Positions 1-64,000 of a stretch of DNA of 64,000 nucleotides are shown piece by piece. Position 1 is the stretch's first letter, and every line of letters begins with the position of its first letter. The stretch is from assembly GCA_964016885.1 (NCBI GenBank), contig OZ024746.1, forward strand, positions 7,440,001 to 7,504,000. Direction: 5' to 3'. The notes below the pieces were generated by a model. The model did no database searches, was not told the origin of the DNA, and saw only the letters and a program-made list of their open reading frames with translations. The position numbers and the translations under genes are program-made. This stretch comes from Eledone cirrhosa. Taxonomy: Eukaryota.

Positions 1-13559: not shown

Positions 13560-14551
13560 GAAACATAGAGGAAGAATTGACCCTAGTACTTGACTGGTAC
13601 TTTTTTTTATCGACCTGGGAAGGATGGAAGGCAAAGTTGACCTCAACGGGATTTGGAATCAGAGAAAAGAGAGTTGGAGCCAATACCACAAAGTATTCTA
13701 TCTGACGTTCTAGCCACTCTATCATTCTATCTGACGTTCTAGCCACTCTACCATTCTATCTGACATTCTAGCCACTCTACCATTCTATCTGACGTTCTAA
13801 CCACTCTACCATTCTATCTGACGTTCTAACCACTCTACCATTCTATCTGACATTCTAGCCACTCTACCATTCTATCTGACGTTCTACCACTCTACCATTC
13901 TATCTGACATTCTAGCCACTCTACCATTCTATCTGACGTTCTACCACTCTACCATTCTATCTGACGTTCTACCACTCTACCATTATATCTGACGTTCTAA
14001 CCACACTGCCATTCTATCTGACGTTCTACCACTCTACCATTATATCTGACGTTCTAACCACTCTGCCATTCTATCTGACGTTCTAACCACTCTGCCATTC
14101 TATCTGACGTTCTAACCACTCTACCATTCTATCTGACGTTCTAACCACTCTACCATTCTATCTGACGTTCTACCACTCTACCATTCTATCTGACTTTCAA
14201 CCACTCTACCATTCTATCTGACGTTCTAGCCACTCTACCATTCTATCTGACGTTCTAACAACTCTACCATTCTATCTGACGTTCTAACAACTCTACCATT
14301 CTATCTGACGTTCTAACCACTCTACCATTCTATCTGACGTTCTACCATTCTACCATTCTATCTGACGTTCTAACCACTCTACCATTCTATCTGACGTTCT
14401 AGCCACTCTACCATTCTATCTGACGTTCTAACAACTCTACCATTCTATCTGACGTTCTAACAACTCTACCATTCTATCTGACGTTCTAACCACTCTACCA
14501 TTCTATCTGACGTTCTACCACTCTACCATTCTATCTGACGTTCTAACCACT
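13560..14551 (-). repeat. Old family-A SINE whose tRNA head has expanded into a 29-bp minisatellite (13694-14551)
   Basis: SINE core ACTGGTACTTT..ATCGACC..GGCAAAGTTGACCTC runs directly into the unit CATTCTATCTGACGTTCTAACCACTCTAC. Confidence 0.85.
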
Positions 14552-15293
14552 GACAATCGTCTCCTGGGGAATTATAATAGTTTTGAAATTATTCCTAACA
14601 TGAAGTATTTATTGATTCTAACATTGAGAGGTTTATAATATTGATTGTTAACATTGGCCCAAGGCCACACATGTTAACGAGAGGGGGGAGGGGGAGGTCG
14701 ATTAAATTAAGTGATTTACAATATCTGCCTTATATTGTTTACTGGAATATCAGAACGTAGATAAACAAGTACTGTGACGGCTTTTTTTTTTTATTATACA
14801 ACCGTTGCTCTTCTGCTTTTATCTTTTCACAATATTGATGTTGTTCTTTGATTTGGCACGAAGCCATTTTTGTTTTAGTAGTAGAACGTGCAGTCCATTA
14901 AATCGATCACAACATAAATATTGTATCTTATTTTACCGATCCGGGAATATGGTAAAAGTAAAGAACTGTGCTCGGTTTTATTCCATCTCAGAACTGACGG
15001 ACGGAAACATTTCATACTTTAAAGGTCTCAAAATGAAGGACTTAAAAAAGACCCTTATGTCCCGAGGGACAACAAGACCAAAAGTGAGATGGGATGTGAT
15101 TATCCACAAGTTATAATAGTAATCTGCTAAATACTCAATCTTGAAGAGGAAGCTGCAAGTTTATACCACAATATTATGTTATACTCAATAGCTCAAAAAA
15201 TGTTTTTGTGTTGAGATGAGAAAATAAATGACATTTAAGCTTTTGTTTGACAAGAACTTTAGCGTTGTAAATTAAATGAAATATTATATTATA

Positions 15294-15570
15294 TACGAAA
15301 GGGGGTGCTGAAAAGTTCCTGGCTTTAAGGGTATTGTGAAAGGGTAGAGCTGTTACCTTTACAAGGGAGGTAGGACTGTGAAAGGGTAGAGCTGTTACCT
15401 TTACAGGGGAGGTAGGACTGTGAAAGGGTAGAGCTGTTACCTTTAGAGGGGAGGCAGAGCTGTTACCTTTACAGGGGAGGTAGGACCGCTGCAATAACTG
15501 TGTGAATTTGAGAGGGGAATATGTTGAATAATATCATAATTAACTGATCCTCCTGTATTGTCTTTTAACT
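15294..15570 (+). mobile_element. Mariner-derived non-autonomous element with internal 42-bp tandem repeat
   Basis: TACGAAAGGGGGTGCTGAAAAGTT end; transposase C-terminus CVNLRGEYVE*; homologous to 41842-41940 in the opposite orientation. Confidence 0.75.
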
Positions 15571-15585
15571 GATCCTCATGTATGA

Positions 15586-16396
15586 TGAGCCATATCCTAT
15601 GTGGCCCACCTTATAATTATCCACATCCTATGTGGCCCACCTTATAATGAGCCACATCCTATGTGGCCCACCTTATAATGAGCCATATCCTATGTGGCCC
15701 ACCTTATAATGAGCCATATCCTATGTGGCCCACCTTATAATTATCCACATCCTATGTGGTCCACCTTATAATGAGCCATATCCTATGTGGCCCACCTTAT
15801 AATGAGCCATATCCTATGTGGCCCACCTTATAATGAGCCATATCCTATGTGGCCCACCTTATAATGAGCCACATCCTATGTGGCCCACCTTATAATTATC
15901 CACATCCTATGTGGCCCACCTTATAATTATCCACATCCTATGTGGCCCACCTTATAATGAGCCACATCCTATGTGGCCCACCTTATAATGAGCCATATCC
16001 TATGTGGCCCACCTTATAATGAGCCATATCCTATGTGACCCACCTTATAATGAGCCACATCCTATGTGGCCCACCTTATAATTATCCACATCCTATGTGG
16101 CCCACCTTATAATTATCCACATCCTATGTGGCCCACCTTATAATGAGCCACATCCTATGTGGCCCACCTTATAATTATCCACATCCTATGTGGCCCACCT
16201 TATAATGAGCCACATCCTATGTGGCCCACCTTATAATGAGCCACATCCTATGTGGCCCACCTTATAATGAGCCACATCCTATGTGGCCCACCTTATAATT
16301 ATCCACATCCTATGTGGCCCACCTTATAATGAGCCATATCCTATGTGGTCCACCCTATGATGACCCACTGCTCCGAAAATGTTGTTCATGCCTGGA
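15586..16396. repeat. 31-bp minisatellite (ATAATGAGCCATATCCTATGTGGCCCACCTT) ending in a degenerate hAT-MITE terminus
   Basis: Period 31; unit resembles ATGATGAGCCATATCTCATGCGGCC at about 56131; followed by TGTTGTTCATGCCTG. Confidence 0.9.
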
Positions 16397-16778
16397 CTAG
16401 AGTATGTAGAAGATATTGCGAATAAATTGTACGAACGTCCTTTAAGCAATCAATGAATTTTTCTCTATAAAATAATCTAACTCCAGCTGTTATTATCCAG
16501 AAAGTAGGGTCTCAGTCGAAAGTAACACACAACATACACTAAACAGGTTAGTTCATGTTAAACAGCTCTACTTGGTCCTAGCAATGCTTTAAGGCTTCCT
16601 TCATATTTTCTCACGTTTTCTCTCATGTTCTTTTACTCTTCTAACATGAAGTGACAGGTGACAGCACATCTCTACAGAAACTGACATTGATCATTTCTGT
16701 TGAAAAACTGTGGACACAACATAGCTGAATGGTTAAGATGTACGCCTCGCAATCAATTGGTCTGGGGTTCGATCTTGT

Positions 16779-16811
<33 letters not shown>

Positions 16812-17039
16812 TTATATGTGTGTGTGTGTGTAAGAGGTAAACAGAAAAAGCAAAGTAAACGACACAGTACATTGAAGAAATATATTTGCTTAATGCTTGA
16901 AATAGCAAGAAAAGGTCTAATCCTTCATCCGAAGAAAGTGTTAAAAATAGAATATAAAATAGAAAAAATAAAGAGTGAGAAGGAATTGTAAAAAAACACA
17001 CGTGCGTTTCCAATCAGCCATTGGTGGTGGTGGTGGTGG

Positions 17040-17243
17040 TTTGGGGGAATTTGGATAATTTAGTTGTAGTGTTTTGTTTTAACTCTTTGCACTCTAAATT
17101 GGTCAGAAAACGTCGATGTGTGACAAACATAACATTACATAAATTGTAGCACATATCCTAATAGATGTGTTTTGGTAGTTTGGGGAAATATAATTATTGG
17201 AGGGGTGGGGGATGTTCCCCCAACCAGTTCCACCGCCCCTGTA
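17040..17243. mobile_element. MITE-like dispersed repeat (CAGGGGCGGTGGAACTGG end); inverted homolog at 59182-59417, end fragments near 17620 and 34680
   Basis: Reverse-complement similarity between copies; shared terminus CAGTTCCACCGCCCCTG. Confidence 0.65.
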
Positions 17244-17929
17244 TATATATAATTAAAAGAATTTTTGATCTGTGCCCTTTCCTAAGCCATAATAAATGAA
17301 TGCTTAAACTCTACGTTGGTATTGAGTTTTTATTGACGTCCGTCAATAATTCACGTACTCTCAGGTCTTGAATAATCGTCCCCACCTCCCGCTTATTAAT
17401 TTGTCAGATTTTTCCACCACCAGCCCCTGGTTTTTATTCCACCCCCACCTACCACCTACCTACATTTTACTAATCTATATCCGGCGAAATGTTATTGTGA
17501 TTCATTTTGATACAGCCGCTGGAGAAGCTAATAATTTTATTTTACATTAAAAAAACCCAAAAGAAGAACATTACAAGAAATCCCATATTTACCAACGTAC
17601 ACTATACTATTACTGATTCCCCCCCCCCCAGTTCCACCGCCCCTGATGTACACACACACTACACACACATATATATCGTGTTTCCCCTATTATAATCCCC
17701 ACCCCGAAACTAAAACCTAGCGTAACTTTGCGAGAAATATTAATATAAATATTAATATAAATATTAATATCAAACGTAGATTTCCAGGGTCTTGCTGATT
17801 ACTAATATAATAAATTATTTCAATGATATTGTTTTTAACTCTATAATAAAAACCCTTTATTTTTCACATTAGTATAATGTTTTATCAAAATTGTTGTTAA
17901 TATAAACCCTTCCGACGATTTGTTCGTGA

Positions 17930-17963
17930 TGAGAGGAGTTCTCCAACCGAGGTTCCACTGTAT
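17930..17963 (-). mobile_element. pogo/Tigger-like terminal repeat (TA|CAGTGGAACCTCGGTT)
   Basis: Reverse complement of AACCGAGGTTCCACTGTA. Confidence 0.45.
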
Positions 17964-18273
17964 ATTTCTTTTGTTTAAAAGGAGGGGAGGGGGTCACTCA
18001 ACAAATGTTGGTGTGGAGGGGGGGGGGGTCACTCAACAAATGTTGGTGTGGAGGGGGGGGGGGGGGTCACTCAACAAATGTTGGTGTGGAGAAATTGGAA
18101 GTGGATAGAGAATAAAATAAAATAACTATTTACCAATTGATAAAAGAAGGTTACAGGGTACTTTGTTATGAAAGGAACTGAATATAGACTCCATAAAAAG
18201 TCTTTGTGAGAAAGTTCTTTTGTAAAGTGTTATGGTGGAAGAAAACTGTCATTCATTAATTTTACTTTTACAT

Positions 18274-18462
18274 AAGCGGTGGATTGGCAGTATCGGTAGA
18301 GGATCGGACGCCATTCTTTGACGCATAGAGTTACGGCCCTTGCCATTCTGAGTTCAAATCCCGCCGAGGTTAACTTTGCCTTTCATCCTTACGGGGTCGA
18401 TAAAATAAAGTACCAGTAATGTACTGGGTAATTGCTGGCCTTGTGCCAAAAGTAGAAACAAT
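18274..18462 (+). mobile_element. SINE family A, full length
   Basis: A and B boxes, Nin-like core, tail ATTGCTGGCCTTGTGCC; imperfect TSD ATTAATTTTAC-TTTACATA. Confidence 0.9.
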
Positions 18463-19052
18463 TAATTTTACATTTACATAGACTCTCGGGTCTCAAATAA
18501 TCCTCCCTCCACCACTAATATATTTCCGGCGAAATATTATTTTAAGTCGTAGCATACCTGCGACGATTAATTTTCTTTATGCATTAAAAAACATTATACA
18601 TGACAAAAAAAGTACATTACTAGAAATCCCATATGTTATAAAATAAATAGGATGGGTTGGGGTTCCAATATGTAAATTAAACGATCAATTCTGGTTTTTT
18701 AAAACTCAACGGAGAAAACCTAGAAACATGACGGAGGCAAATGGACCATTTGCCTCCATCATGGATCAACTAAGCACTCTTGCCATAATAACACATTTTG
18801 ATCTGCTTATCTTCAAGAACTATGCCTGTAAATAACATTATTTTTTCTTTCACATTGCCTTATTATATTCCACATTACGCTCCTTTTTTTCTTTTTTCTT
18901 TTCACTTCATAAACCTTGTTTGTAAATAACATTATTCTTTCTGCACCATTTCTTTAACATGTCCAACACCCCCATTCTACACCAATACATATTATTATCA
19001 TTTGATAATGCATAAAAATGCTGAAACCGGTAATAGACAATTATTAAATATA

Positions 19053-19087
<35 letters not shown>

Positions 19088-19247
19088 ATGCCATTGTTAA
19101 TTAATAAATAAATCAACTAATACCTTAACACTTCACACAAAGTAAAATATTTCGTTTTAATCATTTTCTAACCCAGAAAAAAGAGAGAGAAAAATAAAAA
19201 GGAAAAAAATATATTTTTCTTCCTAATAATCGTCTCTTTCTCCCTGT

Positions 19248-19393
<146 letters not shown>

Positions 19394-19461
19394 TCTAACT
19401 CGTGTGCTTCCTCTCCACATTTTATTATTATTATATATATATAATAATAATAAAAATAATA

Positions 19462-19696
<235 letters not shown>

Positions 19697-19916
19697 GTTT
19701 AATGGATTAAAGAAACTTTGAGTTTCATAAGAGGGGGTGGGGTGACTTCACTGGTGGCTGATGCTTTTATAATAATTCAAATCTTTACAATAAGTCTTTA
19801 TTGATATCAAGGAACTTCCTTTATTTTCGAATATATATATATTATTTGTTTGCTAAAATAATCAAATTAAACTAATTCAACAGTTCAACAGTGAAAATTC
19901 ATACTTATAAGCCTAC

Positions 19917-19955
<39 letters not shown>

Positions 19956-20049
19956 GAGGTTATATTTAATTTGTTGGGATTCAACAAGCTTAAACATTTT
20001 TATAACTGATATAAAGCACTCAACAATATTTATTTATAAAACAAATCTG

Positions 20050-20115
20050 TATTTTATCTGATGAAAGCGCACCATAATTTGCCTTGGTTGCCCTTGAAAT
20101 ATATATAATAAAATA
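20050..20115 (+). ncRNA. Type I hammerhead ribozyme motif, same family as 7473-7535
   Basis: TATTTTAT CTGATGA(20058) aagcgcacca..tggttgccctt GAAA(20096) TATATA TA ATAAAATA. Confidence 0.8.
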
Positions 20116-20406
20116 AATATGGTTTTATAAATATAGTTTCCATTTATTAATATATATTGTGTATATATATATATATATATATATAGTTATTCTGATGGTT
20201 TCATTAGGCATACATTGTATTTAAAATTGAGTGATGCAACTTCAAGTGATTAGCAATTTTTAGACAACTTAATCAATGAAACAATTGTTGATACTGTAAG
20301 TAAAACCCTTTTTGTACTGTTGGCCATGTTATTCTTCACTCTTTCACTATATATATATATATATATATATAACCTGTAAACCATGTTTCATTTCTGTTGC
20401 TTCCTC

Positions 20407-20471
<65 letters not shown>

Positions 20472-20770
20472 ATGTTTGAATCTACTATGATTTGGGCTCA
20501 CAACACCACACCCTCTACCTCACATCACCCTCCACCCCAGCTTCCACCTCAACTCACCCACCCCACCCTCTACCTCAACCCACCCTCAACTCTCCCTCAC
20601 CCCACCCTCCACCTCACCTTCTGCTACCTGGACAGTCATCAAAAAGAACCTTAACTCTCGAAGACTTATTTCTCTGTTTTATACTCCTTATGGGCTGAGG
20701 ACTCTATTGTGTAGAGAGCTTCTCTCACCTGACCAATAATAATATTGAAGTACTCCACTATAATCACCGT

Positions 20771-20833
<63 letters not shown>

Positions 20834-21054
20834 AAAAGTCAAATAGTAATAACAAATCAAACGATGTCCTGAAATAAATTCCTATGAAACCAACTTCGTG
20901 GCCAGTTAATCCCCCGTGAGTTGGAAAGGGTAACAATAAGGAACATATCTCTTCAAAGAAGGATGTTAAGGGACGAATATATAGATGTGGTCACCTTCCC
21001 AGATCCCAGTGGAATACTTAACGAAACATGTATAGAATAACACACACACAGAGT

Positions 21055-23355
21055 TGATAAAGTACCAGTAATGTACTGGGACCAGTATAATCCACTCCTC
21101 CGCCCCAAACTGTTGGCCTTGTGTCTAAATCAGAAACCATTATGTCAACAGTCTTCTATAAACCATTATGTCAACAGTCTTCTATAAACCATGTCAATAG
21201 TCTTCTATAAACAATGTCAACAGTCTTCTATAAACTATTATGTCAACAGTCTTCTATAAACCATTATGTCAACAGTCTTCTATAAACTATGTCAACAGTC
21301 TTCTCTAAACCATTATGTCAACAGTCTTCTATAAACTATGTCAACAGTCTTCTATAAACCATGTCAACAGTCTTCTATAAACCATTATGTCAACAGTCTT
21401 CTATAAACTATGTCAACAGTCTTCTATAAACCATGTCAACAGTCTTCTATAAACCATTATGTCAACAGTCTTCTATAAACTATTATGTCAACAGTCTTCT
21501 ATAAACTATGTCAACAGTCTTCTCTAAACCATTATGTCAACAGTCTTCTATAAACTATGTCAACAGTCTTCTATAAACCATGTCAACAGTCTTCTATAAA
21601 CCATTATGTCAACAGTCTTCTATAAACTATATCAACAGTCTTCTATAAACCATGTCAACAGTCTTCTATAAACCATTATGTCAACAGTCTTCTATAAACT
21701 ATGTCAACAGTCTTCTATAAACCATGTCAACAGTCTTCTATAAACTATGTCAACAGTCTTCTCTAAACCATTATGTCAACAGTCTTCTATAAACCATTAT
21801 GTCAATAGTCTTCTATAAACTATGTCAACAGTCTTCTATAAACTATGTCAACAGTCTTCTCTAAACCATTATGTCAACAGTCTTCTACAAACTATGTCAA
21901 CAGTCTTCTATAAACTATGTCAACAGTCTTCTCTAAACCATTATGTCAACAGTCTTCTATAAACTATGTCAACAGTCTTCTCTAAACCATTATGTCAACA
22001 GTCTTCTATAAACTATATCAACAGTCTTCTATAAACTATGTCAACAGTCTTCTCTAAACCACTATGTCAACAGTGTTCTATAAACCATTATGTCAACAGT
22101 CTTCTATAAACTATGTCAACAGTCTTCTATAAACTATGTCAACAGTCTTCTATAAACTATGTCAACAGTCTTCTATAAACTGTCAACAGTCTTCTCTAAA
22201 CCATTATGTCAATAGTCCTCTATAGACTATGTCAACAGTCTTCTCTAAACCACTATGTCAACAGTCTTCTATAAACCATTATGTCAATAGTCTTCTATAA
22301 ACTATGTCAACAGTCTTTTATAAACCATTATGTCAACAGTCTTCTATAAACTATGTCAACAGTCTTCTATAAACCATTATGTCAACAGTCTTCTATAAAC
22401 TATGTCAACAGTCTTCTATAAACTATGTCAACAGTCTTCTCTAAACCATTATGTCAACAGTCTTCTATAAACTATGTCAACAGTCTTCTATAAACTATGT
22501 CAACAGTCTTCTATAAACCATTATGTCAACAGTCTTCTATAAACTATGTCAACAGTCTTCTATAAACTATGTCAACAGTCTTCTATAAACCATTATGTCA
22601 ACAGTCTTCTATAAACTATGTCAACAGTCTTCTATAAACTATGTCAACAGTCTTCTCTAAACCATTATGTCAACAGTCTTCTATAAACTATGTCAACAGT
22701 CTTCTATAAACTATGTCAACAGTCTTCTCTAAACCATTATGTCAACAGTCTTCTATAAACTATGTCAACAGTCTTCTATAAACTATGTCAACAGTCTTCT
22801 CTAAACCATTATGTCAACAGTCTTCTATAAACTATGTCAACAGTCTTCTATAAACTATGTCAACAGTCTTCTTTAAACCATTATGTCAACAGTCTTCTAT
22901 AAACTATGTCAACAGTCTTCTATAAACTATGTCAACAGTCTTCTATAAACCATTATGTCAACAGTCTTCTATAAACTATGTCAACCGTCTTCTATAAACT
23001 ATGTCAACAGTCTTCTATAAACCATTATGTCAACAGTCTTCTATAAACTATGTCAACAGTCTTCTATAAACCATTATGTCAACAGTCTTCTATAAACTAT
23101 GTCAACAGTCTTCTATAAACTATGTCAACAGTCTTCTATAAACTATGTCAACAGTCTTCTATAAACTATGTCAACAGTCTTCTCTAAACCATTATGTCAA
23201 CAGTCTTCTCTAAACCACTATGTCAACAGTGTTCTATAAACCATTATGTCAACAGTCTTCTATAAACCATTATGTCAACAGTCTTCTATAAACTATGTCA
23301 ACAGTCTTCTCTAAACCATTATGTCAATAGTCCTCTATAGACTATTATGTCAACA
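21055..23355. repeat. SINE 3' fragment (21055-21140) running into a 23/26-bp minisatellite (AAAC[CAT]TATGTCAACAGTCTTCTAT)
   Basis: Array starts at SINE tail AGAAACCATT; 72-bp (26+23+23) higher-order period around 22440-22950. Confidence 0.93.
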
Positions 23356-23539
23356 ATCTTTATTGTAATAGCAACTCCTTATCTTCATCCAGATCCTCTC
23401 CAGCTGGATGAGGGATTCTTATTTTCCTTTATTTTATCATCTATCTTTCTTTCTTTATCATTCTTCTTTCTCCTATTCTTTTTTCTGTCGTTCTTTCTGT
23501 CTTTCTTTCTTTTATCATTCTTCTTTCTCGTATTCCTCT

Positions 23540-23624
<85 letters not shown>

Positions 23625-23960
23625 TCTCTCTCCTTCTCTCTCTCTCTCCCCCCTCTCTCTCTCTCCCTCTGTCTCTCCTTCTTCCTGCTATAAGCCGTAA
23701 CCAGACAATTTTTCTCGTTATTAACGTTTCTTTTCAAAAGAGTTTATAACGGCGAGGTAAAAGATTACCCTGTGAATCTCACCAAAGGTCATCAGTGAAA
23801 GATGAACTCTGGATAGATAAAGGAGATAAAGGGATTGAAGAGATAATAGAAATATTTAAAGGTGAAATACCTTGTAATCAGACCGAGGGAATCCTATAGA
23901 CAGGAATGCTTATCTGCAGCTACACAACAGCTTAGCGTCTTTATATATATACTGTATCTT

Positions 23961-24018
<58 letters not shown>

Positions 24019-24480
24019 TAATGGAAGTACAGCATAATCAAAGCTCTGGCTGCGGCTAAGCTAACGAATGCAATCGGAATGTGCAGCTAAGCACTCAATA
24101 AGGTATTTTACTTTAGAGTAATAACATTACGTTTAGACAGCTTTGCAAATTGAAGATTGCGACCGGTAAGCCAGCTGCAGGGACCAAAGCAACGAGAAAA
24201 CTGACTCAGGATAATTTGACAAACGTAAACCATCGCGTCGATATTATGCAATATCTCCGCTAGGCTTCTGTGAATCCGAAATCAACAAAATCCACTTGCG
24301 GGGCATGCAAGTTATTGGTTTTGAAAGATCGAACAGAGGATTCACTTTCTCAACAGGTATCCGTTCTCAGCCGCGCCGGTAGTGAATTTTAGCAGTAAAC
24401 ACTGCTGGTGGTCACATGGTTTTCCCAAAGGGAGGTAACCCCCAGTTTATGGTGGTCAAAATTAAAGTTTTGGGGGAGAG

Positions 24481-24647
24481 AGTCAGGACCCCGACGGCTG
24501 AGCTCCGGCCGTTTCGACAGCTAGATCTGCATTCGGATCTAGCTGTCGAAACGGCCGGAGCTCCTATTACCCACTCTACTACCCTAAGTATTGAGTACTT
24601 TGGTGCGTTATGGTCCACCTGGTTCCTTACCACATTTCCTCCGTTAT
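24481..24647 (+). mobile_element. Foldback element family F1 (28-bp perfect inverted arms 24500-24527/24536-24563 plus body)
   Basis: Homologous to 37623-37825, 59051-59180 and diverged 26225-26340; carries GAAACGGC..GCCGTC HHR 3' half. Confidence 0.75.
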
Positions 24648-24842
24648 ATATATATATATTATATATAGAGAGAGAGAGAGAGAGAGATCGAACCAGATAA
24701 GCATGTCCATACCAGATGTTTCTAATCACTGCTACTGTTCGTATTGTCAATACGATCATCCGGAGTCTTTAAGAAGTCAATTAAGTTGGTGAGTTACCTC
24801 TTCCTTTCATCTTTTGCTGTCATCCTGAATATCTCTCTCTCT

Positions 24843-24918
<76 letters not shown>

Positions 24919-25087
24919 CTGACTGTCAATCTGTCTCTATGCGTTTGTATATAACGTATGTGTATTCTCTGTGTATGTGTGTATATGTGTCTGTATGTGT
25001 ATGTGTGAGTGTGTAATAAATCTTATCCTAGCAGATATTTGATATTCCGTCTATGATAGTTTAAAGTAGCGTTAGAGTTGGTGTTAC

Positions 25088-25159
25088 CGTCTGATAACTT
25101 CCACACTGACGGCTGTAATATTTCACTGACTTAGGACAAGATTTCAGAGAACAAAATGT
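25088..25159 (-). CDS. Candidate internal exon (TFCSLKSCPKSVKYYSRQCGSYQT), phase 0-0
   Basis: CCTTGGCAG acceptor, GTAACA donor, 72 nt with no stop. Confidence 0.4.
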
Positions 25160-25221
25160 CTGCCAAGGCATCATTGAGGAGAGGATAATTGATTTGGAAT
25201 TTAAAAAAATGTAAATAATAA

Positions 25222-25440
25222 TAGTTTCTAGTTTTGGTACAAGGCCAGCAATTTGAAGGGAGGGGAAAAGTTGATTAAATCGACTGCAGTACATTACTGG
25301 TACTTTATTTTATCGATCTCATAAGGATGAAAGGCTAAGTTGAACCCGGTAGGATTTGAACTGAGAAGGTAAAGGGCCGTAAACAAGTAGTAGGAAGGAT
25401 GTTGACCTGCGCTCTACCGATTCTGCCAATGCACCGCCCT
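25222..25440 (-). mobile_element. SINE family A
   Basis: Reverse complement of head, core and tail. Confidence 0.85.
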
Positions 25441-25774
25441 TATATATAACTAGCAGAAAAACGACCAAATATACACATATACACACACACACATACACGC
25501 ACTCACACACATTCATGCATACACAAACATACACAAACATATACATACGCATACACATACACACGCATTCATGCATACACAAACATACACAAACATATAC
25601 ATACGCATACACATACACACGCATTCATGCATACACAGGCATACACATACACACACAAACATACACAGACATACACACACACACGCAAAGTGAGATTTAA
25701 AAAAAAGTGGATCAGACATAGAAAATGTCTACATCAGCAGAAATTCATGGCAACACATCGCCAACATCTCTCTC

Positions 25775-25833
<59 letters not shown>

Positions 25834-25903
25834 CACACACACACACACACACACTCATTCTTTCTGTTCTATCTGTCTCTCTTGTCCTCCCTCTCTCTGT
25901 CTC

Positions 25904-25978
<75 letters not shown>

Positions 25979-26041
25979 CAAACAAACAAACATTGATATA
26001 ACTGATACACTATACAGGAAGTGGAATGTTCTGACGCCTAC

Positions 26042-26134
26042 CGGAAGTGGTATGGACACTGATGCTGACTTAGATGAGATGTTTTCAGAACTCCTTCTTT
26101 TCAATGAACTCTTATCATTTAGACATCTTTCTTG
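26042..26134 (-). CDS. Candidate internal exon (QERCLNDKSSLKRRSSENISSKSASVSIPLP), phase 0-0
   Basis: TTTTCAG acceptor, GTAGGC donor, 93 nt with no stop. Confidence 0.5.
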
Positions 26135-26523
26135 CTGAAAATTGCCAACTTTAAAAGGGGACGAGCGAATTTTCTTTTTTCTCCCTCATTTCTTCATAAA
26201 TTTTCACCTAGTTCCAAACAGCAAGGGCTCAAACGTCGGGGTCCCTATTCCTTATAATATAACCATACTCAACTACCCCAAGTATCGAGTACTCTGGTGA
26301 GAAATGGTTTAACAAGTTTCATACTGAATCCATCCTGATTTTATATATATATATATATATACAGGATTTTTTCATTCTGATGATTGAAGACAAATTTTGT
26401 TTGCTTTCAAGAAACCACTGGTATATGAAATAATTATCTTATGTTGTTTATTACATAACTCTTAAGCTCTGTAACCTACATAGAGCACTCTTTTTTCCTG
26501 GACTTTTCCGACGGAATTACTTC

Positions 26524-26580
<57 letters not shown>

Positions 26581-26667
26581 GTAATAATAATAAATTTGAA
26601 GACTAAAATCCAAAGAGGGCTCGATAAGATAAATATATATCAAATATATAAGAACCGTAGAGCAAAT

Positions 26668-27980
26668 ATTTATTAAAATAACAGATTAAAGTTTAAGCAA
26701 AGAATCGCTGCTTTCACCCTTAACGGGATCTTCTGAAACTAACAAAGTCAATCTGTAAACGCAGAAGTGGATATTTCAAAAAACGTTGCAACCGGAGAAA
26801 GACAGGAAGACGATACTTTGGTTCGTGGAAACGTTCCCTGGCAAAGAACAGGAAAAAACGAATATAATACGTCATTAATAGGAGCGGTGAAAACAATTAC
26901 GTGCAAGGACAGAACCCCGTTTATGGTATAAAAGAAGTCGTAGACTAATGTTCTCTAAGTGGTGCATAGAGACGCTCTCTGGCAATGAACGGAAAAAACG
27001 AAGTTAATACGTCATATGTGGAGCGTGGAGAACAATTGTAAGCAAAGATAAAACCACGTAAATGGTATAGCTGAAGTCGTAGACTAAATTCTAACTAGAA
27101 AACCGAATGAATCTCCGCTTCAGAGTTAAGAATAAAGTAAATAAATACAATACAGAGGTAATAGAAATTAAATAAATGCATACACGCATGCAAATACGTA
27201 CATACACAAGCATACGCGAAAACACTTGCCATAGGTATACAAAACCACGCACATATAAATATGTGTGTGTGTGTGTGTGCGTGTATACAAATAAATAAAT
27301 AATTAAATAAACCTATATAAATAAATAAATACGTATATAACAAGCGCACACACATACCTACATGTAAATACACAAATGTTCGGAGACGTAACTCAACCAA
27401 AACATGAAGTACACATATACACACACCCTACATACGTACGAACCTACATACTCACGCAGACGCAAAACTCCCGTATACACATAACCAAACCATATGTACC
27501 AGAATATATAGAAAATTTATACGCCATAACATAATCAATCAAATATACGTATGAGAAAGTATACGTACCTTCACAAAACATACAGGTAATATATATACTT
27601 ACCTATGCAAATAAGTAATGGTATAAACAAAACATATACTTAGCTACCCCATCAAGACGTAAAATATCCACGTATAGATCGTACTATCCGTTAGGGTATA
27701 ATGTGGGGCTGTATGTAATGTAATACAGGAAAGTTTTGTGCAATTTATGTTTACAAGCCGAAATTGCCTCATATTTTTTGTTTAAGATGTGGTCTGTGGC
27801 GTAGAGTATTTCCAGGGCCTCAGCGGCGCAGAGGTCACATGGTCTTTTATTTCCGTTATACGATCTAGCCCTAGCTAGGATCTTCCAGTGTAACTTAAAT
27901 TGGGTGTGGTTGTCTTTTAGACTCCAGATATAAGCTGAAAGTGACGACGTCACTTTCAGCTTATATCTGGGTTCCTCCAA
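26668..27980 (-). mobile_element. Second Penelope-like element 3' end: GIY-YIG C-terminus (27684-27980) plus pLTR-like region (26668-27128)
   Basis: SLSAYIWSLK..WKILARARSY..CDLC..LNKKYEAISACKHK is the typical Penelope C-terminus; HHR-like motif at 26690-26740. Confidence 0.85.
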
Positions 27981-28068
27981 TACGATTAGATTAGATTAAT
28001 CTAGAATTCGAATCGAGAATTTAAAAGGTTGACATTTCTGAAATGAAATATTAATTATCTTCTTTCAC

Positions 28069-28141
28069 CCGGCGGTTGTTAGGGCAAGATGTATTTTCTT
28101 GGGCTCTGCTTGAGTCAGCAGCAACACACAACCACGTGTTG
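28069..28141 (-). CDS. Weak candidate exon (NTWLCVAADSSRAQENTSCPNNRR), phase 2-0
   Basis: Strong acceptor TTTTTTCTTTCCTTGTGTGTAG; weak donor GTGAAA; phase compatible with 26134. Confidence 0.3.
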
Positions 28142-28460
28142 CTACACACAAGGAAAGAAAAAAATGATGAGACCAATAGAGATATGTACATTTATATCTA
28201 AATATCGTTATTATCATTTACAGATGTTCCTCTGTGTTTAATGTAAAACACATGTTCATTAGTATATGTGTTGTTATTTCCGTTTACATTTTACATACAT
28301 ATATATCAACGCTTACGTGGATCTCTCAAAATTCGTTGGATTTTCACCCCGAAACTGGATACCAACCCTGTGTACACCTGAACTTCCACCATAAAATCTT
28401 TCATACCATTGAAATTTTCTTTGCTTCTCATATATTATATTATATTATATTATATTATAT

Positions 28461-28502
<42 letters not shown>

Positions 28503-28576
28503 ATAAATTAACGGAACCATAGACTCGTTATTCCCTGTCAATAATGTGCTCAAAGGAAAAGGAATCCTGAGCTCTT

Positions 28577-28607
28577 TAAAATACAATATGTTGAAAGGGT
28601 AACACAC

Positions 28608-28679
<72 letters not shown>

Positions 28680-29153
28680 GTGTCATCAATAAAACAGGGA
28701 ACCACCAGTGTATGGAATCTATAACCTATGGAAGGCAGGGTAGACACACAATAATTAAAAATATAAATTAAAATGCATATGCGCGTACAAATCCAAAGAG
28801 ATCTGTTTCGCCAGGAAGTTGTTGACTGCCCTGCGCACGCTGTCACATCTCTCTGTCGCGTGTTGCTGCGCGATCGTCTTAGATTCTCTTAGAGTTGTCT
28901 GGAATGTATAGTCTTACACGCGCTGATGACTCATAGACGATTCCATTTCAGTCAACAACTTCCTAGCGAAACAGATCTCTTTGGATTTGTACACGTGTGT
29001 TATATAGTTATAGAGGTGCGTATATACATTTTAATCTATATTTTTAATTATTGCGTGTCTACTCAGCCTTCCATAGGTTATAGATTCCATACACTGGTGG
29101 TTTTCCGTTTTATTGATCTCTCTCTCTCTACCCTTTCAACATGTTGTATTTTA
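28577..29153. repeat. Long imperfect inverted repeat (28577-28828 / 28949-29153) with HHR motif 28916-28998 (+)
   Basis: ACACGCG CTGATGA(28923)..GAAACAGATC tctttg GATTTGTA CACGTGT; stem II poorly paired. Confidence 0.85.
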
Positions 29154-29196
29154 TATATATATATATATGGATTTTAGTCTTCTAATTTATTATTAT

Positions 29197-29260
<64 letters not shown>

Positions 29261-29266
<6 letters not shown>

Positions 29267-29718
29267 TAAAATAACAGATTAAAGTTTAAGCAAAGAATCG
29301 CTGCTTCCACCCTTAACGGGATCTTCTGAAACTAACAAAGTCAATGTGTAAACGCAGAAGTGGATATTTCAAAAAACGTTGCAACCGGAGGAAGACAGGA
29401 AGACGATACTTTGGTTCGTGGAAACGTTCCCTGGCAAAGAACGGGAAAAAACGAATATAATACGTCATTAATAGGAGCTGTGAAAACAATTACGCGCAAA
29501 GACAGAACCACGTTTATGGTATAAAAGAAGTCGTAGACTAATGTTCTCTTAGGTGGTTCATAGAGACGTTCTCTGGCAATGAACGAAAAAAAACGAAGAT
29601 AATACGTCATATGTGGAGCGTGGAGAACAATTGCACGCAAAACCACGTAAATGGTATAGCAGAAGTCGTAGACTAAAGTTCTAACTAGGAGAACGAATGA
29701 ATCTCCGCTTCAGAGTTA
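29261..29718 (-). mobile_element. Second copy of the Penelope pLTR-like segment at 26668-27128
   Basis: Direct repeat with high identity, including the internal 141-bp duplication. Confidence 0.85.
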
Positions 29719-29731
29719 TATATATATATAT

Positions 29732-29920
29732 TTGTTTCTACATTTGGCACAAGGCCAGCAATTACCCAGTATATTACTGGTACTTTATTTTATCGACCCC
29801 GAAAGGATGAAAGGCAAAGTTAACCTCGGCGGGATTTGAACTCAGAATGGCAAAGACCGTAACTCTATGCGTCAAAGCATGGCGTCCAACCCTCTACCGA
29901 TACTGCCAATCCTCCGCCCT
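29732..29920 (-). mobile_element. SINE family A
   Basis: Near-consensus reverse complement. Confidence 0.9.
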
Positions 29921-30775
29921 TTATATATATATATTATAGTTAAAACAGAAAACAAAAAAAACAACAAAAACAAAGCGAAGAGTGCAGTACAAAGTGTTAG
30001 TATTAGGGTCACATGATTGTATGTATATATGTGTGCATGAGTGTGTGTGCACATTTTTGTGATTAGAACATTTTTTTGGATCTACCAATTCAACACCAAA
30101 CGAGGTAAAAATGTTCAACTTTTCCCTTTTTTCGTGTGCTTTGTCTGAGACAACTTGAAAATATTCTTCAAAGAACTGTGGATTTTACCATTCAGTTAGA
30201 TCACGTAACTTCCAGGGACATTCGAACGGATTTTACCATTTACAATCCATGGAGAGGAATAAAAGATCTTTAGAAGAAAAATTTAAAAGGATTGGTTGCG
30301 GACCAGAATCCACTGTCACATTCCACTGACGACAACGCATGGAACCAACCTGGAGCAATTATATCACACAATTACACATTCCTCCTTAACGTACACTTAC
30401 AAATTTTCACCCCTCCCCTCCCCTCCCCACAAAAAATTATAAATGGTGAGGAACAAGAAGTGATAACACTTGGTACCACCCCATCTTCCTCTTGAAATAA
30501 TCTGAATCTATTTATAGACAGGTGTGACTGAAAGGTCAATCCATACTTCCATTTTATTTCACAGAATTAGAAGCTTTGACCACTTGATAGAATTCAGGAC
30601 CAGTAATGTAAACATTCTGTAATTGTAAACATCTTGTATCACTAACATTCCTTTCATTCTTTTCAAAGTGACCATATTAAACTATCGCATATAAATACGT
30701 TAGTTCATTAACTTCAATAATTTTCAAAATGAGAGTAAATAACGCCACAGTCCATTACCAAAATAACATTCACAA

Positions 30776-31006
30776 TTTTTTTTTTAAGACATGGATATCG
30801 TTTTTATAACATATAAATAAATTTACAGTAGAATAACATAACAAATATGTTTTAAATATATACATAAATAACATTACAAATGTTTAGATAACATTATAAA
30901 TTGCTCGTGATTCTTTCAGAAGGATATATTCCTTTAATGTTGTAATATTAAAGAAAATGTAAACGAAGGGGTGAACAACCGAGTCAACACCAGAGCAAAA
31001 GACAGC
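30776..31006 (-). mobile_element. Poly(A)-tailed retroelement 3' end; further copies 40561-40710 and 41941-42176
   Basis: Shared CATATAAATAAATTTACAGTAGAATAAC..; each copy starts with a T-run on the + strand. Confidence 0.7.
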
Positions 31007-31009
31007 GTC

Positions 31010-31290
31010 TGTGTTAGAAATTGACCAAACTCCTAAATGGCAATAGCCAATGACAGCTCCGATATTACGGACATGTGGTTAGATAGTCTTAGGAAAGAAT
31101 CGCTGGACAGATATTACAGGCAAAACCAACCAGTAATAAACCGTGAAAAAGGTGGTTGTATAACATCCATGAGTTCGGCTGATTTCGCAGGATCAATTGG
31201 AGACGATTGCTACTGAAAGGATCCGCTGGAAGGAGTGTTTGAGGACTCTGCCCTCACCGCTCCGTCAAGAATATGTGGGCGAAGAAAAAG
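31010..31290 (+). mobile_element. Degenerate RTE-like LINE 3' fragment
   Basis: LRYYGHVVR..ATERIRWK, resembles RTE ORF C-terminus. Confidence 0.5.
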
Positions 31291-31754
31291 AATTCACTAA
31301 AGGCATCCCCAAGTCAACCAAATACACAAAATCTTAGTTAAAACAAATTAAAGGGAAGTAAATCTTGATACCTACAGAAACAGGACAGAAGGAATTATTT
31401 CCCGTTGATAGTTACTCTAATCGGTTAAAACAATTGTCACACAATGACAAATGACTTCTTGGTCGCTCTACCAGCTAAAAATACATTGAACAAAATATTT
31501 AAGTAAAATCATCTTAAGAAACATCAACACCATTCTACCATGAGACACTACTAATGTAAAAGAACGAATGTAGGAGAAATCGTCAATCCATATAAACTTT
31601 CACCGTTAACTCAGCAGACGACATTCTTAATATCTACACTCCTACATCGATCTGTATGTTAATTCTCTCTCTCTCTCTCTCTATTATATATATATATATA
31701 TAATCTTTCTCTCTATTTTATATATATATATATACATATATATAAAATAATTAA

Positions 31755-32098
31755 AATAAACAAGAAAGAGGGTTTCATTTGTATATCCCTATTTATTTTG
31801 TTACTTGTATTTCCAAGACGTATGGCAATTATATAAAAACTGCCATATGTGTTCTCGTCAGACAGAAATCCAAACGAGATGTAAATATCCATTGATATGT
31901 TACCGGTCATATATATATGTTTACTGGTCGGCGAAGGGAATAACACGTATGACTAGTAACATATCAATGGGTATTTACATCTCGTTTTGATTGTGGTCTG
32001 AAGAGAACATGTATGGCAGATGTTATACAACTGCCTTCGAAATACGTAAAACAAAATAAATAGGGATGTACAAAATGAAACAGTCTTTCTTGTTTATT
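31755..32098. repeat. Inverted repeat (31755-31911 / 31948-32098) with an HHR motif in each arm
   Basis: + arm CTGAAGA(31998)..ggcag/ctgcc..GAAATACGTA; - arm CTGACGA (rc 31855-31861)..GAAATACAAGTA. Confidence 0.85.
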
Positions 32099-32110
32099 AT
32101 TATTATTATT

Positions 32111-32855
32111 TGCATTTATCTTGCTTTATGTTCATACGAGTTATCACCAAGTCACAACCAGTGACCTCAAGAGACAACAAGGTCCGCCATGTTCAAGAAA
32201 GAACATACATATTCACACATGCATCCTTAGTGTTTAGACTTGTGATGTACTTATATTGACAGGATCTTCCTTAGTATATGGGCAGTTCCCATTAGTACTA
32301 TCTTTTGTATTTCTCCTATACGCGGGTTTCCTGGGATTTGCGATAAGTAGTCGTTAGACCCCTTAGGTATCATTCCCAGAGCGCCTACAACCACTGGTAT
32401 TGTTTTAGTTCTCAATTTCCACATTTTTCCAATTTCTATCTCCAGGTCCTTATACTTGCTCAATTTTTCAAATGTTTTTATAGATACATTCTTGTCTATT
32501 GGAACAGACATATCAATTAGCAGACATACCCGCCTTTGAAAGTCCTTCAGTATTATATCAAGTCTATTTGCATCTATTTTTTTTTTTTTTTTTTTCCGGT
32601 CTGTTTGGATGCTAAAGTTCCACAAGATTGAGATGTGATCTTTTTCAAGTATGGGAGGTGGTTGATGCTCCCACCAATTCTTTTGATGGGGCAGGTCAAA
32701 ATGCTTACACATTATCCAATGTATGTATTGTGCAGCTCTGTCATGCCTGTTTAGGTATTCGGTTGGAGCTATAGGACTGCACATTGAAATTATATGGTCA
32801 ATGGTCTCTGGTTGTTTTTTGTTTTTTGCATACACGGCATAATGGGCTGCACCCA

Positions 32856-32858
<3 letters not shown>
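32111..32858 (-). mobile_element. Dong/R4-clade non-LTR retrotransposon 3' fragment (zinc knuckle plus restriction-like endonuclease)
   Basis: ETIDHIISMC..RHD..ANRLDII..LIDMSVP..EKLSKYKDL..IPVVVGALG; flanked by (TAA)n on both sides. Confidence 0.85.
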
Positions 32859-32927
<69 letters not shown>

Positions 32928-32930
<3 letters not shown>

Positions 32931-33090
32931 CATCATCGTTTAACATCTATCTTCCACGCTAGCATGGGTTAGACGGGAATTGTCCCACTTGAGCAAGATT
33001 GGTTGGGAGACCGTGTCTCGCTCCTATAGGTTTTCTACAGTTGGATGCCCTTCCTAACACCAACCACATTTACAGTGTGGACTGGGAGCT
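32928..33090 (-). mobile_element. Third SINE family fragment with RTE-like 3' tail
   Basis: rc GTTAGGAAGGGCATCCAACTGTAGAAA..CCGTCTAACCCATGCTAGCGTGGAAG..GTTAAACGATGATGAT; tail resembles 44416-44470. Confidence 0.7.
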
Positions 33091-34151
33091 ATATATATAT
33101 ATATGCATAGACGGTTGTCCCCCTTGCTTCTGCTGGAGATCACCAGAGGGCGTTAGCCCCCTCCCCCGATGTTTTCATAGCTACGGCTTCCTAAATCTGT
33201 ATTTCTTTGGAGATACGAAATATTTATACATATTGTATAAAGCTATGCTTGAAGCGAAATCCTATTTCTTTTATATATATATATATATACAGGTAAAATT
33301 GAGGACAGAACAGGTAAAATTGAGGACAGGACAGGTAAAACTGTATTGACAGGTACGTAGTAATTAAAGAATGGATCTATGATGTTAACCTTAGTTTTTC
33401 TTCATTTTAAATATGTGTGCGTATGTGTTGTGCTTACATTTACGCCGGTGTTCCGTAACTTAGGGGTTCGACAAAAAGACAAATTGATAAAGCAGTCAGC
33501 TCTCTCTCACAAAGGACTTATTGAATGACCTAAATGCAATGTGTAAAGATAATAATGATAAAAAACAACTGACACGATTGTCTGGGGCGTGACTGGATTT
33601 CTAATGAATGACACTGCCCTACGATTTTCAAAATATTTTTGAAAATAATCAAAAACTTGGTGGTGTTTTGTGACAAAACTAACATATTCTGTTTGGAGCA
33701 TAACTTAACAAATGTTCTTACATATAATTATGATGGAAGGTTTATAAAAAAATATCAATACTTTTTGATAAACAGTTTCCAATCCCCCTCTCTATATCAA
33801 TTACCACCAAACTCTCCCCCTCTCTATATCTACCATACAACACTCTCACACATTCCCTCTCACTCTATCTATCACTACCAAACTCTCCCCCTCTCTATAT
33901 CTATCAATACCTATCTCTATCAATCCTCACCCTCTATTTATTACCAGTAAACTCTCCTCCTCTCTACATCAACCATTAACCCTTTAATGTTCAAACCGGC
34001 CAAAACCGGCCAGAATTCTCTACCTCTTTCTGTTGAAACTGGCTGTAACTGGCCACTGATACTGATGTTAAGGTATTGTTCTCAAATAAATACCTTCAAA
34101 ATCTCATAGATTCGATATTATGTGAGATATGTATTTTTATGGCAGAAATAA

Positions 34152-34645
34152 CTGTTTCTACTTTTGGCACAAGGCCAGCAATTATCCCAGTGTATTACTG
34201 GTACTTTACTTTATCGACCCCGTAAGGATGAAAGACAAAGTTAATCTCGGCGGGATTTGAACTCAGATCATAAAGGGTCATAACTCTTTGCAGCAAAGTT
34301 TGAACTCAGATCATAAAGGGCCGTAACTCTTTGCTGCAAAGTTTGAACTCAGATCATAAAGGGACGTAACTCTTTGCTGCAAAGTTTGAACTCAGATCAT
34401 AAAAGGGCCGTAACTCTTTGCTGCAAAGTTTGAACTCAGATCATAAAGGGACGTAACTCTTTGCTGCAAAGTTTGAACTCAGATCATAAAAGGGCCGTAA
34501 CTCTTTGCTGCAAAGTTTGAACTCAGATCATAAAGGGCCGTAACTCTTTGGTGCAAAGTTTGAACTCAGATCATAAAGGGCCGTAACTCCTTGCTGCAAA
34601 GCCTGACGTCCGACCATCTACCGATACTGCCAATCCAACGCCTGT
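34152..34645 (-). mobile_element. SINE family A with 8 tandem 43/44-bp internal repeats
   Basis: TTTGAACTCAG at 34256, 34299, 34342, 34385, 34429, 34472, 34516, 34559. Confidence 0.92.
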
Positions 34646-34844
34646 AATAATTATATGGTAGATACATGTCACCCCCCCCTCACAGTTCCACCGCCTCTGT
34701 AATGGCAAATTCCTCGAGTGAACGTTTCAGTCTACAATATATAGACATATCTTAATACATCAAAAACAGAACTCTAGTGCCACCCCTACCCCCCTTCATG
34801 TTCTTCTTGCTGAAACATCTATCAACCTCGGATTAACTTTAGCT

Positions 34845-35044
34845 NNNNNNNNNNNNNNNNNNNNNNNNNNNNNNNNNNNNNNNNNNNNNNNNNNNNNNNN
34901 NNNNNNNNNNNNNNNNNNNNNNNNNNNNNNNNNNNNNNNNNNNNNNNNNNNNNNNNNNNNNNNNNNNNNNNNNNNNNNNNNNNNNNNNNNNNNNNNNNNN
35001 NNNNNNNNNNNNNNNNNNNNNNNNNNNNNNNNNNNNNNNNNNNN
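34845..35044. other. Assembly gap (200 N)
   Basis: Run of N. Confidence 1.
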
Positions 35045-36735
35045 AAACTCAAAGCCACCGGAAAACATTCTCAATGTGGTACAAAAAATCCCCGATAAAT
35101 CTTTTGATTCCTGGGTCTTTGATTCCCTCTTTTTGCTCTTTTTATTGTTTATTTTATTTTATTTATTTTTATTTTTATTTTTATTTTTATTTTTATTTTT
35201 ATTTTTATTTTTATTTTTATTTTTATTTTTATCTAAACGTTCCTCGTGGGAAATTGAGCTGCCCTAAAGGCCGATGCTCCAAGTTTTCTGGGTTAACCTT
35301 ACACTTGATGAACTTATATGTTAAATATGGGAACATATGTAGACATTATTGGACATCATAATCTTTTTTGCGATATTCCTTGCTAGATGTGATTTGATAG
35401 ATGGTTTTTGGCTTTGTCTTGTGGTGAACTTGGCGGTGTGTTGTCAATTGGCCTTGAAGGGTTGTTCTTTGTGGTTTGTTTTTATTTTCATTTTTATTTT
35501 TATTTTTATTTTTATTTTTATTTTTATTTTTATTTTTATTCTTTTAGTATTGTAGTATTCTATAATATTTTTATATTTTTATTTTTTATTTTTTATTTTT
35601 TTATATGTAAATTTTTTTTATATGTAAATTTTTATTTTTAATATTTTTAATGTTTTTATATGTAAAGTTTTAATACGTAATGTTTTTGATACGTAGTATT
35701 TTTGGTATGCAATATTTTTGTTGTGTAATATTCTTTCGTGATATTCTTTTTTGGTTTTCTATTCTATATTTTTATATTTTTATATATTTTTACTTATTAT
35801 CATTATTATTGTTATCTCTGCTTATAATATGGTATATGTTTTCGGTTAGTATATTGAAATCTGCTCTCTGTTTCTGCTTGATAGGTGGTCTTGTGGGGGT
35901 AGTCGCAAGAATAATAATACGCTCAGGTTTTTGTACCACATTGAGAATGTTTTCCGGTGGCTTTGAGTTTGCGGAGTGAATCAGTTGGATTCACATGGAC
36001 ATGTGAATTTTTCTAAAAAACTAAACATGGGGTAATGAGTTTTCACGCATTGTGAATGCTTGTTTCGTTCAGGAGTGCTGATGTTTGCAGTGTGGTGTAA
36101 GTTTTATGGATACTGGTGCATTGGAACATAGGGTTTTCTGCGCCTCGAGTGTGTCTGGCTATTTTTAAATTTTTCTCTCTCTATATCTCTCTATATCTCT
36201 CTATATGTCTCCCTTGCATTGATACTTGAGCTAGATAAGTGAATGGATAAATAGATAAGTGGATGAATGCGTCATTGATGCACTTGCTCAGGGTGGCCTC
36301 CCACTACCTAATTTTTCTATATCTATATTTATATATGTGTCTGTCTCTGTTTCCTCTCTCTCTATGTGTGTGTATTTATCTCTTTCGGTCTCTTTGCATG
36401 AGGCTCTTCGCTTTGTCTGTTTTTCCGTCTCTCTATTTTGTCCCATGCATTTCTTCTTTTTCTTCTTTTTCTTCCTTTTCTTCATTTTGTCTTTCTTTCT
36501 TTCTTATTTCCCTCTTTTCTCTCTCTCTTTCTTTCTCTCTGTATTTTCACTGCTAGAGTGAACCTCTTCGGATGGGGTTGATGTTTATTGCGGTGTGTCG
36601 AATATATTTGTCTATGGAGCTGTTTGTGTTGTATTTTGTCTGATGAGGGCATAGCATATTGCTGATATGATGTCCCCGAGTTATATGTGGTGAAATGGAT
36701 ATGGTTTTGTAGGTGTGGTTTTCCATTTGTTTAAT

Positions 36736-36822
<87 letters not shown>

Positions 36823-37529
36823 TGTATATATACAGAGCCTATGAGAGGAGGATCCACCAGTACTTTGTTCCGGGACCCAAGACCTAAGAAGGCTCCACAG
36901 CAACCATGCAACATCCATTTTGAGAAAAATCTTTGCCTGCTTCTGGCCACAAAGGGGTCTTGTACCGCCTTGCAAAATTTCTTTTGGAGATAAAAAAGGA
37001 AAACAATGCTCAATGCTCAAGAGAGTTTTCCAATAGATTTCCAACGGTTTCTGGGTCCAGTTATGGCCACCATTGGTTAGTGGAGGGGAGTTCTTCTAAA
37101 CTGGCCCCTCATCAGAGACGAACAAAAATAGGATAATAAGAAAAATGGGGAGAGACGGAGGCAGTGGGAGTTGTTTCCCTTGTGTTCGGACCTGGTGAAT
37201 ATGTCTGTTTCACAGACACACACTCACACTGGGGCAGTGACAGTGGGAGTTTGGTTCCCTTGTGTTCGGACCTGGTGTATATGTATATATTTCACGAACA
37301 CACACTCACGCATACTAACAATTACATATATCATCTTGTTTATATCTTCACAATATTTTATAGTGAATAAAATAAAATAGGATGGTTTCAAGGAGGGATT
37401 GAAACAAACCAGTTTCACTTCCTGTTTGAGACGACACATACACGAACTTTCATGTTAGAGATTGAGAGCTACTTAGCAATATAATATTATAACTCTACCA
37501 TAAGTTGGCATAATTGTTAGTATAATATC

Positions 37530-37606
<77 letters not shown>

Positions 37607-37622
37607 GGGGGGGGGGGGGGGA

Positions 37623-37825
37623 TGTATGACCCCGACGGCAGAGCTCAAGTCGTTTCGACGGCTATTTCTGGACTAAAACTAAATAGTCCAGAAATAGCCG
37701 TCGAAACGGCTTGAGTTCTGCCGTCGGGGTCATACACTTTCCTATTACCCACTCTACTAACCTAAGTATTGAGGACTCTGGTGCGTTATGGTCCATCTGG
37801 TTCCTTACCACAACTCCTTCGTTAT
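37623..37825 (+). mobile_element. Foldback element family F1, 53-bp arms (37623-37675 / 37684-37736)
   Basis: Two mismatches between arms, 8-nt loop; GAAACGGC..GCCGTC at 37703-37725. Confidence 0.85.
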
Positions 37826-39624
<1,799 letters not shown>

Positions 39625-39880
39625 AGACTGCCATATTAGAGTTTGAGAGGAAACGGAAGCTGAGTGAAAACATTAATACGCCTCTCGGCACCTCGTCTTT
39701 CCACCTTCATACAGTTTATGAGTTTGTCCTTACAATCATTTAAAAACTGAACTTAGTGAATTGTAGTGTAATTAGCCATCAATCGTGTGTGTATGTGTGT
39801 GTGTGTGTGTGTGTGCAGCAGATACACGTATGTTTGTGTTCATGCTAATGGGCCTGTACGCCTATCTGGTTTCGTAAGTG

Positions 39881-40008
<128 letters not shown>

Positions 40009-40119
40009 TGTGTGTGAAGTATCTTTATGAGTCGGTGATTGTGAAGAACACACAAAGGAAATGTTGAGATGACAGTTGTTGTGCACGACGTGTTTTGTAC
40101 CTCATAACGACGCAGTTTC

Positions 40120-40535
40120 TGTCTCCAGATGCACAAATTATCCAGTTGTGCTCATGATATTTGATCACCATTTTTAGTCAATCACCATTTTCATGACGTC
40201 ATGGGTTTCTCGCAAATGCACCGAGTGGTCAACTGGGACTGCACATAAAACGTTGCCATTATGCAAGAGAACACACTTGGGGCTGCGCTTAGCACTATCC
40301 AAAATCAATCTCCATTCTGGGAAACGTCTAACTGTACAAGGATATCATGGCAGTAAATAAATTGCTTGTCATCTGAAAAGTTCACAAAATCTGCTCCCTC
40401 GTTCTGCAATATGCAAAGTTTTCAAGAATATTTTTTTCATTTAACCTGGAGAATTATATCTTGGATGCTTTCTCGGGTAGTGTCATATCACGTGCTAAGT
40501 TATGACTAGAACGATGAGGGGGCGGATGACTGTTT
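40120..40535 (-). mobile_element. DNA-transposase pseudogene fragment, Chapaev3 (CMC)-like
   Basis: PEWRLILDSAKRSPKCVLLHNGN..PVDHSVHLRE..KYHEHNWIIC and ARDMTL..SRLNEKNIL, with stops and frameshifts; family name from recall. Confidence 0.7.
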
Positions 40536-41177
40536 AGCATTAGATAAGGAGCCTTAGGAATTTTTTTTTTTTGACATCTATAATATACAGGGTTTTATTA
40601 TACAAAGCATATAAATAAATTTACAGTAGAATAACAACAAATATGTTTTAAATATATACATAAATAACATTACAAATGCTTAGATAACATTATAAATTGC
40701 TTGTGATATTCCAGAAGAATATTCTGTGATAATTTCTTCAAATTCCTGATCAGATTTACAGCTTTCAACTCCAGAGGAGGCATAACCATTAAACATCTGG
40801 AACTGTGAGTTCTCCAGAATGAGGAGTAGGTCGAATTGTAGAGGGAATACTTGGATAAGAGATCTTATGTCGGTTTTTCTTGTGTTAACCATGCAAATAT
40901 TGCAGCCAGTTATGTGGTCCTTTGGCTAAATCATAGGGAGGAACAATTGATATTGGAAAAGTATTAACAACTAGATGGGTTTCAAGCTCTTTCAGTAATG
41001 TTTCAGCAATTTGGAGTGACAAGGCACCGTTTTGGTATCATTTTGAACCTGTAATTGTTGACCAAAAGCTGACTAATACCCATTTAGGGGACGTCATAAA
41101 GGTATATGATTGAAACAGTTTCTCTTTGATCTGGCAGCTATGTACGGTGTGTTATTTGAATCATATTTGAATCATAA

Positions 41178-41372
41178 AGGGCGGTGGATTGGCAGTATCG
41201 GTAGAGAGTCGGACGCCATGCTTTGACGCATAGAGTTATGGCCCTTGCCATTCTGAGTTCAAATCCCGCCGAGGTTTACTTTGCCTTTCATCCTTACGAG
41301 GTCGATAAAATAAAGTACCAGTAATGCACTGGGTAATTTGCTGGCCTTGTGTCTAAAGTAGAAACAGTTATT
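41178..41372 (+). mobile_element. SINE family A
   Basis: Full head, core and tail; TTATTTGAATCATA-type TSD. Confidence 0.9.
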
Positions 41373-41841
41373 TGAATCATATTGCTGGGGCAGTATGGAA
41401 TCATGATTCGCTACACATCAACACCAGGAGAATCAAAACTGGTGGGTAAATTGTCACGTGTATAGCATATCACACACAGACACACACACAAACGCATACA
41501 CACGCACAGTTATATCATGTTCATATTACATGCACAACAGCACGCTATATCCAACTCTTTCTCATACTATAGATATACGCCCCCTAGACACACACTTCCC
41601 AACATGTATATATATAATATGACCTCATATTTATTTAAACTTATTCTTAAGCCTATTCGTGATCTTCTCAAATATCATCCTCCGCTGTAAAACATAACTT
41701 TAAATACTTTCATTCTACCCACTTCCAGTGTCTTATATACACTCAGCACTCTCATCCCCCACCCCATCCTATCTTTCTACCCACTTCCATTGATATTTCA
41801 GAACCACGAGGATGCAGAGCTTCGGATAACCAATGGGTTAC

Positions 41842-42330
41842 ATACGAGGGGTTACCGAAAAGTTGGGTAAAAGAAAATACAGGAGGATCAGTTAATTATG
41901 ATTTTATTCAACATATTTCCCTCTCAGATTCACACACTTATTTTTTTTGCCTAATGGTGGGAAATTTATTATACAAAGCATATAAATAAATTTACAGTAG
42001 AATAACATAACAGATATGTTTTAAATATATATATAAATAACATTACAAATGCTTAGATAACATTATAAATTGTTCGCGATTCTTTCAGAAAGATATATTC
42101 CTTTAATGTTGCAATATTAAAGAAAATGTAAAGGAAGGGGTGAACAATCGAACCAACACCAGAGCAAAAGACAGCAGTGTCGCGAGGAGTACCGGGAAAC
42201 CTCTCTAATGATGAGTGCAGCGGTCTTTCAGTTTTTTTTAAGGCCTGTAAAAAGAACTCGGAAGGTTTGTCCTCCTGCCAGGCTTCTGTAGCAGCCATCA
42301 AACCAGGACATTTTTAGCACCTTCTCGTAA
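41842..42330 (-). mobile_element. Mariner non-autonomous element interrupted by a poly(A) retro-insert (41941 to about 42215)
   Basis: Ends TACGAGGGG..AAAAGT and ACATTTTTAGCACCTTCTCGTA; AATEAWQEDKPSEFFLQALKK then CVNLRGKYVE, split by the insert. Confidence 0.75.
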
Positions 42331-42697
42331 ATATCGTTTACGTTTAATGGTTTAACTAATAGGTAGAGCCAATCATTTCGATTAGCAAACCGCAACAACG
42401 AACTTTTAGGGAATCTGTGTGTAAAGGAAGGATGGTCAACTTCTTGTTGCCTTGCAGTCCCTAAACAAATGCTTTAGTATTTGTGATTTGTTAGGTTTAC
42501 TGCACAGTCCTCCTTTCATGGAAATCTGAGTATTGCACTCTGCATGTAAGTTGAGGTAGATTGAAACAGGTGAAGTCGGGGTATCTCGGGGCTGTGATAA
42601 TAAATGATGGAAGGCAGAAAGCTGAATTAAATTCAAAAGTTGTTGCAGCTGGTTCAGAAATGTCTCAGCTTCAGCCCTCGGTCATCACGAGAAGGGA

Positions 42698-44480
42698 GGT
42701 AGTGTTGAGAATGAATGGGAGAGAGAGAAACTACCCCCAGTAGACCCGGCAGAGGGACCAGCTATTGAGATTGATGACTATAGGCTCAAAGAGGCAATTA
42801 AGGAAATGAAAAGTGATAAGGGCGCTGGACCATCAGGGATAGTTACTGAGATGCTAAAGGCATCAGGAGAAGTAGGAACAAAAAATGGTTGCACGCATCG
42901 TCAATCAAACTATATATGGCGGAGTCATACCCAAATACTGGTGCAGCAGTATTCGTATAAATTGCTACAAAGGTAAAGGGGATGCTCTGGAGAGGAGCAA
43001 TTACAGGGGCATAAAACTGATGGATCAGGTTATGAAAGTGACAGAAAGAATACTAGCGCAACTAATTAGAGAAAGGGTCAAATTAGATGAGATGCAGTTT
43101 AGTTTTGTGCCCGGGAAAAGTACAACAGATGCCTTCTTCTTAGTGAGACAACTACAAGAGAGGTTCTTAGAGAAGAATAAGCCACTATATTTAGCTTTTG
43201 TTGACCTAGAGAAGGCCTTTGATAGAGTACCCCGATCTGTCATCTGGTGGTCCATAAGGAAACTAGGTGTAGAGGAATGGCTTGTGAGGACAGTGCAAGC
43301 TAGGTACAGAGGTGCTGTCAGTAAAGTGAGAGTAGGAATAGAGTTTAGTGAGGAATTCCAGATACAAGTAGGAGTACATCAGGGTTCGGTCCTCAGCCCG
43401 CTCTTGTTCATTATAGTCCTCCAAGCCATAACAGAGGAGTTTAAGACTGGCTGTCCATGGCAACTTCTCTATGCTGACGATCTGGTTCTTATAGCAGAAT
43501 CAGTAGAAGAGCTAGAGAATAAATTCTGGCTATGAAAACAGCAGTTCTAATCAAGAGGACTGAGAGTGAACCTAGCTAAGACTAAAGTGTTAATAAGTAG
43601 AAAAGAGGACAAAACTCTGATTTCATCAGGGAAATGGCCATGTTCGATATGTAGAAAAGGAGTTGGCATAAATTCTATAGAATGTACACAATGTAGAACT
43701 TGGGTACACAAGAGATGTAGTGGGATAGCAGGCAAACTAACAGGTAGGGAAAACTACATATACAGTAGGTGTTCAGGGAAATTTGACAGTAGAAGTCGCA
43801 GCGATAGACGCATTTTTCAAATGCAGGTAGGATCTATATATGTGGTTGATAGCTTCTGATACCTAGGTGATCAGATTAGGAAGGGAAAAATGGGAGGATG
43901 CTCCGAGGCCATAGTATCTAGAATAAGGACAAGATAGAAGAAGTTTAACGAGCTGCTCCCTCTGTTGACAATGAAGGGTTTCTTCCTGCGAACGAAAGGT
44001 CGGTTATATGATGCCTGTGTGAGATGCGCGATGTTGCATGGTAGTGTGACATGGGCAGCAACTGCGGAGGATATGCGACGGCTGGAGAGAAATGAAGCAA
44101 GCATGCTCCGTTGGATGTGTAATGTCAATGTGCATGAATGACCAATCATAGCCGAGTTGAGAGAGAAATTGTGTATAAGAGGGATAAGCTGTAGTGTGCA
44201 GGAGAGAAGACTGCGTTGGTATGGACATGTGATGCGCATGGAGGATGGCGGCTGGGTAAAGAAGTGCCAAGAAATGCCAGTAGAAGGAAGACGCAGTAGA
44301 GGTAGACCACGAAAATCATGGGCGGAGGTGGTGAGAGCTGACCTCAGATCACTGAAGCTCACGGAGGAGATGACGAAGAACCGTGACGAATGGAGAGATG
44401 ATGTGCTGAATAGGACCCGTCCCACCCTTGCAAGCAGGGAAAAGCGGATATAAAATGATGATGATGATGAGGATGATGAT
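42698..44480 (+). mobile_element. 5'-truncated RTE-clade LINE, RT pseudogene with Cys-rich (PHD-like) segment and (ATG)n tail
   Basis: NYRGIKL, AFVDLEKAFDRV, GVHQGSVLSPLLF, LLYADDL, KWPCSICRKGVG..C..C..WVHKRC, RLRWYGHVMR, RGRPRKSW; several stops and frameshifts. Confidence 0.95.
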
Positions 44481-44724
44481 ATATACTATAATTAGTAAAA
44501 AGAAATACACATTTTCTTCCGCAAAAATTTGATTGCACTGTTTTGTCTTCACTCATGTATTTTTTGAAAATGTTATTTATTCATTATAAAAATTAAATTA
44601 TATCTATATGTGGGTGGGCGCCCTTTATCTCCTGGCAACCAATATTTTTAGACCCAGTCTGCCACTGGCAATAAGTATAGATGTCGTATCTAGTTGTTGG
44701 TAGAGGAACAGAGTTAAATACTTT

Positions 44725-44928
44725 AAGAAAGAGGGATTCCAATATCTTCTTTTATGCACAATTACATAATACGTATTTCATCAGAAAATGACGCAAGACA
44801 ATCGGTGGCAACGTCATCAGATATAATGAATATAAAAGATTTAAAGGTTTAGTTCAGTAATCCCTACTGGGTTACAGCAAATATAAACAAAGAATCGATA
44901 AAGGAAGATACTGGAATCCCGTCTTCTT
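44725..44928. repeat. Short inverted repeat enclosing a degenerate HHR motif (44761-44827, -)
   Basis: About 30-bp arms; rc ATTATAT CTGATGA..GAAATACGTATT ATGTAAT. Confidence 0.6.
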
Positions 44929-44941
44929 GTATTTTCATTGA

Positions 44942-44998
<57 letters not shown>

Positions 44999-45081
44999 CC
45001 GTATGTGGTTGACGGCTGAGAGAAAAGAGTACTCAATACCGAAGTAGAGTTTTAATATTCATTTTATTAATGCTAAATAAT

Positions 45082-45491
45082 TATTTCTACATTTGGCACA
45101 AGGCCAGCAATTTGGGGGAGGAGAAAGTCGATTAAATCGACCCCAGTGTGTTACTGGTACTTTATTTTATCGACCCCCGTAAAGGATGAAAGGCAAAGTT
45201 AACCTCGGCGGGATTTGAACTCAGATCATAAAGGGCCGTAACTCTATGCTGCAAAGCATGGCGTCTGACCTTCTACCGATACTGTCAATCCACTGCCCTC
45301 ATCATCATCATCATTTCATTTTACGTCCGCTTTTCCCTGCTTGCAAGGGTTGGACGGGTCCTATTCAGCACAGTATCTTTCCACTTGTCATGGTCCTTCG
45401 TTATCTCCTCCGTGAGTTTCATCGATCTGAGGTCTGCTCTCACCACCTCCGCCTATGTTTTTCGTGGTCTACCTCTACTGCGTCTTCCTTC
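45082..45491 (-). mobile_element. Chimeric insertion: RTE 3' end (45299-45491) fused to SINE family A (45082-45298)
   Basis: TAATGCTAAATAAT duplicated at 45068-45081 and 45492-45505; RTE part homologous to 44283-44470. Confidence 0.85.
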
Positions 45492-45499
45492 TAATGCTA

Positions 45500-45597
45500 A
45501 ATAATGAGCCTTGTTACTCTGGAGTTTTGTCTTATCACAGGGTCATCATGACCCTATGATAAACATGCTTGACTCCAGAGTAACAAGGCTCATTATT
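45500..45597. repeat. Hairpin or foldback (AATAATGAGCCTTGTTACTCTGGAGT ... ACTCCAGAGTAACAAGGCTCATTATT)
   Basis: 26-bp perfect outer arms, inner AGGGTCA/TGACCCT. Confidence 0.85.
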
Positions 45598-46019
45598 GAG
45601 CCATAATAAATGACTATCTATCTATCTATCTCTATATATAGTCTTCTTAAATCTGATACTTTCATCTTACCCTAATTCCATGGAACCACAGGAAGTGATG
45701 TTGGCAATATTTTTCTTCTATCACCTCGAGGTGTAAACAATATCTGGGGAATTTATCTCGTTATCATGTCTTAAGGGACATATGTCAAACTCACCTCATT
45801 TAATCTCAGAAACAGGTAAAAGCATCACCGAGTGAACCTGCATGTGGTAAGCTTATCTCATTCCTAGTATCTTTTTTTTTTTTTAATTTATATTTATAAA
45901 CATTATTTTAGAGGATAATTAGATGTTTCCCTTGAAATTGGTGTTTACTTCCTATAATAAACCTAGGTTACTCAAGTCATAAATAAAAGCAGTAATGATG
46001 TCAAAACTCCTCCTCCTCC

Positions 46020-46960
46020 GTATTATTATTTCTTCGCTCATCTTCCAGCATTGGAGATGTATTACACTGTTAGCTGGTCACTGCCAATGAACTGAGGTAA
46101 CACCCCTTATTTTACGAGTACCCTCCGAAGCATTTGAGCTTTTCCAAGCAATGATGTTTTCTGTAAGTGTTCCATCCACATTGCAATCCCTATTTGTTTA
46201 GGTACTTCTCAAGATCTTTACTCACTCTTCCCAAGACTCCAACTATTATTGGTATTACCACCACCTCTTTCAGTGACCACAACTCCTTAACTGCCCAAGC
46301 TAACCTGTCATATCTATCAATTTTTTTCCTTCTTTATCGCATACTTTGTTATCAACTAGACAGGGTATATCTATGATCCCACACTGTTTGCTTTCTTTCT
46401 CAATTAATACAATATCTGGTCTCCTATGCTCAATCTCATGGTCACACTGAGGTCACAAAGTCCAACAGGATCTTTGCCTCATAATTTTTTTATAACGCCC
46501 TCGGTGTTATGTTTACACCACTTTTCTGCTCTGTCAAGAAAATATTTGCCACAAAGTGTCCAATGGACTATCCTTGCTATGTTGTCATGACATCTCTTAT
46601 ATTCTTTCTGAGCTAGTGACATACATTGACTGGTAATATGCCATACAGTTTCTCCATCCATGCCACAAATTCTACACTTATATCTTTCTGCTGTGTGGTC
46701 TACTCTATGCTTCATGTAGTTAGTTCTTAGTGTTTGTTCTTGAGCAGCACAGATTAAGGTTTCTGTTTCCGGTTTTATATCCCTTTTTGCCATCCATAAC
46801 CACCTTTTTTTTCTGTCCTATCTTCAACATTTCTATGGAATTGTCCATACATTCTTTTTTCTGTCCATCTACTTTTACTTTCATCCATCTTTAAATGCTT
46901 GGACTGTTTATTTTCTTTGCAGTCCTCTATTTTGCCCACCCCTGACCTTCTTCCAGCAAC
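46020..46960 (-). mobile_element. Second Dong/R4-like LINE fragment (REL endonuclease)
   Basis: MYGQF, ETETLICAAQEQTLRT, CRIC..ETVWHITSQC, EIEHRRPDIVL, IPIIVGVLG; frameshifted. Confidence 0.85.
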
Positions 46961-47460
46961 AGAGGTTCTGTGGAATTTTATTTTATAACATATGAGAATA
47001 AAATTTCGCCGGAGATAGATTAGCAAAATCTATATATATGGTAGGGTTGGAACAAGAGCGGGGAGGTTGGAAAAAATTTGAAAAATTAATAAGTAGGGTA
47101 AGTGAGATGATTATTCGAGACTGGAGAGTCGTGTATTGTGTGTCTGTTAAGGCCTATTAACACGATTTCAGTATTAATGTCGACAAATGTGTATTAGTGC
47201 TTGTTAAAGTTTGTGAAAATATGATACCGACTACTGATGTGATAAATTTCAAGAATGTTAATGTTTGTAAAAAATTGTTCAACATATCGGTCAATATTTC
47301 TTAATGTTTATAAAAAGTATATTAGTATTTGTCAAAATAGGTTAATGTTTGTCTATCTTGTTTAATATTTGATGTGTCAGAATGTATCTATAGGTATTTG
47401 TAGGTAAATTTCATTAACTATATATAATTGCTTTAGTGAAGAGATATGGAACCTGCAGCT

Positions 47461-48573
47461 TCCTATGACATTATGTGCAGTCTCCTATGTCATTCTGTGC
47501 AGTCTCCTATGTCATTCTGTGTGGCCTCCTGTGTCATTCTGTGTGGCCTCCTATGTCATTCTGTGCAGTCTCCTGTGTCATTATGTGCAGTCTCGTGTCA
47601 TTCTGTGTGGCCTCCTGTGTCATTCTGTGCAGTCTCCTGTGTCATTCTGTGTGGCCTCCTGTGTCATTCTGTGTGGCCTCCTGTGTCATTCTGTGTGGCC
47701 TCCTGTGTCATTCTGTGTGGCCTCCTGTGTCATTCTGTGTGGCCTCCTATGTCATTCTGTGCAGTCTCCTATGTCATTCTGTGTGGCCTCCTGTGTCATT
47801 CTGTGTGGCCTCCTATGTCATTCTGTGCAGTCTCCTGTGTCATTATGTGCAGTCTCCTGTGTCATTCTGTGTGGCCTCCTATGTCATTCTGTGTGGCCTC
47901 CTGTGTCATTCTGTGCAGTCTCCTGTGTCATTCTGTGTGGCCTCCTGTGTCATTCTGTGTGGCCTCCTGTGTCATTCTGTGTGGCCTCCTGTGTCATTCT
48001 GTGTGGCCTCCTGTGTCATTCTGTGTGGCCTCCTGTGTCATTCTGTGTGGCCTCCTGTGTCATTCTGTGTGGCCTCCTGTGTCATTCTGTGCAGTCTCCT
48101 GTGTCATTCTGTGTGGCCTCCTGTGTCATTCTGTGCAGTCTCCTGTGTCATTCTGTGTGGCCTCCTGTGTCATTCTGTGCAGTCTCCTGTGTCATTCTGT
48201 GTGGCCTCCTGTGTCATTCTGTGCAGTCTCCTGTGTCATTCTGTGTGGCCTCCTGTGTCATTCTGTGCAGTCTCCTGTGTCATTCTGTGCAGTCTCCTGT
48301 GTCATTCTGTGCAGTCTCCTATGTCATTCTGTGTGGCCTCCTGTGTCATTCTGTGCAGTCTCCTGTGTCATTCTGTGAAGTCTCCTGTGTCATTCTGTGC
48401 AGTCTCCTGTGTCATTCTGTGCAGTCTCCTATGTCATTCTGTGCAGTCTCCTATGTCATTCTGTGCAGTCTCCTGTGTCATTCTGTGCAGTCTCCTATGT
48501 CATTCTGTGCAGTCTCCTATGTCATTCTGTGCAGTCTCCTGTGTCATTCTGTGCAGTCTCCTGTGTCATTCTG
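47461..48573. repeat. 22-bp minisatellite with two interleaved variants (TCCTGTGTCATTCTGTG[CAGTC/TGGCC])
   Basis: About 50 units. Confidence 0.97.
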
Positions 48574-49044
48574 TTGGCCTTTTGAAAGAATAAAAAAATT
48601 CCAACAAATTAAAAATTTTTATTAATATGTTTTTGTCTATCTCTTATTATTTTAATTTAAACCATAAGATCAACGTATTTTAAATACCAAAGAGTAAAAG
48701 AAAATTCAACGAAATAATCTACACTGACAGACAGCCAAAATTAAAACATTAGTAGATCATAAGAACCATTTCAGTACTTTCTATGCTCATGTTTTAGTTC
48801 TAATGTGATTCTAGAATGTACATTAAATTCCTGCCTAACTGGAGCCACTATTGCCTGAAGTTGGTTAGGAAGAACCTGCTGGGATTTAGTACGTTAGTGA
48901 TTATCAAGATTTTAAGAATATATAATTATAGTTTCTTGAATATGGCCTTATTATGTGGCCTATTGGTAGGTATTAGAGAAAGTGAAAGTCCTGGTCTGGA
49001 GTTCAATCTCTGTCAGGTTCTCCACTATGGGTATTATTATTTCA

Positions 49045-49272
49045 GGGGGGTGGATTGGCAGTATCAGTAGAGAGTCAGACGCCAGTCAATCAGTACAAGA
49101 CTCCCCTGGACAGAACACCAGTCAATCAGCACAGTTACGTCCCTTTACGGACTGAGTTCAATTTCCTGCCGAAGTTAACTTTGCCTTTCATCCTTACGGG
49201 GTCGATAAAATAAAGTACCAGTAATGTACTGGGTAATTGCTGGCATTGTGCCAAAAAGTAGAAACAATTATT
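49045..49272 (+). mobile_element. SINE family A with internal foreign insert
   Basis: Head, B-box, core and tail present; CCAGTCAATCAG duplicated around the insert. Confidence 0.8.
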
Positions 49273-50534
49273 AATGCATATGAAACCTTAATTTTGTTCG
49301 TTTCATTTGTTTGGCATGCCACCACAACTCACTTCAACCTTTGTTAATAAATTACATTTATTGTTACAACAGAGTACAAATTGTCGTCGACTTCATTTTA
49401 CATATTGATATTATTATTACATGGCTTAATGTTATTTAACAGCTAATCTGGTTACAATTACATGCTGTTGATACAAACACACAAATACAAATATTATCAT
49501 TCTCGTTAATATCATTTTAAATACCTCTAAACCTACGCCTGGACACTAAAAGCTCTTTTTTTATGTTAATATTCCAGGAATCATAATTAAGATGTAGAAA
49601 ACTACCATCCTAAGAGTAAATACAGAAATATCTTTATCTCAGGTGAGATAAGGTATTACGGGTTTATATTTCAAGGGTTTTCCACAATTATATCTAGTAG
49701 TGTTTTTTATCAGTTTTATTTTTAATGTTATCATTATCATTTTATCGAACAAATTTACAGTGAGCTAACGCATAACTTTATGAGAGATCTGATGCTGTAT
49801 TCTAGAAATATATCTTATATAAAGAAGAGACTCGACCTGGTTACCCTACACTCAAAATATATAAGTACAAAGCTGGATTAAGATAGATTGGTTAAGATAC
49901 GAATGTCACATATAACTAGGGATATGTGAAAACATTTACTGTGACGTAACCAAGAACAAATAATCAAGGAATATCAAGCCAGATTTAACAAAACATGGCA
50001 CTTCGATCTCTCCGTAAATCAATAACATACAATGATGTTAACTCTAATCCAGCCTATAAACAAAATCGTGTCTTTTTGTATACCAGAGACTACAGTGTTC
50101 AATGTATTCGTCGTTATTTAAGTTTGTAAGTTGTAATTTGAGGGGAAATTTCACTGATCAAACATGCTCGTAATTGACTTTTTCTCCCAAAACGGAAGGG
50201 GGGGGGGGTCATCCTCAGATTTTCCCAGCTTCGGAAATTTCTTCGGTGGGAATTTTTTTCTTTTTTAGTTTTTTTGTTTGTTTGTTTGTTTTCAACCGAT
50301 ATGACATGAGATTCAGTCACCAACAACTCCTTTTCTTGAAAGAAAACGGAGATGAGGAAGGAAGAAGACCCTGGTAGTAATAGTTAAGCATCTCTCAGCC
50401 GTTTAAATTTATAGTAAACCCGATGAGGATTGTGAAAACAATTTTTTTACCTAGTTTTTTTTTTCAAGTGTATTCAAATAATCTGACATCCAACATGTTC
50501 GCAATCGCACCCCCCCCCCCCCCACGCAAAGGGG

Positions 50535-50925
50535 GGGGTGACTGGATGTCTATTTGGAAAATGGACAACGAGTGTATTTTACGGCCCAGAATGCAGCCCG
50601 ACATACCACAGCACCAAGAAAGACAATTTTGCTTGCACTTTTTGAACTTTGTAGAACTGACAGCTTTGTAGGAACTCTATTATGTGGACAAATACCATCC
50701 TACTACACCTCTGATAAACAGAGAGGAAAATGGAACAGGCGAAAACAAAGAAGACCAGCGCTAATGTTTCCCCTTGGGGGATGCTGCTTAATCAAGTTAG
50801 AGACCCTCAAGACTTTCATCAACTTCTTAAAGTGAATGATAGTGTTTGTAACACCTATGAAGAGGCTTGCATGTGGAGAGGTCAGTTGGAAAACGACAAT
50901 CAATGGGATGCAACACAGAGGCGTC
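50535..50925 (+). mobile_element. Helitron RepHel fragment
   Basis: ENGQRVYFT..LLALFELCRTD..IPSYYT..KWNRRKQ..LLNQVRDP..F..LKVN..C.TYEEAC..RG.LENDNQWD, region between Rep and Pif1 helicase. Confidence 0.85.
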
Positions 50926-51204
50926 TCCTCAATATTGGACAGATAAAAATATTCGGAATTTGTTCTGAGGGTATCTTTGGTTTAATCGATCCCAGTACTT
51001 CATTGATACTCATTTTAGCGTCTCCAGTTAAATGCAAAATAAAATTGAACCTGGCAGGGTACTCAGAAGGCGACATTTTATATACAGTTCTAGATATCCT
51101 GGTACATAGAGTGAGTGAAAGTGAGGCGAGAAGAGGAAATGTGTGACATCCGAACGAGTATCCTCCACCTACAACTAATTAACCCTCCGACTCTTAGTCC
51201 TGGC

Positions 51205-51535
51205 TAACAGGATGGAGAATACATTATCTCACAGGGCTCGCACCTGCGGGGGGCAGCGAGGGTGACGCTATGCACAGCCACTCCATCCACCTCACAGGGC
51301 TCGCACCTGCGGGGGGCAGCGAGGGTGACGCTATGCACAGCCACTCCATCCACCTCACAGGGCTCGCACCTGCGGGGGGCAGCGAGGGTGACGCTATGCA
51401 CAGCCACTCCATCCACCTCACAGGGCTCGCACCTGCGGGGGGCAGCGAGGGTGACGCTATGCACAGCCACTCCATCCACCTCACAGGGCTCGCACCTACG
51501 GGCAGCCGACTCAGCTCCGTTAATAGTGAGTAGGG
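51205..51535 (-). repeat. Inverted CRE-like fragment containing 4+ copies of a 63-bp tandem unit
   Basis: CTCACAGGGC at 51228, 51291 and onward; rc resembles CCGCAGGTGTGAGCCTCACGAG.. at 51788. Confidence 0.85.
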
Positions 51536-51559
51536 ATGTGATAGGGGGGGGGGTCAAGA

Positions 51560-51910
51560 ATGCCGGAAGTCTCCACTGCTACAAGCTCTACACTTTCTCC
51601 AGCCCCAACCTGGTGCAGTCTGCGACTGACCCAGGTTCTGCTGCACGTCGGGCTGAGGAGGCCAAACTCTTAAATACCGGTCGCTCTCCGACAGGTTTGC
51701 GGTCGTACCCCTGGCAGTGGAGACTTCTGGTGTCCTCGGCTCTAGGGCTACCTCCCTTCTCACCACCATAGGCGCTGAGCTGGCCAGCCGCAGGTGTGAG
51801 CCTCACGAGTTGGAATGGCTTTTCCAGCGCGTCTCCCTTGCCGTCCTCCGGGGAAAGCCTTCTCCATTCTGTCCGCCGGGGCTGTGGGGAGGCCACCATC
51901 ATAATTGACT
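51560..51910 (+). mobile_element. CRE-clade non-LTR retrotransposon 3' fragment; other copies 54128-54330 and 63120-63395
   Basis: AVETSGVLG.RATSLL..IG.ELA.RRCE..E.EWLFQRVSLAVLRG(NA), CRE-type REL C-terminus. Confidence 0.75.
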
Positions 51911-52494
51911 GACTTATTATTTTATCAGCTCTACCACAAACCTATCAGAGAGCAGCTGATACTAGGACAATTTGCCCTCTTCGGCCTGGCGGGTAGCAGA
52001 GACTGGGCTGGTAGCTGAACGGACGAGGTTGCCACTTGAGGAGGTGTCACAGCATGTAGCATCCCAGATGAGGGGTCTACCCCCGCGGAACGGGAAGACT
52101 GTCATGCCATTTGGTCTTTTACCGTCCCCTTGGTCCAGCCACGCTGCCTTGAGCTGGGAAGGGGAGCTGCTTTATGATGTCGTTGAGAGCAACACGGCGT
52201 GGGAGGCGGCCAACTTATTTTATATGGCACTTTACTCATCTTGTTCAACTGACTTTGCTCTTACCAAAGCAGACGACCGTTAATTTGTTTTTAAAAGGAT
52301 CCACACGATTCATATATTTGAATGTAACTGTACTTATCTATTGGTGGCGCCCCCTAGCATAAGACGTAATCTTTGACACTCTACACAGATAAAAGACATA
52401 TCTTTTCCTTGATTTATTACAGTTCACCTCTTTATGTCATATCTCTTTCTTGTGGAGATATTTTACAAATTTTGATTCTATAGAAGAGCGAGTG

Positions 52495-52647
52495 TGTGTG
52501 TGTGTGGGGGGGGGGGTTGTATGAAAAATATCTGAAAACAAGAGATAACAAGATTATGTATATATTTTTGTTTCGTGTGTGCCTGTGCGTGTGTGTGTGC
52601 CTGTGTGCCTGTGTGTGCCTGTGTGTGTGTGTGTGCCTGTGTGTGCC

Positions 52648-52681
<34 letters not shown>

Positions 52682-52950
52682 CATGTGTGTGTGTGTGTGT
52701 GTGTGCCTCTGTGTGTGTGTGCGCGCGCCTCTGTGTGTCTGTGTCTGTGTGTGTGTGCCTCTGTGTGTGTGTGTCTGTGTGTGTGCGCGCTCTTCTGTGT
52801 GTCTGTGCCTGTGTGTGTGTGTGCGTCTGTGTGTGTGTGTGTGCCTGTGAGTGTGTGTGCCTGTGTGTCTGTGCCTGTGTGTGTGTGTGTGTGCCTCTGT
52901 GTGTCTGTGCCTGTGTGTGTGTGTGTGTGCCTCTGTGTGTGTGTGTATCA
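52495..52950. repeat. Compound (TG)n/GTGCCT simple repeat
   Basis: Direct inspection. Confidence 0.9.
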
Positions 52951-53189
52951 CACGACATATGTCGGGTATCATTTCAAGTTATCAACATGTAATTTATAAC
53001 TTTCATCTTCCATTTTATTTTACTGTCCTACTACAATAGCTTTAGACTTAATACTTATCCTAATTCCTTTCAAGCTCCTACTTTGATACGACTATGTCAT
53101 GCTTGAAATTTAGAATGGCTGTAACTAGTGAAGTTCACCTAGCCGACATTGTTCGAGTCTAACAGAAACTGCACGGTAATTATATGTCT

Positions 53190-53382
53190 AAGGCGGTGGA
53201 TTGGCAGTATTGGTAGAGGGCCGGACGCCATGCTTCGCAGCATAGAGTTACGGCCCTTTAAGGTCTGAGTTCAAATCCCACCGAGGTTAGCTTTGTCTTT
53301 CATCCTTATGGGGTCGATAAAATAAAGTACCAGTAATGTACTGGGGTAATTGATGGCCTTGTGCTAAAAGTAGAAACAATTA
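53190..53382 (+). mobile_element. SINE family A
   Basis: Full length; AATTATATGTCT TSD. Confidence 0.9.
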
Positions 53383-53414
53383 TATGTCTTTAGTTTAAAG
53401 GGAGAAGGAAACCT

Positions 53415-53850
53415 CCATAGAGAGAGAGGGGAGGGTGAGAGTGTGTGTGTGTGTGTGTGTGTGATAGAGAGAGAGAGGGGAGTGAGAGTGTGTGTGTGTG
53501 TGATAGAGAGAGAGAGGGGGGTGAGAGTGTGAGAGTGTGTGTGTGTGTGTGATAGAGAGAGAGAGGGGGGTGAGAGTGTGAGAGTGTGTGTGTGTGCGTG
53601 ATAGAGAGAGAGAGGGGGGTGAGAGTGTGAGAGTGTGTGTGTGTGTGTGATAGAGAGAGAGAGGGGGGTGAGAGTGTGTGTGTGTGTGTGTGTGATAGAG
53701 AGAGAGGGGAGGGTGAGAGTGTGTGTGTGTGTGTGTGTGTGATAGAGAGAGAGAGGGGAGTGAGAGTGTGTGTGTGTGTGATAGAGAGAGAGAGGGGGGT
53801 GAGAGTGTGTGTGTGTGTGTGATAGAGAGAGAGAGGGGGGTGAGAGTGGA
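53415..53850. repeat. Compound about 40-bp repeat built from (GA)n-GGGG-(GT)n blocks
   Basis: GTGATAGAGAGAGAGAGGGGGGTGAGAGTGTGT units. Confidence 0.9.
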
Positions 53851-54706
53851 TGTCTCCACCGCTGCAGATTCGACAACAAATCTATAGAAAGACAGTCAAT
53901 ACTTCAGCTTGTCGGGCAATGAAAAGTTGGATCTGTCTCTGAAGGCACCAGGCTGCCGCCGGAGAAGGTGTCACATCAGCTATCAGGGGCTTATCACCGC
54001 GAAACGGGAAGATTGTAATACCATCTGGCCTTAAAAGAAGGAATGAAGTCGTTCTTCATAAATCTACCAATTCCGGAATACCTTTTTCGATTTCATCAGA
54101 TTGAAATTGTTAATCAACAACATTGGTATCAGTGGAGACCTCTGGTGTCCTCGGCCCTAGGGCTACCTCCCTACTCACCACCATAGGCTCTGAGATGGCC
54201 AGCCGCAGGTGTGAGTCTCGCGAGTTGGAATGGCTTTTCCATCGCGTCTCCCTTGCCGTCCTCCGGGGTAACGCCTTCTCCTTTCTGTCCGCCGGGGCTG
54301 TGGGGAGGCCACCAATATGATTGACTGACTTGTCATTCTATCAGTCAACTGTTGCTGTCGTTAACATCTGTCAGTCTTATACACTAGACTTGAAGGAATG
54401 TAGCAATACCTTCCATTACCAACACCATCATTAACACTGCTAGACTCTCGCCACGATATCAGTAAATAAAAACATATTTGACAAATATAGCTTTTTAAAC
54501 TTAAAACGAAAAAAAAAAAAAATTAGAAAGAAATTTATAAACATTTCTATTCTTATTTTCAAAGGTACAAAGAACTTTCTGCTCACTTATCAGGCGATAT
54601 ATTTTCATACACTTTAAATATTTTACTTTTATACGTATTCAAACTATTTACAACTATTTTCTTTAATGTTTGCTATTTTTAATGTGTCTGCTTTGCGATA
54701 AAGAAG

Positions 54707-54748
<42 letters not shown>

Positions 54749-54782
54749 TATATATATATATATGTGTGTGTGTGTGTATATA

Positions 54783-54875
<93 letters not shown>

Positions 54876-54933
54876 TATTTTCAGTGTAATATTTTATGTT
54901 TGCTATTTTTAATGTGTCTGCTTTGCGATAAAG

Positions 54934-54965
<32 letters not shown>

Positions 54966-54980
54966 CAGTATATATATATT

Positions 54981-55013
<33 letters not shown>

Positions 55014-55665
55014 ATGTAAGTATGTATGTGTGTGTGTTTGTGTGTAAGTATGTATGTATGTGTATGTGTGTGTGTGTGTTATTTTCAATGTCATATTGGG
55101 TGTTACCAAATTGAAATAATATTGATGTGGTAACAATGTATTCCAGCAGCTGAATCACTTCAGCTGTTGGGTTCGACTGTTATCGCATTGCATGTTGCCA
55201 CAGTTTGACAGTCCATTAAATAAACTTAAACTACTAATATTTGCTGGTATTTTATTTCATCGACCCCAAAAGAAGGGCGAGATTTGAACTGAGAACATAA
55301 AGAGCTGGAAGAAGGCATCTTGTTTGACCTTTCTAACAACTCGGCCAGTGTCAATACTGCGCCAAAGCAAACCATTTTCTTTTTCTATTCTTTCAAAGAT
55401 AAAAGTTTATCTTCAATACGTGTGTTTCATTCATAAAGTTGGCTTTAAAAAATATGAAAAAGAAAGATAAAAACGAAATTAATAATGAGAAAAAGGGGGA
55501 ATGTGTAAAGAAAGGTATATCTGGCTGTATAGGAAAGTAGAAGAAAGGATTATAATTTTCCTCCATCAGGAGTTACGTGTCTATATATATATATAAAGAG
55601 ACACGTAACTGGTCGAATGGTTGGTTGTGTTGTGGTGTTGATTCATCTGCTACATGTGTGCTCAC

Positions 55666-55790
55666 TTGTAGATTGCTGAGTGGTGTGGCCGCTGTTGACA
55701 GTGTGACCAAAGATTACGTGTGTGAGTAAGTGTTCATTATGATATTGATGATAGAATGGTTCCAAAACTTCGTCGATGTGTTGAACTTCG
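55666..55790 (-). CDS. Candidate coding exon (EVQHIDEVLEPFYHQYHNEHLLTHVIFGHTVNSGHTTQQST)
   Basis: (CT)n tract plus CCAG acceptor (alternative AAG 4 nt upstream), strong GTGAGC donor, only one open frame. Confidence 0.5.
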
Positions 55791-55815
55791 CTGGCTTGGT
55801 AGAGAGAGAGAGGGA

Positions 55816-55885
<70 letters not shown>

Positions 55886-55908
55886 CCAAGGGTCTGTTCT
55901 GTGTAAGC

Positions 55909-56184
55909 CAGTCATGGGCAACCTGCGATCCGCGAGGCTTTCTGAATGGTTCGCCTAAGTCACCTAATTGAAATCTTCCTGATTTTTTTACCCTAACTTT
56001 TCAGTCGTAATTTATCTTTCTATCATTTTTACGATCGAGGAAAACAAGGTGTGCGAATTCTGAAAAACAAATCAAAACAACCTGAGTTACAGCCCTTTTT
56101 TAAATGTGGGTACGAATGTAAATTAGCCTGATGATGAGCCATATCTCATGCGGCCAGCTTCTCGAAAAAGGTTGCCCATGCCTG
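55909..56184. mobile_element. hAT-type MITE, 276 bp
   Basis: TIR CAGTCATGGGCAACC / GGTTGCCCATGCCTG; 8-bp TSD GTGTAAGC at 55901-55908 and 56185-56192. Confidence 0.9.
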
Positions 56185-56630
56185 GTGTAAGCAATAGACT
56201 ATATGTTTACTCTTAGAATTAAATGCTCCAACTGACTTCTCTGTTCTGAGGGCCGCCTATTTTATGGACATCGCTTCCTTTGTCCCCCAGACCCGAGAAC
56301 AAGCAGATGGACCTCACACATATTGGCAACTAAAAAAGCCATTCAGAATGTGACTTATCTACGAGACCACAGAGGTCAGCTTCTATGGTGGGCAATTTGA
56401 CAGCGTAAAAACAACTCCGTTGAAAAGAGCAATAAAATACTGCTATATAAATATTTCCGGATGATTTCATCCGAATGAAACAGTTCTAGTCCCGTAGAAG
56501 CATTTTCTATATTAAATATATATACATAAAGGAACGATCGACTTTCGTCAAATCGGACCGAGGGAACAATGTTTCCGTCGGTCTTTCCAATTGCTAATAC
56601 TATCTATCGGTCGCAACTCCAGGTAGAAGG

Positions 56631-56748
56631 AGCAACGTGAAATAAAGTGTCTTGCTCAAGGACATAACGCATCACCTGGTCCAGGAATCGAACTCACAAC
56701 CTTACGATTGCGAATCCAATTCTCTAACCACTCAGCCACATGCCTTCA
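56631..56748 (-). mobile_element. SINE family B 5' part (tRNA-like head)
   Basis: rc TGGCTGAGTGGTT A-box, GTTCGATTCC B-box, GTCCTTGAGCAAGACACTT core. Confidence 0.8.
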
Positions 56749-56771
56749 CATATATATATATATATATATAT

Positions 56772-56954
56772 ATTAGAAATAGAAGCTTTCGCCATATTTT
56801 TTTACTGAAGAAATTCTGGCCTGATAGTGGGGTTTAGAACCCTCTAAGAAATGGAAAAACATGAGTATTGACATACATGTCTGTCAATACTCATCTTTTT
56901 ATCAGGCTAAAATTTCTTTAGTAAAAAAATACGGCGGAAGCTTCTATTTCTAAT
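56772..56954. repeat. Nested foldback: 55-bp outer arms plus 13-bp inner hairpin
   Basis: 56772-56826 / 56900-56954; ATGAGTATTGACA / TGTCAATACTCAT. Confidence 0.85.
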
Positions 56955-57172
56955 TTCAAACTCGCTCGCTGTTTCAAAACAAACTTACTTTATATATATA
57001 TATATATATACATTTAGAAACACACAGATACATGCGGACACACACATATATACATGAATGCATCCGCACCCAACTGTGAGTTAAGGGTGCCAACTTCACC
57101 GATGTTGCTCAATGAATGACTGGGACAGACCAATTCAGTTTGAACCAGACTGAACCAGTATCAGAGTTAAAA

Positions 57173-57564
57173 ATACATTATGAAGAGAGAAGAAACATTT
57201 AGATATAATTAGTAATAAAATGTATCATACCTAAACTGTTCCTAAATTCCTCGACTACGTAGTTTCGTGGCATAAACAAAAACAATATATCAAAGATATA
57301 GAGTCCTTGCGAGGTCTGCCGACTTATCAAGAGGATACCTCATTTTACTAGTCTCAAGAACGCGTCTACACGACGTGAGAAAGAATCCCAAAAGGCGGAG
57401 GGGGAGATAGTCACGTGATATAACGGTCGAGAAACAGAGCTAAATATCTTTGATATATTGTTTTTGTTTATGCCACGAAACTACGTAGTCGAGGAATTTA
57501 GGAACAGTTTAGGTATGATACATTTTATTACTAATTATATCTAAATGTTTCTTCTCTCTTCATA

Positions 57565-57570
<6 letters not shown>
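57173..57570. repeat. 127-bp apparently perfect inverted repeat (57173-57299 / 57444-57570)
   Basis: Arm-by-arm reading finds no mismatch. Confidence 0.92.
57248..57335 (-). ncRNA. Type I hammerhead ribozyme motif with U3-A8 core variant
   Basis: rc TCCTC TTGATAA GTCGGCA..TGCCAC GAAAC TACGTA GTC GAGGA. Confidence 0.7.
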
Positions 57571-57622
<52 letters not shown>

Positions 57623-58644
57623 CGTGTGTGTGTGTGAAATTATGCATCTTATTATGGCTGCAGTAATGTTGATGCCTATACAATATCTGACATCATATAA
57701 ACAAGTACAAAGAAGTCAATAATCTAATTCCCGAGTCGCATGAATTGTAAAGTGAAGAAGTACAGCTCCTCTATTTTATAACAGAATATATTCGACACCA
57801 GCTGTATCTAATATAAACCAAGGGAGCCAACATGGGACCATCCTCGTTGTTGACTTCACGCTAGAACTAGCAGCTAAATCTTTCTCATATCACAGCGTGT
57901 GTCTTTTAAAAATGATACATTGACTAATGAGGTCAACTAGATGTACGAGCCCGAAGGAAAAAAAAGGCAGAATCCTTACAACTGAATAAAGCTAAACAAT
58001 ATAACACCTTTAAACCACAACTTGTTGTCTTAGAAAGGTAAACAAAAAAAAGGCATTAGGTAATGTTGCTATAGGTAATGCCTGAGTTGATGGCCACGGT
58101 TGCATGTCTTTGATTTTTGGTCTAATGGGTTAGACCTGACTTAAAGCTAAACAACAACAACGACGACAACAACAACAAAAATAACCCAATATCAGGCCCT
58201 AATATCTCTCCACTCCAATAGTATCTGCAGAGATTTCTGCTGCTCATACGGAATCAGATACATATGTTATGTCGGCTGACATATACAAAAATGTATGTTA
58301 ATGTTAAAACGATCAAGTTGACTAAAATTATTTCTCATGTATTTTACACTATTATAATTCCATCAGAAAATGTTTGAATACGCGCAAAATATTGTGTATA
58401 TTGGTGTATGTGTGTGGGTGTATGTGTGTGGGTGTATGTGTGTGGCTGATTATGTGCGCATATGTATGCATCTATCTCCACCTCAATCTTTCTCCCTTTA
58501 CACACACACATATATATTGTTATATATTTTTATATATTATTTTTCTTACCCTTCTTTTCTTATGTATATTTCCCATTATTTTTCCAGCCTCACTTCCAAT
58601 TTTTAACATATTTAAAATCTCGTTTCATATTTTTTATCCATAAC

Positions 58645-58708
58645 ATCTCTGATGACCGATCCAGACGTATATTATTATTGTCTGGGATCCAGAAACCTTT
58701 GGTAATGG
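58645..58708 (+). ncRNA. Degenerate hammerhead motif
   Basis: CTGATGA(58649) c.gatccagac..gtctgggatc.a GAAAC CTTTG GTA; stem I imperfect. Confidence 0.55.
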
Positions 58709-58772
58709 AGTAGTTATATTTTGTGTTGTTCACTTTCTAATATATATGTATATATACTAGTATAACTCATCT

Positions 58773-58860
58773 AAGCGCCTGAAGAACACGTCAAATTTTG
58801 ATACCACTGACAATCTAACGATATGGCCAATATTGGGCCTTGAAACCTTAGGTAGCGCTT
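58773..58860 (+). ncRNA. Type I hammerhead ribozyme motif; truncated paralog at about 59855-59920
   Basis: AAGCGC CTGAAGA..GAAACC TTA GGTA GCGCTT; perfect 6-bp stem I, GUA triplet, stem II uncertain. Confidence 0.7.
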
Positions 58861-58893
58861 TTGTTCTGTGTACGAACATAAATAAATAATAAT

Positions 58894-59180
<287 letters not shown>

Positions 59181-59439
59181 CGGGGGCGGTGAAACTGGGG
59201 GGAAGGGCATGGCCATCCCCAATAATTATATTGTTCTCACGAAACTACCAAAACACACATCTATTTGTATATGTGCTACAATTTATGTACATGTTATGTT
59301 TATCGCATATCGAAGTTTTCTGACCATTTTAGAGTGCAAAGAGCTAAACTAATCACTACAACTAAATTGTCCAAATTTTCCCCTCGCCCAATTCAGAAAT
59401 GCTTCCATCGCTCCTGTGTATGTATCTAATTATCTATCT

Positions 59440-59748
59440 AATGAAAGATGGGTGAAAGTGGCGAGAATGGCCCGTGTGAATGGGCCTTCACTCTACATCA
59501 GACTGTAGGTGAGGACGATGAAAGATCAAGGGAGCACCCTCTCTCTGTGTTCCTGAGGAGAAGGGTTGCACACATTTTTTTGGGGGGGGGGGGTGCGACC
59601 CTCCAAGGCGTCTCTTCCCTATTGAGGATTTTGTTATTCAATTTATTTTTGTTATTGCCTCCTCCTTATTGAGGACGCCTTTTTATGTAAACTCCCCCCA
59701 TTGTACTTGTCCCACTTTTTGATGCCCTGGTGGCAAATAAAAAGAAAG
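59440..59748 (+). mobile_element. Probable L1/Tx1-like LINE 3' end
   Basis: RWVKVARMARVNG..L* followed by 3' UTR ending AATAAAAAGAAAG. Confidence 0.45.
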
Positions 59749-59775
59749 TTATCTATCTCCGCCTCTTCCTCTCTC

Positions 59776-59851
<76 letters not shown>

Positions 59852-60059
59852 CGTATAAGCGCCTGAAGATTTAGGTCATAATTTTGATCCGTTTTACAAT
59901 CTAACGATATGAACATAAATAATATAATATAAATATATATAAAGTTATATCTGTATATATAGGCAAGAGTTTAATTATAATGTAAGTGAACATTTCAGTC
60001 TTACTTTCCTGCCTGGTCATATGGATAATAAAATATAATTATTGTTGTTTCCACAATAA

Positions 60060-60242
60060 TTGTTTCTACTTTTGGCACAAGGCCAGCAATTATTCCAGTG
60101 TATTACTGGTACTTTATTTTATCGACCCCGTAAGGATGAAAGGCAAAGTTAACCTCGACGGGATTTGAACTCAGACCGTAAAGGGACGTAACTATGCTAC
60201 AAAGCATGGTGTCCGACCCTCTACCGATACTGCCAATCCACT
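60060..60242 (-). mobile_element. SINE family A inserted in one copy of a local duplication
   Basis: Full SINE; flanks repeated without the SINE at 60779-60885. Confidence 0.88.
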
Positions 60243-61570
60243 TACCATTAGTCCAAAATAATATCGTATAATATGTTCTGAATTAGGATATTTTCGCATC
60301 TAATTTCCATTGAGCTTTTAAGGTACAACTAAACTGAGATGATTTTATCTCTATTGATATCTCTGTGTTTATGTACTACTCCCCTACTTCGTTGAATTGC
60401 TCTATTTGAAGTAGTTGGTGAGTTATTTCTAGCTCTCTTCTGAACCTCATTGCTATCCATATGGTTATTTATCGTTCAGCTCTATCCTCCTTCCCACCTA
60501 ATTTCGGCGTGATATTATTCGCTGAACAACAAATGTGAGTTCATTTTTCAATTCCAACTCCCAATGTATCGTATTTATTTTGTAGTACTAAAAGGCATAC
60601 TTACAGATGAATACCATTGCTTTAAATTTGCTAATCATCTGTTGTTGTTTTCTTTAATTATGGTAATTAGTGTAATTTTTCTCTTGGTCTGAAACTGCTG
60701 TATGGACAAGAACTTAATTATAATCTAAGGGAATATTTCAGTTTTATTTACTTTCCTATCTGGTCACGTGTATTCCAAAAATATAATTGTTGTTGTTTCC
60801 ACAATAACGAATAATATGTTCTGAGTTAGGATATTTTTACATTTAACTTTCATGAGATGATTTTATTTTGATTGACATCTGTGTATATATATATTTTTTC
60901 TATTGGTTGTAAAATAAAAACCTGAAAAAGGTTACATGCACCTCTTGACCAAGATTGAACCCAAGGCCAGGATCTCCACCGTCTCTGGTACCTACCGCTA
61001 GGCCACAGAGACAACTACGAAAATCTTATGAAAATTCAATATTTTCAAAACAAAGTGTTGTGGTGTCGTTCATGTCTTTCTTAATGTTATTGCTCCTACC
61101 TAGGTATATATACACCACCTTCACCACTGATTTGACAGATGTCTTTAACCCATTGATACCAAATATTATTTGGTCAGTAGTTCGTGTGTATGTATATAAA
61201 TATATATATATATATGTGCTTGTGTGTGTGTGTCTATATATGTATGTTTGCGTGCATAAATGAATACACTAAGCTTTAGATTTAGTAGAATGTACAACCA
61301 CTGATTCCAGCTATTTGCACTATCGTATATTTTGGTTTTTATTAATTCCCTGGGGAATTAGTTGACCAAATGCTTTGCTTAATTGTTTTATTTATTTTTT
61401 TTTTAATTATTCTTTCTCTTAGATTTCAGGTATTTTTTGAAAGCAAAGAATTGGCCCCATAAAATACTACAGTGGGCCCTGCAATTCTACTGTGGGCTCT
61501 TGCAATGCCACCGTGGACCCCATGGGGCCCACTTGCGATTGGGCCACTGTATATATATAGAACAAAACGA

Positions 61571-61668
61571 GGTTTCACATTAAGGTCATTATTGACAAGT
61601 TACGACCGTTTCTCAGATGTGAAACGGTTGTAACTGTGTACAATCAATAAAGACCTTATTGTGAAACC
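61571..61668. repeat. Hairpin centred on GTTTC-8 nt-GAAAC (HHR 3' halves)
   Basis: GAAAC GGTT GTA on + strand, GAAAC GGTC GTA on - strand. Confidence 0.8.
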
Positions 61669-61784
61669 ACATTTACCTTATTTTATAGCATTTCTGCGCA
61701 TGGGCACACCACTCTTTCTATTAAGTTTATCCCCTCAGTGTTTCGTAAAAGTCTGAGAGATCGGCTACTTATACACGATTTTGT

Positions 61785-61833
<49 letters not shown>

Positions 61834-61842
<9 letters not shown>

Positions 61843-62132
61843 AAACGAAATTCAGTGATGCATCTGAAATCAATTTATTGTGTGTTACAATTGTTTCACC
61901 GGTGGACAGCTCGAGACACGATCATTGCATGGATCTCGTCGGACACATAAAATGCTTTCGAAGCAAATTCTGTGAAAGAATTTTCTCCGAAAGCATTTGA
62001 CGTGTCCGACGAGCCCGCAGGTCCAGAGTCAGACAAGATCCATTCGTGTCTCGAGCTGTCCGCCGGCGAAACAATTGTAACACACAATAAATTGATTTCA
62101 GATGCATCACTGAATTTTCGTTTTATATTATA
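61834..62132. repeat. Inverted repeat with a CCGACGA-core HHR motif in each arm (62002-62083 +; 61881-61947 -)
   Basis: GTGT CCGACGA gcc..ggc GAAAC AATT GTA ACAC. Confidence 0.85.
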
Positions 62133-62205
62133 CCATACTCTGCTCTGTAAGAGCATAGAGTGCTCAACCGGCATACCGCCTATGGAAGCATCTTAGCTAC
62201 CATCA

Positions 62206-62252
<47 letters not shown>

Positions 62253-62509
62253 GGGGGGGGGGGTCATAAAAGATTTCTAATGGCCTACAATTCCATCTTG
62301 AAGTATGTAGTTTTATTTACATATGTGTACAAAATACTAGATGTTTTTCATTTGATATATCCTGTTATACATCGTGTATGTATGCATGTATGTATATATA
62401 TGTACGTATGTATATATCTATCTAAAAATCTATCTATCTATCTATCTTTGCTTGTCTTCCTATCTTCTGCAATGCGGGCCACAGTACCGGGGTTTGTGGC
62501 CGAAGTGAC

Positions 62510-62780
62510 TAAGTTGGAATTGTTAAGCCTCCTCGGTAAAGTCTATGCTAAGTGTCTGGCAAGGAGACGTAGGGTGATTGTCGAGTTTAAGTTAGCTGAC
62601 AAACAGTGCAGTTTTCGCCCCTGGTGCAGCACAGCTGACCAAAGATTCACACTGCGGCAAGTCTTCGAGAAATCCTTTGTTCTAAATAATTTGTCACAGC
62701 TCGGGTTTGCCAAGCCAGATTCCTGAAATATAGTTATTCTTTTCTCACATAAAAGACTTTGTAGGATCAAATCTTTTGGG
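62510..62780 (+). mobile_element. Old RTE-like RT fragment
   Basis: LLSLLGKVYAKCL..QCSFRPWCSTADQRFTLRQVFEKS. Confidence 0.8.
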
Positions 62781-63589
62781 TGGACGGGGATGGGGTGGGG
62801 GCCCCTGACTATTTATTTCTTTTGTCTGACTTTGAAATATCAGTTTAACATCTTATATTTACACCATAGAATGTACACATGGAGAAAGTTATGGAGCATA
62901 TTCCAAAGCTTACTCTAATATCACCACATTCGTGATTTGTAAAGGATGATGGGAGCTGCCCTTACGACTGTGACTAGATTCTAAAGTAAAATCTCACAGT
63001 CTATACAAACATAAATTCGCAGGCATACTTACAAACGTAAGTACAGTTACATAAGTATTGTCTATCAAGAAAATATACACGAATACATACACACACACAA
63101 ACTGGAAAATGCCGTATGCGACTAATCCAGACTCTGCTGCACTTCGGACCGAGGAGGGTAAAGTCCCCAAATATTAGTCGCCCTCCAACAGGTTTGCTGT
63201 CGAGCCCGTAGCAGTTGAGACTTCTGGTGTTCTTGGCCTTAGGACCACCCACCTCCCTACCCACCACCATCGGTACGGAGTTGGCTACCTGCAGGTGTGA
63301 GCCTCGTGAGCTGGAATCGCTCTTCCAAAAAGTCTCCCCCACCAGCCTCCGGGGAAACGCCTTCTCTATTCTGTCCACCGGGACCGTGGGGCGGTCGGTG
63401 CGTGGGCTCCCATTTGCATACAATAGTGAGAGGTGGGAGGGCGAGAGAGACGGAGGCAATGAAAGAGAGAGAACATCAACACATATTTTCCGTTATACAC
63501 CTCAAGCTAACAGATTTATAGAGATGTAGACACAAACGCTGACACAAAATATATATTTCCGTAGCGAGGCATTCACATACATGATTACC

Positions 63590-63812
63590 CTCAGTTGGGT
63601 GAAAGGTGAAGTGGATCTTGACGGAATTTGAACTCAGAAGACAGAGACCAGGAACACATATCCTCCACTCTAACAATTCTCTCAAATTAACTGCCTGGGG
63701 ATTGAACCAGTAACACATATCCTCCACTCTAACAATTCTCTCAAATTAACTGCCTGGGGATTGAACCAGGAACACATATCCTCTACTCTAACAATTCTCT
63801 CAAATTAACTGC
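63590..63812. repeat. SINE fragment (-) running into a 59-bp tandem repeat (about 3 units)
   Basis: GGAATTTGAACTCAG then ACCAG(G/T)AACACATATCC at 63647, 63706, 63765. Confidence 0.8.
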
Positions 63813-64000
63813 ATCATGACAGTATCTAGTTGCCAATTATATGTTAAAGAGATGTGATCTAATACGGGTGTGTGTGGTAGCTACGATCGATCACTGTTAC
63901 CCATCTGTCGGCGAATCGTTGCTACTTCACGGTACAGCAAAATATTCAAAATCCCAAAGCTAGGAGTTTCGATTTTTGCTAGGTGTTCCTTAACAACTTG

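Follow-up and report, generated by a model that had tools for sequence, protein, structure and literature searches.

A perfect inverted repeat associated with a hammerhead ribozyme motif raises the question of what produced it, and of whether the U3-A8 pair in the ribozyme core is a recent local change or an inherited property. The repeat lies in the window, the stretch of 64,000 nucleotides of DNA analysed here, and the genome holding it measures 3.0 Gb. A preliminary description placed the structure at 57173-57570. The arms 57173-57299 and 57444-57570 are complementary at 127 of 127 positions, as had been described, and pairing falls to the background level on either side. The extent had been drawn too short, as the minus-strand arm continues to about 57013. 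We consider it probable that the window carries a truncated head-to-head insertion of a 591-bp non-coding tandem unit, likely a non-LTR retrozyme moved in trans by Neptune-type Penelope-like elements (PLEs). The insertion consists of the following parts.

57013-57570, no strand assigned: whole insertion of 558 bp, two 5'-truncated pieces of the 591-bp unit, head to head
57013-57443, sense on the minus strand: long arm of 431 bp, unit positions 326-591 then 1-165, stopping at end B
57444-57570, plus strand: short inverted arm of 127 bp, unit positions 470-591 and 1-5, stopping at end A
57173-57299, minus strand: inverted-repeat stretch of the long arm, whose sequence overlap with the short arm is the 127-bp perfect repeat
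57013-57172, minus strand: one-sided "tail" from 3' end A to 3' end B, about 160-165 nt
57443-57444, no strand assigned: head-to-head junction, blunt in the window copy
56991-57012, no strand assigned: left (TA)n target tract
57568-57621, no strand assigned: right (TA)n target tract, its first bases common to end A

Both 3' ends face outward, into (TA)n. Hairpins are predicted in the tail, the last one directly ahead of end B, and the short arm holds just the 3' half of the hammerhead (57477-57495). The window copy is 99.5-100% identical to the reference 591-bp unit and is therefore young. It is shorter than one unit, as is the long arm by itself, which makes propagation unlikely; the copy is likely a dead end. 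In its read-through RNA, the 3' half of the hammerhead is predicted to be buried in a hairpin of 127 bp. The second 3' half that had been pointed out does lie on the other strand, but it is predicted to pair with the hammerhead in this RNA and to block it. With the 3' half predicted to be blocked and no full unit obtainable, the window copy is likely inert.

The hammerhead motif itself is laid out as follows.

57248-57335, minus strand: type I hammerhead motif with a 5-bp helix I, a U3-A8 core, a long helix II and a palindromic helix III
57335-57331, minus strand: 5' strand of helix I
57330-57324, minus strand: core UUGAUAA, with U3 at 57330 and A8 at 57325
57323-57317 GU(c)GGCA with 57272-57267 UGCCAC, minus strand: helix II, with one bulged base
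from 57266, minus strand: GAAA of the hammerhead core
57263-57254, minus strand: helix III palindrome ACUACGUAGU, 10 nt
57253, minus strand: C17, with predicted cleavage after 57253
57252-57248, minus strand: 3' strand of helix I

Three helices surround the core and helix I is open, as in type I hammerheads. In the usual numbering of core positions (U4 to H17), the bases U4, G5, A6, A9, G12, A13 and A14, the A15.1-U16.1 pair and H17 are all present; GUA replaces GUC in one of eight representative rows, and the 3-8 Watson-Crick pair is U-A in all eight. The minus-strand hammerhead with a U3-A8 core is thus borne out by its sequence layout and by a descriptor scan, which gave three matches over both strands of the whole window: this motif and two canonical CUGAUGA motifs. 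Rfam returned no hammerhead match in the window or the region, even at E values up to 10, and the earlier point that a CUGAUGA search would miss the U3-A8 motif holds for Rfam as well. The 106-nt piece 57240-57345 by itself is about as stable as its shuffles (z = -0.6), and the hammerhead fold (-20.7) lies 1.1 kcal/mol above the predicted minimum (-21.8). The helix III palindrome is predicted to contribute -12.9 kcal/mol between two units and -0.7 within one. Since helix III is of this dimer type, a single-copy construct of 57240-57345 may cleave poorly even with a working ribozyme. The motif is predicted to be a self-cleaving type I hammerhead, with a core variant that has already been described elsewhere.

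A search of the genome with the minus arm identified near-identical copies on many contigs, some of them in tandem with a 591-bp period. Exact matches number 7,696 for the 3' half of the hammerhead and 7,094 for the 5' half with the U3-A8 core, and reversed controls for both halves gave none. The unit has a GC content of 41%, below the 45-50% used as the ceiling for retrozymes, and is non-coding, its longest stop-free frame being 86 aa in a dimer. The available text of Li et al. (2026; bioRxiv 10.64898/2026.07.22.740005) describes a pipeline in which non-LTR retrozymes are tandems of at least two units in a row with a period of up to 1,000 bp. Tandems of this kind, each with an entire type I hammerhead, occur at L002, L022 and L187; this arrangement belongs to the family, and the window copy, being under one unit, is a truncated member of it. 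Insertions of the family have no flanking LTRs. The unit has no ORF with RT and GIY-YIG endonuclease and is therefore not filed as an autonomous PLE, and its insertions show the PLE-type features of 5' truncation, partial tandems, an inverted truncated copy, a one-sided tail and a microsatellite target. Folded as a circle (22 shuffles for each value), the unit gave z scores of -5.6 sense and -1.0 antisense; a subfamily B unit gave -4.7 and -2.4, and an old subfamily D copy showed the opposite bias, -2.1 sense and -3.5 antisense. In two sequencing runs whose type is not recorded, the whole unit is covered by one contig of 620-621 nt; as either tandem DNA or a circle could give this, it was given no weight. 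The 591-bp repeat is likely a non-LTR retrozyme and likely a parasite of Penelope-like retrotransposons.

The core variant is shared throughout this family. A check of the relatives for UUGAUAA, proposed at the outset, found it kept in the 7,094 exact matches, with no C3-G8 in the family among the position-3 and position-8 variant matches. Position 3 deviates from U in 15 matches, 14 with A8 and one (CUGAAGA) in unrelated sequence, and position 8 deviates from A in 14, each of which retains U3. The changes are single and scattered, and come from searches that cover the family's 57-nt helix II. A search that combined this helix III with a canonical core and a short helix II gave no matches at spacers of 8-38, a range that excludes the family's own helix II. 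The homologous older subfamilies B, C and D (75-83% identity to A) and E (about 60%) also keep U3-A8. As the pair persists across five subfamilies, the most distant at about 60% identity, and in a clade of autonomous PLEs described below, we read it as old, inherited and clade-wide in this genome.

Eight copies were chosen to represent subfamilies A-E, and 99.3% of their 143 cells are paired. Both sides have changed at 7 of 18 pairs, which lie in helices I-III, and U3-A8 is invariant. The count of both-sides changes is reached by 27 of 500 shuffles, a marginal control, and the covariation score by none of 500; the events are few because the subfamilies are related. At its centre, helix III reads ACGU, GCGC (53 exact matches) or GUAC, a palindrome every time, and these four positions would be unpaired in the loop of a monomer but base-paired in a dimer. 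That the palindrome shifts only into other palindromes points to a dimeric ribozyme, although there are two such events only and a CG-to-UA change could also come from double CpG decay. Judged by these alignments, selection on the ribozyme is supported by the covariation of helices I-III across subfamilies. The original argument for selection had rested on the 3-8 pair, which never varies (8/8 rows) and contributes nothing to it. Two tandem pairs, G000:C5:39920688/39921285 and G000:C19:18237721/18238312, carry the same position-8 mutation in both of their units, which suggests that core-mutant templates were inserted.

The anatomy of insertion was followed on contig C1 in 53 cases, drawn in order of position from the hammerhead-half matches listed, with one segmental duplicate left out. 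There are two fixed sites for the 3' end, A lying 80 nt and B about 245 nt beyond the cut site, and both run into (TA)n; the 5' ends are variable. Inverted structures were called in 25 of the 53 and not called in 28. Non-inverted insertions end at A in 16 cases, at B in 13 and elsewhere in one. Script calls for the inverted insertions gave 19 with A+B, one with A+A, none with B+B and five in which one end could not be assigned. In the A+A case (L158) a longer segment stops at B, and L045, among the A+B calls, is a neighbouring copy of an older subfamily. Different ends on the two arms in 19 of 20 inversions with both ends at A or B correspond to p = 4e-5. A best-hit set gave 12 inverted insertions among 21, of which ten are A+B, one is B+B (L009) and one is unresolved. 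Arm lengths and junctions vary from locus to locus, and the junctions have overlaps of 1-7 nt in 16 of the 25 inverted C1 insertions. An apparent hotspot of 5' truncation at unit position 326 in the best-hit loci was discarded as partly query bias; the C1 sample has a broad cluster at about 260-340, in a histogram inflated by nine duplicate L167 rows.

Arms of the same insertion are closely alike. Across 69 insertions, divergence is 0.47% within an insertion (52/11,038 sites) and 1.8% between insertions (4,323/240,047), and 12 of the 31 inverted insertions have perfectly matching arms. An identical pair of 127 bp is thus ordinary. The identical arms had been taken as a sign of recent origin or of gene conversion; the youth of the copy stands, and gene conversion is unnecessary, since identity is a normal product of insertion. 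Private variants in the same 69 insertions occur in all units of their insertion in 21 cases (14 spanning both arms), in one unit only in 82 and in some units in two. At L187, private variants are common to up to 8 units on both strands. Variants shared between units and arms likely reflect a single template for all. They fit repeated copying of a circle, and homogeneous source arrays outside the sample could be an alternative.

A second young tandem family was observed in this genome, with a 543-bp unit and a canonical CUGAUGA core (L243 and L301-L325; for example L314:1733-2290). It has a 10-nt palindromic helix III and ends in (TA)n and (TC)n, and its unit folded as a circle gave z scores of -6.1 sense and -4.4 antisense. 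Over 23 loci, its inverted insertions follow the two-end rule in all nine simple cases, and four are complex or unresolved.

GIY-YIG matches are abundant in the genome (10,595 candidates). One locus, L136 (G000:C1:145868500-145878000), has a 938-aa frame with GIY-YIG and with RVT_1 at 28 bits, just below the cut-off. The frame is apparently frameshifted near its start, and the repeats are 97.8% identical. A CxxxxCxxC motif lies ahead of the endonuclease, as the available text of Craig et al. (2021; PMC8557442) gives for Neptune and Nematis. Both 1-kb repeats of L136 carry a hammerhead of another sequence that is likewise U3-A8 (UUGAAAA). The element has two 3' ends in (TA)n, of which the first lies 82 nt beyond the cut site, and four clear inverted copies have one site per arm. 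L136 is an autonomous Neptune-type PLE and a candidate driver family. In a tree of 93 endonuclease rows, made by a quick search from the last 190 aa only and midpoint-rooted, U3-A8 is found in 56 of the 57 motif-bearing rows of a 75-row GIY-YIG clade, and the exception is likely a nested insertion. The hammerhead pattern search gave no motif in the other 18 rows of this clade, nor in an 18-row sister clade. One autonomous PLE subclade (L114, L116, L132 and others; 13 tree rows) has an additional core change, GCAA for GAAA, alongside U3-A8, a hammerhead type with at least 21 matches. A pseudo-LTR homologous to the unit was absent from 110 loci sampled from the 150 listed of the 10,595 GIY-YIG matches, and when the GIY-YIG loci were compared with the unit by blastn and tblastx, the matches listed were nested copies and related non-coding families. 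These searches brought up no autonomous element homologous to the unit in its DNA, so that the driver is inferred from what the unit and L136 have in common, namely the U3-A8 core, the (TA)n target and the end spacing.

We propose that tandem copies of the 591-bp unit would be transcribed, and that adjacent hammerheads would pair through their palindrome and cut out a 591-nt unit, which would then likely be circularised. A borrowed RT-endonuclease would nick both strands of a (TA)n tract, and the same RNA would be primed for two cDNAs, one at site A and the other at site B. Both cDNAs would stop at variable points and then be joined head to head, so that the inverted repeat would be the overlap of the cDNAs, 127 nt in the window copy. 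A more specific version, in which one RT-endonuclease dimer acts on one circular RNA with two start sites, one per nicked (TA)n strand, is offered tentatively, as plausible but slightly short of probable. With one start site per target strand, each arm must end at a different site, and the count is 19 of 20 in the 591-bp family, nine of nine simple cases in the 543-bp retrozyme and four clear cases in L136. The 165-nt spacing of A and B indicates that the two start sites need not adjoin. If this proposal is correct, the insertions are a genomic record of how PLEs build inverted repeats.

The same element and driver could instead work with an RT that copies an uncleaved linear tandem read-through RNA, with a weak or protein-assisted hammerhead and no circle. 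For another PLE, the available text of Frangieh et al. (2024; PMC11167929) reports that hammerhead mutants had no effect on insertion in vitro and that the ribozyme needed protein, and PLE hammerheads have low in vitro activity according to the available text of Cervera and de la Pena (2014; PMC4209133). The two tandem pairs with identical position-8 mutations also suit such a route, by which core-mutant RNA may have been inserted. We nevertheless regard it as unlikely, because the L187 variants, present in so many units on both strands, are most simply explained by one unit recopied, and because the helices and the palindrome covary across subfamilies, which places the fold under selection.

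The preliminary description favoured a young, functional ribozyme at this locus with a fresh compensatory core change and arms held identical by gene conversion. The perfect arms and the high identity of the window copy to the reference unit agree with it, and U3-A8 is an accepted pairing (Perreault et al. 2011; PMC3088659, in its available text). This reading is nonetheless very improbable. A fresh origin is contradicted by the occurrence of U3-A8 in thousands of copies, in five subfamilies and in the clade of autonomous elements; the pair marks a PLE clade in this genome and had been published before (PMC3088659, PMC4209133). Perfect arms recur in 12 of 31 inverted insertions, and the predicted hairpin of the read-through RNA buries the 3' half of the hammerhead. 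A DNA-level repeat, either a MITE-like foldback or a satellite with a relic hammerhead, is suggested by inverted arms and TA-rich flanks like those of foldback elements and by tandem arrays like satellites, but it is scarcely credible given arm lengths and junctions that differ per locus, asymmetric ends (A on one side, B on the other), variable 5' truncation with 28 of 53 insertions not called inverted, strand-biased folding in the young subfamily, and no fixed terminal inverted repeats of a DNA transposase family. The MITE and gene-conversion readings were rejected on the C1 anatomy and the arm-divergence counts.

The retrozyme reading can be compared with known systems, as the available parts of the respective papers describe them. 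Animal non-LTR retrozymes and their circles have been described (Cervera and de la Pena 2020; PMC7229834), and Li et al. regard retrozymes as non-autonomous PLE derivatives. Like them, the 591-bp family consists of non-coding tandem units of low GC content with one type I hammerhead each, in thousands of copies and with PLEs in the same genome. It differs from them in its U3-A8 core and very long helix II, in a unit longer than the 150-450 bp quoted (PMC7229834), and in that about half of its insertions are head to head with two fixed ends; the word "inverted" is absent from the main text of PMC7229834. PLE hammerheads with a palindromic helix III were brought together with a dimer model in PMC4209133, which also reports the U3-A8 variant, with about 1,300 hits in Schistosoma mansoni, and a contact between loops 1 and 2 that is absent or unrecognisable in many of them. 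The 591-bp motif shares with these hammerheads the short helix I, long helix II, G10.1-C11.1, palindromic helix III and U3-A8, as well as opposite-strand motif pairs 100-700 bp apart. Unlike them, it has no extra base between positions 9 and 10.1, its 10-nt palindrome could form a 3-bp helix in a monomer, and it lies in a non-coding unit instead of beside an ORF. The same compensatory U3-A8 pair was found by Perreault et al. as natural covariation and is stated to be active in vitro; here it is clade-wide over many transposon families of one animal genome. The U3-A8 hammerhead is thus already known, also in PLEs, and the inverted repeat is explained.

PLEs themselves form inverted copies, often with a tail of 30-40 bp at one end and with a bias to microsatellites, and the formation of their tandem and inverted structures is called undefined in the available text of PMC8557442. 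In vitro, the PLE of PMC11167929 has two RT start sites, which are alike on both strands, and both target strands are nicked and extended; hammerhead cleavage was unnecessary for insertion, and no RNA-seq reads ended at the cut site. The 591-bp insertions resemble those of Neptune-type PLEs in their partial tandems, inverted 5'-truncated copy and microsatellite target, and in a tail at one end that matches two RT start sites. The unit differs in having neither RT nor endonuclease, and its tail is about 165 nt instead of 30-40. One site per arm was counted in 19 of 20 cases here, in contrast to the lack of a strand difference in vitro (PMC11167929). A literature search at the level of main texts listed no paper on the 591-bp family or on a counted one-site-per-arm rule; an earlier description may exist in supplements or repeat databases.

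The family is young, has thousands of near-identical copies and is missed by Rfam and by CUGAUGA descriptors. The dimeric hammerhead model is supported by natural covariation in the family at positions that lie in a loop and could pair with each other only between two units. The countable end rule and the shared private variants bear on how PLEs form tandem and inverted structures, and a short RNA and a candidate, intact-looking driver are to hand for a bench test.

Several further elements were observed. A GC-box-like stretch and a CACGTG palindrome lie upstream of the hammerhead, at 57394-57419, and we take them to be a possible internal promoter; CACGTG also lies upstream of the hammerhead in subfamilies B, D and E, the 543-bp family and L136. 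The two canonical CUGAUGA hammerheads of the window, at 20053-20110 (plus strand) and 7532-7478 (minus strand), are related and have an A-UAUAUA-U palindromic helix III. About 1.1 kb upstream of the latter lies a GIY-YIG remnant (8639-9034, minus strand), and this proximity likely indicates a different PLE lineage. An RVT_1 fragment of another retroelement is located at 42876-43535 (plus strand), and a 200-base assembly gap (N run) at 34845-35044 is distant from the insertion. The window-wide repeat finder was swamped by satellites. Directly to the left of the insertion, a 55-bp inverted repeat (91%) at 56772-56952 is likely a small foldback element.
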